Source of the DNA: Escherichia phage FL23
Strand: one strand, 5' to 3'
Sequence record: PP400787
Length of the DNA stretch: 64,000 bases
The notes beneath the pieces are model-generated. The model ran no database searches. It saw nothing but the letters and a program-made list of their open reading frames with translations, and was not told the origin of the DNA. Of the stretch, positions 1 to 64,000 are shown piece by piece. Positions within the stretch are counted from its first letter, which is position 1; each line of letters begins with the position of its first letter. The position numbers were made by a program, and so were the translations under genes.

Positions 1-1
1 T

Positions 2-346
2 ACTGGTTGTGTATCTCAAGGACCGGTAGTAAATCAGTCTGATGTAGGAAAAATTGTAAACTGTTCAAGCAAATTTTATAATCCTAATGTCAAGTGTTAT
101 AAAGAAGCTCCAAAACAGACAGTAGAACAAATGCAGGCGAATTTTGACGAAGCTATTCGTCCAGATGAATCTGCTCAAGCATATCGTAATTCGGATGTAA
201 TTACACGCGAAGAAAAAATTGAAAATTACTGCGCCGTGCTTTGGGCAAATTGGGCTAATAATTACCAGTTGCGTACTGGTAAAAATGCTCCAATGGAGTA
301 TGTAGTGAATTCTTATAATTCATGCGTAAAAAATTTAACTAAGTGA
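2..346 (+). CDS. 3' part of an early ORF running off the window start (imm.1-position hypothetical protein)
   Basis: Frame open from position 2 to TAA at 344-346; lies directly upstream of imm. Confidence 0.5.
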   Translation, partial: TGCVSQGPVVNQSDVGKIVNCSSKFYNPNVKCYKEAPKQTVEQMQANFDEAIRPDESAQAYRNSDVITREEKIENYCAVLWANWANNYQLRTGKNAPMEYVVNSYNSCVKNLTK

Positions 347-353
347 GGAAAAC

Positions 354-605
354 ATGGAAACTTTAGTAGCAGGTTCAATTTTTATGGTTTTAGTTTCAGG
401 CGTGTTGGCTATTATTATATACATGCTTCCATGGTTCATCGCCTTGATGCGTGGGTCAAAATCGACAGTAGGAATCTTTTTCACGTCTTTACTGTTTAAC
501 TGGTCAATTATTGGTTGGTTTATTACATTTATTTGGTCAATTGCGGGTGAAACTAAAAAGTCTGCACAGCCAAATCAAGTAATTATCATCAGAGAGAAGG
601 AATGA
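354..605 (+). CDS. imm: Imm, membrane immunity (superinfection exclusion) protein, 83 aa
   Basis: 83-aa two-helix hydrophobic protein; size, sequence and position upstream of gene 42 match T4 Imm as recalled; GAGGA RBS. Confidence 0.8.
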   Translation: METLVAGSIFMVLVSGVLAIIIYMLPWFIALMRGSKSTVGIFFTSLLFNWSIIGWFITFIWSIAGETKKSAQPNQVIIIREKE

Positions 606-751
606 AAAGCAAAATTATAGCAGTGTTGCTTTTAATCTTGATGATTATAATAAGTATATACTATAGTGTAACGGTTCCTCTTATGATTCCAACTATTATT
701 TTAGGTTGGGGTTTATTACTGTTACAAGTTAAATATGAATGTATCAATTGA
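602..751 (+). CDS. small hydrophobic membrane peptide, 49 aa
   Basis: ATG overlaps imm stop (ATGA); almost entirely hydrophobic; ends 8 nt before gene 42. Confidence 0.4.
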   Translation: MKSKIIAVLLLILMIIISIYYSVTVPLMIPTIILGWGLLLLQVKYECIN

Positions 752-758
752 GGTTTAA

Positions 759-1499
759 ATGATTAGTGACTCTATGACAGTTGAAGAAATCCGTCTTCAT
801 TTGGGGCTTGCATTAAAGGAAAAAGATTTCGTAGTTGATAAAACTGGTGTTAAAACTATTGAAATTATTGGCGCATCATTTGTAGCAGATGAACCGTTTA
901 TTTTTGGCGCTCTTAATGATGAATACATTCAGCGTGAACTTGAATGGTATAAATCTAAGAGCTTGTTTGTTAAAGATATTCCAGGTGAAACACCAAAGAT
1001 TTGGCAGCAGGTAGCATCTTCTAAAGGCGAAATTAACTCGAATTATGGTTGGGCTATCTGGTCAGAAGATAACTATGCTCAGTATGATATGTGTTTAGCT
1101 GAACTTGGTCAAAATCCTGATTCTCGACGTGGTATCATGATTTATACTCGTCCATCCATGCAATTTGACTACAATAAAGATGGTATGTCAGATTTCATGT
1201 GTACGAATACAGTACAGTACCTGATTCGTGATAAGAAAGTCAATGCAGTAGTAAGCATGCGCTCAAATGACGTGGTCTTCGGATTCCGTAATGATTATGC
1301 ATGGCAAAAATACGTATTAGATAAATTAGTATCTGATTTGAATGCAGGCGATTCAACTCGTCAGTATAAAGCAGGTTCTATTATATGGAATGTTGGAAGT
1401 CTTCATGTATATTCTCGTCATTTTTACTTGGTTGATCATTGGTGGAATACTGGCGAAACTCATATTGTGAAAAAAGATTATAACGGTGAGTGGAAATGA
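759..1499 (+). CDS. 42: dCMP hydroxymethylase (gp42), 246 aa
   Basis: Near-identical to T4 gp42 as recalled; thymidylate-synthase-like fold. Confidence 0.93.
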   Translation: MISDSMTVEEIRLHLGLALKEKDFVVDKTGVKTIEIIGASFVADEPFIFGALNDEYIQRELEWYKSKSLFVKDIPGETPKIWQQVASSKGEINSNYGWAIWSEDNYAQYDMCLAELGQNPDSRRGIMIYTRPSMQFDYNKDGMSDFMCTNTVQYLIRDKKVNAVVSMRSNDVVFGFRNDYAWQKYVLDKLVSDLNAGDSTRQYKAGSIIWNVGSLHVYSRHFYLVDHWWNTGETHIVKKDYNGEWK

Positions 1500-2338
1500 T
1501 TCAATTCGTAATTCCAAGTTATCAACGTGTAGGGGCAGTTTCTGCCCTTGATATGTTTCCGACTGATTATGAACCACATATTGTAGTACGTGAACACGAA
1601 GAAGAAGCTTATTATGATGCTTATGGGTCTAGAGCTAAAATTGTAACTATTCCTGATGATGTTAATGGAATTGCCGGTACTCGTAAAGCAATTACTGATA
1701 TGTATGCAGGTCAACGAATCTGGATGATTGACGATGATACTACTATTCGTATGAGTTCAATACGAAAGAGAGACGATAAACGGCGCGTAGATAAAATTAA
1801 TCAATTAACTCGTGAACAGTTCTATGAATTAATTCAATACGTTGAGGATGCTATGGATTGCGGGTATTATCACGGTCATGCTCGTCTACCAATTTTTAAA
1901 ATTACTTCATCTTGGGGTAATTATCGTGAAAACTCATATGGATTCACGAATACATGGTATGACCTCGGAAAACTTACGACAGAACAAATTGGGTATGGAA
2001 AAATTGATTTATGTGAAGATATGTATGCATTTCTCAATTTAATTAATCAAGGTTATCCGCATTTGGCCTTGTTCAAATATCTAGTTGTATCTGGAAAATC
2101 ACACGCTCCCGGTGGGTGTAGTTCAATTCGTAGTAATTCTAAACATAATAGAGCTCTTGAGCAAATCAATAGAGAGTTTCCAGAGCAAGCTCGTTGGAAA
2201 ACATCGAATATTGAAAAACGAAAATCGTTGGGTGAAGAAGACGAGCCATTAAAGGTTCTTCGCATGTGTGTTTCGCGTAAAGAAAAATCAGAAGCATTTC
2301 ATAAGTTTAATGCTATTCATCCAATAGCAGTTGATTAA
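1496..2338 (+). CDS. DNA glycosyltransferase occupying the beta-gt locus (GT-A-like, DxD motif; candidate beta-glucosyl-HMC-alpha-glucosyltransferase type), 280 aa
   Basis: ATG overlaps gene 42 stop (ATGA); WMIDDDTT DxD-type motif; unrelated to T4 beta-gt (351 aa) but in the same slot between 42 and uvsX. Confidence 0.6.
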   Translation: MIQFVIPSYQRVGAVSALDMFPTDYEPHIVVREHEEEAYYDAYGSRAKIVTIPDDVNGIAGTRKAITDMYAGQRIWMIDDDTTIRMSSIRKRDDKRRVDKINQLTREQFYELIQYVEDAMDCGYYHGHARLPIFKITSSWGNYRENSYGFTNTWYDLGKLTTEQIGYGKIDLCEDMYAFLNLINQGYPHLALFKYLVVSGKSHAPGGCSSIRSNSKHNRALEQINREFPEQARWKTSNIEKRKSLGEEDEPLKVLRMCVSRKEKSEAFHKFNAIHPIAVD

Positions 2339-2415
2339 TGCCTAAATTTATTGTGTTATAATTACTTTATCTTTAACCAGTGAGGAAAATATAATGATGC
2401 CTATGGAAAAAATGA

Positions 2416-3597
2416 ATGTCTATTGCAGATTTAAAATCCCGTTTGATTAAAGCTTCCACTTCTAAAATGACTGCTGAACTGACTACATCTAAATTCTTTA
2501 ATGAAAAGGATGTAATCCGTACAAAAATCCCAATGCTTAATATCGCTATTTCCGGCGCGATTGATGGTGGTATGCAGTCTGGTTTAACCATTTTTGCAGG
2601 TCCTTCTAAACACTTTAAATCAAATATGTCTTTGACTATGGTTGCGGCGTATTTGAACAAATATCCTGACGCGGTTTGTCTATTTTATGATAGTGAATTT
2701 GGTATTACTCCAGCTTATTTGCGATCCATGGGAGTTGACCCTGAACGAGTAATTCATACGCCAATTCAGTCAGTTGAACAACTGAAAATTGATATGGTGA
2801 ATCAGCTTGAAGCTATTGAGCGCGGTGAAAAGGTTATTGTATTCATCGACTCAATCGGTAATATGGCTTCTAAGAAAGAAACGGAAGATGCCTTGAATGA
2901 AAAATCTGTGGCAGATATGACTCGTGCTAAATCACTGAAGTCATTATTCCGTATTGTTACTCCTTATTTTAGTATTAAAAACATTCCATGCGTTGCGGTT
3001 AACCATACAATTGAAACAATTGAAATGTTTAGTAAAACCGTGATGACAGGCGGTACAGGCGTAATGTATTCGGCTGATACTGTATTCATTATCGGTAAAC
3101 GTCAGATTAAAGATGGTTCTGATCTTCAGGGGTATCAATTTGTTCTAAATGTAGAAAAATCTCGTACCGTTAAAGAAAAAAGTAAATTCTTTATTGATGT
3201 TAAATTTGACGGTGGTATCGATCCTTATTCTGGATTGTTAGATATGGCTCTTGAATTAGGATTTGTAGTAAAACCTAAAAATGGTTGGTATGCTCGTGAA
3301 TTTCTTGACGAAGAAACTGGCGAGATGATTCGCGAAGAAAAATCTTGGCGTGCAAAAGATACCAATTGCACTACATTCTGGGGTCCTTTATTTAAGCATC
3401 AGCCATTCCGAGATGCTATTAAACGCGCTTATCAGTTAGGTGCTATTGATAGTAATGAAATTGTTGAAGCTGAAGTCGACGAATTGATTAACTCAAAGGT
3501 TGAAAAATTTAAATCTCCAGAAAGTAAAAGTAAATCAGCTGCTGATTTAGAAACTGACCTAGATCAGTTAAGTGATATGGAAGAATTTAATGAATAA
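2416..3597 (+). CDS. uvsX: UvsX RecA-like recombinase, 393 aa
   Basis: Near-identical to T4 UvsX as recalled; Walker A GPSKHFKS. Confidence 0.95.
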   Translation: MSIADLKSRLIKASTSKMTAELTTSKFFNEKDVIRTKIPMLNIAISGAIDGGMQSGLTIFAGPSKHFKSNMSLTMVAAYLNKYPDAVCLFYDSEFGITPAYLRSMGVDPERVIHTPIQSVEQLKIDMVNQLEAIERGEKVIVFIDSIGNMASKKETEDALNEKSVADMTRAKSLKSLFRIVTPYFSIKNIPCVAVNHTIETIEMFSKTVMTGGTGVMYSADTVFIIGKRQIKDGSDLQGYQFVLNVEKSRTVKEKSKFFIDVKFDGGIDPYSGLLDMALELGFVVKPKNGWYAREFLDEETGEMIREEKSWRAKDTNCTTFWGPLFKHQPFRDAIKRAYQLGAIDSNEIVEAEVDELINSKVEKFKSPESKSKSAADLETDLDQLSDMEEFNE

Positions 3598-3934
3598 AGA
3601 TGATTTGGATTTAGATCTAGAAATTATCGACGAATCCCCCTCTTCGGAGGGGGAAGAAGAAAGAAAAGAACGTCTTTTTAATGAATCTCTTAAGATAATT
3701 AAATCTGCCATGGAAAATGTTATCCAGGAGATTGTCATTAAACTAGAAGACGGTTCTACACACATTGTGTATGTGACAAAATTAGATTGGGTTGATGGAA
3801 AAGTCGTAATGGACTTTGCTGTTCTTGACCAAGAAAGAAAAGCTGAGTTAGCTCCTCATGTAGAAAAATGTATTACAATGCAACTACAAGATGCATTTAA
3901 TAAAAGGTCAAAGAAAAAATTTAAATTCTTTTAA
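3590..3934 (+). CDS. 40: gp40 head vertex assembly chaperone (alternative start 3572)
   Basis: Position between uvsX and 41; ATG at 3590 overlaps the uvsX stop; acidic N-terminus. Confidence 0.6.
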   Translation: MNKDDLDLDLEIIDESPSSEGEEERKERLFNESLKIIKSAMENVIQEIVIKLEDGSTHIVYVTKLDWVDGKVVMDFAVLDQERKAELAPHVEKCITMQLQDAFNKRSKKKFKFF

Positions 3935-3943
3935 GGAGTAAGT

Positions 3944-5371
3944 GTGGTAGAAATTATTCTTTCTCATCTCATATTTGATCAAGCTTATTTTTCAAAAGTT
4001 TGGCCATATATGGATTCAGAATATTTTGAAAGTGGTCCAGCTAAAAATACATTCAAATTAATTAAATCTCATGTTAACGAGTACCATAGCGTTCCATCTA
4101 TTAATGCGTTAAATGTTGCGTTAGAAAATAGTTCATTTACTGAAACAGAATATTCTGGTGTAAAAACACTTATTTCAAAACTGGCCGATTCTCCGGAAGA
4201 CCATAGCTGGTTAGTAAAAGAAACAGAAAAATATGTTCAGCAAAGGGCGATGTTTAACGCCACATCTAAAATAATCGAAATTCAAACTAATGCTGAGCTT
4301 CCTCCGGAAAAACGAAATAAGAAAATGCCAGATGTAGGTGCTATTCCTGATATCATGCGTCAAGCATTATCAATTTCATTTGATAGCTACGTTGGTCATG
4401 ATTGGATGGATGACTACGAAGCACGCTGGCTATCTTATATGAATAAAGCTCGTAAGATTCCATTTAAACTCAGAATTCTAAACAAAATTACTAAAGGCGG
4501 AGCTGAGACTGGAACACTGAACGTTTTAATGGCTGGCGTTAACGTTGGTAAGTCATTAGGATTGTGTTCATTGGCAGCAGATTATTTGCAGCTCGGACAT
4601 AATGTTCTTTACATTTCTATGGAAATGGCAGAAGAAGTCTGTGCTAAACGTATTGATGCTAATATGCTTGATGTTTCTCTTGATGACATTGATGACGGGC
4701 ATATTTCTTACGCTGAGTATAAAGGAAAAATGGAAAAATGGCGCGAGAAATCTACTCTCGGTCGTTTAATCGTTAAGCAATATCCTACTGGTGGAGCAGA
4801 CGCTAATACATTTCGATCGCTTTTAAACGAATTGAAGCTCAAGAAGAATTTTGTTCCAACAATCATTATTGTCGACTATCTAGGTATTTGTAAATCTTGC
4901 CGCATCAGAGTTTACTCAGAAAATAGTTACACAACTGTTAAAGCCATCGCAGAAGAATTGCGTGCTCTGGCTGTTGAAACCGAAACTGTTCTTTGGACTG
5001 CAGCACAGGTTGGTAAACAAGCTTGGGACTCTTCCGATGTTAACATGAGCGATATTGCAGAATCTGCCGGTCTTCCAGCAACAGCTGATTTTATGCTTGC
5101 GGTCATTGAAACCGAGGAGCTAGCAGCTGCTGAACAACAACTCATTAAGCAAATCAAATCACGATACGGTGATAAGAATAAGTGGAATAAGTTTTTGATG
5201 GGTGTTCAAAAAGGAAATCAAAAATGGGTAGAAATTGAACAAGATTCTACTCCAACTGAAGTGAGTGAGGTAGCAGGTTCACAACAGATACAAGCTGAGC
5301 AGAATCGCTATCAAAGAAATGAATCCACTCGAGCTCAGTTAGATGCTTTGGCAAATGAATTAAAATTTTAG
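3944..5371 (+). CDS. 41: gp41 replicative DNA helicase (DnaB family), 475 aa
   Basis: Near-identical to T4 gp41 as recalled; GTG start 5 nt after AAGGAG; Walker A GVNVGKS. Confidence 0.93.
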   Translation: MVEIILSHLIFDQAYFSKVWPYMDSEYFESGPAKNTFKLIKSHVNEYHSVPSINALNVALENSSFTETEYSGVKTLISKLADSPEDHSWLVKETEKYVQQRAMFNATSKIIEIQTNAELPPEKRNKKMPDVGAIPDIMRQALSISFDSYVGHDWMDDYEARWLSYMNKARKIPFKLRILNKITKGGAETGTLNVLMAGVNVGKSLGLCSLAADYLQLGHNVLYISMEMAEEVCAKRIDANMLDVSLDDIDDGHISYAEYKGKMEKWREKSTLGRLIVKQYPTGGADANTFRSLLNELKLKKNFVPTIIIVDYLGICKSCRIRVYSENSYTTVKAIAEELRALAVETETVLWTAAQVGKQAWDSSDVNMSDIAESAGLPATADFMLAVIETEELAAAEQQLIKQIKSRYGDKNKWNKFLMGVQKGNQKWVEIEQDSTPTEVSEVAGSQQIQAEQNRYQRNESTRAQLDALANELKF

Positions 5372-5400
5372 TTTACAAGCTGACAAGACTATAGTATAGT
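5371..5400 (+). promoter_or_regulatory. T4-type early promoter (GTTTAC -35, TATAGT -10)
   Basis: gtttacaagctgacaagactatagtatagt immediately after gene 41 and upstream of dmd. Confidence 0.55.
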
Positions 5401-5429
5401 AGTCTTGTTGGTTAAATGAGGAGATTGTT

Positions 5430-5612
5430 ATGGAATTAGTAAAGGTAGTATTTATGGGGTGGTTTAAGAATGAAAGCATGTTTACTAAAGAAACCACAAT
5501 GATGAAAGATGATGTTCAATGGGCTACTACTCAATATGCTGAAGTTAATAAAGCACTAGTTAAAGCTTTCATTGATGACAAGAAAGTATGTGAAGTGGAT
5601 TGCCGAGGATAA
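5430..5612 (+). CDS. dmd: Dmd antitoxin (inhibitor of host RnlA/LsoA RNase toxins), 60 aa
   Basis: 60 aa, matches T4 Dmd as recalled; position 41 to 61.4. Confidence 0.85.
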   Translation: MELVKVVFMGWFKNESMFTKETTMMKDDVQWATTQYAEVNKALVKAFIDDKKVCEVDCRG

Positions 5613-5613
5613 T

Positions 5614-5871
5614 ATGCATATTGTTTTATTTAAACCTACTCCGTATAACGTCAGGAAAAATACGCAATTCAAAGCACTTATTGCAGATACGTGGGAATTG
5701 GTGTTAGATATTCCAGCAGAAGAAAGTCCTCCATTTGGTCGAGTGGAATTTATTAAGTTTGCTGTACGTCCTACGAAGAGGCAGATTCGTCAGTGTAAAA
5801 GGTATTTTCGTAAGATCGTCAAGTTAGAGAAACAGTTTGTAACATGTGATTATGCAAAAGTTTTAAAATAA
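5614..5871 (+). CDS. hypothetical protein (61.4 position), 85 aa
   Basis: ATG at 5614 just after dmd stop with GAGGA RBS; the track ORF 5572 start would overlap dmd. Confidence 0.6.
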   Translation: MHIVLFKPTPYNVRKNTQFKALIADTWELVLDIPAEESPPFGRVEFIKFAVRPTKRQIRQCKRYFRKIVKLEKQFVTCDYAKVLK

Positions 5872-5931
5872 CTGTTTACTTTTATTGGAAATTGAGATAC
5901 TATATAAACATAAACTACTGAGGAGATTATC

Positions 5932-6225
5932 ATGAAAAAATTTATCTTTGCTACAGTTTTTGCTTTAGCTTCTTGTGCTGCTCAGCCTGCTATGGCAGGT
6001 TATGATAAAGATTTGTGCGAATGGTCTATGACTGCGGATCAGACTGAGGTTGAAACTCAAATTGAAGCAGATATTATGAATATCGTTGAGCGCGATCGTC
6101 CTGAAATGAAAGCTGAAGTGCAAAAACAACTTAAGTCTGGTGGTGTAATGCAGTATAATTATGTTCTGTATTGCGATAAAAACTTCAATAATAAAAATAT
6201 CATCGCTGAAGTAGTAGGTGAATAA
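5932..6225 (+). CDS. sp: Spackle periplasmic protein (superinfection exclusion), 97 aa
   Basis: Signal peptide MKKFIFATVFALASCAAQPAMA; 97 aa; position and sequence as T4 Sp. Confidence 0.85.
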   Translation: MKKFIFATVFALASCAAQPAMAGYDKDLCEWSMTADQTEVETQIEADIMNIVERDRPEMKAEVQKQLKSGGVMQYNYVLYCDKNFNNKNIIAEVVGE

Positions 6226-6851
6226 TGCTTTATCAAATGCACAAGTGTAAAGACACGTACAAATATAAAGGTGCCCAGTGTTATATCATTAATCGTGAAA
6301 ACGCAGGTCCAGGTCATTCGCATCAATCACGGTTTGTATTCGTTAAAAATAATGAAATTATAGCAGTTGCCAATTATATGCTTGTGACCAATGATGTTAA
6401 TCCGGTGCCTTTCACATATGACAATCTAATGGACTTGGCATATGATTATAATTGGTTTAATCATGACAATTTAGTTCATATTGAAGGTGTAGGATTTGAC
6501 ATCTCTTATTCTAGTTATTCGTTGTGCCCTATGAGCCGAGCTCATAAAGAGCCTGAATATTTTTCATTTCGTCGGCGTGTAGACTTTAAACGCAGCACAG
6601 AGTATGTCGGTGGAATCTTTGTTAAAGATAATCGAATTACTCGCATTATTTATCCTTTGGGCTGTGGTCAAAAAGATATTGATGTTGATTTAGACTTTAC
6701 TGAAAACATCATTAATCATATTGCTTCTGTGTATTTTGATATTGATCACAAAATTGTAATATGTGGATATGAATTACCATCAGAAAAACAGTCTAAAGTA
6801 AATGTTTCTATTGATGACCAAATTTTTAATGCTTTTATGAATAGAGGTTAA
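6225..6851 (+). CDS. hypothetical protein (61.2 position), 208 aa
   Basis: ORF with ATGA overlap to sp; conserved position. Confidence 0.6.
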   Translation: MLYQMHKCKDTYKYKGAQCYIINRENAGPGHSHQSRFVFVKNNEIIAVANYMLVTNDVNPVPFTYDNLMDLAYDYNWFNHDNLVHIEGVGFDISYSSYSLCPMSRAHKEPEYFSFRRRVDFKRSTEYVGGIFVKDNRITRIIYPLGCGQKDIDVDLDFTENIINHIASVYFDIDHKIVICGYELPSEKQSKVNVSIDDQIFNAFMNRG

Positions 6852-6852
6852 T

Positions 6853-7017
6853 ATGAAAACATATAAAGAATTTATCAAAGAAGATATGGTCGCTGGAGAT
6901 TCAGGTGGTAATCCTGAAAATATCTCTACCGGAACAACGTCAGGCGCTGTAGTAAATAAAGGTCCTGAACAGATTCCTAAAAAGAAAAAAGAGGAATCTA
7001 AAGAAAAAGAAGAGTAA
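6853..7017 (+). CDS. hypothetical protein (61.1 position), 54 aa
   Basis: Short ORF below track threshold, found by reading; fills the gap before gene 61. Confidence 0.5.
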   Translation: MKTYKEFIKEDMVAGDSGGNPENISTGTTSGAVVNKGPEQIPKKKKEESKEKEE

Positions 7018-7019
7018 AA

Positions 7020-8048
7020 ATGTCATCAATACCTTGGATTGATAATGAGTTTGCGTATCGTGCATTAGCTCATTTACCTAAATTCACACAAGTAAATAAT
7101 AGTTCAACTTTTAAATTACGGTTTAGATGCCCTGTTTGTGGAGATTCAAAAACCGACCAGAATAAAGCTCGTGGATGGTATTATGGTGATAATAATGAAG
7201 GAAATATTCATTGTTATAACTGTAACTATCATGCACCAATCGGAATATATTTAAAGGAGTTTGAACCCGATTTATATCGTGAGTATATCTTTGAAATAAG
7301 AAAAGAAAAAGGTAAAAGTCGTCCAGTAGAAAAACCTAAAGAACTTCCTAAACAACCTGAGAAGAAAATAATTAAATCTCTTCCGTCATGCGTTAGATTA
7401 GATAAACTGGCGGAAGACCATCCAATTATAAAATATGTAAAAGCTCGCTGTATTCCAAAGGATAAATGGAAATATCTTTGGTTTACAACCGAATGGCCTA
7501 AATTAGTTAATAGCATAGCACCGGGAACATATAAAAAGGAAATACCTGAGCCTCGTCTTGTTATTCCAATTTATAATGCTAATGGAAAAGCTGAGTCTTT
7601 TCAAGGACGTGCATTAAAGAAAGATGCTCCTCAAAAATATATCACCATCAAAGCTTATCCTGAGGCAACAAAAATTTATGGAGTTGAACGAGTCAAAGAT
7701 GGTGATGTATATGTTCTAGAAGGACCTATAGATTCACTTTTTATTGAAAATGGTATAGCTATTACGGGTGGTCAATTAGACCTAGAAGTTGTTCCATTTA
7801 AAGATAGGCGTGTGTGGGTTTTAGATAATGAACCTCGTCATCCTGACACTATTAAGCGAATGACTAAATTAGTTGATGCAGGAGAAAGGGTTATGTTTTG
7901 GGATAAATCTCCCTGGAAATCAAAAGATGTTAATGATATGATTAGAAAGGAAGGTGCAACCCCTGAACAAATTATGGAATATATGAAAAATAATATTGCC
8001 CAAGGGTTGATGGCTAAAATGCGGCTATCTAAATATGCTAAGATTTAA
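7020..8048 (+). CDS. 61: gp61 DNA primase, 342 aa
   Basis: Zinc ribbon CPVCGDS...CYNC; 342 aa; matches T4 gp61 as recalled. Confidence 0.93.
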   Translation: MSSIPWIDNEFAYRALAHLPKFTQVNNSSTFKLRFRCPVCGDSKTDQNKARGWYYGDNNEGNIHCYNCNYHAPIGIYLKEFEPDLYREYIFEIRKEKGKSRPVEKPKELPKQPEKKIIKSLPSCVRLDKLAEDHPIIKYVKARCIPKDKWKYLWFTTEWPKLVNSIAPGTYKKEIPEPRLVIPIYNANGKAESFQGRALKKDAPQKYITIKAYPEATKIYGVERVKDGDVYVLEGPIDSLFIENGIAITGGQLDLEVVPFKDRRVWVLDNEPRHPDTIKRMTKLVDAGERVMFWDKSPWKSKDVNDMIRKEGATPEQIMEYMKNNIAQGLMAKMRLSKYAKI

Positions 8049-8245
8049 ATTAACCCAACCAAAGCAAATGCTAAATCTACGAATGTATCAAGAGTAATTA
8101 CTGGAATATTAACACCATGAGCAATAGCAATTGGTGATAAAACAAAATTCCAGAGTAAAATTCCTACCATAGCAGAAATAGTAAAAGCTATACGTTTCTT
8201 ATTACCTTTTATGGCATTAACAAGTGCCATTAATTTTTGTACCAT
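8045..8245 (-). CDS. small two-helix membrane protein on the opposite strand, 66 aa
   Basis: ATG preceded by AAGGAGG with 4-nt spacer on the - strand; two hydrophobic segments; sits where I recall T4 dam. Confidence 0.45.
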   Translation of the reverse strand: MVQKLMALVNAIKGNKKRIAFTISAMVGILLWNFVLSPIAIAHGVNIPVITLDTFVDLAFALVGLI

Positions 8246-8316
8246 ATGTCCTCCTTATTGCTTTATATATTTATTGTATAATTAATCTACTAACCCATGA
8301 ATTGAAAGGAAAAATA

Positions 8317-8832
8317 ATGGCTTACTTTAATGAATGTTCACAACTGATTGAAGGCGCTGATAAAGCTCAAAATGAATACTGGGATATTCTCGGTGATGAA
8401 AAAGACCCGCTGCAGGTTATGCTTGATATGCAGAAATCTTTACAGGTTCGTTTAGCAAATGACCGCGAATACTGTTATCATCCAGATAAATTAGAAACTG
8501 CCGGTGATGTTGTTTCTTGGATGCGTGAACAAAAAGACTGTATTGATGATGAATTCCGCGAACTTCTGACTTCTCTTGGTGAAATGTCACGTGGTGAAAA
8601 AGATGCATCGGCAGTTTGGAAAAAATGGAAAGCACGTTATATTGAAGCGCAAGAAAAACGCATTGATGAAATGTCCCCAGAAGATCAGCTCGAAATTAAA
8701 TTTGAGCTTGTGGATATATTTCATTTCGTATTAAATATGTTTGCTGGCCTTGGAATGAATGCGGAAGAAATCTTTAAACTTTATTATTTGAAAAATAAAC
8801 ATAATTTTGAACGTCAAGATAATGGGTATTAA
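8317..8832 (+). CDS. 56: gp56 dCTPase/dUTPase, 171 aa
   Basis: From ATG 8317 (MAYFNECSQLIEG...) matches T4 gp56 as recalled; the track ORF start at 8224 is upstream out-of-context extension. Confidence 0.9.
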   Translation: MAYFNECSQLIEGADKAQNEYWDILGDEKDPLQVMLDMQKSLQVRLANDREYCYHPDKLETAGDVVSWMREQKDCIDDEFRELLTSLGEMSRGEKDASAVWKKWKARYIEAQEKRIDEMSPEDQLEIKFELVDIFHFVLNMFAGLGMNAEEIFKLYYLKNKHNFERQDNGY

Positions 8833-9496
8833 ACAAAAATTTTATAGAACATATATCGTAAAAGTTAGGACGCCGAAAGGCGTCTTTTGGTACGCTGGGA
8901 AACATGAATCATTTATTGTAAATCCATATGATGATAAATATCCGGGGTCAGGCAAAATACTATGGAACATATATCGTAAGTATGGTTTTAATTATAAAAT
9001 ACGTTGGTCAAAATGCCATGGTTCTAGAGAAAAATCATATGAAGTTGAACGCGAGCTAATATCTGCATTAAAACGTAAACACCCAGATACTTGCATTAAT
9101 ATTTCTCCTGGTGGTCAGGGTGGAGAAGGAAGAAAATGGACTGAGCAACAACGATTAGAACATAAACTTAGATTAAACAATCCTGAAACAAAAACTCGGA
9201 TGAAGAATTCACAACGTATAGCCCAAAATAGAGCAGAACGAAAAGCTCGGCAATCTGAAGTAATGAAAAAGTTTTATTCGAATGGCGGAAATAAAAAGAT
9301 TTCAGAAGGAACTTCAAGGGCGCAAAGAAAAGCGCCGCATTGGAATGAACCGCTTAAAAGCGAAATACATGAGTTATGGGTTTCTTTAGGTAAACCAGCA
9401 ACAGGCCCGGTTGTAAAGGCGCTTAAAGGAAAATATGATGTAACAAGTTCAGCTCTTAAGAATTTAATTTACTTATTCAGAAAAGAAGATGTATAA
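8822..9496 (+). CDS. segF: GIY-YIG homing endonuclease (SegF/gp69-like)
   Basis: GIY-YIG-like N-terminus (YRTYIVK...FWYAGKH); basic C-terminal DNA-binding region; position between 56 and soc. Confidence 0.6.
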   Translation: MGIKQKFYRTYIVKVRTPKGVFWYAGKHESFIVNPYDDKYPGSGKILWNIYRKYGFNYKIRWSKCHGSREKSYEVERELISALKRKHPDTCINISPGGQGGEGRKWTEQQRLEHKLRLNNPETKTRMKNSQRIAQNRAERKARQSEVMKKFYSNGGNKKISEGTSRAQRKAPHWNEPLKSEIHELWVSLGKPATGPVVKALKGKYDVTSSALKNLIYLFRKEDV

Positions 9497-9529
9497 ATAA
9501 TCATGTAATTTAAATAAAAGGAGAATTAC

Positions 9530-9775
9530 ATGGCTAGTACTCGCGGTTATGTTAATATTAAAACATTTGAGCAGAAATTAGATGGAAATAAGAAAATTGA
9601 AGGAAAGGAAATTTCTGTAGCTTTCCCTCTTTATTCTGACGTTCACAAAATTTCTGGTGCTCATTACCAGACGTTCCCTTCAGAAAAAGCAGCATATACT
9701 ACTGTATATGAAGAAAATCAGCGTACTGAATGGATTGCTGCAAACGAAGATTTGTGGAAAGTAACTGGTGGTTAA
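9530..9775 (+). CDS. soc: Soc small outer capsid protein, 81 aa
   Basis: Matches T4 Soc as recalled over the full length. Confidence 0.93.
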   Translation: MASTRGYVNIKTFEQKLDGNKKIEGKEISVAFPLYSDVHKISGAHYQTFPSEKAAYTTVYEENQRTEWIAANEDLWKVTGG

Positions 9776-9783
9776 TAATTCAA

Positions 9784-9808
9784 GGACTCCTTCGGGAGTC
9801 CTTTTTTC
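9784..9808 (+). terminator. intrinsic terminator after soc
   Basis: ggactcc-ttcg-ggagtcc hairpin followed by TTTTTT. Confidence 0.8.
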
Positions 9809-9817
9809 ATTTAAATG

Positions 9818-9847
9818 GTTTACTTTCCAAAATGAGTATGGTATAAT
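9818..9847 (+). promoter_or_regulatory. T4-type early promoter
   Basis: gtttac at -35 and tataat at -10, 18-nt spacer. Confidence 0.6.
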
Positions 9848-9873
9848 AGAATTATCTTATAGAGGAGAGCACT

Positions 9874-10080
9874 ATGTTAAATCGTTGGATTAAACCGAAT
9901 GAAGATTTAGATATTATCATTTCACGGCATGTAATGAAGAAATATGAACTACAGCCATGGTCTACAGAAGTTGTTGTGCATTCATTTATGATGTACGCAG
10001 ATGGTTCTGTTGAATTTAATGCAGAGATTCGATACGATTATGGCGAGAAGCAAGTTGAATTCAAAAGAGGCTTTTTGTAA
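9874..10080 (+). CDS. hypothetical protein (soc.1 position), 68 aa
   Basis: ORF with GGAG RBS. Confidence 0.55.
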   Translation: MLNRWIKPNEDLDIIISRHVMKKYELQPWSTEVVVHSFMMYADGSVEFNAEIRYDYGEKQVEFKRGFL

Positions 10081-10421
10081 TGTTTATCTTTAATTGGTTT
10101 AAAAGTTTCTTTACGGATTTTTTCTCTACAACTCCCGGAGAAGGTGTAGTTCCTATTTCAAATGATTACCTTCCTTTAACTGTAGTTGAATATGTTTATA
10201 TGGGAGATGGAACAGTAGAAGCAGTTACTATGACTTATGAAGAAGCCCAAGAATATTATAAAAATCCTTGGCGCTGGTCAACACCTACTACATCATCTAA
10301 TACGCAGAATACACAGTCTAGTTCTGATTCATATGACACTAATGTTCCTGTTCATGTATGGACGGGCGATTCATGTGGAAGTTCTTGCGATTCTAGTTGT
10401 TCATCTACATCTTGTGATTGA
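10080..10421 (+). CDS. hypothetical protein with Ser/Cys-rich C-terminal tail (soc.2 position), 113 aa
   Basis: ORF; C-terminus [18 protein letters not shown]. Confidence 0.55.
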
Positions 10422-10429
10422 GGAAAATT

Positions 10430-10915
10430 ATGGAAGCGATTTTGTTTGAAATGTCTATCAATAGTATTAGTATGGCGTTTGTCAAGGATGTTCCAATTAC
10501 CGTAGCAGTAATGATTGATAAAAGATATGACAATAACATGTATCTAGTAGAAGATTTTATTTCAATGCCAATTCCAGAAGATGTTGAAATAAAACTTAAA
10601 AAGATCGGAATTATTGAAACTGTACAAAATTCTCCATTTATGGCAATTCAAGCATTTACTAAATCTAACTATATTGATGTTAGTGAAGCATATTATAATA
10701 ATAAACCATTGTCCTTCTATTCATATGATTCAATATATGACTGGAAAATAGATAAGGGAAATAAATTTATAATTACGGAAGAAAATGCGCTATCATATTT
10801 TATTACCTCTTTATGGAATAATTTAAATCCAAATTTACTCAAAATTCATAAATTTGACGATGCTCCTACTATTGTTTTAGGTAAAATAAATGAAAGCTCT
10901 CAAGAAGATTCTTGA
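10430..10915 (+). CDS. mrh: Mrh-like protein (modulator of host rpoH phenotype), 161 aa
   Basis: Position and 161-aa length from ATG 10430. Confidence 0.45.
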
Positions 10916-11093
10916 ATGGTTCAATAGACCAAACTCAATGTACATTGACGATGGTTGGGTTGAACAAGCAAATAAAGAAATGCAAAACGAATCAGAAGAA
11001 TGGATGAAATCAATGATTAGTGCTGAGAAAGAAAAGAAATTAGAACGCTCAGCGCTTAAATTGATGAGAGACATCTATGGGGATAAATCATGA
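10890..11093 (+). CDS. hypothetical protein, 67 aa
   Basis: ORF in early-gene series. Confidence 0.45.
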
Positions 11094-11254
11094 ACAGAGA
11101 TATGACGCTAGAAGAGGCCAAGGCTAAAGCAAATGAAGCATTGGATTTGCTTCTTAAAATTGGCAGTAAAATGATGGAAGAAAATGAGAAATATATCCAG
11201 GAAAACAAAATTCCTGACGGCCCATTAGTAGGCAAGAGGAAATCACATGATTGA
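11090..11254 (+). CDS. hypothetical protein, 54 aa
   Basis: ORF found by reading; ATGA overlaps with both neighbours. Confidence 0.4.
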
Positions 11255-11717
11255 AGTAGCAAAACATTATTCAATAGAATTTATGTCTAAAGAAGGTAAA
11301 TCGGTAAATACACTTGATAAAAAGTGCTCATTAATTATTCCTTTAGCAGAAAATCCGGATATTTTAATTAAAGATATAAAAGAAAGAAAATATCCAGAAA
11401 ATGTTATTCTAATTATAAAGCATACTGAAGATATTTTGCAGAACACTGATTCACCATTTTCTTCTTCTGAAGCTTTAACTATTAAAGGCTATAAAAGAGC
11501 TCATGAATATGGTCTTTTTGACCTGTTTGAAGACGATAAAGTTAAATTAGTTAGTCAACCTTCTAAAAGTAAAACATTCATTATTGAAGATATTAAAGAT
11601 ATAAATGCATTTGTTAAGATGGTCTGGGCTCATTTTGATGTTGGACTACGCTGGAGAATGTCCGAAGAAGAAAGAAAGATTATTGAAACTAATCGTTATT
11701 TTGGTTTTTATCGCTAG
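11247..11717 (+). CDS. hypothetical protein, 156 aa
   Basis: ORF in early-gene series. Confidence 0.5.
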
Positions 11718-11725
11718 GAATTAAT

Positions 11726-11908
11726 ATGGATTTATTTGAGATGTTAGAAGATAATCATTCTACGAATATCCAGAATGATTCTAGTGATTATAAGAAAGAG
11801 TACCGTATAGTATTACAGAATTATGGAATTGAAGCCCCAGATGCTCTTTTAGAAGAACTAGCTTCATACCATCTTGACCCTCCGCCCTGGGCTCCCTGGG
11901 CAAAATAA
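11726..11908 (+). CDS. hypothetical protein, 60 aa
   Basis: ORF with RBS. Confidence 0.4.
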   Translation: MDLFEMLEDNHSTNIQNDSSDYKKEYRIVLQNYGIEAPDALLEELASYHLDPPPWAPWAK

Positions 11909-11918
11909 TTCAAAAAGT

Positions 11919-11950
11919 TGTTTACTTTCCTTCCTAACAATGATATGATA
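11919..11950 (+). promoter_or_regulatory. T4-type early promoter
   Basis: gtttac -35, tatgat -10 upstream of modB. Confidence 0.5.
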
Positions 11951-11975
11951 GCTTCTGAAGTATATGGAGGCTATC

Positions 11976-12599
11976 ATGATTATTAATCTTGCAGATGTTG
12001 AACAGTTATCTATAAAAGCTGAAAGTGTCGATTTTCAATATGATATGTATAAAAAGGTCTGTGAAAAATTTACTGACTTTGAACAGTCAGTTCTTTGGCA
12101 ATGTATGGAAGCCAAAAAGAATGAAGCTCTTCATCGGCAGTTGAATAAAATCATTAAAAAGCATTTAACTGAATCACCTTATCAGTTATATCGTGGTATA
12201 TCAAAATCGACAAAAGAACTTATTAAAGATTTACAAGTTGGAGAAGTGTTTTCAACGAACAGAGTAGATTCATTTACTACTAGTTTGCATACAGCGTGTT
12301 CTTTTTCTTATGCTGAATATTTCACTGAAATAGTACTTCGCTTAAAAACTGATAAAGCTTTTAATTACTCTGACCATATCAGCGATATTATACTTTCTTC
12401 TCCTAATACTGAGTTTAAGTACACGTATGAAGATACTGATGGATTAGATTCAGAGCGTACTGATAACTTAATGATGATTGTGCATGAACAAGAATGGATG
12501 ATTCCAATTGGAAAGTATAAAATAACTTCTATTTCAAAAGAAAAATTACACAATTCATTTGGAACATTTAAAGTTTATGATATTGAGGTAGTTGAATGA
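11976..12599 (+). CDS. modB: ModB ADP-ribosyltransferase, 207 aa
   Basis: GGAGG RBS then ATG 11976; 207 aa; paralogous to the following ORF; position as T4 modB. Confidence 0.75.
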   Translation: MIINLADVEQLSIKAESVDFQYDMYKKVCEKFTDFEQSVLWQCMEAKKNEALHRQLNKIIKKHLTESPYQLYRGISKSTKELIKDLQVGEVFSTNRVDSFTTSLHTACSFSYAEYFTEIVLRLKTDKAFNYSDHISDIILSSPNTEFKYTYEDTDGLDSERTDNLMMIVHEQEWMIPIGKYKITSISKEKLHNSFGTFKVYDIEVVE

Positions 12600-13198
12600 A
12601 ATACTCAGTAATGCAACTAAAAGATTTTAAAATAAAATCAATGGATGCATCGGTGCGTGCTTCTATTCGTGAAGAATTACTTTCTGAAGGGTTTAATTTA
12701 TCTGAAATTGAACTTTTAATTCATTGTATTACCAACAAACCAGATGACCATACTTGGTTAAATGAAATAATCAAATCTCGTTTGGAACCAAACGATAAAC
12801 CTCTTTGGAGAGGTGTTCCAGCTGAGACTAAACAAGTATTAAATCAAGGAATTGATATTATTAAATTTGATAAAGTAGTATCAGCTTCATATGATAAAAA
12901 TATAGCTCTACATTTTGCTTCCGGTTTAGAGTATAACACACAAGTTATTTTTGAATTCAAAGCTCCTATGGTATTCAATTTCCAGGAGTATGCTATAAAA
13001 GCTCTACGCTGTAAAGAATACAATCCAAACTTTAAGTTTCCGGATAGTCATCGTTATCGTAATATGGAATTAGTTTCAGATGAACAAGAAGTAATGATAC
13101 CAGCTGGAAGTGTATTTAGAATTGCAGATAGATATGAGTACAAAAAGTATTCAACATACACTATCTATACTCTTGAATTTGAAGGATTTAATCTATAA
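12596..13198 (+). CDS. modA: ModA ADP-ribosyltransferase, 200 aa
   Basis: 200 aa; shared architecture with ModB; position as T4 modA. Confidence 0.75.
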   Translation: MKYSVMQLKDFKIKSMDASVRASIREELLSEGFNLSEIELLIHCITNKPDDHTWLNEIIKSRLEPNDKPLWRGVPAETKQVLNQGIDIIKFDKVVSASYDKNIALHFASGLEYNTQVIFEFKAPMVFNFQEYAIKALRCKEYNPNFKFPDSHRYRNMELVSDEQEVMIPAGSVFRIADRYEYKKYSTYTIYTLEFEGFNL

Positions 13199-13255
13199 TG
13201 GAAGGACTTAGATTCATTATACCATGAAAGTTTTAAAGCATTTTTACATAAAGTT

Positions 13256-13288
13256 GTTTACAAGTTAAGGTAAAAATGTTATAGTATA
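13256..13288 (+). promoter_or_regulatory. T4-type early promoter
   Basis: gtttacaagttaaggtaaaaatgttatagtat. Confidence 0.5.
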
Positions 13289-13321
13289 AGTAGTTAACCG
13301 TCCGTAAGATGTGAGAAAAAT

Positions 13322-14068
13322 ATGAAGCTGTCTAATAATCAAATTCGTAAAATTAAACGTCGTCTAGAGCATACTCAGGCATCTGCAAAAAGACGTTCTA
13401 AAGATTTTAACTTAGACTTCAATTACATTAAGAACATTTTAGATCAGAAAGTTTGTGCTTACTCGGGAGAACCTTTTGATAATCGTATTGAAGGAGAGAA
13501 ATTATCATTAGAACGTTTTGATAATAACGTTGGATACATTAAAGGGAATGTTATTGCAGTAAAGAAAAAGTATAATACATTTCGTTCTGATTATACTTTA
13601 GAAGAGTTGATTGAAAAGCGTGATTTATTTGCTTTGCGAATTGGTCGTTCATCTGCGAAAAAAGTTCATAAACTAAATTTAGATGAAAAGAAATGGGCTA
13701 AAATCAAAAAGACTTATAATCAAATTAAAGCTATACAGAAAAAACGTGAAAACCGAATTGAACACATTTCTCAGCTTTCTAAATCAAAACAGACCTCTGA
13801 CATTAAGCTAAGGATTATAGCGCTTAAAGCTCGTATTGATGGTTCTCGCATAGCAGAAGGCGTTGAAGTTGTTAAATTGAACGTTCTTCTTAAAGGCTCG
13901 GATTGGAAAATTGTGAAAAAGTTGTCAGAAGCAGAAATGCAATATGATATGTGTGATAAAATTATTCAAGGTGTAGAGCGGTATCAAAACTTGTCTTTTA
14001 TTGATAAACTTAAACTGAAAAGAGGATATCCGCTAAATTGTTCAATTTTTAAACTTATCCGAGGATAA
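13322..14068 (+). CDS. srd: Srd-position protein (anti-sigma-like), basic, 248 aa
   Basis: Position between modA and dda.1; lysine/arginine-rich. Confidence 0.5.
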   Translation: MKLSNNQIRKIKRRLEHTQASAKRRSKDFNLDFNYIKNILDQKVCAYSGEPFDNRIEGEKLSLERFDNNVGYIKGNVIAVKKKYNTFRSDYTLEELIEKRDLFALRIGRSSAKKVHKLNLDEKKWAKIKKTYNQIKAIQKKRENRIEHISQLSKSKQTSDIKLRIIALKARIDGSRIAEGVEVVKLNVLLKGSDWKIVKKLSEAEMQYDMCDKIIQGVERYQNLSFIDKLKLKRGYPLNCSIFKLIRG

Positions 14069-14069
14069 T

Positions 14070-14381
14070 ATGGTTTATGTATATGCGATAGTTTACCGAG
14101 ACAAAGACGGATTTACGGCGCCAGTTCCGCTTGATGAACATCGTCCTGCTGTATTTTTTGAATGGAAGATTGCTGATAAAGTATTTACCACTCTTAAAGA
14201 GCAGTATCAACTAGCTTTAGGTAAGGGAATTCCAAGATTAGTTGAGACTCCACGTAAATTTTGGTTTAATAAAATAGAAGTTAAACATGTTAAGCCTGAC
14301 GTAGACACACAAAGATTATATCAGCGAATTTTAGATACTGGGCGTATTGTTAGTATACCAATTGCAGGGAATTTACGATGA
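14070..14381 (+). CDS. hypothetical protein (dda.1 position), 103 aa
   Basis: ORF; ATGA overlap with dda. Confidence 0.55.
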   Translation: MVYVYAIVYRDKDGFTAPVPLDEHRPAVFFEWKIADKVFTTLKEQYQLALGKGIPRLVETPRKFWFNKIEVKHVKPDVDTQRLYQRILDTGRIVSIPIAGNLR

Positions 14382-15697
14382 CATTTGATGATTTGACCGA
14401 AGGCCAGAAAAATGCCTTTAACATTGTTATGAAGGCTATTAAAGAAAAGAAACATCATGTAACTATTAATGGACCTGCTGGTACTGGTAAGACTACTCTT
14501 ACCAAGTTCATCATTGAAGCTTTAATATCTACGGGTGAAACTGGTATTATTTTAGCAGCTCCTACTCATGCAGCTAAAAAGATTCTTTCAAAACTATCAG
14601 GGAAAGAAGCAAGTACTATTCATAGTATTCTTAAAATTAACCCAGTAACATATGAAGAAAATGTTCTTTTTGAACAGAAGGAAGTACCAGATTTAGCTAA
14701 ATGCAGAGTATTAATCTGCGACGAAGTGTCAATGTATGATAGAAAGCTATTTAAAATTTTGCTTTCAACTATTCCACCATGGTGTACTATAATTGGAATA
14801 GGAGATAATAAGCAAATTAGACCTGTTGACCCAGGAGAAAACACTGCTTATATCAGTCCATTCTTTACACATAAAGATTTTTATCAGTGTGAACTCACTG
14901 AAGTTAAACGCAGTAATGCTCCTATTATTGATGTAGCTACTGATGTTCGCAACGGTAAGTGGATTTATGATAAAATTGTTGACGGGCATGGAGTACGTGG
15001 ATTTACTGGTGATACCGCTTTACGCGATTTTATGGTAAATTATTTTTCAATCGTAAAATCACTAGATGATTTGTTTGAAAATCGCGTAATGGCATTTACG
15101 AATAAATCTGTTGACAAGTTAAATAGCATTATTCGCAAAAAGATTTTTGAAACTGATAAAGATTTTATCGTTGGTGAAATTATTGTAATGCAGGAACCAT
15201 TAATTAAAACATATAAAATTGATGGAAAGCCTGTGTCAGAAATTATTTTTAATAACGGACAATTAGTTCGTATTATAGAAGCAGAGTATACATCAACGTT
15301 TGTTAAAGCTCGTGGTGTTTCTGGAGAATATCTAATTCGTCATTGGGATTTAACAGTAGAAACTTACGGCGATGATGAATATTATCGTGAAAAGATTAAA
15401 ATAATTTCATCTGATGAAGAGCTGTATAAGTTTAACTTATTTTTAGGTAAAACGGCAGAAACTTATAAAAATTGGAATAAAGGTGGAAAAGCTCCATGGA
15501 GTGATTTTTGGGATGCTAAATCGCAGTTTAGTAAAGTGAAAGCACTTCCTGCATCAACATTCCATAAAGCTCAGGGCATGTCTGTAGACCGTGCTTTTAT
15601 CTATACGCCTTGTATTCATTATGCAGATGCTGAACTAGCTCAGCAGCTTCTTTATGTTGGTGTAACACGTGGTCGTTATGATGTGTTTTACGTATGA
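14378..15697 (+). CDS. dda: Dda DNA helicase (SF1), 439 aa
   Basis: Matches T4 Dda as recalled; Walker A GPAGTGKT. Confidence 0.95.
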   Translation: MTFDDLTEGQKNAFNIVMKAIKEKKHHVTINGPAGTGKTTLTKFIIEALISTGETGIILAAPTHAAKKILSKLSGKEASTIHSILKINPVTYEENVLFEQKEVPDLAKCRVLICDEVSMYDRKLFKILLSTIPPWCTIIGIGDNKQIRPVDPGENTAYISPFFTHKDFYQCELTEVKRSNAPIIDVATDVRNGKWIYDKIVDGHGVRGFTGDTALRDFMVNYFSIVKSLDDLFENRVMAFTNKSVDKLNSIIRKKIFETDKDFIVGEIIVMQEPLIKTYKIDGKPVSEIIFNNGQLVRIIEAEYTSTFVKARGVSGEYLIRHWDLTVETYGDDEYYREKIKIISSDEELYKFNLFLGKTAETYKNWNKGGKAPWSDFWDAKSQFSKVKALPASTFHKAQGMSVDRAFIYTPCIHYADAELAQQLLYVGVTRGRYDVFYV

Positions 15698-15718
15698 TTA
15701 AATTCGAGGAAGCTATTC

Positions 15719-15964
15719 GTGGAAATAACTAAAGACCAGTTTTATCTGCTCCAAGATAAAGTAAGCGAAATTTATGAAATAGCTTATAGCAAAAATCGCA
15801 AAAATGTGAAAACTGAATCAGGCAAGTTAATGCTTCAATTGGAAGAAATCGAACGAGATTTGATTGCGTTAGAATTCTTTTGTGGTGAAGTAAAAACTGT
15901 TACAATCAGTGATTACATTTTAGGTGAAATTAGCCATCTTTATAAGGCGGTTATTAATGATTGA
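15719..15964 (+). CDS. hypothetical protein (dexA.2 position), 81 aa
   Basis: GTG start after GAGGA; paralogous to next ORF. Confidence 0.5.
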   Translation: MEITKDQFYLLQDKVSEIYEIAYSKNRKNVKTESGKLMLQLEEIERDLIALEFFCGEVKTVTISDYILGEISHLYKAVIND

Positions 15965-16199
15965 ATTAAGTTGGTGTCAGTTTAAATCTCTTATGACAAA
16001 TGTTAAAGCTGTCATTGAGGAAAATCCAGGACCTGATAATGTTACTATTCGCGAAAAAGCTTCAAAGATAGTATACAGTCTTGAAGAGATACAAAAAGAT
16101 ATTGAATCTATGACAAAATTTATTGATGAGCCCATTAATAAAGTTTATATCCAAGATTATACTGTAGGTCAAATTCGCGATTTAGCAAGGAAAATTTAA
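15957..16199 (+). CDS. hypothetical protein (dexA.1 position), 80 aa
   Basis: ATG 15957; shares LEEI(E/Q)(R/K)D(L/I)...(S/Q)DY..G(E/Q)I..L pattern with previous ORF. Confidence 0.5.
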   Translation: MIELSWCQFKSLMTNVKAVIEENPGPDNVTIREKASKIVYSLEEIQKDIESMTKFIDEPINKVYIQDYTVGQIRDLARKI

Positions 16200-16882
16200 T
16201 GTTTGATTTTATTATAGATTTTGAAACAATGGGAAGTGGTGAAAAAGCAGCTGTTATTGATTTGGCTGTTATTGCCTTTGACCCTAATCCAGAAGTAGTT
16301 GAAACATTTGATGAATTAGTTTCACGTGGCATTAAAATCAAATTTGATTTAAAAAGCCAAAAAGGACATCGTCTTTTTACTAAAAGCACTATTGAATGGT
16401 GGAAAAATCAGTCTCCTGAAGCTCGAAAAAATATTGCGCCATCAGATGAAGATGTAAGCACCATCGATGGTATTGCAAAATTTAATGATTACATCAATGC
16501 GCATAACATCGATCCTTGGAAATCTCAAGGCTGGTGCCGTGGAATGTCATTTGATTTTCCAATTTTAGTCGATCTCATTCGCGATATTCAACGTCTTAAT
16601 GGCGTTTCTGAGAATGAACTTGACACATTTAAGTTAGAACCATGTAAATTCTGGAATCAGCGTGATATTCGTACCAGAATTGAAGCACTTCTTCTTGTTC
16701 GTGATATGACCACGTGTCCTCTTCCAAAGGGAACTTTAGATGGATTCGTTGCACATGATTCTATTCATGACTGTGCGAAAGACATCCTGATGATGAAGTA
16801 TGCTTTGCGATATGCTATGGGTCTTGAAGATGCTCCGTCAGAGGAAGAGTGCGATCCTCTGTCTCTTCCAACAAAACGATAA
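16199..16882 (+). CDS. dexA: DexA exonuclease A (DEDD 3'-5' exonuclease), 227 aa
   Basis: Matches T4 DexA as recalled. Confidence 0.9.
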   Translation: MFDFIIDFETMGSGEKAAVIDLAVIAFDPNPEVVETFDELVSRGIKIKFDLKSQKGHRLFTKSTIEWWKNQSPEARKNIAPSDEDVSTIDGIAKFNDYINAHNIDPWKSQGWCRGMSFDFPILVDLIRDIQRLNGVSENELDTFKLEPCKFWNQRDIRTRIEALLLVRDMTTCPLPKGTLDGFVAHDSIHDCAKDILMMKYALRYAMGLEDAPSEEECDPLSLPTKR

Positions 16883-16888
16883 AAAGTT

Positions 16889-16920
16889 GTTTACTTCCTC
16901 GGTTAGTTGTGGTATTATAA
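16889..16920 (+). promoter_or_regulatory. T4-type early promoter
   Basis: gtttacttcctcggttagttgtggtattataa. Confidence 0.6.
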
Positions 16921-16945
16921 CACCATAGCTACTGAGGATAATAAA

Positions 16946-17446
16946 ATGAAAATTTATCGTGTTGAATCATCTTTTAGTATTCTTAATTATGAAGATGCTA
17001 TAACAATACGTCGAAATCTTTGTGTTCAAATAACGCCGTACAGGAGTATAATAGATTCATGGAGCGAAGAGTGGTTATTACACGTAGGTTATGATAGACC
17101 TAATTTTATGCATCATAGCGATAATAATAAAAGAATTCCTTTACCACACGAAGATAAACTATTAGTTAAAAACGCTAATATAGTAATTAATACTAAGTTC
17201 AAGAAAGATTATGTTGGAGTAGAATATCATATTCCCGGATGGTTTATAGGTCTTTATCATTTTGCTTTCGCTAGTGAATATGATATGATGAGATGGTTCA
17301 CACGAGAAGAGCGTGAAGAATTAGCTTCTAAAGGATTTTATCTTGCTGTATACGAAGTTCCTGAAGATGAAGTTATCATTGGCGGGCACCAAGTAATGTT
17401 CCGCAAATCGCATGCTGAATTAAAAGGCTTTATTACCTTAGATTAA
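16946..17446 (+). CDS. hypothetical protein, 166 aa
   Basis: ORF from ATG 16946 (track ORF starts upstream at 16907). Confidence 0.5.
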   Translation: MKIYRVESSFSILNYEDAITIRRNLCVQITPYRSIIDSWSEEWLLHVGYDRPNFMHHSDNNKRIPLPHEDKLLVKNANIVINTKFKKDYVGVEYHIPGWFIGLYHFAFASEYDMMRWFTREEREELASKGFYLAVYEVPEDEVIIGGHQVMFRKSHAELKGFITLD

Positions 17447-17456
17447 AGAGAAAATT

Positions 17457-17891
17457 ATGATTAAAATTAATACTACGTATCAAATGAAAAAACCGTCTGA
17501 AATTGATTTTCAGACAATGTCGAATACGACTGATAGCAAGTTTTGGGAACTTCTTGGTACAACTGGCGGATATCCTTTTACTGTTATTAGTGTTAATAGC
17601 GGAATTCTCATTGGTACAGTGTACATGGAAATTAGAAACTATTATGGAAGGGTATCATCATTCATCATCTATGAAGAAGATTTTAATCTATTGACAGAAA
17701 TTGAAAAATATGAAGACCCGACTGATTTGTTGTGTAAGGCAGTTTATATTCGTCGTCCATTCGCGAATCCGATTGGCGGTTGGGTAACTGACCAGTGGAT
17801 TGAAGATGGCGTTGAACTTCTTAATGTAGTTCATGCTGGAGAGTATTCTGTCGTTCCTCGCAGCGCAGTGATTAATGTTCGTGTAAGCTAG
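17457..17891 (+). CDS. MotB-family paralog, 144 aa
   Basis: C-terminus (TDQWIEDGVELLNVVHAGEYSVVP) parallels the next ORF. Confidence 0.5.
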   Translation: MIKINTTYQMKKPSEIDFQTMSNTTDSKFWELLGTTGGYPFTVISVNSGILIGTVYMEIRNYYGRVSSFIIYEEDFNLLTEIEKYEDPTDLLCKAVYIRRPFANPIGGWVTDQWIEDGVELLNVVHAGEYSVVPRSAVINVRVS

Positions 17892-17920
17892 TTTACAAAC
17901 TCTTGGGACCAGAGTATAAT
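17891..17920 (+). promoter_or_regulatory. T4-type early promoter
   Basis: gtttac -35, tataat -10; -10 lies inside a gggacc/ggtccc hairpin. Confidence 0.55.
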
Positions 17921-17964
17921 GGTCCCGCGGAGTATAAAATCTTTTTAACAAGTGAGAAATAACT

Positions 17965-18462
17965 ATGATTATTAATATTGGTGAATTAGCTCGTGTATCT
18001 GATAAATCCCGCTCTAAAGCAGCAGGAAAATTGGTCGAAATTGTAAGCATTCAGCTTAAACATGGCGTTAAAGATGAAGATTCTGAAGTAAAAGTGCGTA
18101 TCATTCCTAAAGATGGAAAGTCTAAACCCCAGTTTGGCTATGTTCGTGCGAAATTTCTTGAATCTGCGTTTTTGAAAGCTGTTCCTGCTAAAGGAATTGA
18201 AACGATTGATACTTCGCATGTAGGCGTAGACTTTAAGTGGAAACTCGGTCAAGCTATTAAGTTCGTTGCTCCTTATGAATTCGAATTTACTGAAGATGAG
18301 GAAGGGGTTGTTCAAAAACACCGTACTCGTGCTATGTGCGCATACATTACCGATCAGTGGGTAGAAGATGGTGTTAAGCTGTACAACGCGGTATTTTTAG
18401 GAACATACAAAGTCATTCCTGAAAGTTGGATTAAACACTACAGCAAAGCTCGTTGTGCATAA
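17965..18462 (+). CDS. motB: MotB-like protein (modifier of transcription), 165 aa
   Basis: Size and position; C-terminal domain shared with preceding ORF. Confidence 0.55.
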   Translation: MIINIGELARVSDKSRSKAAGKLVEIVSIQLKHGVKDEDSEVKVRIIPKDGKSKPQFGYVRAKFLESAFLKAVPAKGIETIDTSHVGVDFKWKLGQAIKFVAPYEFEFTEDEEGVVQKHRTRAMCAYITDQWVEDGVKLYNAVFLGTYKVIPESWIKHYSKARCA

Positions 18463-18558
18463 AGTTTAAATTTTTTCATAAAACTATATACATCAGTAGT
18501 TGATTATGGTACTATATCAATATCAACTACTGATACAGAAAACAACTTGGAGAATAAA

Positions 18559-18828
18559 ATGGAAAACTTAATTATCATCGAGCAATCTTTTAATGATTAT
18601 GGTATGGCTTACGGTTATCGTGCGATAATGGAAGATTCTCGTGGATGTGTTATCGATATTGCTGAATGTAAAGATTTACTGCAGCTTTTGAAGATTGTTC
18701 GTAAAAATTGGGATTGTGAAAACATTAAAGTTCGTGTTGTAACGGAAGAAGAAACTGTTTTTCATGATGTAAAATTTGCCAAAGGTGCTGCTACTCTTCT
18801 GAAACGCATCGCTCCACTGTTCAATTAA
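18559..18828 (+). CDS. hypothetical protein, 89 aa
   Basis: ATG 18559 after GGAGAA; track ORF begins at upstream TTG. Confidence 0.45.
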   Translation: MENLIIIEQSFNDYGMAYGYRAIMEDSRGCVIDIAECKDLLQLLKIVRKNWDCENIKVRVVTEEETVFHDVKFAKGAATLLKRIAPLFN

Positions 18829-18841
18829 TGAGGAAATTGTA

Positions 18842-19057
18842 ATGAAACGTAAAACTGTTCAGAAATGCACTAATGACGAATTTGAAGATGTATTATTCGA
18901 TCCAGATTTGGTAGTGGTTCAAAAGGAACACACTGCTAAGTTTACTCACTTGACTTCAGTTTATGTGTATGAAAAGGTTGGTGATAAACAACCGATTTAT
19001 GGTGTATTCCGTGAAATCACTGAAGACTGTACAACTTACTGGAAGGAAATTTATTAA
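18842..19057 (+). CDS. hypothetical protein, 71 aa (size and position compatible with cef)
   Basis: ORF; ATGA overlap with next. Confidence 0.4.
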
Positions 19058-19461
19058 TGGCTATTAGATTTGAAGTTAATAAATGGTATCAATTTAAAAA
19101 TAAACAAGCTCAAGAAGCTTTTATTAAAGACCATACTGATAACGGAATCTACGCACGCCGTTTAGGTATGGAACCTTTTAAAATTTTAGATGTTGACCAT
19201 CTCAGTCGTCCTACTAAAATTGTGACATCCACAGGTGTACTCAAACGTTGTGCCGGCGCTGATATCCTTGACGAAAACTTTATCTGGCTCTCTACTAACG
19301 AAGCTGAGTTCTTTGATGAAGTGGAAAATCCATACCAAGCTTCTGAAGAGCAAGAACAGATAGAAGATTTTACAGAATTCCCGGTAATGAAAGTTACTAT
19401 TGAAAATAATGAACATGCATGGTCCTTGTATCAGATGTTGAAAGCACATTTTAAGGAATAA
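19057..19461 (+). CDS. hypothetical protein, 134 aa (goF position)
   Basis: ORF. Confidence 0.45.
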
Positions 19462-19463
19462 TT

Positions 19464-19640
19464 ATGCCAATGTATGATTATAAATGCCAATCCGAAGATT
19501 GCGGGCATGAATATGAAAAAATTAAAAAGATTTCTGAACGAGAAAATGATGTTTGCCCTAAATGTCATCGTCTGTCTATTCGTCGGCCTTCTGCTCCTAA
19601 GCATGTGAATGGCGGTTTTTACGACTTACTTAAAGGGTAA
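19464..19640 (+). CDS. zinc-ribbon protein (CxxC...CxxC), 58 aa
   Basis: MPMYDYKCQSEDCGHEYE...CPKCH pattern typical of FmdB-like Zn ribbons; found by reading. Confidence 0.5.
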   Translation: MPMYDYKCQSEDCGHEYEKIKKISERENDVCPKCHRLSIRRPSAPKHVNGGFYDLLKG

Positions 19641-19642
19641 TT

Positions 19643-20014
19643 ATGTTTAAAATCGGTAAGAAGTATCGTATTCGCGAAGGCGAAGAAAAGAAATATCTAT
19701 TTTCTGCTATTTATAGGAATGGTTCTATTAGTAATGTAATATCTACAAGCGAATTTATCGTTGAAGATATGAAGGGTAATAATGTTACAATGATTAGTAC
19801 AGCATCTGGAAATGATGGAAAAATTCTTCACAGTTTTCAGAGTAATGTTCTAATTTATGATGAAGAGTTTGACCTATTTGAAGAAGTTACAGAAGATTTT
19901 GATTTTGGATGCACCATCACTATGAAATCTGGTGACCCTCTTTCTTTTACAGTTAAAGATGAAAGAAGTCGCTTGAGAATTATTAGTCTCCTTCAAGCCA
20001 TTAAATTTGAGTGA
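19643..20014 (+). CDS. hypothetical protein, 123 aa
   Basis: ORF. Confidence 0.5.
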   Translation: MFKIGKKYRIREGEEKKYLFSAIYRNGSISNVISTSEFIVEDMKGNNVTMISTASGNDGKILHSFQSNVLIYDEEFDLFEEVTEDFDFGCTITMKSGDPLSFTVKDERSRLRIISLLQAIKFE

Positions 20015-20018
20015 AATT

Positions 20019-20279
20019 ATGAAATATGTTAATCGTTCTATCGCGGCATTAGTATTAGCAGTATCTTTAGTAGGATGTACTGATGCTGATAATGCAACCA
20101 AAGTTTTGTCTTCAAGTGGTTTTACTAATATTGAAATTACTGGATATAATTGGTTCGGTTGCTCTGAAAATGATTTCCAACATACTGGATTTCGTGCTAT
20201 TGGACCTACCGGGCAGAAAGTAGAAGGAACCGTATGTTCTGGTCTATTCTTCAAGGATTCGACTATCCGCTTTAAATAA
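20019..20279 (+). CDS. putative lipoprotein, 86 aa
   Basis: Signal peptide with lipobox LVGC (MKYVNRSIAALVLAVSLVGC). Confidence 0.5.
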   Translation: MKYVNRSIAALVLAVSLVGCTDADNATKVLSSSGFTNIEITGYNWFGCSENDFQHTGFRAIGPTGQKVEGTVCSGLFFKDSTIRFK

Positions 20280-20280
20280 A

Positions 20281-20302
20281 AGGCCTTCGGGCCTTTAGCT
20301 TT
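20281..20302 (+). terminator. hairpin terminator
   Basis: aggcc-ttcg-ggcct followed by T-containing tail. Confidence 0.5.
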
Positions 20303-20348
20303 ATGATTACTGGAGTATAATATTCCCGAAACCAAACGAGGATAAGTG

Positions 20349-22166
20349 ATGATTAAGAATGAAATTAAAATTCTGAGCGATATTGAACATATCAAAAAGC
20401 GTAGCGGCATGTATATTGGCTCTTCTGCTAATGAAATGCATGAGCGCTTTCTGTTTGGTAAATGGGAAAGTGTTCAGTATGTACCTGGTCTTGTTAAGCT
20501 TATTGATGAAATTATCGATAACTCAGTAGATGAAGGTATTCGTACTAAGTTTAAATTCGCGAATAAAATTAATGTTACTATTAAAAACAATCAAGTAACA
20601 GTTGAAGATAACGGTCGTGGTATTCCACAGGCGATGGTTAAAACACCTACCGGTGAAGAAATTCCTGGTCCTGTTGCTGCATGGACTATTCCAAAAGCAG
20701 GTGGTAACTTCGGTGATGACAAAGAACGCGTCACTGGCGGTATGAACGGTGTTGGTTCTAGTTTAACTAACATTTTTTCTGTGATGTTTGTCGGTGAAAC
20801 TGGCGACGGTCAAAATAATATTGTAGTTCGTTGTTCAAACGGCATGGAAAATAAATCATGGGAAACTATTCCTGGAAAATGGAAAGGAACTCGCGTTACT
20901 TTCATTCCTGATTTTATGTCATTTGAAACTAATGAGCTATCTCAAGTTTATCTTGACATTACACTAGATCGTCTCCAGACACTTGCAGTAGTTTATCCTG
21001 ATATTCAATTTACCTTTAATGGTAAAAAGGTTCAGGGCAATTTTAAGAAGTATGCACGCCAGTATGATGAGCATGCTATCGTTCAAGAACAGGAAAATTG
21101 CTCTATTGCGGTTGGTCGTTCACCGGATGGTTTTCGTCAATTAACATACGTCAATAACATTCATACTAAGAATGGTGGTCATCACATTGACTGTGTTATG
21201 GATGATATTTGTGAAGACCTTATTCCACAAATCAAACGTAAATTTAAAATTGATGTAACTAAAGCACGCGTTAAAGAATGTTTGACTATCGTCATGTTTG
21301 TTCGTGATATGAAAAACATGCGATTTGATTCTCAAACTAAAGAGCGTTTGACTTCTCCATTTGGTGAAATTCGTAGTCATATTCAGCTTGATGCTAAAAA
21401 GATTTCACGTGCTATTTTAAATAATGAAGCAATTTTAATGCCAATTATTGAAGCTGCTTTGGCTCGTAAATTGGCGGCAGAAAAAGCAGCAGAAACTAAA
21501 GCAGCTAAAAAGGCTTCTAAAGCTAAGGTTCATAAACATATTAAAGCGAATCTTTGTGGTAAAGATGCTGACACTACTCTTTTCTTGACTGAGGGTGATT
21601 CCGCTATCGGATATCTTATTGATGTTCGTGATAAAGAACTTCATGGTGGTTATCCATTACGTGGTAAAGTTCTCAACAGTTGGGGTATGTCATATGCTGA
21701 TATGCTTAAAAACAAAGAACTGTTTGATATTTGCGCAATCACTGGATTGGTTCTTGGTGAAAAAGCTGAAAACTTAAATTATCATAATATTGCAATTATG
21801 ACCGATGCTGACCATGATGGTCTAGGAAGCATTTATCCTTCTCTGCTCGGATTTTTCAGTAATTGGCCAGAACTGTTTGAACAAGGAAGAATTCGCTTTG
21901 TCAAAACTCCTGTAATCATCGCTCAGGTCGGTAAAAAACAAGAATGGTTTTATACAGTCGCTGAATATGAGAGTGCTAAAGATGCTCTACCTAAACATAG
22001 CATCCGTTATATTAAGGGACTTGGCTCTTTGGAAAAATCTGAATATCGTGAGATGATTCAAAATCCAGTATATGATGTTGTTAAACTTCCTGAGAATTGG
22101 AAAGAGCTTTTTGAAATGCTCATGGGAGATAATGCTGACCTTCGTAAAGAATGGATGAGCCAGTAG
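20349..22166 (+). CDS. 39: DNA topoisomerase II large subunit, fused 39+60 form (GyrB-like ATPase plus Toprim), 605 aa
   Basis: ATPase N-terminus and Toprim (EGDSA...DADHDG) in one frame; T4 splits this into 39 and 60. Confidence 0.9.
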   Translation: MIKNEIKILSDIEHIKKRSGMYIGSSANEMHERFLFGKWESVQYVPGLVKLIDEIIDNSVDEGIRTKFKFANKINVTIKNNQVTVEDNGRGIPQAMVKTPTGEEIPGPVAAWTIPKAGGNFGDDKERVTGGMNGVGSSLTNIFSVMFVGETGDGQNNIVVRCSNGMENKSWETIPGKWKGTRVTFIPDFMSFETNELSQVYLDITLDRLQTLAVVYPDIQFTFNGKKVQGNFKKYARQYDEHAIVQEQENCSIAVGRSPDGFRQLTYVNNIHTKNGGHHIDCVMDDICEDLIPQIKRKFKIDVTKARVKECLTIVMFVRDMKNMRFDSQTKERLTSPFGEIRSHIQLDAKKISRAILNNEAILMPIIEAALARKLAAEKAAETKAAKKASKAKVHKHIKANLCGKDADTTLFLTEGDSAIGYLIDVRDKELHGGYPLRGKVLNSWGMSYADMLKNKELFDICAITGLVLGEKAENLNYHNIAIMTDADHDGLGSIYPSLLGFFSNWPELFEQGRIRFVKTPVIIAQVGKKQEWFYTVAEYESAKDALPKHSIRYIKGLGSLEKSEYREMIQNPVYDVVKLPENWKELFEMLMGDNADLRKEWMSQ

Positions 22167-22195
22167 TTTACTTTACCACAAGGATGTGGTATAAT
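22166..22195 (+). promoter_or_regulatory. T4-type early promoter
   Basis: gtttactttaccacaaggatgtggtataat. Confidence 0.65.
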
Positions 22196-22220
22196 TAATT
22201 GGGCAAATGAGGATATTGAA

Positions 22221-22424
22221 ATGAAATCATATAAAGTAAATTTAGAACTTTTTGATAAAGCAGTTCATCGAGAATATAGAATCATTCAACGCTTTTTCGA
22301 TATGGGAGAAGCCGAAGAGTTTAAAAACCGCTTTAAGGATATTAGAGATAAAATTCAATCCGACACTGCAACTAAAGATGAACTACTAGAAGTTGCTGAA
22401 GTTATTAAACGCAATATGAATTAA
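22221..22424 (+). CDS. hypothetical protein (rIIA.1 position), 67 aa
   Basis: ORF with GAGGA RBS. Confidence 0.55.
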
Positions 22425-22434
22425 TGAGGAAATT

Positions 22435-24612
22435 ATGATTATCACCACTGAAAAAGAAACAATTCTTGGTAATGGTTCTAAATCAAAGGCATTTAGCATC
22501 ACAGCATCTCCTAAAGTATTTAAAATTTTGTCATCTGATTTGTATACAAACAAGATTCGCGCAGTAGTCCGCGAATTGATTACCAACATGATTGATGCCC
22601 ATGCTCTCAATGGAAATCCTGAAAAATTTATCATTCAAGTTCCAGGACGATTAGATCCGCGATTTGTTTGTCGAGATTTTGGTCCAGGTATGAGCGATTT
22701 TGATATTCAAGGTGATGATAATTCTCCTGGGTTGTATAATTCATACTTCAGTTCATCTAAAGCTGAATCTAACGATTTCATTGGTGGATTTGGTTTAGGT
22801 TCTAAATCTCCATTTAGTTATACTGATACGTTTAGTATTACTTCATATCATAAAGGTGAAATTCGTGGTTATGTAGCTTATATGGATGGTGATGGTCCAC
22901 AGATTAAACCTACATTCGTAAAAGAAATGGGTCCAGATGATAAAACTGGTATTGAAATCGTAGTTCCAGTTGAAGAAAAAGACTTTAGAAACTTTGCTTA
23001 TGAAGTTTCTTATATCATGCGACCGTTCAAAGATTTGGCTATCATTAATGGTCTTGACCGCGAAATTGATTATTTTCCGGATTTTGATGATTATTATGGC
23101 GTAAATCCAGAAAGATACTGGCCAGATCGTGGTGGATTGTACGCTATCTATGGTGGTATTGTTTATCCTATTGACGGTGTTATTAGAGACCGTAACTGGT
23201 TAAGCATTCGCAATGAAGTGAATTATATTAAGTTTCCAATGGGTTCACTTGATATTGCTCCATCGCGTGAGGCTCTTTCGCTGGATGATCGTACTCGTAA
23301 AAATATTATTGAGCGTGTTAAAGAGCTTAGTGAGAAGGCATTCAATGAAGATGTAAAACGATTTAAAGAATCTACATCTCCTCGTCATACATACCGTGAA
23401 TTGATGAAGATGGGATATTCTGCTCGAGATTATATGATTAGCAATTCAGTCAAATTCACGACTAAAAATCTGTCATATAAAAAGATGCAGAGCATGTTTG
23501 AACCTGACAGTAAGTTATGCAATGCAGGGGTTGTGTATGAAGTAAATCTTGACCCTCGACTGAAACGCATTAAGCAAAGCCATGAAACTTCAGCCGTTGC
23601 GTCAAGCTATCGTCTGTTTGGTATTAATACGACAAAAATTAATATTGTTATTGATAATACTAAAAATCGTGTTAATATTGTCCGTGGATTAGCACGCGCG
23701 TTAGATGATAGTGAATTTAATAACACTTTGAATATTCATCACAATGAGCGGCTTCTGTTTATTAATCCGGAAGTAGAATCACAGATTGATTTACTCCCTG
23801 ATATTATGGCAATGTTTGAAAGTGATGAAGTTAACATTCATTATTTGTCAGAAATTGAAGCTTTAGTTAAAAGTTATATTCCAAAGGCAGTAAAAAGTAC
23901 AGCTCCTCGTCCTAAAGCTGCTACTGCATTTAAGTTTGAAATTAAAGACGGGCGCTGGGAAAAAGAGGAACTATTTACGCTCACATCAGAAGCAGATGAA
24001 ATTACTGGTTATGTAGCATACATGCATCGTTCTGATATTTTCTCTATGGATGGTACTACATCGCTTTGTCATCCATCTACGAGTATTTTGACTCGTATGG
24101 CTAATCTTATTGGCATTAATGAATTTTATGTTATTCGTCCGCTTTTGCAGAAAAAGGTAAAAGAACTCGGTCAGTGTCAATGTATTTTTGAAACTCTACG
24201 TGATTTATATGTAGATGCTTTTGATGCTGTAGATTATGATAAGTATGTAGGTTATTCAAGTTCAGCTAAACGATACATTGATAAAATTATCAAGTATCCT
24301 GAGTTAGATTTTATGATGAAGTACTTCAGTGTAGATGAAGTTTCTGAAGAATATACACGACTCGCTAATATGGTTAGTTCATTACAGGGTGTATATTTCA
24401 ACGGTGGAAAAGATACCATCGGTCATGACATCTGGACAGTAACTAATCTTTTTGATGTATTATCAAATAATGCTTCAAAAAACAGTGATAAAATGGTTGC
24501 TGAGTTTACCAAGAAATTCCGTATTGTTTCCGACTTCATCGGTTATCGCAACTCTTTAAGTGATGATGAAGTTTCCCAAATCGCTAAAACTATGAAGGCC
24601 CTTGCGGCCTAA
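22435..24612 (+). CDS. rIIA: RIIA lysis-inhibition/exclusion protein, 725 aa
   Basis: Matches T4 rIIA as recalled; GHKL-type ATPase motifs. Confidence 0.93.
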
Positions 24613-24623
24613 TAAGGAAAATT

Positions 24624-25562
24624 ATGTACAATATTAAATGCCTGACCAAAAACGAACAAGCTGAAATTGTCAAACTGTATTCAAGTGGTAATTACACCCA
24701 ACAGGAATTGGCTGATTGGCAAGGTGTATCGGTGGACACAATCCGTCGTGTTTTGAAAAATGCTGAAGAAGCTGAGCGCTCCAAAGTTACCATTAGCGGT
24801 GACATTACAGTTACAGTTAATAGCGATGCAGTTATTGCTCCAGTTGCTAAATCTGATATTGTTTGGAATGCATCTAAAAAATTCATTTCAATTACCGTTG
24901 ACGGCGTAACTTATAACGCAACTCCTAATACTCATTCAAACTTCCAAGAAATTCTTAATCTGCTTGTTGCAGATAAATTGGAAGAAGCTGCGCAAAAAAT
25001 TAACGTTCGTCGCGCTGTTGAAAAATATATTTCCGGTGATGTTCGAATTGAAGGTGGAAGCTTGTTCTATCAAAACATTGAATTACGGTCTGGTTTAGTT
25101 GATCGTATTCTCGATTCGATGGAAAAAGGTGAAAACTTTGAATTTTATTTTCCGTTCCTGGAAAATCTGCTGGAAAACCCAAGCCAAAAAGCAGTATCTC
25201 GACTCTTTGATTTCTTGGTAGCAAATGATATTGAAATTACAGAAGATGGTTACTTCTATGCTTGGAAAGTAGTTCGCAGCAATTACTTTGATTGTCACTC
25301 AAATACCTTTGATAACAGCCCTGGTAAAGTAGTTAAAATGCCACGTACTCGCGTGAATGACGATGATACGCAAACTTGTTCTCGTGGTCTGCATGTGTGT
25401 TCTAAATCTTATATTCGTCACTTTGGCAGTTCAACCAGCCGAGTTGTAAAAGTTAAAGTACATCCTCGCGATGTAGTATCAATTCCGATTGATTATAACG
25501 ACGCTAAAATGCGTACCTGCCAATACGAAGTAGTTGAAGACGTTACTGAACAATTTAAATAA
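24624..25562 (+). CDS. rIIB: RIIB protein, 312 aa
   Basis: Matches T4 rIIB as recalled; follows rIIA. Confidence 0.93.
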   Translation: MYNIKCLTKNEQAEIVKLYSSGNYTQQELADWQGVSVDTIRRVLKNAEEAERSKVTISGDITVTVNSDAVIAPVAKSDIVWNASKKFISITVDGVTYNATPNTHSNFQEILNLLVADKLEEAAQKINVRRAVEKYISGDVRIEGGSLFYQNIELRSGLVDRILDSMEKGENFEFYFPFLENLLENPSQKAVSRLFDFLVANDIEITEDGYFYAWKVVRSNYFDCHSNTFDNSPGKVVKMPRTRVNDDDTQTCSRGLHVCSKSYIRHFGSSTSRVVKVKVHPRDVVSIPIDYNDAKMRTCQYEVVEDVTEQFK

Positions 25563-25575
25563 GGGCTTCGGCCCT
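25562..25575 (+). terminator. GC hairpin after rIIB
   Basis: agggc-ttcg-gccct; weak U tract. Confidence 0.45.
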
Positions 25576-25590
25576 TAACTAAGGAAAATT

Positions 25591-25785
25591 ATGTTAGGTT
25601 ATCAAGCACGAGTAAAAGAAGAATACGATCAATTAATGCTCAAAATTAATGCACTGAGCAAATTTTTAGAAAGTGAAAAGTTTTCAACGGTTAATGCAGT
25701 TGAGCAAGAACTGTTGCTTTCGCAGTTCATCTCAATGAAATCTTACGCGGATTGTTTAGAGAAAAGAATTGCACAGTTCAAATAA
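25591..25785 (+). CDS. hypothetical protein, 64 aa
   Basis: ORF with AAGGAAAA RBS, bracketed by two hairpins. Confidence 0.5.
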   Translation: MLGYQARVKEEYDQLMLKINALSKFLESEKFSTVNAVEQELLLSQFISMKSYADCLEKRIAQFK

Positions 25786-25789
25786 AATA

Positions 25790-25813
25790 AGGGGCTTCGG
25801 CCCTTTTGTTTTA
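25790..25813 (+). terminator. intrinsic terminator
   Basis: aggggc-ttcg-gcccct followed by TTTGTTTT. Confidence 0.75.
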
Positions 25814-25823
25814 AGGAAAAATT

Positions 25824-26153
25824 ATGATTTATTGTATGAATATCGGTGATTCCGACATAAAAGAGATTAAACTGCACGGAAATCATCACGCTAATATTGT
25901 GTACTGCAATAAATTTGAGTTTGGTCATGAAAAACTTGGGGTTCTTTATTGCAATGATGTTATAATCATGGATAAAAAGGAACTCGATGAACTCGACCGT
26001 GAGTCTTTAGATGAAAATGACAGAATTTATTATGGTACTCTTAAAGTATATAACGCTTATCTTAGCGGTAAAAAGGAAAGTCTAAATGCAGAAAACGAAT
26101 CCGGGTTTACAGAGACTATTTCAGATTCCGACATTTACCCTATCGAACAATGA
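25824..26153 (+). CDS. hypothetical protein, 109 aa
   Basis: ORF. Confidence 0.5.
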   Translation: MIYCMNIGDSDIKEIKLHGNHHANIVYCNKFEFGHEKLGVLYCNDVIIMDKKELDELDRESLDENDRIYYGTLKVYNAYLSGKKESLNAENESGFTETISDSDIYPIEQ

Positions 26154-26643
26154 TTTGACTAGTGAAATGAAGGTCAAAATTGCTGATACAGCAAGATACT
26201 CTTTAAAACAAAACCCAAACCAGGATAAAGCAGAAGTCATTGAAAGATGTCGTATCGCTGTGTACGCAGAATTTTTTGTAGCAGATTGGCTGAGCGGGTA
26301 TGTTAACAAAGGCCAAGAGGATGTTAATGACCCATATACATATGCGTGGGATGTATTGGCGCATCCAAGATATTGCGGGCTTCGTGTAGAAGTCAAAACA
26401 CACCAAACTGACTCACGTTGGATTTCTGTAACAACAGGATGCAGCGGAGAGTATCCATACGGTTCTGGAATAAATCTAGGGCCCATTCTGAATCATCAGG
26501 TCGCTGACTGTATAATTATATTCAACACTAAAGAAATTCATCCAGGTGTCATCCAGTACACTCCGAAGTTCATCGGTGATAGAGAAGACCTTCGTAAGGT
26601 TGTAAGAAAAAGCAACTACAACGGATGGTATCTTTCCATTTAA
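26086..26643 (+). CDS. denB: DenB endonuclease IV candidate, 185 aa (start uncertain; overlaps previous ORF)
   Basis: 185 aa and position after rIIB as in T4; start could be internal ATG 26167. Confidence 0.55.
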   Translation: MQKTNPGLQRLFQIPTFTLSNNDLTSEMKVKIADTARYSLKQNPNQDKAEVIERCRIAVYAEFFVADWLSGYVNKGQEDVNDPYTYAWDVLAHPRYCGLRVEVKTHQTDSRWISVTTGCSGEYPYGSGINLGPILNHQVADCIIIFNTKEIHPGVIQYTPKFIGDREDLRKVVRKSNYNGWYLSI

Positions 26644-26659
26644 AAATTTTCACAAAACG

Positions 26660-26690
26660 GTTTACATACCACAAGGACTGTGGTACTATA
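26660..26690 (+). promoter_or_regulatory. T4-type early promoter (copy 1 of a repeated ~50-bp promoter cassette)
   Basis: ggtttacataccacaaggactgtggtactatacaactatcaac. Confidence 0.65.
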
Positions 26691-26723
26691 CAACTATCAA
26701 CTGATACGGATTTGGAGAACAAA

Positions 26724-26930
26724 ATGTTTACTACAGCTGAATTAAAACGAGCAAAAGCTAAGAAAGGGCAAGGAAAATATAAAGCTGAATTAGTTAAAGA
26801 ACTTCAGTTTGCTGAGGCTGAATTGAATTCAATGATTATTCAAAATGCTCCAGAAGCTGAAATCGCTCTTAAACGTATTGCGAATAAGTGTCTTCGTGAT
26901 GCAATCGTCGATCTTTTAGCGGATTATTGA
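26724..26930 (+). CDS. hypothetical protein, 68 aa
   Basis: ATG 26724 downstream of promoter with GGAG RBS. Confidence 0.5.
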   Translation: MFTTAELKRAKAKKGQGKYKAELVKELQFAEAELNSMIIQNAPEAEIALKRIANKCLRDAIVDLLADY

Positions 26931-26958
26931 GTAAAATGAAAATCGTTGAGATTGAACT

Positions 26959-27045
26959 ATGAGTTCACTATGGTGGTGTTTTGTTTGGTTAATTAGTATT
27001 CCAGTAATTTGTTTAACATTTACTTTTGTAGTGAGGTTATTATGA
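26959..27045 (+). CDS. tiny hydrophobic peptide, 28 aa
   Basis: Found by reading; MSSLWWCFVWLISIPVICLTFTFVVRLL. Confidence 0.3.
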   Translation: MSSLWWCFVWLISIPVICLTFTFVVRLL

Positions 27046-27140
27046 AAATTTTGAATTCTGTACTTATTGCTTGCGCGTGGTGGGTTGCACAGGTTTCAGC
27101 GGTAGTAGTTGGTATTCACATTTATTACGAATATTTTTAA
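27042..27140 (+). CDS. tiny hydrophobic peptide, 32 aa
   Basis: Found by reading; GAGG RBS; ATGA overlap. Confidence 0.3.
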   Translation: MKILNSVLIACAWWVAQVSAVVVGIHIYYEYF

Positions 27141-27147
27141 AAAAGTT

Positions 27148-27178
27148 GTTTACAAGACTGTTCCTCTGTGGTACTATA
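27148..27178 (+). promoter_or_regulatory. T4-type early promoter (copy 2)
   Basis: gtttacaagactgttcctctgtggtactatacaactatcaac. Confidence 0.65.
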
Positions 27179-27205
27179 CAACTATCAACTACGGAGGAAC
27201 AGAAA

Positions 27206-27319
27206 ATGAAAAAGATTGTTAAAGCTATATGGAATGTAGTTATAATATTAGTAGTTTTGAGTATATTCCCAATCGTTTTAATGATTGATGTATTAAACGC
27301 TTACTTTGGATTTATGTGA
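27206..27319 (+). CDS. small membrane peptide, 37 aa
   Basis: ATG 27206 after GGAGGAA; hydrophobic. Confidence 0.4.
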   Translation: MKKIVKAIWNVVIILVVLSIFPIVLMIDVLNAYFGFM

Positions 27320-27326
27320 GGAAAAT

Positions 27327-27524
27327 ATGAAGCGTAAACGCAGTGCTTTTACATTTATTGAATGGTTTTTCGATAATATTTTTCCAGCTTTATTCATTTT
27401 CATGCTGATTTTCGCCTTGGGTTCAGTTGTAGTTGGAATCTATTTGATGGCAGTTGTCGGAATGGACATTCATCAAAATGGCTTAAAATCTGTAGTTGAA
27501 ACAATTTGGAATGGTGTAAAATGA
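27327..27524 (+). CDS. small membrane protein, 65 aa
   Basis: ATG 27327 after GAGGAAAA; two hydrophobic segments. Confidence 0.45.
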   Translation: MKRKRSAFTFIEWFFDNIFPALFIFMLIFALGSVVVGIYLMAVVGMDIHQNGLKSVVETIWNGVK

Positions 27525-27631
27525 TGAATTTGCTGAGTGGTTGGTTTTATATTCTTATGTTTTACATTGGCGCAAATTTTCCATATTGGATGGGATGGTC
27601 AACAACTGCATTTGGATTTTATACTCCTTGA
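27521..27631 (+). CDS. tiny hydrophobic peptide, 36 aa
   Basis: Found by reading; ATGA overlap. Confidence 0.3.
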   Translation: MMNLLSGWFYILMFYIGANFPYWMGWSTTAFGFYTP

Positions 27632-27639
27632 GGTGAATT

Positions 27640-27855
27640 ATGAAAATCTTTAAAGATGTAAAAGTTGGTGAAATTTTTTGTTTAGATAATGGTGATCAGT
27701 TAATTCGTATTTCGCCCCTTAAAAGCACTAGCGAGAAAATGACAGTTAACGCTACTTTAGCAAATAACAGCAATGAACGTTTCTGTATTGAAAATGATAC
27801 TGAAACTTATACTGTAGAAGAGTTCTGGGAATTAATCGTCGCAGTCGACGATTAA
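27640..27855 (+). CDS. hypothetical protein, 71 aa
   Basis: ORF with GAGG RBS. Confidence 0.5.
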   Translation: MKIFKDVKVGEIFCLDNGDQLIRISPLKSTSEKMTVNATLANNSNERFCIENDTETYTVEEFWELIVAVDD

Positions 27856-27915
27856 TTTATCGGCCGTATGTATTCATGCGGCCTTGGAGTAGAAAATAAT
27901 TTAGAGGAAATTAAT

Positions 27916-28374
27916 ATGAAATACATGACTGTTACTGATCTGAATAATGCAGGCGCTACTGTTATTGGTACAATCAAGGGTGGTGAGTGGTTTTTGGGAA
28001 TTCCACATAAAGATATTTTATCTAAACCTGGATTTTACTTTTTGGTGAGTAAATTAGATGGTCGTCCATTTAGTAATCCGTGTGTGTCTGCACGATTTTA
28101 TGTAGGTAATCAGCGTTCTAAGCAAGGATTTAGTGCGGTTCTAAGTCATATTCGTCAACGTCGGTCTCAGCTTGCGCGTACTATTGCAAATAACAATGTT
28201 CCATACACAGTATTTTATCTGCCTGCTTCTAAGATGAAACCTCTGACGACGGGATTTGGAAAAGGACAGTTAGCTTTAGCGTTTACTCGTAATCATCATT
28301 CTGAGTATCAAACACTTGAAGAAATGAACCGTATGTTGGCTGATAACTTTAAATTTGTTTTGCAGGCATATTAA
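27916..28374 (+). CDS. ndd: Ndd nucleoid disruption protein, 152 aa
   Basis: From ATG 27916 ([13 protein letters not shown]...) matches T4 Ndd as recalled. Confidence 0.85.
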
Positions 28375-28461
28375 TGAGTAATTTCCATAACGAACATGTG
28401 ATGCAGTTCTATCGTAATAATCTTAAAACTAAAGGCGTCTTCGGACGCCAGTGAGGAAAAT

Positions 28462-28620
28462 ATGAATATCGCAAAATTATTAGGAGTTATTTCATTTATT
28501 TGTTGGATAGTAGCATGTGTTTTAACTATCTGTATTGATGCCAGCAGCGTGTTTTCACAAGCTTTAGCTCAGGGTATGTGTGCATATTTAACATTTGTGT
28601 TGTTATCTACTAATGATTAA
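28462..28620 (+). CDS. small membrane protein, 52 aa (size compatible with ac)
   Basis: GAGGAAAA RBS; hydrophobic; preceded by ggcgtc-ttcg-gacgcc hairpin. Confidence 0.4.
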   Translation: MNIAKLLGVISFICWIVACVLTICIDASSVFSQALAQGMCAYLTFVLLSTND

Positions 28621-28753
28621 GAAAATCTTGGGCTACTCAGTAGCCCTTGCTGCTTTATTGGTAGCACTATATTATGGAGTAATGTTCGGATTAATTCAAG
28701 TCGTGCTTTTCATTTCTGATGTTATTATGGCACTACATTCACTAGTATGGTAA
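28613..28753 (+). CDS. small membrane peptide, 46 aa
   Basis: Found by reading; hydrophobic. Confidence 0.35.
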   Translation: MIKKILGYSVALAALLVALYYGVMFGLIQVVLFISDVIMALHSLVW

Positions 28754-28757
28754 ATTT

Positions 28758-30086
28758 ATGCAACTGAATAATCGCGATTTAAAAAGTATCATTGATAATG
28801 AAGCATTGGCTTATGCTATGTACACGGTTGAAAATCGTGCTATCCCAAATATGATTGACGGATTTAAGCCAGTCCAACGATTTGTTATTGCTCGAGCTCT
28901 TGATTTGGCACGAGGAAATAAAGATAAGTTTCACAAACTTGCTTCTATTGCAGGTGGTGTAGCGGACCTTGGATATCATCATGGTGAAAACTCTGCGCAA
29001 GACGCAGGTGCTTTGATGGCTAACACTTGGAATAATAACTTTCCTCTGTTAGATGGTCAAGGAAACTTCGGTTCTCGTACCGTTCAAAAAGCAGCAGCAA
29101 GTCGTTATATTTTTGCTCGTGTAAGTAAAAATTTCTATAACGTATATAAAGATACTGAATATGCTCCGGTACATCAAGATAAAGAACACATTCCGCCTGC
29201 TTTCTATTTGCCTATTATTCCTACTGTTCTTCTTAATGGCGTTTCCGGTATTGCAACTGGTTATGCAACTTACATTCTTCCTCATAGTGTTTCTTCTGTC
29301 AAGAAAGCTGTACTACAAGCTCTTCAAGGAAAGAAAGTAACTAAACCGAAGGTAGAATTCCCAGAATTTCGTGGTGAAGTCGTTGAAATTGACGGTCAAT
29401 ATGAAATTCGTGGAACATACAAGTTTACTTCACGAACTCAAATGAATATCACTGAGATTCCATATAAGTATGATCGTGAAACTTATGTGAGTAAAATCTT
29501 AGACCCACTTGAAGATAAAGGCTTCATTACATGGGATGATGCTTGCGGTGAGCACGGTTTTGGATTCAAAGTTAAATTCCGCAAAGAATACTCTTTGAGC
29601 GATAACGAAGAAGAACGCCATGCAAAAATCATGAAAGACTTCGGGTTGATTGAGCGTCGTTCACAGAATATTACTGTTATTAATGAGAAAGGAAAGCTGC
29701 AAGTTTACGACAACGTAGTTGATTTAATTAAAGACTTCGTTGAAGTTCGTAAAACTTATGTCCAAAAACGAATTGATAACAAAATCAAAGAAACTGAATC
29801 AGCATTTCGTTTAGCCTTTGCCAAGGCGCATTTCATTAAGAAAGTAATTTCAGGTGAAATTGTTGTACAAGGTAAAACTCGCAAAGAACTGACCGAAGAA
29901 CTTTCTAAAATTGAGATGTATTCTTCTTATGTTGATAAACTAGTCGGAATGAATATTTTTCATATGACTTCTGATGAAGCAAAGAAACTTGCTGAAGAAG
30001 CTAAAGCTAAGAAAGAAGAAAACGAATATTGGAAAACTACTGATGTAGTTACCGAATACACTAAAGATTTAGAGGAAATCAAATGA
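28758..30086 (+). CDS. 52: DNA topoisomerase II medium subunit (GyrA-like), 442 aa
   Basis: Matches T4 gp52 as recalled. Confidence 0.93.
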   Translation: MQLNNRDLKSIIDNEALAYAMYTVENRAIPNMIDGFKPVQRFVIARALDLARGNKDKFHKLASIAGGVADLGYHHGENSAQDAGALMANTWNNNFPLLDGQGNFGSRTVQKAAASRYIFARVSKNFYNVYKDTEYAPVHQDKEHIPPAFYLPIIPTVLLNGVSGIATGYATYILPHSVSSVKKAVLQALQGKKVTKPKVEFPEFRGEVVEIDGQYEIRGTYKFTSRTQMNITEIPYKYDRETYVSKILDPLEDKGFITWDDACGEHGFGFKVKFRKEYSLSDNEEERHAKIMKDFGLIERRSQNITVINEKGKLQVYDNVVDLIKDFVEVRKTYVQKRIDNKIKETESAFRLAFAKAHFIKKVISGEIVVQGKTRKELTEELSKIEMYSSYVDKLVGMNIFHMTSDEAKKLAEEAKAKKEENEYWKTTDVVTEYTKDLEEIK

Positions 30087-30232
30087 GTCCATTCATTGGT
30101 ATTACAAGCGCGGCATTAGTATCTGGTAGCATTTTACTGGCGGGTTTAGGTGTTGTTCCAGCCGTAGCAGGAGGTCTTCTTGCGTTTGGAATTCAACGTG
30201 TTATCATGACAGTTATCACAGTCATGCAGTAA
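30083..30232 (+). CDS. small membrane peptide, 49 aa
   Basis: ATGA overlap with gene 52 stop; glycine/alanine-rich hydrophobic. Confidence 0.4.
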   Translation: MSPFIGITSAALVSGSILLAGLGVVPAVAGGLLAFGIQRVIMTVITVMQ

Positions 30233-30237
30233 TTTTA

Positions 30238-30266
30238 GGGAGAGCCTCGGCTCTCCCTTTTTTATT
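30238..30266 (+). terminator. intrinsic terminator
   Basis: gggagagcc-tcg-gctctccc followed by TTTTTTATTTT. Confidence 0.85.
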
Positions 30267-30290
30267 TTAAAATTTTTTTTTCACAAAACG

Positions 30291-30321
30291 GTTTACAACC
30301 AAAGCATACTGTGGTACTATA
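30291..30321 (+). promoter_or_regulatory. T4-type early promoter (copy 3)
   Basis: gtttacaaccaaagcatactgtggtactatacaactatcaactactgatacag. Confidence 0.65.
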
Positions 30322-30361
30322 CAACTATCAACTACTGATACAGAATTACGGAGATTAGAAA

Positions 30362-30997
30362 ATGTCTAAAGTAACTTACATCATCAAAGCTTCTAACGAT
30401 GTTCTGAATGAAAAAACTGCTGCGATTTTAATTACCATTGCTAAGAAAGATTTCATTACAGCTGCAGAAGTTCGTGAGGTGCATCCAGATTTAGGTAACG
30501 CAGTAGTTAATAGTAATATTGGGGTATTGATTAAAAAAGGCCTGGTGGAGAAATCTGGTGATGGATTAATCATTACAGGTGAAGCTCAGGATATCATTTC
30601 AAATGCAGCAACTTTATATGCGCAGGAAAACGCTCCAGAACTGCTGAAAAAACGAGCAACTCGTAAAGCTCGCGAAATTACTTCTGATATGGAAGAAGAT
30701 AAAGACTTCATGTTAAAACTTTTAGATGAAAATGGATTTGTTCTTAAAAAGGTTGAAACTTATCGTAGTAACTATCTCGCTATTTTAGAAAAACGCACTC
30801 ACGGAATTCGCAATTTTGAAATTAACAACAATGGAAATATGCGAATTTTTGGATACAAAATGATGGAACATCATATTCAGAAATTTACTGATATCGGAAT
30901 GTCATGCAAAATCGCTAAAAATGGTAATGTGTATCTTGACATTAAACGCTCGGCAGAAAACATTGAAGCAGTAATCACCGTAGCATCTGAACTGTGA
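30362..30997 (+). CDS. motA: MotA middle-transcription activator, 211 aa
   Basis: Matches T4 MotA as recalled. Confidence 0.92.
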   Translation: MSKVTYIIKASNDVLNEKTAAILITIAKKDFITAAEVREVHPDLGNAVVNSNIGVLIKKGLVEKSGDGLIITGEAQDIISNAATLYAQENAPELLKKRATRKAREITSDMEEDKDFMLKLLDENGFVLKKVETYRSNYLAILEKRTHGIRNFEINNNGNMRIFGYKMMEHHIQKFTDIGMSCKIAKNGNVYLDIKRSAENIEAVITVASEL

Positions 30998-31007
30998 GGA
31001 ATAAATA

Positions 31008-31337
31008 ATGAACAAGTTAGAAATTGTTAATGAACTTCGTCGTTGTGCAGAACCCACTCAAGAGGGGTGGGACATCTGGTATCATGGAGCTTATCTTGGA
31101 ACTATCGTAAAGATTAAGACTGGTAAATACATGATTATTCGTGAAAGTAAAGATGCTCCAGTAGGTATTCGCAATAATTTTATGGCAGCGATAAGTTCAT
31201 TTACGGATGCAGCTTACGAAATTTACCTTGCCGATTATAAAGAATTCCAGGAATCTCAACCGGTTATTCGTTCAATTGGTGTTAACAAAGCTCAGCAGAA
31301 AACTTTGTGGCAACGTATTAAAGGATGGTTTAAATGA
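31008..31337 (+). CDS. hypothetical protein, 109 aa
   Basis: ORF. Confidence 0.55.
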
Positions 31338-31795
31338 ACCCATTTATTAATCGTTTAAAAATGCTGAATGTTCCTTTATCTCGTGAAACTCCAGAAAGTC
31401 TTGTTGAAAAATTTAAAGCGCATGGTTATAAATGCGCAGAAGAAGATATTCTGAAAGAAGTTCCTGAAATCTGTTGGCAGACTGCGTATTGGGATGAAAA
31501 CCAAAAGTATCAACGACGAATTGTCTGTGCAGCCAACCGTTTTAAATTAAAAGATGGACGAACTCTTATTATTCCAGGTGCTCGTCATTATTCTAAAGAT
31601 ATGGCAGAAGTTTTAGATGTAGTTAAACCCCAATTAGTTACTCAGCAAGTTTGTGATGATGACCAAGGGTTTATTGACCAATATAGTAATTATTGGACAC
31701 GTGAAGAAGCAATGATTATTGCAACTTATGCTGGACAAGTACGTATTGAACGTGGTGGTAGTGAAAAAGAACTTTACTCTGAGGACCTTTACTAA
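31334..31795 (+). CDS. hypothetical protein, 153 aa
   Basis: ORF; ATGA overlap. Confidence 0.55.
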
Positions 31796-32091
31796 TGAAT
31801 ATTAAAAAGTTTCAAATTGATGGAATTATGAATCAAATTCAGGCGCTGGAATATGCCAATAAAATGATGTCAACTAAATGGGGAATTTATGCCAATGAAC
31901 CAGCATTTCAGTTCTGTAATATGGAATTCACTAAAAAGCTCGTAGGAAAAGATTATGTATGTCCATTTAGTTCTCCAGCAAATGGAATGCTAAAACCTGC
32001 TCTACGCGATCTTTATATTGCGATGAACGAAGAAATGATAAAAGAGCTAAAACGTCAACTGAAGGTGATTCAATTTGGCCAGGGAAATTAA
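31795..32091 (+). CDS. hypothetical protein, 98 aa
   Basis: ORF. Confidence 0.5.
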   Translation: MNIKKFQIDGIMNQIQALEYANKMMSTKWGIYANEPAFQFCNMEFTKKLVGKDYVCPFSSPANGMLKPALRDLYIAMNEEMIKELKRQLKVIQFGQGN

Positions 32092-32293
32092 TTCAAAATC
32101 CGATTATTTTAACTCTCTCAATGATAAAGATAAAAATCTAATACGGCATTTTATTGTTGAGATGGGATATACCGATACACGCGATTTAAGAGAACATATA
32201 TTTGAATGTGGTGTAGCTAAAAAGTTTTCATTCACATGCAAATGTTTAAGAGAGGTAATTCAGCACTATGAACAATTTAGTCGCAAAACATAA
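32075..32293 (+). CDS. hypothetical protein, 72 aa
   Basis: ORF. Confidence 0.45.
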   Translation: MAREINSKSDYFNSLNDKDKNLIRHFIVEMGYTDTRDLREHIFECGVAKKFSFTCKCLREVIQHYEQFSRKT

Positions 32294-32376
32294 TTTTAAT
32301 AAAGCTTCTGTTCATAAGGATAAGAAGAAAGCGTTTAAAGAATCTAATCGCAAACAGAAACATAAGGGGAAGGTCT

Positions 32377-32655
32377 ATGATTATTGATTCTCAATCCGTG
32401 GTTCAATACACAATCAAAATTGATATTCTAGAAAAGCTATATAAGTTTCTACCAAACCTATACCATTCAATTGTTAATGAATTAGTTGAAGAACTACATC
32501 TTGAGAATAATGATTTCTTAATTGGAACTTATAAAGACCTCTCAAAAGCAGGATATTTCTACGTAATTCCAGCTCCAGGAAAAAGTATTGATGATGTATT
32601 AAAAACTATAATGATTTATGTCCATGATTATGAAATTGAAGATTATTTCGAATGA
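32377..32655 (+). CDS. acidic 92-aa protein, candidate Arn (anti-restriction DNA mimic)
   Basis: 92 aa, acidic, located between motA and asiA where I recall T4 arn. Confidence 0.4.
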   Translation: MIIDSQSVVQYTIKIDILEKLYKFLPNLYHSIVNELVEELHLENNDFLIGTYKDLSKAGYFYVIPAPGKSIDDVLKTIMIYVHDYEIEDYFE

Positions 32656-32804
32656 GTCATAATCTTGAAAAGGTAATCGAGCATAATGTAGCTCAGGAAC
32701 GTAAGTCGTTCAAGGAATTCGTAGAAAAAATTTTTGAAGAAAATAACACAGACCAGTTTACAAATCAAGCGTCTGATGATATTATAACAAAGTCAACTAA
32801 TTGA
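32652..32804 (+). CDS. hypothetical protein, 50 aa
   Basis: Found by reading; ATGA overlap. Confidence 0.35.
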   Translation: MSHNLEKVIEHNVAQERKSFKEFVEKIFEENNTDQFTNQASDDIITKSTN

Positions 32805-32816
32805 GTGGTATAGTTA

Positions 32817-33089
32817 ATGAATAAAAACATTGATACAGTTCGTGAAATTATTACTGTTGCGTCTATTTTGATTAAATTTTCCAGAGAAGATATTGTTGAG
32901 AATCGTGCTAATTTTATTGCATTTCTGAATGAGATTGGAGTAACGCATGAAGGTAGAAAATTAAATCAGAATTCATTCCGTAAAATTGTTTCTGAATTAA
33001 CTCAAGAAGATAAGAAAACCCTCATCGACGAATTCAACGAGGGTTTTGAGGGTGTATATCGATATCTAGAGATGTATACGAACAAATAA
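32817..33089 (+). CDS. asiA: AsiA anti-sigma-70 factor, 90 aa
   Basis: Matches T4 AsiA as recalled. Confidence 0.92.
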   Translation: MNKNIDTVREIITVASILIKFSREDIVENRANFIAFLNEIGVTHEGRKLNQNSFRKIVSELTQEDKKTLIDEFNEGFEGVYRYLEMYTNK

Positions 33090-33746
33090 TTATTTAGCCC
33101 TTCCTAATATTCTGGCCGCCTGAGCACATATTGATTCAAGGCGGTCATTACTTATATGATCATTTCTATACCAGTACATGGTTATCGTTCCAGCATAGAT
33201 ATTATCCAAATTAAAATATGGACAACTGTACATGTAGTTTATTTCGGGAGTAGGCTTTTTAGTTGGTAAAAAAGCAAATTTTGAGTTGGAATAATAATGA
33301 CGTCCATTTAAATGAACTGCATATTCATCCATAGTTTTATCAACAGGATATCCTCCAAGTGATTTTTCACTTATTGTTGAAGGTAATTTTCCTTCATATG
33401 CTATAATATCAACAAAATAGTTTAAGTTTTTAGGGCGGAAAGAATACACCGCACTAAAGTCTGCCTCAGATGATATATGAACTATCTGGAGTTGTTCCAG
33501 GGCGACAGATTCAAAGCGTGCATTTCTTTCCTTTTCAATAATTTCACTGTATGTTTCATACTTTGATTGCTTGTAGTACTCAAAGAAACTATCTCCCCTA
33601 TACCAAACAATCGCCATTATAAACAAAAGAATTACGACAGCTACCCGGGAAGCAAGAACTTTCCCGGTAGCGTTATCTTTGAACAAGCGATCTAGAACAC
33701 CAAACAGAATATCAGAGGGCGAAAATGATATTCTAGGTGCTGCCAT
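33090..33746 (-). CDS. t: Holin T, 218 aa
   Basis: Matches T4 holin as recalled; single TMD near N-terminus. Confidence 0.92.
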   Translation of the reverse strand: MAAPRISFSPSDILFGVLDRLFKDNATGKVLASRVAVVILLFIMAIVWYRGDSFFEYYKQSKYETYSEIIEKERNARFESVALEQLQIVHISSEADFSAVYSFRPKNLNYFVDIIAYEGKLPSTISEKSLGGYPVDKTMDEYAVHLNGRHYYSNSKFAFLPTKKPTPEINYMYSCPYFNLDNIYAGTITMYWYRNDHISNDRLESICAQAARILGRAK

Positions 33747-33776
33747 AGACCCTCCTTTTAAGGATATTTATTCAAA

Positions 33777-34553
33777 TTATACTCTTGGACCATATATTGC
33801 TCCAACATTTATCCACGTTGGAGCAGACCCTATAACAGCATAACCAGCAGCGCCGCCATTATATTCAGATCCTTGACCGCGAATATTGCATCTACCTCCC
33901 GCGGAACCTACTTCACCACCGTTTCCGCCGTTATAGATACCATTCACGGATCCTGAGCCAGGTGCAGAAATAGTACCACCAGTCGCGCCTGATTGCATAT
34001 CAATAGATCCGCCTGGCGCACCAAAAGGACGACCGCCACCGCCGCCAAAGGTCAATCTCATTTGTGAAAAAGGAGAATAATATCCGCCGCCACCGCCGCC
34101 GCCACCGCCTGCAATAGCTCCACCATTATTAATTCTTAGTCTCCCACCAATATCGTTTTGAATACAATGACCTCCAGCTGAGCCAGGACTATTGCTACCG
34201 CCATTCCCGCCACGACCATACATCGTTACGCCGTGTATATTTAACTGAACATATTCATTCGGTGTATCTCCGTACATGAAGAATAAAGGAACATCTTTAG
34301 AATATGATACTAAATCTCCAGTGATATTAAACACTATAGGTGCACTACCTGCCTCAAAACATCTATCTCGGAACCATTGACCATTGAAGTTATGGTCTGC
34401 TCCAAGCGTGTGAATTACTTCAACAGATCGACCTATCATATTACTCATCCAAAATGGAATTCCCATTCTCAATCTCTGCGCGGCACCACCCATCCAAGGG
34501 TCTCCAGTTTGTACCCTCGCAGACCATCCTACCCACGGTCCTTCAACTGCCAT
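33777..34553 (-). CDS. 38: gp38 long-tail-fibre tip adhesin, T2-type with glycine-rich segments, 258 aa (alternative start 34583)
   Basis: Poly-Gly tracts ([23 protein letters not shown]) separating variable segments; GGAGG RBS before ATG 34553. Confidence 0.85.
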
Positions 34554-34584
34554 ATAAACCTCCAAGGGGCCGAAGCCCCTCATT

Positions 34585-37500
34585 TTATTTTAACAATGAT
34601 TTGACTAATTTTTTAAGCTCTTCAATCTCTGACTTAAGTTCCGCAATTTCTGTAGTATGTTCATTTATTGCAGCTGTATTTAAACCAATTACACCGTTAT
34701 AGTTCAAACGAAGTAAAGCTTCGCCATCAGGGTCACCTTCAACTAATTCTGGTAAAATAGCTTGAACTTCTTGGGCTATCAAACCGGCGTTAGGTTCCCA
34801 TTTCTGATTGCCTTCTTCGTCCGTTCCACGTTTCTGCATATAAGTGTAACCGTTAATTTTAGAAAGCTTCTGAGAAGCATTTTCAAATTTAACAAGGTCT
34901 TTTTTAACACGAATATCAGAACGGACATAAACATCACGGACAAACGTTGAATAACTATCATTTGCCTGAACGAGATGCCCATGAGAAACGATAGCTCTTC
35001 CAACTTCTGTCCAAAAAGCACCGGTTGAATCCCAAAGCCCAGGATGAGATTGATAGCCTGCTCCCCAGTTTGCAATATGTACACCATTGGCAACCATGTT
35101 AATTCGCCCATCACCACCATGAACTAATCCGGTATCATTATCACCAATAACAAGACATGGTCCAGTCCACGCCGGGTCACCACCGCCAGCCGATAATCTT
35201 GCTCCGGCTTTAACCATGTCAGGAACGTACATGTTTCCATTATAGTGGAATTCGAAGATAGCTTGTGGGTCGGAACCGTTTTCCTGATTACCTACACGAA
35301 TAATACCTTGTGCCCAGTTATTAGGAATGCGTCGCATACCAAAATCAACACCAGATACGTATCCTTCATTCGTAATAACAGATTTTCCTTTGATAATTGG
35401 ATAATAACTATCATTACCGACGTAGCCAAAATCCACAAATATCGGAGCTTCCTGGCGCCATTGATTTCCCCAATCGCCGGCCTGGTGACTGGTCCAGACA
35501 GAGCCATTAATAAAAAGTCGGTCCCTATTAAAATTAAAAGTGGCAGACCCTTCCGGGTTTAAAGCAATATCACCACCATTATTAACATATATGCCTGATC
35601 TATTTTGGAAACTATAAAACGATATGGCATTATCAGCACCACCATTACCTACATACCAGTTATCAACGCCTGCTTTTTGTCCTTTCAAATAGCCAGATTC
35701 GGTTGCCGCGCTATTAATAACGATGGCATCAGAGTTTGCATTAAGAGTTAAGCGACCTGTCAGCGTATCGCCTTCTTTTGAAACACGGCTATAGACAGCA
35801 CCAAGAAGATTGGTTATATCACCGGAAGAATTAAACGTTTTCCAGATATCAGACCAGATGTTACCATTGCGACCAATAGTAGCTTCACCACCACCAACCT
35901 GGACATTATCAGGGAAGTTAACAGTACCGTCTTGATTAAAACGAGACGTATGGCCTTGTGATCCATCTTCTTTCAGATGATGAATAACGAATGTACCCGA
36001 ATTAATTTCAGTACCTAAAGACCAAACGGCTTTACCGTTTAAAAACTTCTGTTTAACAATAGGATAATATTTGCTTACAGCATCATCATCGATTTCCTGG
36101 AAAATAGGAGCCGCTTGAACATATTGAATATCATAACCACCAGCGCCTGCGCCATGACCAGTAAATTTAATATAGCCGTTTGCTGCGAACGTATTGTAAC
36201 TTGATTGTAAATCTGGAATAGTAACTTTACCAGTATCTAAAGCCATACTAAACGGGCGAAGTGGACCGATATCACCATTTTTACCTTCACCATAAGCAGT
36301 TGGAATAATATGAAGACTTCCTTCTGAACGTCTAAAAATAGCTCCATAATCTGCATTCCAAATGCGAAGAGCATTCACTGCTCCAGATGAAATTTCGCCT
36401 GTTGTGTGAACTCCCCTATTTCCAGCAGTAACACCAGATGATTCAAATGAACCGTTAACGTTCATTTCTACTTCACCTGTTGTAAGTCTTTGAATATAGC
36501 TCATCCAACTAGTTGCATCAGAAATTTCCATGACATTTTTACGATTACCTACACTAGGATTAGTAAACGTATTACCCCAAACAGAAATTGTCATATTATC
36601 AACTGAACTACTACCAGTTGTGTTACCTCTAAACAACAGTGTAGAAGCATTATTTATACCATCGATATTAACAGAACCACCAATAACGTCAATATTACCA
36701 GGAGTAACTAACAAACCGCCATGAGTATTAATGTTTGTAGTACCCTTACCACGGAAATAGTGATGATAATTACCGCCTTGATAATATCCTAAAAGAGTCT
36801 GACCATCTCCAAACGCGTTATTATCGTGGTATGTCACTACAGTAGCAAGAGCATAATTTTCAGTTGGAGGAGTAGTTAAATCGGTTCCGTTAGTAGAATA
36901 TCCAGCTACAAATTTTCTTAGGCTAGTTGTTTCGCTTGGACTAAATAAAAACGTTTTTGTGCCATTGTTAACACTGAAATAATATCCGTCTTGATGCCAT
37001 TTAAATCCAGTATCATTATCTCCTAAAGCAATTGAGGACGTTCCTAATTCAGAATATCCTTTAGGGCCGCCTGGGGTGCCTATAGAAATAGAATGACCCG
37101 CTTTCAATCCACCGGACCATGTAAACGACCAAAGATAAGCGTCAAGTCCATCACCTGCATACCAAGTTATCCCATCATTGTCTTTAACCTCATGAAAAAT
37201 ACCTGCACCTACGGCATTACGCATGACACGAAGATGATTAATAGCAGTAGTGCTTTCAGATAATGGGGTGTTATTTGCTAATGAATAGATATCATAATCT
37301 CCTGCCTTCTTCCCGTTTGTAATAACTTTGTCGGTCAGAATTTGTGGAGACGAAATAGATTTCCATGCTGATACTTCAGGTGAAGTAAATAGGCCACTGC
37401 CTGAAAATGCATAAGTGCTTTCGCTACCAGCGGCGTAGTCTTGAACCCTGATATTAAGTACTTGTGTAGTTAAACCATCATTAGCCGGGGAATAAATGAT

Positions 37501-37896
37501 TCCACGTTCGCGACTATTGCCATCGAAAAAACGAACATGCGCTGTACCTGAACTTTTTGTAATAAGTTCTCCGCCTTCAGTCATAATCTGCCCAGCAGCA
37601 ATAATATCGCGAGTTACTCGAGCAATACCAGTTAAATTAAAATTACCAGTCTGAGTGAAGGTGCCATCTAAAGTATAATCGCCAGTTTGGTTATAATTGC
37701 CTGTATGAATAACATTCCCGTCAATACTACCGCCTTTAGCAAAACCCAGATCAATAATATTTCCTTGGTCATCTTTAGTAAAAAGTACACGGTCTTTTAA
37801 GTTTATAGCCAATTCACCTTCGGCTAATACTGAAGCGGCAGGACGTGCTCCTGCAGTTTTGCTTCTTTTAAATTGTATTTGTTTTAAAGTAGCCAT
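34585..37896 (-). CDS. 37: gp37 long tail fibre distal subunit, 1103 aa, with C-terminal intramolecular chaperone-like domain
   Basis: Position and size; C-terminus SDIRVKKDL...GLIAQEVQ resembles S74-type self-cleaving chaperone domains. Confidence 0.88.
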
Positions 37897-37904
37897 AAGT
37901 CCTC

Positions 37905-38561
37905 TTAATAATAGCCGAAATCTTGAACAGAATCCTTAATAACAATTTGATCAAATCGTGGAACATGTGAGGGTTGAGATGCAGGATTCTGTGAAAAAAG
38001 GTTTGGCGCAGTTAAATTTCCTGTCATAGTGTCTCCAGAGCGTAATACCCTAGAGTTTGCGTTTGCTGTAACAATATTTATTGCTCCATCAACATAATCT
38101 TTCCGCGTAAGGTCATAATTATTTACTGGTGATAACGAAGTTACACGGATTTGTGATGCTTCAATTACACCCTTTGAGCTAATATCTCCATTTCGCGTGT
38201 TAATTACTACAGTTCTACCTGCTGTTCCTTGTGATGATTTAAAACCAATACCATACCACGAAACAATATCCATATTTGTAGTATCATACGTGGCACTATC
38301 ACCAGGACCAGCAAAAATACCATTATCACCTGACCCTGCGCCAGGAACAGTCATTCCTTTATTAAAAATTACTTTATTTAAATAAGTACCACCATTAGCT
38401 TTAGAAACGAAATCGTTATCAGCAGCTTGCGGTTTATTGTATTCTGAATATATTTTAAATGATTTATAGAGTACATCGTCACCGGCTGGATTCAATGGAA
38501 AATTTCCTTGATGCCAAATGACAGAGCCTCCGGTTGTTGAACCTACTTTTAAATCAGCCAT
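37905..38561 (-). CDS. 36: gp36 long tail fibre hinge connector, 218 aa
   Basis: Position and size as T4 gene 36. Confidence 0.85.
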   Translation of the reverse strand: MADLKVGSTTGGSVIWHQGNFPLNPAGDDVLYKSFKIYSEYNKPQAADNDFVSKANGGTYLNKVIFNKGMTVPGAGSGDNGIFAGPGDSATYDTTNMDIVSWYGIGFKSSQGTAGRTVVINTRNGDISSKGVIEASQIRVTSLSPVNNYDLTRKDYVDGAINIVTANANSRVLRSGDTMTGNLTAPNLFSQNPASQPSHVPRFDQIVIKDSVQDFGYY

Positions 38562-38584
38562 TGTATGCCCCTTTATTTTAATAG

Positions 38585-38592
38585 TATTTATA
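38585..38592 (-). promoter_or_regulatory. late promoter TATAAATA upstream of gene 36
   Basis: Reverse complement tatttata ~25 nt before gene 36 start; preceded by hairpin after gene 35. Confidence 0.6.
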
Positions 38593-38623
38593 AAGAAAAA
38601 GGGAACCCGAAGGCTCCCTCAAT

Positions 38624-39739
38624 TTAAACTTCTCTAAATTCTTGTCCAAACACTTTACCAGTTTTAGACGATGCTTGTGTAGGAAGTACCATTATATCTG
38701 GAGGTGAAGCAGATTCACAGACATAATTAACGCGAATACCGTTGACGCCAAATTCAGCAGGTTTTGAAATGCCGCCATTTCTTGATACTTCAGAAAAGCT
38801 TAAATTTCTCATGCCTCCTTGACCTGCTTGGGCAGTTCTTTGTGCATATATCGTAAATCCTACCGCATTTTCAGGAACAACTACATAGTCTTCCTTTAAT
38901 TCCCATGACCCAGCTTGACCAGTAAACTCAGCATGTGTTGAAGAAATATATCCATCCGATTCATTATAAAATCTAATGGATATATTCGTAGTTCCAAGAG
39001 CAAGTAAATCAGCATCAGCATATAGTTGTGCTTTAAGATAAAGAACATCGCCTGGAATTAAATTATAATCAGATAATTTACTTATAGCAGCTGAAGTTGG
39101 TAGACGCGCAATTTCGTTATTAGTTCCACCAACCGCTGACATAAACTGCTCAACGCTTTCATATGTTCTTCTTGGAAACCCGGTAGCTCCGACGTCTTCT
39201 AAACTGTCAAATACAACATCTAAAATAGTTTGATAATCATCCGTGCTTTTTCTGTTGCTCAGTTTAACATGCTCTAATGCGATAGCTCTTTTAGAAGAAG
39301 TGTAAAAAGCAGCATATGATACATCAAATCTTGACAATACAGAGTCAGATGGAAAAGCAGACGTTCCTGCTGTTCTTAACCAAGATACTACTTCAGGAGG
39401 AAAATTAACCTTTCCGCTAGTTAATATAGCAACAATTCTATTATTCGTCAAAGAATTCATGAAACTAACAAAAGCGGCTGATGTAGTATCATTTGAAGTA
39501 GAAAAAGCATATGACTTACTATCAACTAATGCTCCTGTAGAGGGATCAAAAACTCTTAAATGAAGACCTGCGCTAAATGTTTGATTTCCTACAGGATTAT
39601 CCTGAAATTTAACATATGGTCCTGCGGTAGAAAGCGGGCAAGAACCCGCTATACTTATTTTGTATCTTACTGAATTGCTTTCCGATAAAAATGGCGTTTG
39701 GACATATCCTTGTCCAAACTCTGCCATAAATTTTTCCAT
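38624..39739 (-). CDS. 35: gp35 long tail fibre hinge protein, 371 aa
   Basis: Position and size as T4 gene 35. Confidence 0.85.
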   Translation of the reverse strand: MEKFMAEFGQGYVQTPFLSESNSVRYKISIAGSCPLSTAGPYVKFQDNPVGNQTFSAGLHLRVFDPSTGALVDSKSYAFSTSNDTTSAAFVSFMNSLTNNRIVAILTSGKVNFPPEVVSWLRTAGTSAFPSDSVLSRFDVSYAAFYTSSKRAIALEHVKLSNRKSTDDYQTILDVVFDSLEDVGATGFPRRTYESVEQFMSAVGGTNNEIARLPTSAAISKLSDYNLIPGDVLYLKAQLYADADLLALGTTNISIRFYNESDGYISSTHAEFTGQAGSWELKEDYVVVPENAVGFTIYAQRTAQAGQGGMRNLSFSEVSRNGGISKPAEFGVNGIRVNYVCESASPPDIMVLPTQASSKTGKVFGQEFREV

Positions 39740-39747
39740 AATACCTC

Positions 39748-42700
39748 TTATTCAACCCATTCAAATTTAACAGTTTTATTCACTGGGTCAGGAACAATGC
39801 GAACATTACCAATTCGTAAGAAATCACGAATAGTAAGATTCCCCATTATAGCATTATCAGATGGTAAAGCACCAATATCAGATGGCTGAGGAGGGTTACC
39901 CCCATCAAATACTTGAACAAAACTTGACCAAGAGTTTTTGGTTTTCTGCCATGTACGTGTCCAACGAGTGGTACGTGCTTCTGGTGTTGTTGGATAAGTA
40001 ATCCAATCTTGGTAAAGCGAATCAAGTGTGTTACCAAACTGAGTCAGTGTACCAGGAGATTTAACTTCTTCGCCACGTTCTAAGTATGGAAGTCCAGTCA
40101 CTTCATTAGTTTTTTCAACCATTTTAAAATAACCAGGGAACTGGTTATAAGTGGCTGAATCGTTAATATCGATTGACCAGAATCCTACTGTATCAGATGT
40201 TGGTGCGCGGGTGTATAAATCAGATGTTTTAGTACCCTGAGAACGAATTCTCGAGTTAACAGTTAAACCACCGCTGTTAATTGTTGCTCCACCTTTACTA
40301 ATGATAAGCCCTTCACCAATTGTAACTTGACCGGATTGATTATTAATTGATAATGGACGTAATCCATTAAATCCACCAAACTGATCACCGGCTGCAGTGA
40401 GCATAAAATAGGTGTCATTACCAGCATTACGAATAAAGAATCCGTAATTTCCATTTATTGCTCTAAAAGCATTTGCTGATTTACTGGTAAATTCTCCATT
40501 AGCAGTAACTGAATTACCAAATGTTGCAACGCCATTCGCATTCAATGAACCAGAAGCATTTACATCTATCGGCATTACAGTACCATTGATATTAAACAAT
40601 ATCTTTCCAGCTGTATTGCGCTGAGAATAAAAGTGATGAGATGTTTCATCACCAACTTCAAATACAGTAGAACGCGTTGAATCTGGTCTGCCACTAAACT
40701 GGTTTCCCCAAACTTTGATAGTCATCGTCTGCGCTGGGTTAGTTTCAGTTTGAGGTCCTTTCTCAAAAATCAGACGAGCTGCTGTTCCAGTTTTAGAAAT
40801 AGTTAATGTATTTACCGAAACTGAACCACCAAACGTAGCAGTACTAGATGATACAAGAGGGGCACTCAGATTCGTTTGTTGGGTTAAGGTTAGTGAACCA
40901 TTAACCGTCTGTGCAATATCCCTACGAATGAACTGAGATGAATCTAGACCATCCAATAAATTACTATCTACAGCTTTTGCTTTTAACGGCAGATAATTTG
41001 CTAATACACGGTTTAATTCATATGGTGATATTGCATAGCTATTTTTCTCATATGATTCTAATGGCTGTGTTGAACCTACCGTATCATTACCAACGAACGT
41101 AATTGAACTAGATGAAGTTTTAACAAAACCTCTTATCGCAGTAGTAGCTGCCCAGGTAGGTTCACTCTGCACAATCCATTTTAAATTTTTTGGAGATACA
41201 GCAGTATTTGCTGACGTTCCAGTCACAGTTTCAGACTGAGTTGCAACTTTAATAACGCCTTCCTGTGCTTCAGTAGATTTAGTACCTAAAAGCTTTTTAG
41301 GAGTTATTAGAACATTATCCAATGTTCCTGCAGCAGCTTCAACTTGTGTAGCTACACGAAGTGTACCACGCTGTGTCTCATTTGCTTCAAGAATATTAAG
41401 GGTATAATGGTCCCAGAGAGTTCCTGATTCAACTAATCCAGATAGAGCAACAACAGAAGTACGATCAGTACTATTAAATCTGGTTTTAATTTTTAATGGT
41501 GTAGAGATACGAGTATCGTCGACGCCTGCGTCGAATTCAACTTGCGTAGCAATTTCAGCTATACCACTTAAACTTTCAGTTGCTCTACGGTCATTTAAAG
41601 TTTTAGGAGTGACTGCACGAGTATAGTCAGTTCCTGTATTAACTTCACTTTGCGTAGCAATTTCAATTAAACCAATTCTTCCATCAGTTGATGTCTTTTT
41701 ATGTAACGTTTCTGGCGTTACAACAGCATTTGCCCATCCTTGCTGACTTTGTCCAGCAATTACTTCACTTTCAACTGCTAAAATTACTGCACCCTGTTGA
41801 GTAGGCGTAGCTTTATACTGATCCAAAGCTTTAGGTGAAACAACTAAATTATTAGTGTTTTTATTATAAACATTCGTACCATTTAATTCACGGCTAGAAG
41901 CTGGAGTAGCTCCTGCAGTAGATACAAAAGTTACAATACCAGATAATGATTCAGAACCTTGACGAGCTTGAAGCTTTTTAGGAGTGATGATTGTAGTATC
42001 ATCAGTACCTGCATTAGTTTCTTGCTGCGTAGCAATTTCAGCAACACCTCTACGAGTTTCTGTAGCAGTTCTTTCATTCAGCTTTTTAGGAGTAATGATA
42101 AGGTCATCTGCAAAAGAGAATGTGGTGTTCTGATTCACTTGAGCAGTAGTTGCTATTCTTGCAATACCTCTACGAGTTTCAGTAGCAGTACGATTAGCTA
42201 ACGTTTCTGGAGTAATTGCTAATTCTTTTTGTGGAGAATTTTCTAAATCGACATTAGCTTGAGCTTGTGTAGCTAAAGCAATTACGCCTAATCTTGCTCT
42301 AGTAGAATCATTTAAAGAATCTACTCTTTCTACAGTTGGAACGTTTTGCTGTACAACCCAGTATTTTCCATCAGAATCTTCTATATAAGCAAGTTGTAAA
42401 ACTGGAACATAATTAGTTTCGCCATTAAAAACTAATTCTTGGACTGTAACCCATTTAGTTTCAGGCGGATATTCTGAACGTTTTGGGAATTGCAGCAATT
42501 GAACTGAAGAAGCAATTTTATCTTCATCAGCAGCTTTGATTTTAACTGTTTGTCCTTTTCTCATGTAATTCATGGAAATTTTAACAGTATCACCAACAGA
42601 AATATCAGTCGGAAGCTGAAGCTCAATTGTCTGAGCTGTTCCGTTATTCGCACCAAATACCATAACTTCTTCATTTGGACGAATATTAGAATTAGTTGTT

Positions 42701-43617
42701 ATAATACGTAAACGCGCTTTACTATCCCCGTCAAACAATCTCCACAATTTCTCATTATCATCAAACATCAAGAAACCGTCAATCGTTGTACGGCCTTCAA
42801 TGGAATGAGTTCCAACTTCTTGTATTGAAGTCGTTTCATCGTATGTAGTAACAATTGTATGATAAAGCGGATTTAGTTTATCTAAATCGACGAAATTAAT
42901 AATATCGCCATGATTAGCAAATCTTGGAAGTTTAACATTAATTGGTGCAGCAGAAGTAAATCTACGCACGATAAAATCGTTGGATTGCGCTTGATAAGTA
43001 TTCGCTGGTGTTACAACTATAGCTTCTCTACTATAATCAGCAACATACATTTGCCACAGACGATTACTAAAAATTAAAACTAGCTGTGACTTTGGATGAG
43101 TCATTAGTACTGAACGTACCTGTTCACCTCTAAAGTTTACAATACTTTGCACTGGAGCTACAATTAAAACTTGGTTAACTCCAGGTTTTCCTCCAATATC
43201 TTGGAGAACGATAGTATCACCATCAATTGGAGAAGATGGTAAAGTAAACGTGATGTCATTTCCAGCTGCGGTGTTAACCGAAATTGCTTCACCCGATTTT
43301 AATTGATATGAACCAGATGAAACCGTAATCCAGTTAGCATCGGTACGTAATGCTCTCCAGCGTCCGCTATTAAAAGCTCCTGCTGGTTTTGGAATATCAT
43401 TTATAGCAGCCCAAAAGCGGTTATCATAAATGATTACAAAATCTTTTAAATATCCACGAGTTGGATCATATTGTTGAACTGTGTTTTCTTGAATTAAGTA
43501 ATCAACGTTAACACCGTCAGTTCCTACGGTACGATCAGCTAAAGCTACGTTGATTATTTTATCGCCACCTGCGTCCAGACCATCTTCTGCTCTGAACTTT
43601 CTTTTAATCTCGGCCAT
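39748..43617 (-). CDS. 34: gp34 long tail fibre proximal subunit, 1289 aa
   Basis: 1289 aa; internal beta-helix-like repeats (TPKKL...ATxxExxxG). Confidence 0.9.
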   Translation of the reverse strand: MAEIKRKFRAEDGLDAGGDKIINVALADRTVGTDGVNVDYLIQENTVQQYDPTRGYLKDFVIIYDNRFWAAINDIPKPAGAFNSGRWRALRTDANWITVSSGSYQLKSGEAISVNTAAGNDITFTLPSSPIDGDTIVLQDIGGKPGVNQVLIVAPVQSIVNFRGEQVRSVLMTHPKSQLVLIFSNRLWQMYVADYSREAIVVTPANTYQAQSNDFIVRRFTSAAPINVKLPRFANHGDIINFVDLDKLNPLYHTIVTTYDETTSIQEVGTHSIEGRTTIDGFLMFDDNEKLWRLFDGDSKARLRIITTNSNIRPNEEVMVFGANNGTAQTIELQLPTDISVGDTVKISMNYMRKGQTVKIKAADEDKIASSVQLLQFPKRSEYPPETKWVTVQELVFNGETNYVPVLQLAYIEDSDGKYWVVQQNVPTVERVDSLNDSTRARLGVIALATQAQANVDLENSPQKELAITPETLANRTATETRRGIARIATTAQVNQNTTFSFADDLIITPKKLNERTATETRRGVAEIATQQETNAGTDDTTIITPKKLQARQGSESLSGIVTFVSTAGATPASSRELNGTNVYNKNTNNLVVSPKALDQYKATPTQQGAVILAVESEVIAGQSQQGWANAVVTPETLHKKTSTDGRIGLIEIATQSEVNTGTDYTRAVTPKTLNDRRATESLSGIAEIATQVEFDAGVDDTRISTPLKIKTRFNSTDRTSVVALSGLVESGTLWDHYTLNILEANETQRGTLRVATQVEAAAGTLDNVLITPKKLLGTKSTEAQEGVIKVATQSETVTGTSANTAVSPKNLKWIVQSEPTWAATTAIRGFVKTSSSSITFVGNDTVGSTQPLESYEKNSYAISPYELNRVLANYLPLKAKAVDSNLLDGLDSSQFIRRDIAQTVNGSLTLTQQTNLSAPLVSSSTATFGGSVSVNTLTISKTGTAARLIFEKGPQTETNPAQTMTIKVWGNQFSGRPDSTRSTVFEVGDETSHHFYSQRNTAGKILFNINGTVMPIDVNASGSLNANGVATFGNSVTANGEFTSKSANAFRAINGNYGFFIRNAGNDTYFMLTAAGDQFGGFNGLRPLSINNQSGQVTIGEGLIISKGGATINSGGLTVNSRIRSQGTKTSDLYTRAPTSDTVGFWSIDINDSATYNQFPGYFKMVEKTNEVTGLPYLERGEEVKSPGTLTQFGNTLDSLYQDWITYPTTPEARTTRWTRTWQKTKNSWSSFVQVFDGGNPPQPSDIGALPSDNAIMGNLTIRDFLRIGNVRIVPDPVNKTVKFEWVE

Positions 43618-43651
43618 TCTCCCGGGCTCCTATTGTGTTTTCAATAATAAG

Positions 43652-43659
43652 TATTTATA
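43652..43659 (-). promoter_or_regulatory. late promoter TATAAATA for gene 34
   Basis: tatttata on + strand, ~35 nt upstream of gene 34 ATG on - strand. Confidence 0.65.
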
Positions 43660-43662
43660 CTT

Positions 43663-43692
43663 GTTTACTTTAAGATTTGGATGGTATATAAT
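43663..43692 (+). promoter_or_regulatory. early promoter for rnh, divergent from the gene 34 late promoter
   Basis: gtttac -35, 18 nt, tataat -10. Confidence 0.55.
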
Positions 43693-43721
43693 AGAAATCT
43701 CACTAATTGAACGAGGTTCAT

Positions 43722-44639
43722 ATGGATTTAGAAATGATGCTGGATGAAGATTATAAAGAAGGAATTTGCTTTATTGACTTTAGTCAAATTGCGCTTTCAA
43801 CTGCTCTTGTAAACTTCCCAGATAAAGAAAAAATTAATTTATCAATGGTTCGTCATTTGATATTGAACTCAATTAAGTTTAATGTCAAAAAAGCAAAAAC
43901 GCTTGGATACACTAAAATTGTACTGTGTATTGATAATGCGAAATCTGGATATTGGCGTCGTGATTTCGCGTATTATTATAAGAAAAACCGCGGAAAAGCA
44001 CGAGAAGAATCTACTTGGGACTGGGAAGGTTATTTTGAATCCAGCCATAAAGTTATAGATGAATTGAAAGCTTATATGCCATACATTGTTATGGATATTG
44101 ATAAGTATGAAGCGGATGACCACATTGCTGTTCTTGTTAAAAAGTTCTCTTTAGAAGGACACAAGATTTTAATCATTTCATCGGATGGTGACTTTACACA
44201 GCTTCACAAATACCCAAATGTTAAGCAATGGTCGCCGATGCATAAGAAATGGGTTAAAATTAAAAGCGGTTCTGCTGAAATTGACTGTATGACTAAAATC
44301 CTTAAAGGCGACAAAAAGGATAACGTTGCTTCAGTTAAAGTACGATCTGACTTTTGGTTTACCAGAGTTGAAGGTGAACGAACTCCTTCAATGAAAACTT
44401 CAATCGTTGAAGCTATTGCTAATGACCGTGAGCAAGCTAAGGTGCTTCTCACTGAATCTGAATATAATCGTTATAAAGAAAATTTAGTTCTAATTGATTT
44501 TGATTATATTCCTGATAATATTGCTTCAAACATTGTGAATTACTATAATTCATATAAATTACCACCGCGTGGCAAAATTTATTCATATTTTGTAAAAGCG
44601 GGTCTTTCTAAATTAACTAATAGCATTAATGAATTTTGA
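43722..44639 (+). CDS. rnh: RNase H / 5'-3' flap endonuclease, 305 aa
   Basis: From ATG 43722 matches T4 RNase H as recalled. Confidence 0.92.
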   Translation: MDLEMMLDEDYKEGICFIDFSQIALSTALVNFPDKEKINLSMVRHLILNSIKFNVKKAKTLGYTKIVLCIDNAKSGYWRRDFAYYYKKNRGKAREESTWDWEGYFESSHKVIDELKAYMPYIVMDIDKYEADDHIAVLVKKFSLEGHKILIISSDGDFTQLHKYPNVKQWSPMHKKWVKIKSGSAEIDCMTKILKGDKKDNVASVKVRSDFWFTRVEGERTPSMKTSIVEAIANDREQAKVLLTESEYNRYKENLVLIDFDYIPDNIASNIVNYYNSYKLPPRGKIYSYFVKAGLSKLTNSINEF

Positions 44640-44647
44640 GGTGAATA

Positions 44648-44917
44648 ATGGCTAAAAAAGAAATGGTTGAATTTGATGAAGCTATCCATGGCGAAGACTT
44701 GGCCAAATTTATCAAAGAAGCATCTGATCATAAACTGAAAATTTCCGGTTATAATGAACTGATTAAAGATATTCGAATTCGTGCCAAAGATGAACTTGGC
44801 GTTGATGGTAAGATGTTTAATCGTCTGTTAGCTTTGTATCATAAAGATAACCGTGATGTGTTTGAAGCTGAAACTGAAGAGGTAGTTGAACTTTATGACA
44901 CAGTTTTCTCTAAATGA
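44648..44917 (+). CDS. dsbA: DsbA dsDNA-binding late transcription protein, 89 aa
   Basis: Matches T4 DsbA as recalled. Confidence 0.88.
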   Translation: MAKKEMVEFDEAIHGEDLAKFIKEASDHKLKISGYNELIKDIRIRAKDELGVDGKMFNRLLALYHKDNRDVFEAETEEVVELYDTVFSK

Positions 44918-45233
44918 TATTCGTCCGGTCGATGAGACCGGTCTTTCAGAAAAAGAACTTTCAATTAAGAAAGAAAAAGATGAAATTGCAAAGCTTCTTG
45001 ACCGTCAAGAAAATGGATTTATTATTGAAAAAATGGTAGAAGAGTTTGGAATGAGTTATCTTGAAGCTACAACAGCATTCTTAGAAGAAAACTCTATTCC
45101 TGAAACTCAATTTGCTAAATTTATTCCTTCGGGTATAATTGAAAAAATTCAGTCAGAAGCTATTGACGAAAATCTTTTACGTCCTTCTGTTGTTCGTTGT
45201 GAAAAAACTAATACATTAGATTTTCTGCTATGA
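44895..45233 (+). CDS. 33: gp33 late transcription co-activator, 112 aa
   Basis: Position and size; start ATG 44895. Confidence 0.85.
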   Translation: MTQFSLNDIRPVDETGLSEKELSIKKEKDEIAKLLDRQENGFIIEKMVEEFGMSYLEATTAFLEENSIPETQFAKFIPSGIIEKIQSEAIDENLLRPSVVRCEKTNTLDFLL

Positions 45234-45883
45234 TTAAACTCCGCATGCCTGCTGGTGGTGAAAGATACATTGATGGTAAATCAGTTTATAAATTATACTT
45301 AATGATAAAACAACATATGAATGGAAAGTATGATGTTATTAAGTATAATTGGTGCATGCGGGTGTCTGATGCCGCTTATCAAAAGCGAAGGGATAAGTAT
45401 TTTTTCCAGAAGTTATCAGAAAAATATAAATTAAAGGAACTTGCTTTAATTTTTATAAGTAATTTGGTTGCTAACCAAGATGCTTGGATTGGTGACATCT
45501 CTGACGCTGATGCACTTGTGTTTTATCGTGAATATATCGGACGCTTAAAGCAAATTAAATTTAAGTTTGAAGAAGATATTCGCAACATTTATTATTTTAG
45601 TAAAAAAGTTGAAGTTTCTGCTTTTAAAGAAATCTTTGAATATAATCCAAAGGTTCAGTCAAGTTATATTTTTAAACTTCTGCAATCGAACATAATTTCG
45701 TTTGAGACGTTTATCTTGCTTGATTCATTTTTAAATATAATTGATAAACATGATGAACAGACTGATAATTTAGTCTGGAATAATTATTCTATAAAGTTAA
45801 AGGCTTATAGAAAAATTTTAAATATTGATTCACAGAAAGCTAAAAATGTTTTCATTGAAACTGTGAAATCTTGCAAGTATTAA
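45230..45883 (+). CDS. 59: gp59 helicase loader, 217 aa
   Basis: Matches T4 gp59 as recalled. Confidence 0.92.
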   Translation: MIKLRMPAGGERYIDGKSVYKLYLMIKQHMNGKYDVIKYNWCMRVSDAAYQKRRDKYFFQKLSEKYKLKELALIFISNLVANQDAWIGDISDADALVFYREYIGRLKQIKFKFEEDIRNIYYFSKKVEVSAFKEIFEYNPKVQSSYIFKLLQSNIISFETFILLDSFLNIIDKHDEQTDNLVWNNYSIKLKAYRKILNIDSQKAKNVFIETVKSCKY

Positions 45884-45891
45884 TTGCTTAT

Positions 45892-45899
45892 TATAAATA
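45892..45899 (+). promoter_or_regulatory. late promoter TATAAATA upstream of gene 32
   Basis: ttataaatag ~85 nt before gene 32 ATG. Confidence 0.6.
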
Positions 45900-45915
45900 G
45901 ATTATAATTATCTCA

Positions 45916-45982
45916 CTGACCAGCTATGAGGTCATACATCGTCATAGCACCAACTGTTAATTAAATTAAAAAGGAAATAAAA
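45916..45982 (+). promoter_or_regulatory. gene 32 translational operator (pseudoknot plus unstructured A/U-rich leader)
   Basis: tgaccagctatgaggtcatacatcgtcatagcac followed by ttaattaaattaaaaaggaaataaaa before the ATG. Confidence 0.7.
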
Positions 45983-46891
45983 ATGTTTAAACGTAAATCT
46001 ACTGCTGAACTCGCTGCACAAATGGCTAAACTAGCTGGAAATAAAGGTGGTTTTTCTTCTGAAGATAAAGGCGAGTGGAAACTGAAACTCGACAATGCGG
46101 GTAACGGTCAAGCAGTAATTCGTTTTCTTCCGTCTAAAAATGATGAACAAGCACCATTCGCAATTCTTGTAAATCATGGTTTCAAGAAAAATGGTAAATG
46201 GTATATTGAAAACTGTTCATCTACCCACGGTGATTACGATTCTTGCCCAGTATGTCAATACATCAGTAAAAATGATCTGTACAACACTGATAATAAAGAG
46301 TACAGCCTTGTTAAACGTAAAACTTCTTACTGGGCTAACATTCTTGTTGTAAAAGACCCGGCTGTTCCAGAAAACGAAGGTAAAGTATTTAAATACCGTT
46401 TCGGTAAGAAAATCTGGGATAAAATCAATGCAATGATTGCGGTTGATGTCGAAATGGGTGAAACTCCGGTTGATGTAACTTGTCCGTGGGAAGGTGCTAA
46501 CTTTGTACTGAAAGTTAAACAAGTTTCTGGTTTTAGTAACTACGATGAATCTAAATTCCTGAATCAATCTGCGATTCCAAACATTGACGATGAATCTTTC
46601 CAGAAAGAACTGTTCGAACAAATGGTTGACCTTTCTGAAATGACTTCTAAAGATAAATTCAAATCGTTTGAAGAACTGAGCACTAAATTCGGTCAAGTTA
46701 TGGGAACTGCTGCTATGGGCGGTGCCGCAGCAACTGCCGCTAAGAAAGCTGATAAAGTTGCTGATGATTTGGATGCATTTAATGTTGATGACTTCAAAAC
46801 AAAAACTGAAGATGATTTTATGAGCTCAAGCTCTGGCAGTTCATCTAGTGCTGATGACACGGACCTGGATGACCTTTTGAATGACCTTTAA
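45983..46891 (+). CDS. 32: gp32 single-stranded DNA-binding protein, 302 aa
   Basis: Matches T4 gp32 as recalled; acidic Ser/Asp-rich C-terminus. Confidence 0.95.
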
Positions 46892-46913
46892 CGGATTATA
46901 TTACTAATTAATT

Positions 46914-46940
46914 GGGGACCCTAGAGGTCCCCTTTTTTAT
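46914..46940 (+). terminator. intrinsic terminator after gene 32
   Basis: ggggacc-ctaga-ggtcccc followed by TTTTTTATTTT. Confidence 0.85.
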
Positions 46941-46964
46941 TTTAAAAAATTTTTTCACAAAACA

Positions 46965-46995
46965 GTTTACATACCACAAGGACTGTGGTACTATA
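46965..46995 (+). promoter_or_regulatory. T4-type early promoter (copy 4)
   Basis: gtttacataccacaaggactgtggtactatacaactatc. Confidence 0.65.
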
Positions 46996-47037
46996 CAACT
47001 ATCGGCAATACTGCTGATGATTAAAGAGGAAAACAAT

Positions 47038-47265
47038 ATGGCTAAAGTTGATATTGACATCGTTGATTTTGAATATATTGAAGAAATTATTCGTAATCGT
47101 TATCCTGAACTTAGTATCACAAGCGTACAAGATTCTAAGTTTTGGAGTATTCAAATCGTTATTGAAGGTCCTCTTGAAGACCTCACCCGCTTTATGGCTA
47201 ATGAATATTGTGATGGCATGGATTCTGAAGACGCAGAATTTTACATGGGATTGATTGAACAATAA
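47038..47265 (+). CDS. hypothetical protein (frd.3 position), 75 aa
   Basis: ATG 47038 after AGAGGAAAA; the track ORF begins upstream inside the promoter. Confidence 0.55.
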
Positions 47266-47271
47266 TTATCA

Positions 47272-47288
47272 AGGGGCTATTAAGCCCC
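47272..47288 (+). terminator. GC hairpin
   Basis: aggggc-tatta-gcccct; weak U tract. Confidence 0.35.
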
Positions 47289-47308
47289 TATCAAAATGAG
47301 GAAACGTA

Positions 47309-47689
47309 ATGTATATTGGCAAAAAGTATGAACTTGTTCCAAGACTTATTGATACATTTATTAATTATAGCCCACGTTCTAATTCATCAATCGTTAAAGC
47401 TATTCGAGATAATGGCGGATGGTTTGAAGTTAAAGAAGTTTCCGTCGCTAATGGATATAAAGCAGTAAAACACATTGAATGCGCAAATGGAAAGCATTTT
47501 TACCTCAAAGATAGACTTTTAGAAATTTGCGAAGATGAATTTCATTGTTTTCGTGAGTATAAAGAACCGACTTCTGAAGAAGATGAAGTCAAAGACAAGG
47601 TTTCTGGCGTAACAAAAATTCACTGCATTGTTGACGAAAACAATGTAGATGAAATCATTGAACTTTTGCAAAAAACTTTCAAAAAGTAG
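47309..47689 (+). CDS. hypothetical protein, 126 aa
   Basis: ORF with GAGGAAA RBS. Confidence 0.55.
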   Translation: MYIGKKYELVPRLIDTFINYSPRSNSSIVKAIRDNGGWFEVKEVSVANGYKAVKHIECANGKHFYLKDRLLEICEDEFHCFREYKEPTSEEDEVKDKVSGVTKIHCIVDENNVDEIIELLQKTFKK

Positions 47690-47827
47690 TTTACAGTAGG
47701 GTAGTAGTGTGATGCTATTACCCTATCAAAACTAATGGAGAAAAGAAAATGTTCGCACCTTATATTATGGCAGCAGTTATGTTGGTCTGTTTATATCTTT
47801 TGATTAAAGCTTGCTAAGGAGAATAAA

Positions 47828-48070
47828 ATGAGATTACAACGCCAGAGCATCAAAGATTCAGAAGTTAGAGGTAAATGGTATTTTAATATCATCGGTAAAG
47901 ATTCTGAACTTGTTGAAAAAGCTGAACACCTTTTACGCGATATGGGATGGGAAGATGAATGTGATAGATGCCCTCTTTATGAGGATGGAGAAAGCGCAGG
48001 ATTCTGGATTTATCATTCTGACGTTGATCAGTTTAAAGCTGATTGGAAAATTGTGAAAAAGTCTATTTGA
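47828..48070 (+). CDS. hypothetical protein, 80 aa
   Basis: ORF with AAGGAGAA RBS. Confidence 0.5.
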   Translation: MRLQRQSIKDSEVRGKWYFNIIGKDSELVEKAEHLLRDMGWEDECDRCPLYEDGESAGFWIYHSDVDQFKADWKIVKKSI

Positions 48071-48080
48071 GGAAAATATT

Positions 48081-48413
48081 ATGTCTGACATTCATGTAAC
48101 TGGAATTTCACAAGTAAATATTCGCTGCCAATTTAAAACTGTACCCGGGGTGACTCATATTACTTTATCACACGACCCATATTCTCGTGGAAGACAGTTA
48201 ACTGGTGTAATTAAGTTTTTCGGTGGAATTGGTGGTAATGAATTTACTATAGGCGATGAAGAAATTGTTGGCTGTAAATTAAAAGTTCAGAAAGGCGTGT
48301 TAGAACTTTTTAGTGATGAAGTTTTTGATGAAATCTCACGGGCAGTTAACAAAGGAATGTTAACGTTAATTAAAATGATTAAAGCTAGCGGATATGTTCC
48401 TGATCCTTTTTAA
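48081..48413 (+). CDS. hypothetical protein, 110 aa
   Basis: ORF with GAGGAAAA RBS. Confidence 0.5.
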   Translation: MSDIHVTGISQVNIRCQFKTVPGVTHITLSHDPYSRGRQLTGVIKFFGGIGGNEFTIGDEEIVGCKLKVQKGVLELFSDEVFDEISRAVNKGMLTLIKMIKASGYVPDPF

Positions 48414-48424
48414 TAGGAGATAAT

Positions 48425-49251
<827 letters not shown>

Positions 49252-49271
49252 AATAACGCGTGGCGGAAAAT

Positions 49272-49619
49272 ATGAATTTTAATTATTACCCTATTCTATT
49301 AGAAAAAGACATGAAACAGCCAAAATGGCAAGGTCCTCAGTTTATTAAAGGTGTCTATCAATTAGTAGTTCCTAAAGACAAGATTTATAGCAGTTGTTTC
49401 ACTGAATCCGCTTGCAGTATTTTCGGTAATAGTTCTCCGTATTGGAATTTTGACATAAAGCTGGATAGAAATATCGATATTTGGTTGAAAGCTATGGATA
49501 TTGGTAATATCACGTTTGATGAGAATAATTATCATATTATTGGTCGCTTTTCCAAACGCGGTAAAGAATTATATTTCACGCCTGAAATTGAGAGAAAATT
49601 TGATGCTAAACCGTATTGA
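49272..49619 (+). CDS. hypothetical protein inserted between frd and td, 115 aa (GTG 49260 alternative)
   Basis: Open frame filling a ~410-bp spacer between frd and td; weak RBS. Confidence 0.45.
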   Translation: MNFNYYPILLEKDMKQPKWQGPQFIKGVYQLVVPKDKIYSSCFTESACSIFGNSSPYWNFDIKLDRNIDIWLKAMDIGNITFDENNYHIIGRFSKRGKELYFTPEIERKFDAKPY

Positions 49620-49663
49620 TTATTAGCTTCATAAAATGTATTATAATTTATATAAGGTACTAA

Positions 49664-50212
49664 ATGAAACAATACCAAGATTTAATTAAAGACATTTTTG
49701 AAAATGGTTATGAAACCGATGACCGAACAGGCACAGGAACAATTGCTTTGTTCGGTACTAAATTGCGTTGGGATTTAACTAAAGGTTTTCCTGCAGTAAC
49801 AACTAAGAAGCTCGCCTGGAAAGCTTGCATTGCTGAGCTGCTTTGGTTTTTATCGGGAAGCACAAATGTCAATGATTTGCGATTAATTCAACATGATTCG
49901 TTAATCCAAGGCAAAACAGTTTGGGATGAAAATTACGAAAATCAAGCAAAAGATTTAGGATACCATAGCGGTGAACTTGGTCCAATTTATGGAAAACAGT
50001 GGCGTGATTTTGGTGGTGTAGACCAAATTATAGAAGTTATTGATCGTATTAAAAAATTGCCAAATGATAGGCGTCAAATTGTTTCAGCATGGAATCCAGC
50101 TGAACTCAAGCAGATGGCATTACCGCCTTGTCATATGTTCTATCAGTTTAATGTGCGTAATGGATACCTTGACCTTCAGTGGTATCAACGATCAGTAGAT
50201 GTTTTCTTGGGT
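49664..50212 (+). CDS. td: thymidylate synthase, exon 1 (183 codons)
   Basis: TS N-terminal sequence ending ...DVFLG, followed immediately by the intron 5' end TAATTGAGGCCTGAGTATAAGGTGAC. Confidence 0.92.
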
Positions 50213-51228
50213 TAATTGAGGCCTGAGTATAAGGTGACTTATACTTGTAATCTATCTAAACGGGGAACCTCTCTAGTAGACAATCCCGTGCTAAATTGTA
50301 GGACTGCCCTTTAATAAATACTTCTATATTTAAAGAGGTATTTATGAAAAGCGGAATTTATCAGATTAAAAATACTTTAAACAATAAAGTATATGTAGGA
50401 AGTGCTAAAGATTTTGAAAAGAGATGGAAGAGGCATTTTAAAGATTTAGAAAAAGGATGCCATTCTTCTATAAAGCTTCAGAGGTCTTTTAACAAACATG
50501 GTAATGTGTTTGAATGTTCTATTTTGGAAGAAATTCCATATGAGAAAGATTTGATTATTGAACGAGAAAATTTTTGGATTAAAGAGCTTAATTCTAAAAT
50601 TAATGGATACAATATTGCTGATGCAACGTTTGGTGATACATGTTCTACGCATCCATTAAAAGAAGAAATTATTAAGAAACGTTCTGAAACTGTTAAAGCT
50701 AAGATGCTTAAACTTGGACCTGATGGTCGGAAAGCTCTTTACAGTAAACCCGGAAGTAAAAACGGGCGTTGGAATCCAGAAACCCATAAGTTTTGTAAGT
50801 GCGGTGTTCGCATACAAACTTCTGCTTATACTTGTAGTAAATGCAGAAATCGTTCAGGTGAAAATAATTCATTCTTTAATCATAAGCATTCAGACATAAC
50901 TAAATCTAAAATATCAGAAAAGATGAAAGGTAAAAAGCCTAGTAATATTAAAAAGATTTCATGTGATGGGGTTATTTTTGATTGTGCAGCAGATGCAGCT
51001 AGACATTTTAAAATTTCGTCTGGATTAGTTACTTATCGTGTAAAATCTGATAAATGGAATTGGTTCTACATAAATGCCTAACGACTATCCCTTTGGGGAG
51101 TAGGGTCAAGTGACTCGAAACGATAGACAACTTGCTTTAACAAGTTGGAGATATAGTCTGATCTGCATGGTGACATGCAGCTGGATATAATTCCGGGGTA
51201 AGATTAACGACCTTATCTGAACATAATG
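50213..51228 (+). mobile_element. td group I self-splicing intron (1016 nt) carrying I-TevI
   Basis: 5' sequence matches the T4 td intron as recalled; ends ...ACATAATG before exon 2. Confidence 0.88.
50344..51081 (+). CDS. I-TevI: I-TevI GIY-YIG homing endonuclease, 245 aa
   Basis: MKSGIYQIKNTLNNKVYVGSAKDFEKRWKRH GIY-YIG motif; C-terminal zinc finger and DNA-binding domain. Confidence 0.92.
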   Translation: MKSGIYQIKNTLNNKVYVGSAKDFEKRWKRHFKDLEKGCHSSIKLQRSFNKHGNVFECSILEEIPYEKDLIIERENFWIKELNSKINGYNIADATFGDTCSTHPLKEEIIKKRSETVKAKMLKLGPDGRKALYSKPGSKNGRWNPETHKFCKCGVRIQTSAYTCSKCRNRSGENNSFFNHKHSDITKSKISEKMKGKKPSNIKKISCDGVIFDCAADAARHFKISSGLVTYRVKSDKWNWFYINA

Positions 51229-51540
51229 CTTCCATTTAATATTGCATCATATGCTGCGTTAGTTCATATTGTAGCTAAGATGTGTAATCTTATCCCAGGA
51301 GATTTGATATTTTCTGGTGGTAATACTCATATCTATATGAATCACGTAGAACAATGTAAAGAAATTTTACGTCGTGAGCCTAAAGAACTGTGCGAACTTA
51401 AAATTGATTGGCCTATAGAGTTTGAAAATTGTGACACCGAAACACAGCTTTACTGGTTAACTGAATACATGAAACCGAAAGATTTTATCCTTGAAAATTA
51501 TGAATCGCATCCGGCAATTAAAGGGAAAATGGCAATATGA
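51229..51540 (+). CDS. td: thymidylate synthase, exon 2 (103 codons)
   Basis: In-frame continuation [15 protein letters not shown]...; exon 1 + exon 2 = 286 aa. Confidence 0.9.
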
Positions 51541-51800
51541 TTTTACGATTTAAAGATACTTCTGGCGTTGTTCTTTTTACACTTCCTAACCCAAGCGAGT
51601 TAGAAGTTCCAGGACCAGAACAGCCTATTATCATTTATGGTAAAAAATATTATACTCATAAAATGACTCGTGAGTATTTTGATAATAAAATTTCCACAGT
51701 TAAAACTTCTTCAGATTGTTACTATGATATTACTGTATTAACGGAAAAACAATATGACGAATTATCAACGCGCGGGCCGTCTATGCCAGGTAGTGAATAA
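51537..51800 (+). CDS. hypothetical protein, 87 aa
   Basis: ATGA overlap with td stop. Confidence 0.5.
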
Positions 51801-52080
51801 ATATAAATCCGACTTTGATGTTAATATTCACCGTGGTACATTTTGGGGAAATTACGTCGGTAAAGATGCTGGCAGCCGGGAGGCTGCCATTGAATTATTC
51901 AAAAAAGATTTTATACGTCGAATTAAATCCGGAGAAATAACTAAAGCACATTTAGAGCCTTTACGTGGAATGAGGCTAGGATGCACATGTAAACCAAAGC
52001 CGTGTCATGGTGATATAATAGCTCATATAGTTAACCGATTGTTTAAAGACGATTTTCAAGTTGAGGACTTATGCAATTAA
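51754..52080 (+). CDS. hypothetical protein, 108 aa
   Basis: ORF; overlaps both neighbours. Confidence 0.5.
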
Positions 52081-53504
52081 TTAATGTTATCAAAAGTAGT
52101 GGTGTTTCTCAGAGCTTTGACCCGCAAAAAATTATTAAAGTTTTATCTTGGGCAGCTGAGGGAACATCAGTAGATCCTTATGAATTATATGAAAATATTA
52201 AATCATATCTCCGTGATGGAATGACCACTGATGATATTCAGACTATTGTCATTAAGGCCGCTGCGAATTCTATTTCGGTTGAAGAACCTGATTATCAATA
52301 TGTAGCTGCACGCTGTTTAATGTTTGCTCTTCGTAAGCATGTTTATGGGCAGTATGAACCACGTTCATTTATTGACCATATTTCTTACTGTGTAAATGAA
52401 GGTAAATATGACCCTGAATTATTGTCAAAATATTCAGCAGAAGAAATTACATTTTTAGAATCAAAAATTAAGCACGAACGGGATATGGAATTTACTTATT
52501 CCGGGGCGATGCAATTAAAAGAAAAATATCTAGTTAAAGATAAAACCACTGGTCAAATTTATGAAACTCCGCAGTTTGCATTTATGACTATTGGAATGGC
52601 ACTGCATCAAGATGAACCTGTTGACAGATTAAAACATGTTATTCGTTTTTATGAAGCAGTATCTACTCGACAGATTTCACTGCCAACTCCTATTATGGCT
52701 GGTTGCCGTACTCCAACTCGACAGTTTAGTTCATGCGTTGTTATTGAAGCAGGTGATTCGCTGAAGTCTATCAATAAGGCTTCTGCTTCAATTGTTGAGT
52801 ATATTTCTAAACGAGCTGGAATTGGCATTAACGTTGGTATGATTCGTGCTGAAGGTTCTAAGATTGGCACAGGTGAAGTGCGTCATACTGGCGTTATTCC
52901 TTTTTGGAAACATTTTCAGACTGCTGTTAAATCATGCTCACAGGGTGGAATTCGTGGCGGCGCTGCTACTGCTTATTATCCTATTTGGCATTTGGAAGTT
53001 GAAAATCTTCTCGTTTTGAAAAATAACAAAGGCGTAGAAGAAAACCGTATCCGTCATATGGATTATGGCGTCCAGCTGAATGATTTGATGATGGAACGTT
53101 TTGGAAAGAACGACTACATCACTTTGTTCAGTCCACATGAAATGGGTGGCGAACTTTATTATTCTTATTTTAAAGACCAAGACCGTTTCCGTGAATTGTA
53201 CGAAGCAGCAGAAAAAGACCCTAATATTCGTAAAAAGCGTATTAAAGCTCGTGAACTATTTGAATTGCTCATGACTGAACGTTCAGGAACAGCAAGGATT
53301 TATGTACAGTTCATTGATAATACGAATAACTATACTCCGTTTATTCGTGAAAAGGCGCCTATTCGTCAGAGTAACTTGTGCTGTGAAATTGCTATTCCAA
53401 CAAATGATGTGAATAGCCAACAAACCCGTTTAATCAAAATTAAGAAGTCGGATGTAGCTAAGTTTTATGAAGCTAATCCTGGCGGTATAATTCAAAGCAA
53501 ATAA
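52071..53504 (+). CDS. nrdA: ribonucleotide reductase alpha subunit, N-terminal fragment (NrdA-a), 477 aa
   Basis: Class Ia RNR alpha homology through active-site NLCCEIAIPTNDV, then ~30 unrelated codons and stop. Confidence 0.85.
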   Translation: MQLINVIKSSGVSQSFDPQKIIKVLSWAAEGTSVDPYELYENIKSYLRDGMTTDDIQTIVIKAAANSISVEEPDYQYVAARCLMFALRKHVYGQYEPRSFIDHISYCVNEGKYDPELLSKYSAEEITFLESKIKHERDMEFTYSGAMQLKEKYLVKDKTTGQIYETPQFAFMTIGMALHQDEPVDRLKHVIRFYEAVSTRQISLPTPIMAGCRTPTRQFSSCVVIEAGDSLKSINKASASIVEYISKRAGIGINVGMIRAEGSKIGTGEVRHTGVIPFWKHFQTAVKSCSQGGIRGGAATAYYPIWHLEVENLLVLKNNKGVEENRIRHMDYGVQLNDLMMERFGKNDYITLFSPHEMGGELYYSYFKDQDRFRELYEAAEKDPNIRKKRIKARELFELLMTERSGTARIYVQFIDNTNNYTPFIREKAPIRQSNLCCEIAIPTNDVNSQQTRLIKIKKSDVAKFYEANPGGIIQSK

Positions 53505-53549
53505 AGTACACAGACCGTTAATAAATAATCCATAACAAGAGGAAAAGTT

Positions 53550-54260
53550 ATGGATTATTTTAAAATTTACAATAACCTTATTTCTAAAGCTAAGAATAGA
53601 AAATTAGATTGCTATACCGAATCACACCATATTATACCTCTGTGTATTGGTGGTTCTGATACAAAGGAAAACCTGGTAGATTTGACACCAGAAGAGCATT
53701 ACATAGCTCATCAATTATTAGTAAAGATATATCCAGATAATCATAAATTGATATTTGCCGCTAATATGATGTGTGTTTATTCTAAAGATAATATTGAACG
53801 AAAGAACACCAATAAACGCCATGGGTGGCTTAGAAGAAAATTGGCTATTTCTGTATCTGAAAATAATAAAGGCAAACCAGCTTGGAACAAAGGTATTCCT
53901 ATGTCTCCAGAAGTTAAATCTCGACTTCAAACATCTTGGGTGTTTACATTTCCGGATGGTCATGAGGAAATTCATCGAGGTCTTAACGAATTTTGTAAAG
54001 AGCATAATTTAAATCCATCTGCAATGTCAGCCGTTTGTAAAGGTAAACGGTCGCATCACAAAGGATTTAAGTGTAAGAAATTGGATAAGATTTCAGAGCT
54101 TGATAATTTAGTTTTCGTCAGTAAACCTCATCCAAAGGGATTAAAACCCCATAACTTAATTGCTGTAAAAATAAACGGTATAGAATATCAATCAATACAT
54201 CGAGCATCTAAAGCTTTAGGAATTACTAGAAAAAAGGTAGAAGAATTAAATGAATATTGA
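53550..54260 (+). CDS. HNH homing endonuclease (Mob-like) inserted within nrdA, 236 aa
   Basis: HNH motif ESHHIIP...KENLV...EEHYIAH; C-terminal NUMOD-like motifs (GKPAWNKG, IEYQSIHRASKALGI). Confidence 0.8.
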   Translation: MDYFKIYNNLISKAKNRKLDCYTESHHIIPLCIGGSDTKENLVDLTPEEHYIAHQLLVKIYPDNHKLIFAANMMCVYSKDNIERKNTNKRHGWLRRKLAISVSENNKGKPAWNKGIPMSPEVKSRLQTSWVFTFPDGHEEIHRGLNEFCKEHNLNPSAMSAVCKGKRSHHKGFKCKKLDKISELDNLVFVSKPHPKGLKPHNLIAVKINGIEYQSIHRASKALGITRKKVEELNEY

Positions 54261-55239
54261 TTATGAATTTGTAGATGAATTTTACGAAGATGATGAGTAT
54301 ACTACAATAAAAGTTATTGAAAACAAGGGAGAAGTGGGGCTTTGTACTCTCTCTGCATTCGTACTAGATAATTTTGACTGGCAAGACCAAGATAAAATTA
54401 ATGAATTGGCAGAAGTTCAAGTTCGTGCTCTTGATAATCTTTTGGATTACCAAGGATATCCAGTTCCTGAAGCAGAAAAAGCTAAAAAGCGTCGTAACCT
54501 TGGTGTAGGTGTTACTAACTATGCAGCTTGGCTGGCAAGTAACTTTGCTTCTTATGAAGATGCTAACGATTTAACACATGAACTATTTGAGAGATTACAG
54601 TATGGACTCATTAAAGCATCCATTAAGCTCGCCAAAGAAAAAGGACCTTGCGAATATTATTCAGACACTCGTTGGTCTCGAGGCGAACTACCTATCGACT
54701 GGTACAATAAAAAGATTGACCAAATCGCAGCTCCAAAATACGTTTGTGACTGGTCGTCGCTGCGGGAAGACCTTAAGCTCTTTGGCATCCGTAATAGCAC
54801 ATTATCAGCACTTATGCCATGTGAGTCATCTTCCCAAGTTTCTAACAGTACAAACGGTATCGAGCCTCCACGTGGACCGGTAAGTGTTAAAGAATCAAAA
54901 GAGGGTTCATTTAATCAAGTTGTTCCGAATATTGAGCATAACATAGACCTTTACGACTATACATGGAAATTAGCTAAGAAAGGTAATAAACCTTATCTTA
55001 CGCAGGTAGCTATTATGCTGAAATGGGTATGTCAATCGGCTTCAGCGAATACATATTATGACCCACAGATTTTTCCAAAAGGAAAGGTTCCAATGTCAAT
55101 AATGATTGATGATATGCTATACGGATGGTATTATGGCATTAAAAATTTCTATTATCATAATACCCGCGATGGTTCTGGTACTGATGATTATGAAATAGAA
55201 ACTCCAAAAGCAGATGATTGTTCATCCTGTAAATTATGA
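54250..55239 (+). CDS. nrdA: ribonucleotide reductase alpha subunit, C-terminal fragment (NrdA-b), 329 aa
   Basis: From GEVGLCTLSAF colinear with NrdA C-terminal half to the CxxC tail; own ATG overlapping the HNH stop. Confidence 0.85.
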   Translation: MNIDYEFVDEFYEDDEYTTIKVIENKGEVGLCTLSAFVLDNFDWQDQDKINELAEVQVRALDNLLDYQGYPVPEAEKAKKRRNLGVGVTNYAAWLASNFASYEDANDLTHELFERLQYGLIKASIKLAKEKGPCEYYSDTRWSRGELPIDWYNKKIDQIAAPKYVCDWSSLREDLKLFGIRNSTLSALMPCESSSQVSNSTNGIEPPRGPVSVKESKEGSFNQVVPNIEHNIDLYDYTWKLAKKGNKPYLTQVAIMLKWVCQSASANTYYDPQIFPKGKVPMSIMIDDMLYGWYYGIKNFYYHNTRDGSGTDDYEIETPKADDCSSCKL

Positions 55240-56848
55240 TATAATTACCACAAGGATGTGGTTAACTAAGAATAACGCTATGTTTGATAATATATACAAA
55301 AACGGAAAGTTTCTTCCATTTGGAGAAGAAAAACTTAAATCTAGACTAACAGAAGAAGATAAAGCTCTTCTAACTGATGGAATAGATTTTAAGCTCAATG
55401 TGTTCCAAATTATGGAAGGCATTGACATTAACGATCTAAAATGTGCAGTTTGTGGAAATTTCATTTCTCTGAAAACGGCAAAGAAACGTGTATTTCCAGC
55501 AACATGTAGTAAATCCTGCGCAGGGATATTTTTCGCGGATAAGAGAATTCAAAGCCGTGATACAAATTTTGGCGGAAAAGAAAAATATAAAAAATATTTG
55601 TCTGAACTTCAACGCAAAAATTCTTTAGAAAAATATGGAACAACTCATCAAAAAATTTCAAGAAATAAAAATAGAAAAACTTTAATTGAACGATATGGGG
55701 TAACGCATAATTCACAATTAGAAAGTGTGAAAGAAGCGAGAAAAGTTATAGAAAACGGTAAATCAGTTGATATTCTGAATTCTAGAAAATCTCGCGAAAA
55801 ATCTAAGAAGACTAAATTAAATTGGACTGAAGAATATAAGGCATCGTTATATTCATCTATAGGAAAATCTATTAAAAATAACGGTCATATTAATCATGAT
55901 ATACTAGATAAAATCAATTACAAAATTTCTATAGAAGAACTACAACAATTAGCAAATTGTTCTCGGATGACGGCTTATAGAGCTCTTTCATCCAAAGGAC
56001 TAATTGACGTTCATTATACTCAAAGTTCTATAGAGCAATTCATTTTAGATCTAGGATTTGATTGCGTAGAAACTAGAAAAATTATTCCTCCGTATGAATT
56101 AGATATTTACATTCCTGAGAAAAAATTGGCTATAGAATACGATGGAATTTATTGGCATTCTAGCGGGTCAAAGGAAACAGATAAAATTAAAGAAACTTAT
56201 CATTTGATGAAGACAGAGATGTGTGAAGCACAAGGAATTCAATTACTTCACATCTTCGAAAATGAATGGATTGATGATACAAAAAGAGAGATCTGGAAAT
56301 CCATTATAAAGCATAAATTAGGATTATCAGAAAGAATACCAGCCCGAAAATGCAAAGCGCGTTTTGTTAATAAGGATGAGGCAAAAGAATTTATTAATAA
56401 GAATCATCTTCAAGGATTTTGCTCGGGAGCTCATACGTATAAAGGACTTTATTACAATAATGAGTTAGTTCAAATTATTTCTATCGGTAAATCTAGATAT
56501 AGCTCAGGTGATGAACTTTTAAGGATGTGTTCAAAATTAGGGATTTGTGTTGTAGGAGGAGCCTCAAAATTATTAAAAGGAATTAATTGTCTATCTTATG
56601 GCAATCGAAGATGGTGCAGTACATTATCAAATGTTTATGACTCTGTCATGGAATTTAGTCATATCTCTGAGCCGTGTTATTGGTATGTCGATAAAGGAGA
56701 GGTATTTCACCGCTCGAGCTATATGAAACATAAGCTTAAAAACAAGCTTAAAAATTATGATGATACAATAACTGAAGTAGAAAATTGTTATGCAAATGGT
56801 CTTAGAAGAATCTGGGACTGTGGAAATTTAGTTTACAGGACAAAATAA
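55214..56848 (+). CDS. large putative nuclease: Zn ribbon, YG-TH repeats, Vsr/DUF559-like PD-(D/E)xK core and uncharacterised C-terminal domain (up to 544 aa; likely start 55256 or 55280)
   Basis: Motifs CAVCGNF...CSKSC, EKYGTTH/ERYGVTHNSQ repeats, YELDIYIPEKKLAIEYDGIYWHS...GIQLLHIFENEW. Confidence 0.6.
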   Translation: MIVHPVNYDIITTRMWLTKNNAMFDNIYKNGKFLPFGEEKLKSRLTEEDKALLTDGIDFKLNVFQIMEGIDINDLKCAVCGNFISLKTAKKRVFPATCSKSCAGIFFADKRIQSRDTNFGGKEKYKKYLSELQRKNSLEKYGTTHQKISRNKNRKTLIERYGVTHNSQLESVKEARKVIENGKSVDILNSRKSREKSKKTKLNWTEEYKASLYSSIGKSIKNNGHINHDILDKINYKISIEELQQLANCSRMTAYRALSSKGLIDVHYTQSSIEQFILDLGFDCVETRKIIPPYELDIYIPEKKLAIEYDGIYWHSSGSKETDKIKETYHLMKTEMCEAQGIQLLHIFENEWIDDTKREIWKSIIKHKLGLSERIPARKCKARFVNKDEAKEFINKNHLQGFCSGAHTYKGLYYNNELVQIISIGKSRYSSGDELLRMCSKLGICVVGGASKLLKGINCLSYGNRRWCSTLSNVYDSVMEFSHISEPCYWYVDKGEVFHRSSYMKHKLKNKLKNYDDTITEVENCYANGLRRIWDCGNLVYRTK

Positions 56849-57523
56849 TGAGTACAGTTTTTAATACTAAACAGGTCGATGTTTTAAAAGAACCTATGTT
56901 TTTTGGTTCAGGTCTTGGTATTGCGCGTTATGATATTCAACGGCATCGAGTATTTGAAGAACTTATTGAACGTCAGCTCTCGTTTTTCTGGCGTCCTGAA
57001 GAAGTAAACTTGATGATGGATGCTGCACAGTTTAATAAGCTTCCTCAGTATCAACAAAATATTTTTACTAATAATCTGAAGTATCAATCATTACTTGATA
57101 GTATTCAAGGTCGTGCGCCGTCTGCTGTACTTATGCCATTGCTTTCAGACCCAAGCCTTGATACATGGGTTGCTACATGGACTTTTAGTGAAACTATTCA
57201 CAGTCGTTCATATACTCATATCATGCGAAATCTTTATACTGATCCGTCAAAGGTATTTGATGAGATTGTATTAGATGAAGCTATTATGAAACGTGCTGAA
57301 TCTATCGGTCGTTATTATGATGATGTTCTGACTAAAACCCGTGAATGGGAAAATGCTAAAGAATTTGTAGAACTAGCTAAAGAATCTCCTGATGCCGACT
57401 TTCGTTTAAACCGAGCTATTAAACAAGAAGCCGAAGCTAAACGTGCTTTAATGAAATCTCTTTACCTCTGTTTGCACGTTATTAATGCCTTAGAAGCTAT
57501 TCGTTTTTATGTATCTTTTGCGT
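56848..57523 (+). CDS. nrdB: ribonucleotide reductase beta subunit, exon 1
   Basis: NrdB homology to ...IRFYVSFA; frame is then interrupted; junction assigned so the split codon T|GT gives the conserved Cys. Confidence 0.85.
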
Positions 57524-58115
57524 AAAATGCGCCTTTAAACGGTAACGTTTATCGAAAACTCCTTTAATTGCTGGAAAGTCCTTTATAGGAAAACTAGCAG
57601 CCAAGGTTTTGCTTGCACCTTTAATTAGTATAATATGATTATACTTTTAAGAGGATGCACAATTGAACTATAGAAAAATTTGGATAGATGCTAACGGACC
57701 TACCTAAAGATTCTGATGGAAGACCATAAGAAAAGAACATCAGCAAAAACATTAGAAATGGTTAAGAATGGGACCCATCCTGCACAAAAAGAAATCACAT
57801 GTGATTTCTGCGGTCACATTGGTAAAGGTCCTGGATTTTATCTAAAACATAATGACAGATGTAAATTAAATCCAAATAGAATTCAATTGAATTGTCCATA
57901 TTGTGATAAGAAAGATTTATCACCATCAACATATAAACGATGGCACGGCGACAATTGCAAAGCAAGGTTCAACGACTAGTCTTCGGACGTAGGGTCAAGC
58001 GACTCGAAATGGGGAGAATCCCTCTGGGATTGTGATATAGTCTGGTCTGCATAGTAATATGTAGCAGTTCATAAGAGAACGGGTTGAGAATTAGCGAGCT
58101 CAATCGAACATAACG
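57524..58115 (+). mobile_element. nrdB group I intron (~592 nt) with truncated endonuclease ORF
   Basis: Non-coding insertion at the position of the T4 nrdB intron; 3' end ...GAACATAACG parallels td intron 3' end; boundaries approximate. Confidence 0.75.
57716..57979 (+). CDS. I-TevIII-like remnant (Cys-rich DNA-binding part, no HNH domain), 87 aa
   Basis: CDFCGH...CPYCDKK...C zinc-finger motifs only; inside the nrdB intron. Confidence 0.5.
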   Translation: MEDHKKRTSAKTLEMVKNGTHPAQKEITCDFCGHIGKGPGFYLKHNDRCKLNPNRIQLNCPYCDKKDLSPSTYKRWHGDNCKARFND

Positions 58116-58618
58116 GTACCTTTAACTTCCATAAAAACATGGAAATCATGGAAGGTAATGCCAAGATTATGAAGTTCATTGCACGTGATGAGCAGCTTCA
58201 TCTTAAAGGTACACAATATATTATTCGTCAACTTCAATCTGGTACTGATGGCGATGAATGGGTTAAAATTGCTCAAGAGTGCGAGCAAGAAGCAGTTGAT
58301 ATTTTCATGGAAGTTAACCGCCAAGAAAAAGATTGGGCAGTTCATTTATTTAAAGATGGCGATGTTCCTGGATTAAATACAAATAGCATGTGGAGCTTTA
58401 TTGATTACTTAACTGTATCTCGTATGAAACAGTGTGGTCTTCCATGCCCAATTACCGATGCTCCGGTTAAACACCCATATCCTTGGATTCGTGAATATCT
58501 TAATTCTGATAATGTTCAATCCGCGCCACAAGAAGTAGAACTGTCATCTTACCTTGTTGCGCAGATTGATAATGATGTTGATGATAAAGTTATGATGAGT
58601 TTTAAAAAATACTTTTAA
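58116..58618 (+). CDS. nrdB: ribonucleotide reductase beta subunit, exon 2
   Basis: Continues ...TFNFHKNMEIMEGNAKIMKFIARDEQLHL, colinear with NrdB. Confidence 0.85.
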
Positions 58619-58623
58619 GGAGT

Positions 58624-58643
58624 GGGCCGCAAGGCCCATTTTA
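58624..58643 (+). terminator. hairpin after nrdB
   Basis: gggcc-gcaa-ggccc followed by ATTTTATT. Confidence 0.55.
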
Positions 58644-58645
58644 TT

Positions 58646-60233
<1,588 letters not shown>

Positions 60234-60236
60234 GCT

Positions 60237-60266
60237 GTTTACAAGTCCCTCGTGTTGTGTTATAGT
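60237..60266 (+). promoter_or_regulatory. T4-type early promoter
   Basis: gtttacaagtccctcgtgttgtgttatagt. Confidence 0.5.
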
Positions 60267-60297
60267 AGTCTTACTGACATAACATGAGGACTTTATG

Positions 60298-60801
60298 ATG
60301 GATTTACAACTTATTACTACTGAAATGGTCGTTGAAGCATACGGTGATACTACAGATGGGATTTCTGTATTCAAAGGAAATCGTCGAGTTGGATATATCA
60401 CCGATCTTAAGAAAGATTTAGCTAAGCAAGTCAAGCGGAAAACGACCATTAAAGAATATCGAAATCGTCGTCTTGAGCAAGCCCGTGATATGCTTCCTGA
60501 TGCGGTTGAAGAGATGAAAGTCTTTTTAGAAAATCAACTCGCTAAGTATGAGTGCGAAGTATTCATTAATCAGACTCAACCCAATGTTCATATCAATAGC
60601 TGCAAATGCTACATTATTGTTAATCCTTTGACGGGAAAGCATCGTCTTGGAATTAGTAATCCAAATCGTAGTGCATCGGATATGGCAGAAGATGTTGAGG
60701 CATGCTTTAAAATTTCTAAATCTCCAGCTGAACATCATATTTTAATTAACGGTCTTTCTCAAGACGATATTATAGAGGTTATTAAAACTTTATGCAATTA
60801 A
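60298..60801 (+). CDS. alc: Alc (host transcription unfoldase/terminator), 167 aa (alternative start 60295)
   Basis: Size and position after rnlA. Confidence 0.7.
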   Translation: MDLQLITTEMVVEAYGDTTDGISVFKGNRRVGYITDLKKDLAKQVKRKTTIKEYRNRRLEQARDMLPDAVEEMKVFLENQLAKYECEVFINQTQPNVHINSCKCYIIVNPLTGKHRLGISNPNRSASDMAEDVEACFKISKSPAEHHILINGLSQDDIIEVIKTLCN

Positions 60802-61145
60802 GTAATACAACAGCTGGATTGCTATTACTTGTAATAGCATTTGGCGGAACATCTATTATTTTAAAAAATAAGGTAGAAAGATTAGAAACATCAGTTACTG
60901 AAATTACAAAAACGGCCAATGAAAACGCCTTAGCATTAAATAATTTGCGAATTCAGTATAATTATATTGATGCGATGAATAATAAAAATCGTGAGGCAAT
61001 TGCTGCTATTGAGCGTGAAAATGAAAAACTGCGCAAAGACGCAAAGAAGGCGGATGTGGTGGCTCATAAGCCAGGATTGGTTGAAAAACAAATCAACAAC
61101 TCCTTCAACAAGTTCGCAGAAGACATCCAGGACCTTTCTAAATGA
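60792..61145 (+). CDS. i-spanin candidate (PseT.3-like), 117 aa
   Basis: N-terminal TMD then coiled-coil-like region; next gene is a lipoprotein. Confidence 0.6.
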   Translation: MQLSNTTAGLLLLVIAFGGTSIILKNKVERLETSVTEITKTANENALALNNLRIQYNYIDAMNNKNREAIAAIERENEKLRKDAKKADVVAHKPGLVEKQINNSFNKFAEDIQDLSK

Positions 61146-61441
61146 TTAAACTATCAGCAGTAATATTATCTATTGGTCTTCTAGTTGGTTGTTCGACAAA
61201 GCCTCTAGAAGTAAAGAAAGAAACAGTTCATCCTAATTGGCCAGTACAAATAAAGTCATACGATGAAGCTAAACTATCCTGGCAAGTTAAAGTTATTGAT
61301 GGTAAAGCTTGGGTCGGTATGCCATTTGAAGATTCCCAGGAATTTCGCATTTGGCTTAATGATGTAAAACGATATGTACATGATCAGAAAACTATGATAT
61401 GTTATTATCGTCAAGAGTTAAAAGAGGATAAATGCAAATGA
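61142..61441 (+). CDS. o-spanin candidate (PseT.2-like outer-membrane lipoprotein), 99 aa
   Basis: Lipobox LLVGC in signal peptide; ATGA overlap with preceding gene. Confidence 0.6.
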   Translation: MIKLSAVILSIGLLVGCSTKPLEVKKETVHPNWPVQIKSYDEAKLSWQVKVIDGKAWVGMPFEDSQEFRIWLNDVKRYVHDQKTMICYYRQELKEDKCK

Positions 61442-61662
61442 TTTCATGGCATCAATTTGAACATCTCAAAGGATTGATTTATGAATCCGAGATGGCTGCA
61501 ATGATTTATGGACGCCAGATTCAACGGTTAGAATCTTTACCTCCAACTAATGATGTTTTATTAGCTCAATCTCGGGCTAATCTTAAAAATGAATACCAAA
61601 ATAAGTGGGGTAAAGCATCTAAAGACCTGCATGATTATATTCAATCATTGGTTGAGAAATAA
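61432..61662 (+). CDS. hypothetical protein, 76 aa
   Basis: ORF. Confidence 0.5.
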   Translation: MQMISWHQFEHLKGLIYESEMAAMIYGRQIQRLESLPPTNDVLLAQSRANLKNEYQNKWGKASKDLHDYIQSLVEK

Positions 61663-61665
61663 TAA

Positions 61666-62890
<1,225 letters not shown>

Positions 62891-62891
<1 letters not shown>

Positions 62892-63088
62892 TGGCTTTGC
62901 ATCATGAAACTTGGGCTATTGTTATTGTAAATAGCGGTTTAGTTGGTACTAGTAATGGTCAATTTTGTGATTTCACTAGTGAAATCAGAGCTTGGGAGGA
63001 ATGTCTTAAATTAAGAGAAAAGAATCCCGATGTTGAACTAACAGTAAAGAAAACTAAACTGCCTTTACCGTGGAAAACTTATGAATAA
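62891..63088 (+). CDS. hypothetical protein, 65 aa
   Basis: ORF; ATGA overlap. Confidence 0.45.
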
Positions 63089-63281
63089 TCTAGAAAAGAT
63101 TTATCGTCTTTGTGATAAAATTGAAAAAGAAAAGAAATATCTATTTTGTTTATGGCCTATTGTTGACGGAAGAGTAGGCCTAGATGTTCTTGATTATGAA
63201 ACAGAAGACAAAGTAGATGGTTCAACTTTTGATAACGCTTTGGATGTTATTGATTGGCTCGAAGAAAATTATGTGAGGTAA
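63081..63281 (+). CDS. hypothetical protein, 66 aa
   Basis: ORF. Confidence 0.45.
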   Translation: MNNLEKIYRLCDKIEKEKKYLFCLWPIVDGRVGLDVLDYETEDKVDGSTFDNALDVIDWLEENYVR

Positions 63282-63283
63282 AT

Positions 63284-63559
63284 ATGTTTCCGACTTACTC
63301 TAAAATCGTAGAAGTAGTGTTTAGCCAAATTATCGCTAATAACATGTTTGAAAAGCTTGATAATGCAGCTGAACTTCGAATCCACGCTCAAGTGACTCAT
63401 GTATTGAATACTTTGCTTCCAGACCAGGTGGATTCTGTTGCCATCACGTTGTATCCAGGTTCCGCGCATATCATTGTTGTATTCGGTCTTGATGCTGAGC
63501 TAGTCATCAAAGGCGATATTCGCTTTGAATCACAGACATCAGAATTCAAAGCAATTTAA
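63284..63559 (+). CDS. hypothetical protein, 91 aa
   Basis: ATG 63284 after GTGAGG; the track ORF begins at upstream TTG. Confidence 0.45.
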   Translation: MFPTYSKIVEVVFSQIIANNMFEKLDNAAELRIHAQVTHVLNTLLPDQVDSVAITLYPGSAHIIVVFGLDAELVIKGDIRFESQTSEFKAI

Positions 63560-63561
63560 TA

Positions 63562-63592
63562 GTTTACTTTACGGTAGAGTTGTGATATTATA
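63562..63592 (+). promoter_or_regulatory. T4-type early promoter
   Basis: gtttactttacggtagagttgtgatattatag. Confidence 0.5.
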
Positions 63593-63621
63593 GCTCTACC
63601 AAAACAAACGAGGAAATTGAA

Positions 63622-64000
63622 ATGAGCGAATGGTTTGAAGAAGATAAGGTTTATCGCTTTAAAACTGGGTATAAAGATATTTTTAATGAAACTTGCGGGG
63701 CTAATAAACGAATTGCCCAGTTTATTGGGGAAAATTCATTTAAAGTAAAAATAGATCCTGCGAAAAATGTTATTAGCATTAAACGCGAAATTGATGACTG
63801 CTGGTATAAAGCTGTTGATGTAATGGGCGAATCTTATAAAGTTAGCCCGTTATTTTCAATTGCTTATATGTTAGAATATTCTTTTTTCGAAGAAGTTCAA
63901 AAAGATGATTCTGTCAGTAAATTTGAAATTAAAGCTGATAAAGAAATTAAGTGGAAAGTAGTAGGTATTACTGGTTGTATGTTTTATATCTATGCTCAAA
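63622..64000 (+). CDS. hypothetical protein, 5' portion (runs off window end)
   Basis: ATG after GAGGAAA; open to the end of the window. Confidence 0.5.
   Translation, partial: MSEWFEEDKVYRFKTGYKDIFNETCGANKRIAQFIGENSFKVKIDPAKNVISIKREIDDCWYKAVDVMGESYKVSPLFSIAYMLEYSFFEEVQKDDSVSKFEIKADKEIKWKVVGITGCMFYIYAQ

Follow-up and report, generated by a model that had tools for sequence, protein, structure and literature searches.

In the window analysed here (the whole stretch of 64,000 nt of Escherichia phage FL23, sequence record PP400787) the nrdA gene lies in two pieces with an HNH endonuclease gene between them (Table 1), and the question that this locus raises is whether so interrupted a gene can still furnish a working NrdA and, if so, by what means. 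The answer that we consider highly probable is that a 928-bp MobE-split cassette has entered the barrel of nrdA, that the two halves are made as separate chains whose reassembly is aided by tails, and that the cassette has spread by homing.

Table 1. Features of the interrupted nrdA locus, with positions in the window.
Feature	Position	Strand	Basis or remark
nrdA-a	52071..53504	+	477 aa; ORF list
Tail-a, basic C-terminal extension of NrdA-a, SQQTRLIKIKKSDVAKFYEANPGGIIQSK	53415..53501	+	Homologous to Aeh1 NrdA-a tail
Mobile cassette, 928 nt	53415..54342	+	Boundaries from two split/intact pairs with different nrdA backgrounds
Spacer, 45 nt, the sole non-coding part of the insert	53505..53549	+	Sequence
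RNA hairpin over the HNH start	53523..53560	+	Predicted; 14-bp stem 53523-53536/53547-53560
HNH gene (mobE-like)	53550..54260	+	236 aa; ORF list
Shine-Dalgarno-like AAGGT for nrdA-b	54234..54238	+	In the 3' end of the HNH gene
nrdA-b	54250..55239	+	329 aa; ORF list
Tail-b, acidic N-terminal extension of NrdA-b, MNIDYEFVDEFYEDDEYTTIKVIENK	54250..54327	+	Homologous to Aeh1 NrdA-b tail
Re-coded native nrdA codons	54328..54342	+	GGA GAA GTG GGG CTT = GEVGL
Empty-site sequence of intact nrdA, in order: CCAACAAATGATGTGAAT / AGTCCTGATGCTGAAATTGGATTG / TGTACTCTC			

A preliminary description had delimited three open reading frames here, with an ATG at 54250 that overlapped the end of the HNH gene, all of which coordinates matched the ORF list exactly; the overlap between the HNH gene and nrdA-b is 11 nt, the HNH stop lying 8 nt past the nrdA-b ATG. 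The nrdA-a frame encodes the N-terminal residues 1–447 of NrdA and then a tail of 30 codons that ends at a TAA stop; its product matches the Pfam families PF03477 (ATP-cone), PF00317 (all-alpha domain), and PF02867 (barrel positions 1–221 of 523), and it holds Cys222 along with N435-L-C437-x-E439. The nrdA-b frame, for its part, opens with a 26-codon acidic tail and continues as the C-terminal half of NrdA, matching PF02867 at positions 219–523 of 523 and holding Cys32, the Tyr-Tyr radical-transfer pair, and the C-terminal CSSC redox tail. [quoted passage not shown] The gene is broken after the thiyl-radical cysteine loop NLCCEIA and before GLCTL, in which the next active-site cysteine lies—that is, between the equivalents of the Cys439 loop and Cys462—with Cys437 in NrdA-a and Cys32 in NrdA-b. 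Upon alignment with the intact SHFML-11 allele we found a net insertion of 904 nt between flanks of approximately 97% identity, the NrdA-like sequence ending after NDVN (53414) and restarting at GEVGLC (54328). That the split might be a sequencing or assembly artefact of one genome is a notion to which the assembly oddity beside the cassette in the related record UFV-AREG1 could lend some colour, but many laboratories contributed to the 34 phage records in which the MobE-split arrangement recurs identically, and 8 independent metagenomic contigs have it too, so that we regard the likelihood of an artefact as negligible.

If the HNH frame resided within a group I intron, splicing would restore a continuous nrdA mRNA and the split would be only apparent; and indeed the window contains two genuine group I introns, in td (Intron_gpI, 42.5 bits) and in nrdB (34 bits), while HNH ORFs are frequent in the introns of phage RNR genes. 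Rfam, however, gave no Intron_gpI match in 53350–54400 at E ≤ 10, whereas the same short-region scan recovered the ORF-containing td intron at the score just given (E = 3e-9); the negative result rests on these short-region rescans with td as the positive control because a scan of 11 kb had missed the td intron. Moreover, the 45 nt of non-coding DNA would be too little for a ribozyme core, the inserted sequence flanking the HNH gene lies in the nrdA frame and is conserved as protein with synonymous change saturated, and the stop and start codons are kept in 10 of 10 family members. At the homologous locus of phage Aeh1, finally, the NrdA halves were found by mass spectrometry to be separate polypeptides with intact tails (PMC3045599). 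Splicing is thus exceedingly improbable, much as the preliminary description had supposed in calling an intron unlikely. We also rejected two further candidates: a translational bypass like that of T4 gene 60, the gap here being 746 nt and including a full gene, and DNA excision, the cassette boundaries having no direct repeats.

The extent of the inserted DNA was defined from two pairs of a split and an intact allele, the present phage with SHFML-11 and AV111 with SSE1, and the boundaries were identical in both nrdA backgrounds. In order, the cassette comprises tail-a, the stop codon, the spacer, mobE, and tail-b, and it takes the place of 24 nt present in the intact allele, AGT CCT GAT GCT GAA ATT GGA TTG (SPDAEIGL). 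The re-coded codons at its 3' end have as their counterpart in that allele GCT GAA ATT GGA TTG (AEIGL), from which they differ at 7 of 15 nt, and homology to the intact allele restarts precisely at the Cys codon (54343). This re-coded stretch is likely to be donor-derived, and the re-coding is likely to destroy the putative target of the endonuclease.

The cassette is 97–100% identical in phages that share no more than about 75–80% identity in their nrdA flanks; in the comparison with PTE-Eco05, pS was 0.000 in the HNH gene versus 0.72 in the flanks, and that phage carries a donor-type co-conversion tract of 21 nt. Such near-identity within diverged flanks, together with co-conversion tracts, constitutes a signature of homing, and intact empty-site alleles closely related to the split ones also exist. 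The cassette would therefore appear to be mobile, whether through homing or through transposition into nrdA. Across the metagenomic members, nevertheless, the divergence of the HNH gene parallels that of NrdA, so that much of the history of the family could have been one of vertical descent and not of homing.

The HNH protein and Aeh1 MobE share 46% identity over 227 aa (E = 1e-57) and are reciprocal best matches in the phage collection; the former also matches the HNH and I-HmuI NUMOD-like domains as well as phrog_655 "homing endonuclease" (E = 4e-59). Within the family there is no variation at H26, H27, and N41 and hardly any at H50 and H54, and the pN/pS of the gene was 0.17–0.25; judging from that intact motif and that ratio, the HNH gene looks active. 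Every metagenomic homologue, at 50–67% identity, has an nrdA-a on one side and an nrdA-b on the other; one of the contigs ends before the start of its nrdA-a.

The comparison with Aeh1 can be carried further. Friedrich et al. are said to have described, in PNAS in 2007, the nrdA-a/mobE/nrdA-b locus of that phage as a "genes-in-pieces" RNR. The two genes are split at one and the same site (NrdA-b having Cys32 here and Cys31 there), the spacer measures 45 nt here versus 46, the overlap of mobE with nrdA-b is 11 nt versus 14, and both loci have a homologous HNH gene, a basic and an acidic tail, and a hairpin over the mobE start; in view of the reciprocal relationship of the endonucleases and the likeness in split site and gene spacing, the proposal of a free-standing endonuclease insertion of the Aeh1 type in the preliminary description is supported, and the link between the two cassettes is, from these comparisons, one of homology and not of analogy. 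The differences are that the host genus is Cinqassovirus for Aeh1 but Tequatrovirus or Mosigvirus here; that nrdA here stays in its T4 position beside td and nrdB; that the Shine-Dalgarno sequence of Aeh1 is in the stem of the hairpin, whereas here the AUG is buried and the Shine-Dalgarno sequence is in the loop; that the distal part of tail-a ends in MVATDQYKSLRY there and in ANPGGIIQSK here; that the coliphage cassette is sporadic, with closely related empty-site alleles at hand; and that the Aeh1 version has been studied biochemically, whereas the coliphage version is known from sequence. A 2022 preprint (bioRxiv 10.1101/2022.08.31.505936) mentions "MobE_split" insertions as unpublished and without analysis in its main text, which insertions, as there described, have the same arrangement as the present one. 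The split nrdA is thus, on the strength of these sequence comparisons, a well-supported further example of the Aeh1-type oddity.

The approximately 30 codons that close nrdA-a had been called unrelated to NrdA, and the reading of NrdA does stop where it was said to; but the term "unrelated" was wrong: those codons are homologous to the basic NrdA-a tail of Aeh1, as the approximately 26 that open nrdA-b are to its acidic NrdA-b tail, and neither stretch is an accident of read-through. Tail-a has a pI of 9.7 and a net charge of +3 (33 residues, counted from just past the conserved P-T), and its motif L[IVF]K[IV][KR]K[SKC][DE][IV]xxF is found in 10 of 10 family members; tail-b, with a pI of 4.1 and a net charge of −7, contains a YEDDEYTT nearly invariant among the ten members and is the segment of lowest GC in the region, at 23%. 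The opposite charges—pI about 10 for tail-a and about 4.1 for tail-b—are kept in every one of the ten, and both tails are under purifying selection, with a pS of 0.6–0.85 versus a pN of 0.06–0.25 in the tail-core codons. Both align with the tails of Aeh1 and of 8 further members and are absent from intact NrdA. In Aeh1 the tails are essential for enzyme activity (Crona et al., PMC3045599), which activity fell about 2000-fold upon tail deletion (PMC3045599).

As to where such tails came from, one fragment only came back when the first 68 residues of NrdA-b were used in a word-indexed search, and HMMER, run exhaustively with residues 1–77 against 1.84 billion representatives, gave that same fragment as the sole tail-covering match, the remaining matches starting at or near the NrdA core. 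A single tail-covering fragment gives no ground for positing an unsplit NrdA in which a loop resembles the tails, or any other source of them. Nor did we find tails retained without the endonuclease: tail-a and the HNH gene occurred in one and the same set of 34 phage records. Crona et al. included a degenerate intein among the possible origins (PMC3045599), and if the tails were indeed the halves of a split intein, degenerate or not, the chains would be joined by protein trans-splicing. RNR genes are favoured intein sites, a true intein lies ten codons 5' of the cassette in the family member L011, and the halves of split inteins likewise attract each other electrostatically. The tails, however, are just 30 and 26 residues long; Pfam gave no match for the tails alone, and none to Hint or intein families at E ≤ 10, though the L011 intein was recognised; no conserved Cys or Ser nucleophile opens tail-a and no conserved His-Asn ends tail-b; and the mature Aeh1 proteins retain their tails (PMC3045599). 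To trans-splicing, then, we give scarcely any credence, and we return to the reading of two chains that remain separate.

That reading presupposes a gene in use. The nrdA of T4 is dispensable in the laboratory, and in laboratory hosts a phage has no strict need of its nrdA; the continued function of a split nrdA is therefore not simply to be assumed, and with a break within the active-site barrel the two frames might be the decaying remnants of an inactivated gene in a phage that uses the host RNR. The selection data, however, argue for function: between split alleles the pN/pS was 0.00–0.13 for nrdA-a and 0.04–0.14 for nrdA-b, which strong constraint on both halves was observed at pS values of up to 0.72; all the catalytic residues are kept in every family member, the catalytic Cys, Asn, Glu, and Tyr being invariant in the alignment; and the tails are conserved from the coliphages to Aeh1, whose split enzyme is fully active (PMC3045599). 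We accordingly deem inactivation very unlikely and keep to a functional enzyme in two chains.

The spacer contains AATAAATA (53520–53527), a putative late promoter that is similar to the T4 late-promoter box TATAAATA without matching that consensus exactly; a (T)ATAAATA box is found at the same position in 9 of 10 family members, Aeh1 having only TAAATA, inside its hairpin. A scan of 51700–57000 for sigma-70 promoters and terminators gave hits at chance level. In the hairpin predicted over the HNH start, a GAGG Shine-Dalgarno sequence occupies the 10-nt loop and the AUG (53550) lies within the 3' arm; the 131-nt region that includes it folded at −22.2 kcal/mol (z = −2.57), and a hairpin is predicted at the same place throughout the family, with both arms varying. 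At the equivalent position Aeh1 has a hairpin that sequesters the ribosome-binding site (PMC2988022, PMC3045599). The AAGGT that precedes nrdA-b is a weak Shine-Dalgarno sequence, 11 nt from the AUG; a GAGG- or AAGGT-like element is present 5' of the nrdA-b start in 10 of 10 family members.

We propose that NrdA-b would be translated from its own Shine-Dalgarno sequence within the end of mobE, and that the hairpin over the mobE start would limit the translation of MobE, which limitation might possibly be relieved on late transcripts. With no covalent bond between them, the two NrdA chains would then reassemble to share a composite active site, and their tails, basic on NrdA-a and acidic on NrdA-b, would promote assembly of an (alpha-a/alpha-b)2-beta2 holoenzyme. 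MobE, in turn, would cut cassette-free nrdA in co-infecting phages, with the repair copying the cassette and a variable length of flank. For this phage, it is from the biochemistry of Aeh1 that we infer the separate polypeptides, the activity of the RNR and of the endonuclease, what the tails do, and the regulation by the hairpin; the selection on both halves and on the tails lends indirect support to two tail-bearing chains that assemble into an active RNR.

Among other systems, T4 MobE has a nuclease domain of the same HNH family as the present protein (about 46% identical across the ~130 N-terminal residues) and occupies the same gene neighbourhood, but it is intergenic between nrdA and nrdB (PMC2988022), splits nothing, and has an unrelated C-terminal region. 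In the present phage the nrdA/nrdB intergenic position is occupied by a different, endonuclease-like ORF of 544 aa. The mobA of T4 offers a parallel in that an HNH Mob splits the essential topoisomerase large subunit (genes 39 and 60), whose products have C- and N-terminal extensions thought to help reassembly; the target and the extensions are nonetheless other ones, and a 50-nt translational bypass is present there but not here. The HNH endonucleases of group I introns (I-TevIII in nrdB, for example) and the RNR inteins are likewise selfish and target conserved catalytic regions of the RNR, but with them one polypeptide is restored by RNA or protein splicing, neither signature of which is seen at this locus.

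In the literature searched, the split Aeh1 RNR was the only published case of a homing endonuclease breaking the active site of an essential enzyme without rescue by RNA or protein splicing, and a 2023 paper still refers to it as "at least one instance". Its cassette, complete with the tails, is now seen to circulate among the ordinary T4-like phages of E. coli, Shigella, Yersinia, and Salmonella. For annotation this circulation carries a warning: "two nrdA genes plus a homing endonuclease" would be a single functional unit and not a pseudogene. The near-isogenic empty-site phages and the genetics of T4 together would make a tractable E. coli system for the study of homing, target recognition, and tail-driven reassembly. 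More broadly, the tails accompany the endonuclease gene as it moves, and selection acts upon them, which supports the notion of an element that carries its own remedy for the damage that it does, and we incline, with moderate confidence, to view the cassette as a "split-and-staple" element, whose tails would be part of the mobile DNA, conserved from Aeh1 to the coliphages, and would let the endonuclease gene invade the catalytic core of any class Ia nrdA while leaving the enzyme intact in function. If this view is true, such an element would represent a third, portable way—beside introns and inteins—in which a homing endonuclease may neutralise its own insertion.

The nrdA region of the window (52071-55239) is 100% identical to the reverse strand of Escherichia phage FL44 (PP400790.1), a T4-like phage whose name we use for the cassette described here. 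The three ORFs of the preliminary description were recovered in the ORF list at exactly its coordinates, with the nrdA-b ATG overlapping the end of the HNH gene by 11 nt. By Pfam, the first ORF (nrdA-a) carries an ATP-cone and an all-alpha domain and follows the RNR barrel model (523 positions) from 1 to 221, and the third (nrdA-b) follows that same model from 219 to 523; because these spans adjoin, the two frames are colinear halves of one NrdA, as had been claimed. The middle ORF contains an HNH and an I-HmuI NUMOD-like domain (Pfam) and matches phrog_655, 'homing endonuclease' (E=4e-59). An uninterrupted nrdA of 2265 nt is found in ~770 related phage records, with flanks ~97% identical to those of the window and a net difference of 904 nt from the split form.

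The boundaries of the foreign DNA, as obtained from two pairs of split and intact alleles, each pair with its own nrdA background (FL44 versus SHFML-11, and AV111 versus SSE1), delimit a cassette of 928 nt that takes the place of 24 nt in the intact allele (AGT CCT GAT GCT GAA ATT GGA TTG, encoding SPDAEIGL), the nrdA homology restarting exactly at the Cys codon at 54343; no direct repeats were present at those boundaries. That this insert might be a group I intron had already been considered unlikely, and we find the idea highly improbable: only 45 nt of the insert are non-coding, and a short-region Rfam covariance scan of 53350-54400 gave zero Intron_gpI matches at E<=10, whereas the same procedure recovered the td intron, itself host to an endonuclease ORF, that intron having been detected only in a 1.25-kb scan and not in one of 11 kb.

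Features of the split nrdA locus and of the neighbouring selfish elements
Feature	Position	Strand	Details
nrdA-a ORF	52071-53504	+	477 aa; ORF list
HNH ORF	53550-54260	+	236 aa; ORF list
nrdA-b ORF	54250-55239	+	329 aa; ORF list
Cassette (foreign DNA)	53415-54342		split/intact allele comparison
Cassette part 1			29 codons continuing the nrdA-a frame, then TAA
Cassette part 2			45-nt spacer
Cassette part 3			HNH gene
Cassette part 4			new ATG, 11-nt overlap with the HNH gene, starting 26 new codons
Cassette part 5			five re-coded native codons, GEVGL for AEIGL; 7/15 nt differ
td intron	50950-51180	+	position of the Rfam Intron_gpI match, 42.5 bits; below gathering score 50
I-TevI-like ORF	50344-51081		carried by the td intron
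nrdB intron	57824-58064	+	position of the Rfam Intron_gpI match, 34 bits; below gathering score 50
544-aa ORF	55214-56848	+	phrog_3339 'homing endonuclease', E=7e-152; weak Pfam REase_MTES_1575 match

Four selfish elements thus lie within ~8 kb: the td intron, the nrdB intron, the nrdA cassette, and the 544-aa ORF, which last overlaps the nrdA-b end by 26 nt and occupies the nrdA-nrdB gap, in T4 the site of mobE. SSE1, a cassette-free Mosigvirus, bears a different HNH homing-endonuclease gene directly 5' of its intact nrdA, whose start it overlaps (L017, 447-1082).

The likeness to Aeromonas phage Aeh1 nrdA/mobE put forward earlier was borne out by a homologous HNH gene (46% identity to Aeh1 MobE over 227 residues, E=1e-57), a matching layout, and the alignability of both tails, the extensions that the cassette adds to the NrdA-a C-terminus and the NrdA-b N-terminus. 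The NrdA-a, HNH, and NrdA-b products measure 477/236/329 aa in FL44 versus 473/237/323 aa in Aeh1, the spacer 5' of the HNH gene 45 versus 46 nt, and the HNH/nrdA-b overlap 11 versus 14 nt, the active-site Cys of NrdA-b being Cys32 and Cys31, respectively. Tail-a of FL44, TRLIKIKKSDVAKF, aligns with KMLFKVKKSEVDKF of Aeh1, and tail-b, MNIDYEFVDEFYEDDEYTT, with M-IEHERIYEVYEDEEYTT. The codons flanking the HNH gene, once called unrelated, are indeed absent from intact alleles; that description fails in that they have these Aeh1 counterparts. When Aeh1 MobE was compared with the phage collection, its best full-length relatives outside its own records were exactly the split-nrdA coliphages, followed by HNH genes at uvsW (~31% identity). 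Judged by sequence, the FL44 cassette is the Aeh1 element, beyond mere similarity. As for the uvsW-associated genes, the next-closest full-length relatives of the FL44 HNH protein, at 30-34% identity, are encoded in PST, SP18, PM2, and others, where they overlap genes annotated as uvsW helicase, and the PST annotation includes 'uvsW-A'; uvsW may be similarly split by a related Mob endonuclease.

Against 5.8 billion proteins, the HNH query retrieved a graded set of full-length homologues that surpass Aeh1 MobE, with identities of 50-82%; eight of them were located on their own contigs. There, nrdA-b lay directly 3' of the HNH homologue in 8/8 and nrdA-a directly 5' in 7/8, the eighth contig ending inside nrdA-a; the nrdA-a products were of 474-485 aa, except for one of 614 aa owing to an extra intein, and the complete nrdA-b genes (five of the eight contigs) encoded 324-329 aa. 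The intein-bearing gene (contig ERZ14207129 NODE_16; L011, 607-2451) has a Hint-domain intein at the catalytic Cys (…VHN|CLEIAIPT…), ~ten codons 5' of the MobE cassette, so that two distinct selfish elements sit within ~30 nt of coding sequence. Each of the ten members, FL44 and Aeh1 plus the eight contigs, has the tail-a motif L[IVF]K[IV][KR]K[SKC][DE][IV]xxF and the tail-b motif YE[IF]VxEFYEDDEYTT[ILV]x[IV], tail-a being basic (pI 9.5-10.3, net +3 to +7) and tail-b acidic (pI 4.1, net -7 to -13), as reported for Aeh1 (NrdA-a tail pI 10.4, NrdA-b tail pI 3.8; Crona et al., PMC3045599). An exhaustive search without profiles turned up these tails in no other protein. That they constitute a split intein is scarcely credible: they are just 30 and 26 aa long, lack the conserved nucleophiles, and gave no Hint or intein match in Pfam even at E<=10.

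In the 32 best-conserved tail codons pS was 0.59-0.85, near saturation, and pN 0.06-0.25, with 19/12/29 variable columns at codon positions 1/2/3 of the tails; therefore, the tails are selected as protein. The HNH gene has a pN/pS of 0.17-0.25; in its product H26, H27, and N41 never vary, and H50 and H54 hardly do. In NrdA, no split or intact sequence departs from Cys222, Asn435, Cys437, and Glu439 (NrdA-a), Cys32 (NrdA-b), the pair of Tyr residues, or the Cys pair at the C-terminus. By these measures the split nrdA remains under selection, which data contradict its being a pseudogene, a very unlikely reading.

In a predicted 14-bp hairpin (53523-53536/53547-53560), the loop contains the Shine-Dalgarno of the HNH gene and the 3' arm its AUG; every family member has a hairpin at this position, with variation in both arms, and an RBS-sequestering hairpin has been published for the corresponding place in Aeh1. 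A T4 late promoter-like (T)ATAAATA box (AATAAATA in FL44, 53520-53527) opens the 5' arm in 9/10 members, Aeh1 having TAAATA only. Box and hairpin together suggest an I-TevI-style regulation (PMC2988022), under which long early transcripts would yield no endonuclease, its translation being left to late transcripts without the hairpin 5' arm. A GT(A/G)CA(C/T)A motif (53505-53515) also occurs at, or within ~20 nt past, the nrdA-a stop in 9/10 members, Aeh1 being the exception. A GAGG/AAGGT-like element precedes the nrdA-b start in all ten (in FL44 AAGGT, 11 nt from the AUG), which putative Shine-Dalgarno would fit the independent initiation reported in Aeh1.

Among ~800 phage records with a related nrdA, 34 contain the cassette, these being from phages of Escherichia, Shigella, Yersinia, and Salmonella with a Tequatrovirus or Mosigvirus label; the recurrence of the arrangement in those records and in the eight metagenomic contigs leaves practically no likelihood of an artefact. 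Compared with F2, AV111, or PTE-Eco05, FL44 shows 75-85% identity in the nrdA flanks but 96-100% in both tails, the spacer, and the 5' half of the HNH gene; for PTE-Eco05, pS falls from 0.72 in the flanks to 0.000 in the HNH gene. In AV111 the flanks match the intact allele of the Mosigvirus SSE1 as far as the same two boundaries, and immediately to the right of the PTE-Eco05 cassette a co-conversion tract of 21 nt has Tequatrovirus-type sequence, which then gives way to the Mosigvirus type. Identity pattern, boundaries, and tract are what homing into a defined site would be expected to leave behind. Among the deeper metagenomic members, the HNH proteins diverge in step with NrdA, so the family is old, and much of it may have arisen by vertical descent.

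Within the 3' half of the HNH gene (53900-54150) the coliphages have two alleles, ~79% identical, HY01 and AV111 sharing one and FL44, fPS-2, and PTE-Eco05 the other, with F2 intermediate; the remaining cassette is 96-100% identical. The cassette is therefore a mosaic, the divergent segment spanning the NUMOD-like DNA-binding region. UFV-AREG1 (NC_031030.2; L018, 1758-1980) has just 5' of the cassette a 223-nt insertion that copies the empty-site nrdA sequence and terminates in N; it has the look of a misassembly, perhaps of a phage stock in which cassette-plus and cassette-minus alleles coexisted.

The split-nrdA phenomenon was already known from Aeh1 (2007, 2011), and in GenBank the coliphage loci are annotated as a homing endonuclease and two genes for the RNR alpha subunit; in the searchable literature we found no paper analysing the coliphage cases, and a 2023 paper still speaks of 'at least one instance'. 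The present analysis adds the explicit homology of the tails across the family and the selection on them, the exact boundaries of the cassette, and a signature of horizontal transfer in a genetically tractable host.

Follow-up and report, generated by a model that had tools for sequence, protein, structure and literature searches.

Hef has been known since 2005 as a free-standing homing endonuclease (Sandegren, Nord & Sjoberg, Nucleic Acids Res 2005, 33:6203), which according to citing papers replaces mobE between nrdA and nrdB. According to a review, the Hef protein of U5 cleaves nrdB in phages lacking hef, and MobE of T4 also targets nrdB. 'Hef type' endonucleases have counted since 2011 as members of the Vsr-like EDxHD family, whose prototype is I-Bth0305I (PMC3239194), and hef-like genes have been described at several further loci in phage LIMEstone1. 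Mom of phage Mu (PDB 8BV8) is compared here as well. This GNAT-fold enzyme takes glycine from Gly-tRNA and attaches it to the N6 of adenine in dsDNA; its R111, R151, S124 and D149 are essential, and H58 and Y159 are important (PMC13219725).

The window analysed here is a stretch of 64,000 nt from Escherichia phage FL23 (PP400787). As an earlier reading of the letters alone (the sequence-only reading) had pointed out, an ORF of 544 aa is present at 55214..56848 (+) between the C-terminal fragment of nrdA and nrdB. Over 1635 nt the ORF has 99.3% DNA identity to hef of U5 (AY262133, CDS 237..1871), a gene annotated there as 'Hef, homing endonuclease', with differences at 11 nt and 6 aa; it is 100% identical to phage FL44. 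The window protein is also matched over its full length by phrog_3339, 'homing endonuclease' (E 7e-152). By sequence comparison the ORF is an ortholog of U5 Hef. In the two phages hef sits at one and the same place between nrdA and nrdB, is preceded by an identical leader, an 18-mer included, and overlaps the start of nrdB in the same way; the six substitutions that separate the proteins (A103S, R134H, N189H, R191K, S431T, I444V) spare all conserved sites. A further difference from U5 is that in the window phage (identical to FL44) nrdA is additionally split by an HNH gene; an Rfam scan of the split nrdA found no intron. We conclude, with a probability of about 0.9, that the ORF is hef, the T-even free-standing homing endonuclease gene, lying in the short nrdA-nrdB spacer where T4 carries mobE. 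The suggestion that it could be a new class of mobile nuclease has to be dropped, because the gene is the hef of U5, published in 2005 and in the Vsr-like EDxHD family since 2011. The finding is real but already known, and its only fresh detail is the likeness of the C-terminal domain to Mu Mom.

The limits of the insertion can be read from T2, where the site is empty: homology to T2 stops at 55246 and restarts at 56842, leaving a cassette of ~1.6 kb with clean boundaries and a GC content of 31.2%, compared to 36-37.5% in the flanks (Table 1). T4 holds mobE at this site, in agreement with the sequence-only reading. Across relatives, hef was found in 16 phage records and the nrdA-nrdB junction was uninterrupted in 407 of 543 records, so that hef stands in place of mobE and is polymorphic for presence and absence among relatives. 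At the same site, Yersinia phage phiR1-RT has a hef ortholog with 65% identity. MobE of T4 shares the site with Hef, but its HNH fold and motif are unrelated to Hef, it is far smaller, and the two have no sequence similarity.

Table 1. Features of the hef locus in the window. Positions are those of the 64,000-nt stretch; residue numbers follow the 544-aa reading.
Feature	Position	Strand	Basis or remark
Left flank: nrdA C-terminal fragment (homing flank)	54250..55239	+	Last 904 nt 97.7% identical to T2
Longest ORF, 544 aa	55214..56848	+	ORF listing; start as annotated for U5 hef
18-nt exact repeat of 22173..22190, with hairpin ACCACA-AGGA-TGTGGT	55245..55262	+	Just inside left cassette boundary
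hef cassette	55247..56841	+	Against T2 empty site; replaces 38 nt of T2 nrdA-nrdB spacer
Most likely true hef CDS, 522 aa, begins MFDNIY	55280..56848	+	Homolog starts, phiR1-RT ribosome site
C4 zinc ribbon, C77/C80/C98/C102	55442..55519	+	Conservation in relatives
Two KYG..H/N helical repeats, DUF7487-type	55613..55738	+	Alignment, Pfam in relatives, AF2 model
Helix-turn-helix-like segment, …ELQQLANCSRMTAYRAL…	55919..55993	+	Weak HTH_11 and UPF0175 matches in query
Vsr-like (EDxHD-type) nuclease domain	56012..56314	+	Pfam, PDB profile match, conservation, viral structures, literature
C-terminal Mom-like GNAT-fold domain	56312..56845	+	
Right flank: nrdB exon 1	56848..57525	+	First 486 nt ~90% identical to T2

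All 34 aligned homologs begin at the residue equivalent to M23, so the true start of hef is probably ATG 55280 and not 55214, and the 544-aa reading would carry 22 surplus codons. In the phiR1-RT ortholog an AGGAGG stands 6 nt before the M23-equivalent ATG and the upstream ATG is out of frame. In the window, a Shine-Dalgarno-like UAAGAA can be read directly 7 nt upstream of ATG 55280. The deposited start is thus probably 22 codons early in the U5 record, and also in the records that copy it. At the other end of the gene the stop codon of hef overlaps the start codon of nrdB (TAATG), and nrdB is therefore probably translationally coupled to hef.

The sequence-only reading had described a multi-domain nuclease, possibly mobile, that has a zinc ribbon, tandem repeats and a Vsr/DUF559-type core, and this architecture was recovered, including a catalytic core derived from the Vsr type of PD-(D/E)xK nucleases. 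The four cysteines of the C4 zinc ribbon are kept in 50/50 (C77), 49/50 (C80), 50/50 (C98) and 49/50 (C102) relatives and are invariant or nearly so in a set of 35 relatives as well; some relatives match Zn-ribbon Pfam families or bear source names such as 'Zn ribbon protein'. The tandem repeats (EKYGTTH and ERYGVTH) are real and belong to a repeat of variable copy number, DUF7487, a Pfam family matched by 41 of 50 family members. The copy number ranges from 1 to about 5 in aligned relatives, the repeats are helical in the AF2 model, and they are presumed to be DNA-binding. Downstream of them we infer a helix-turn-helix-like segment (55919..55993), where assorted HTH families are matched in relatives and the AF2 model has helices. 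Taken together, the zinc ribbon, the KYG repeats and the HTH-like segment would form the DNA-recognition part of Hef.

For the nuclease domain, the query alone gave only sub-threshold Pfam matches (MTES_1575, E 1.5e-4; DUF559, E 0.011), with no Pfam family above the gathering threshold and no NCBIfam model matched. Among the relatives, matches to Pfam Vsr, MTES_1575 and DUF559 occur. The only significant sequence match in the PDB is the nuclease domain of I-Bth0305I (3R3P), reached at E 1.8e-4 with a profile of 50 relatives, compared to E 0.03 with the single Hef sequence. Viral structures of the Vsr type were matched at E ~5e-5. Residues D297, E308, H315, H330, K333, H346 and E351 are invariant, with D297, E308 and H315 present in 50/50 sequences. 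The metal-binding Asp (D196 of I-Bth0305I, D51 of Vsr) aligns with D297 and the general-base His (H213 and H69) with H315, both invariant in 50/50. The region of the first Glu (E170, Vsr E25) aligns weakly; the consensus there is SxxExE, and the window protein has S/Q with a Glu two residues later. Opposite the final Asp of the motif (D222, Vsr D97) the profile alignment places H330, a position held by His in 50/50 relatives; close by, position 323 (D323 in Hef) has Asp in only 23/50. Because the D222 position is an invariant His, the Hef clade is to be read as a variant of the EDxHD active site; the authors of the family still include Hef (PMC3239194). On this homology the Vsr-like domain is the predicted catalytic part of Hef.

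I-Bth0305I resembles Hef in its homologous catalytic domain and in having an N-terminal DNA-binding region of repeats and HTH. It differs in being intron-encoded, 266 aa long and ending with the nuclease domain, whereas Hef is free-standing and twice as long, has a zinc ribbon and DUF7487 repeats in place of NUMOD motifs, carries an additional C-terminal Mom-like domain, and has the invariant His at the D222 position. The claim that the protein is unlike the GIY-YIG (Seg) and HNH (Mob) endonucleases of T4 agrees with the Pfam scan of the query, in which no GIY-YIG or HNH family appeared at E ≤ 1. The label 'HNH endonuclease' of phrog_559 would put Hef in the HNH class; we rejected this assignment as a naming artefact, there being no HNH motif, and another paper finds the VSR signature alone in phrog_559.

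The C-terminal domain, which the sequence-only reading had set apart as distinct and could not assign, does exist as a separate domain of about 175 aa, about one third of Hef, and can now be assigned a GNAT fold with Mom as its nearest structural neighbour. Mu Mom was the closest solved structure by two methods, and a profile-profile comparison of Mom and the Hef domain gave E 3.3e-5. Single-sequence comparisons did not convince: BLASTP of the domain against Mu Mom was not significant (E 2.7), hhalign against the single Mom sequence gave E 0.004 with a probability of 8%, and the query had no match to the Mom family of Pfam (PF25680) even at E ≤ 1. Among the relatives, 8/50 match PF25680 at E ≤ 0.01, and two of them (P0115, P0053) exceed 27.1 bits. 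Mom H58, R111, R151 and Y159 align with Hef H398, R437, R466 and Y475, each kept in 47-50 of 50 relatives (R437 in 49/50, R466 in 50/50). A conserved Gly-rich loop with a Ser (GGAS451) lies at the N-terminal end of helix alpha-3, which in GNATs is the site of cofactor-phosphate binding. No part of the family is better conserved than this domain, which is also very widespread, with 13,314 cluster representatives; in P0318 it occurs fused to a GIY-YIG nuclease. It lies outside what a simple homing model explains.

One reading of these observations is that Hef is bifunctional, cutting DNA and also carrying a Mom-like GNAT domain that is active as an acyl- or aminoacyl-transferase, or as a base-flipping reader using the same pocket. 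In such a protein the domain would have its effect on the DNA of the target or its surroundings, where it might mark or protect the donor allele, bias repair or recognise the site. The structural match to Mom, the shared pocket residues, the cofactor-type loop and the wide conservation all argue for this reading, and yet we consider both the activity and its proposed place of action unlikely. Mom's essential D149 corresponds to N464 in the window protein (Asn in 36/50 relatives, Asp in only 14/50), and Y59 and W48 of Mom are not conserved in the Hef family. Mom S124 falls in a loop that is unaligned with Hef; its likely counterpart is the invariant S451, where helix alpha-3 starts. Mom itself is a stand-alone protein, whereas the Hef domain is joined to the C-terminal end of a larger protein, and Mom is without the Gly-rich GNAT-type loop that Hef has. 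Also weighing against a second activity are the missing Pfam match in the query and the frequent reuse of GNAT folds as non-catalytic modules for binding or dimerisation. Our literature search on a Mom/GNAT domain in Hef-like enzymes, DUF7487 or PF25680 found nothing relevant, and the literature searched reports no such activity of Hef. The more general proposal, that the Mom-like GNAT domain is a working ligand-binding or catalytic module and that Hef types are widespread mobile elements uniting a nuclease with a DNA-modifying or modification-sensing function, we regard as quite doubtful. Under that proposal the module might work on DNA as an acyl- or aminoacyl-transferase or as a base-flipping adenine reader, and GIY-YIG homing nucleases would have recruited it too.

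In the homing model that we prefer, hef would most likely be translated from ATG 55280. During mixed infection with a hef-less relative, Hef would cut the rival genome in or beside nrdB, a cut that citing papers report for Hef of U5, a protein 99% identical to this one. Recombinational repair with the hef+ genome as template would then transfer hef together with flanking markers. Such cleavage and copying would account for the patchy distribution of hef and for a near-identical cassette in otherwise different phages. The same gene might instead serve mainly as a weapon of phage competition or exclusion, a nuclease effector degrading the DNA of co-infecting relatives, rather than as a selfish homing element. 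T-even homing endonucleases are known from a review to cause marker exclusion of related phages, and hef sits tightly within an essential operon, its translation probably coupled to that of nrdB. However, this alternative has no mechanism of its own, as a site-specific cut that is repaired on the hef+ template yields exclusion and homing alike, and presence or absence with clean boundaries is the classic signature of homing; we hold it possible but improbable. That the window gene is a decaying, inactive remnant is highly improbable. Free-standing endonuclease genes commonly degenerate once fixed, and a defective I-TevIII-like ORF of 87 aa lies 0.9 kb downstream, in the neighbouring nrdB intron, but the hef ORF is full length with just 6 conservative substitutions relative to U5 Hef, every invariant residue of the family is intact, and confidence in the AF2 model holds along its whole length (pLDDT 91.8).

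The leader of hef contains the 18-mer TTACCACAAGGATGTGGT; the window has two exact copies of it in all, at 22173 and 55245, with 0 expected by chance. The sequence-only reading had taken the leader copy for a degenerate early promoter and a recombination scar marking acquisition. The repeat itself is real; the promoter is not borne out, since of the promoter that follows gene 39 the 18-mer covers only the spacer and no correctly placed -35 or -10 stands in the hef leader. A scan for sigma-70 promoters and terminators around the leader found no promoter at the 18-mer and no terminator, with counts within shuffle expectation. The 18-mer lies just inside the left boundary and is identical in U5, while T2 and phiR1-RT have different hairpins there; the idea of a scar is unsupported and was rejected together with that of a promoter copy. 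The leader hairpin appears in the MFE fold (z -0.5). Because the RNA folding of the leader hairpins is no more stable than that of shuffled sequence (z -0.5 to -1.3), we make no claim for a structural RNA.

hef is a textbook case of different selfish nucleases competing for one ribonucleotide-reductase locus in T-even phages. A conserved Mom-like pocket is found in thousands of relatives and Mom modifies adenine; the Mom-like domain is therefore a cheap and testable, if modest, lead on how the Hef family may recognise or mark DNA.

The open reading frame between the nrdA fragment and nrdB exists at the coordinates proposed from sequence alone (see table). In a megablast search against phage genomes, it matched full-length hef genes at 99.3-100% identity in 16 records, one of which, Escherichia phage FL44, was 100% identical. 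Another of the 16 is AY262133, a 4.2-kb GenBank entry from phage U5 in which the gene is labelled 'hef, Hef, homing endonuclease'; the two proteins differ at six positions, none of them conserved. In PHROGs, phrog_3339 'homing endonuclease' matches Hef over its full length (E 7e-152), and 'Hef-like' is in routine use as an annotation for other phage genomes. Homology, literature and distribution support Hef as a free-standing homing endonuclease. The sequence-only reading was correct in its observation and in inferring a mobile nuclease distinct from the GIY-YIG (Seg) and HNH (Mob) enzymes of T4. Its suggestion of a new class does not hold, as the element has been known for about 20 years as hef of phage U5.

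Features of the nrdA-hef-nrdB region and the 18-nt repeat
Feature	Position	Strand	Remark
nrdA N-part	52071..53504		
HNH ORF	53550..54260		236 aa
nrdA C-terminal fragment	54250..55239	+	upstream neighbour of hef
hef ORF as first read	55214..56848	+	544 codons
H330 codon	56201..56203	+	Hef nuclease domain
nrdB	ATG at 56848	+	downstream neighbour of hef
nrdB group I intron	57526..58138		Rfam match 57824..58064
nrdB intron ORF	57716..57979		87 aa
18-nt repeat, copy 1	22173..22190		spacer between GTTTAC -35 and TATAAT -10
18-nt repeat, copy 2	55245..55262		just inside left hef cassette boundary, between nrdA stop and 55280

The central block YELDIYIP…LAIEYDGIYWHS, proposed earlier as a nuclease, holds the never-varying residues D297, E308 and H315. 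The Hef query alone gave only sub-threshold Pfam matches (MTES_1575, E 1.5e-4; DUF559, E 0.011), and its best PDB sequence match was 3R3P, the catalytic domain of the homing endonuclease I-Bth0305I (E 0.03). With a profile of 50 relatives this match improved to E 1.8e-4 and was the only significant one in the PDB. In the profile alignment, D297 pairs with the metal-binding D196 and H315 with the general base H213 of I-Bth0305I, while N208 is aligned to a D/N position in the Hef family. H330 is aligned to D222, the last letter of the 'EDxHD' motif (Vsr D97). Since His replaces this residue in 50 of 50 relatives, Hef is an active-site variant inside the I-Bth0305I-type EDxHD family. Residues K333, T334, H346, E351 and W352, which lie outside the published motif, are likewise invariant. 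Vsr-type 'DNA mismatch endonuclease' proteins were also matched when the full-length model was compared to viral structures with Foldseek.

The N-terminal features noted earlier were borne out by the alignments. Each of the zinc-ribbon cysteines C77, C80, C98 and C102 is conserved throughout or almost throughout two alignments, one of 35 and one of 50 relatives, and the units EKYGTTH and ERYGVTH both belong to a repeat whose copy number in relatives ranges from one to about five. The Pfam model for this KYG repeat is DUF7487, matched by 41 of the 50 family members. By analogy to the modular organisation of I-Bth0305I, we infer that the variable zinc ribbon, repeats and HTH may confer target recognition.

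The distribution of the gene has the signature of mobility. Phage T2 has no insertion and a gap of 51 nt between nrdA and nrdB; homology of the window to T2 ends at 55246 and restarts at 56842, so that a cassette of about 1.6 kb stands in place of 38 nt of that gap. The junction is uninterrupted in 407 of 543 phage records, T4 carries mobE there, and Yersinia phage phiR1-RT has a 65%-identical Hef ortholog at the same site; in phage LIMEstone1, Hef-like genes occupy four other loci. The GC content of hef is 31.2%, versus 36-37.5% in the flanks. Identity to T2 is about 90% over 486 nt on the nrdB side versus 97.7% over 904 nt on the nrdA side, and nrdB exon 1 (56848..57525; T2 sequence L002, 3576..4253) is far more diverged than the nrdA 3' end. 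Co-conversion of the gene reported as the target, or protective polymorphism within it, would fit this divergence. Mismatches in exon 1 cluster at 56948..56997 (13 per 50 nt) and at 57298..57497 (11-26 per 50 nt), the latter directly 5' of the intron; these clusters could mark tracts of co-conversion, or polymorphisms that give immunity at the cleavage sites of Hef, MobE or I-TevIII. In the mechanism that homology, literature and distribution support, the Vsr-like domain would cut hef-less genomes in or near nrdB, and repair templated on the hef+ genome would copy the cassette. The TAATG overlap probably couples translation of nrdB to that of hef.

Three mobile elements lie inside 6 kb: hef, an HNH gene in nrdA and the nrdB intron. 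The HNH-type endonuclease gene interrupts nrdA (52071..55239), leaving two nrdA ORFs. Rfam detected no group I intron in the split nrdA, which therefore looks like a 'gene in pieces', as described for nrdA/mobE of Aeromonas phage Aeh1. The arrangement occurs in 34 phage records (FL44, vB_EcoM_112, fPS-2, F2 and others) with two nrdA CDSs annotated; nrdA is intact in T2 and T4. The nrdB intron matches RF00028 at 34 bits (E 8e-6), under the gathering score of 50, and its ORF agrees in length and relative position with the T4 CDS 'I-TevIII homing endonuclease (defective)'.

The translation start of Hef is probably 55280, which would make the 544-aa annotation 22 codons too long. Every relative in the alignment starts at the M23 equivalent. 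In the phiR1-RT sequence, the nrdA stop is followed by TATAAT, a hairpin, AGGAGG, six bases and ATG (MFDNIF); AGGAGG is a strong Shine-Dalgarno sequence before the M23-equivalent codon, and the upstream ATG is out of frame. The upstream ATG of the window lies within nrdA, and T2 has AAG at the position of M1. UAAGAA precedes ATG 55280 at a suitable distance. The deposited U5 start is probably wrong too (AY262133 237..302, counterpart of window 55214..55279).

The leader also contains the 18-nt repeat TTACCACAAGGATGTGGT, present in exactly two copies in the window (zero expected by chance). The copy at 22173 is a consensus promoter spacer 3' of the gene for the large topoisomerase subunit. The repeat itself is genuine, but its earlier reading as a degenerate promoter and recombination scar is unsupported: in the hef leader it lacks -35/-10 flanks, TATAATT stands before and not after it, and a promoter scan of the leader gave nothing convincing. 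The repeat holds a hairpin, ACCACA-AGGA-TGTGGT; T2 and phiR1-RT have hairpins of other sequence at the same leader position, and the hef leader hairpins have no unusual stability.

AlphaFold2 gave a confident full-length model of Hef from the 50-sequence alignment (pLDDT 91.8, pTM 0.65), and the last 178 residues alone reached pLDDT 93.1. In a Foldseek search against the PDB, the crystal structure of phage Mu Mom (8BV8) ranked first (E 6.4e-7), followed by GNAT acetyltransferases. The Hef query itself has no match to Pfam Mom (PF25680); 8 of 50 relatives match it, two above the gathering score, and a profile-profile comparison to 111 Mom sequences gave E 3.3e-5 over 128 columns. Mom puts glycine from Gly-tRNA on N6 of adenine in dsDNA; its R111, S124, D149 and R151 are essential, and H58, Y59 and Y159 important (Silva et al. 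2026, PMC13219725). In the profile-profile alignment, with conservation counted in the 50 relatives, H58 corresponds to Hef H398 (49/50), R111 to R437 (49/50), R151 to R466 (50/50) and Y159 to Y475 (47/50). D149 corresponds to N464 (Asn in 36, Asp in 14), Y59 to L399, the Tyr not being conserved, and S124 falls in an unaligned loop. The invariant S451, after a GG motif at the N-terminus of helix alpha-3 in Hef, is by position a candidate counterpart of the cofactor-contacting serine of GNATs and Mom.

An exhaustive search at E<=0.001 turned up 13,314 cluster representatives with the Mom-like domain; of the best 150, nearly all are Hef-like proteins of 450-680 aa with the domain C-terminal. One of them, P0318 (614 aa, metagenomic; segments 99-275 and 302-447), instead has the domain, 45% identical to that of Hef (E 1e-34), fused with a GIY-YIG nuclease of LEM-3-like type and with a NUMOD3 motif. 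Two unrelated kinds of homing nuclease thus carry the Mom-like module. In the literature searched, Hef-type enzymes are nowhere described as having a Mom or GNAT domain, and precomputed Pfam annotations place Mom on some Hef relatives. Only this domain and the revised translation start add to existing knowledge. The domain might bind DNA and flip bases, mediate dimerisation, sense a ligand or act as a transferase; we consider it unlikely that its role is catalytic or depends on the pocket.
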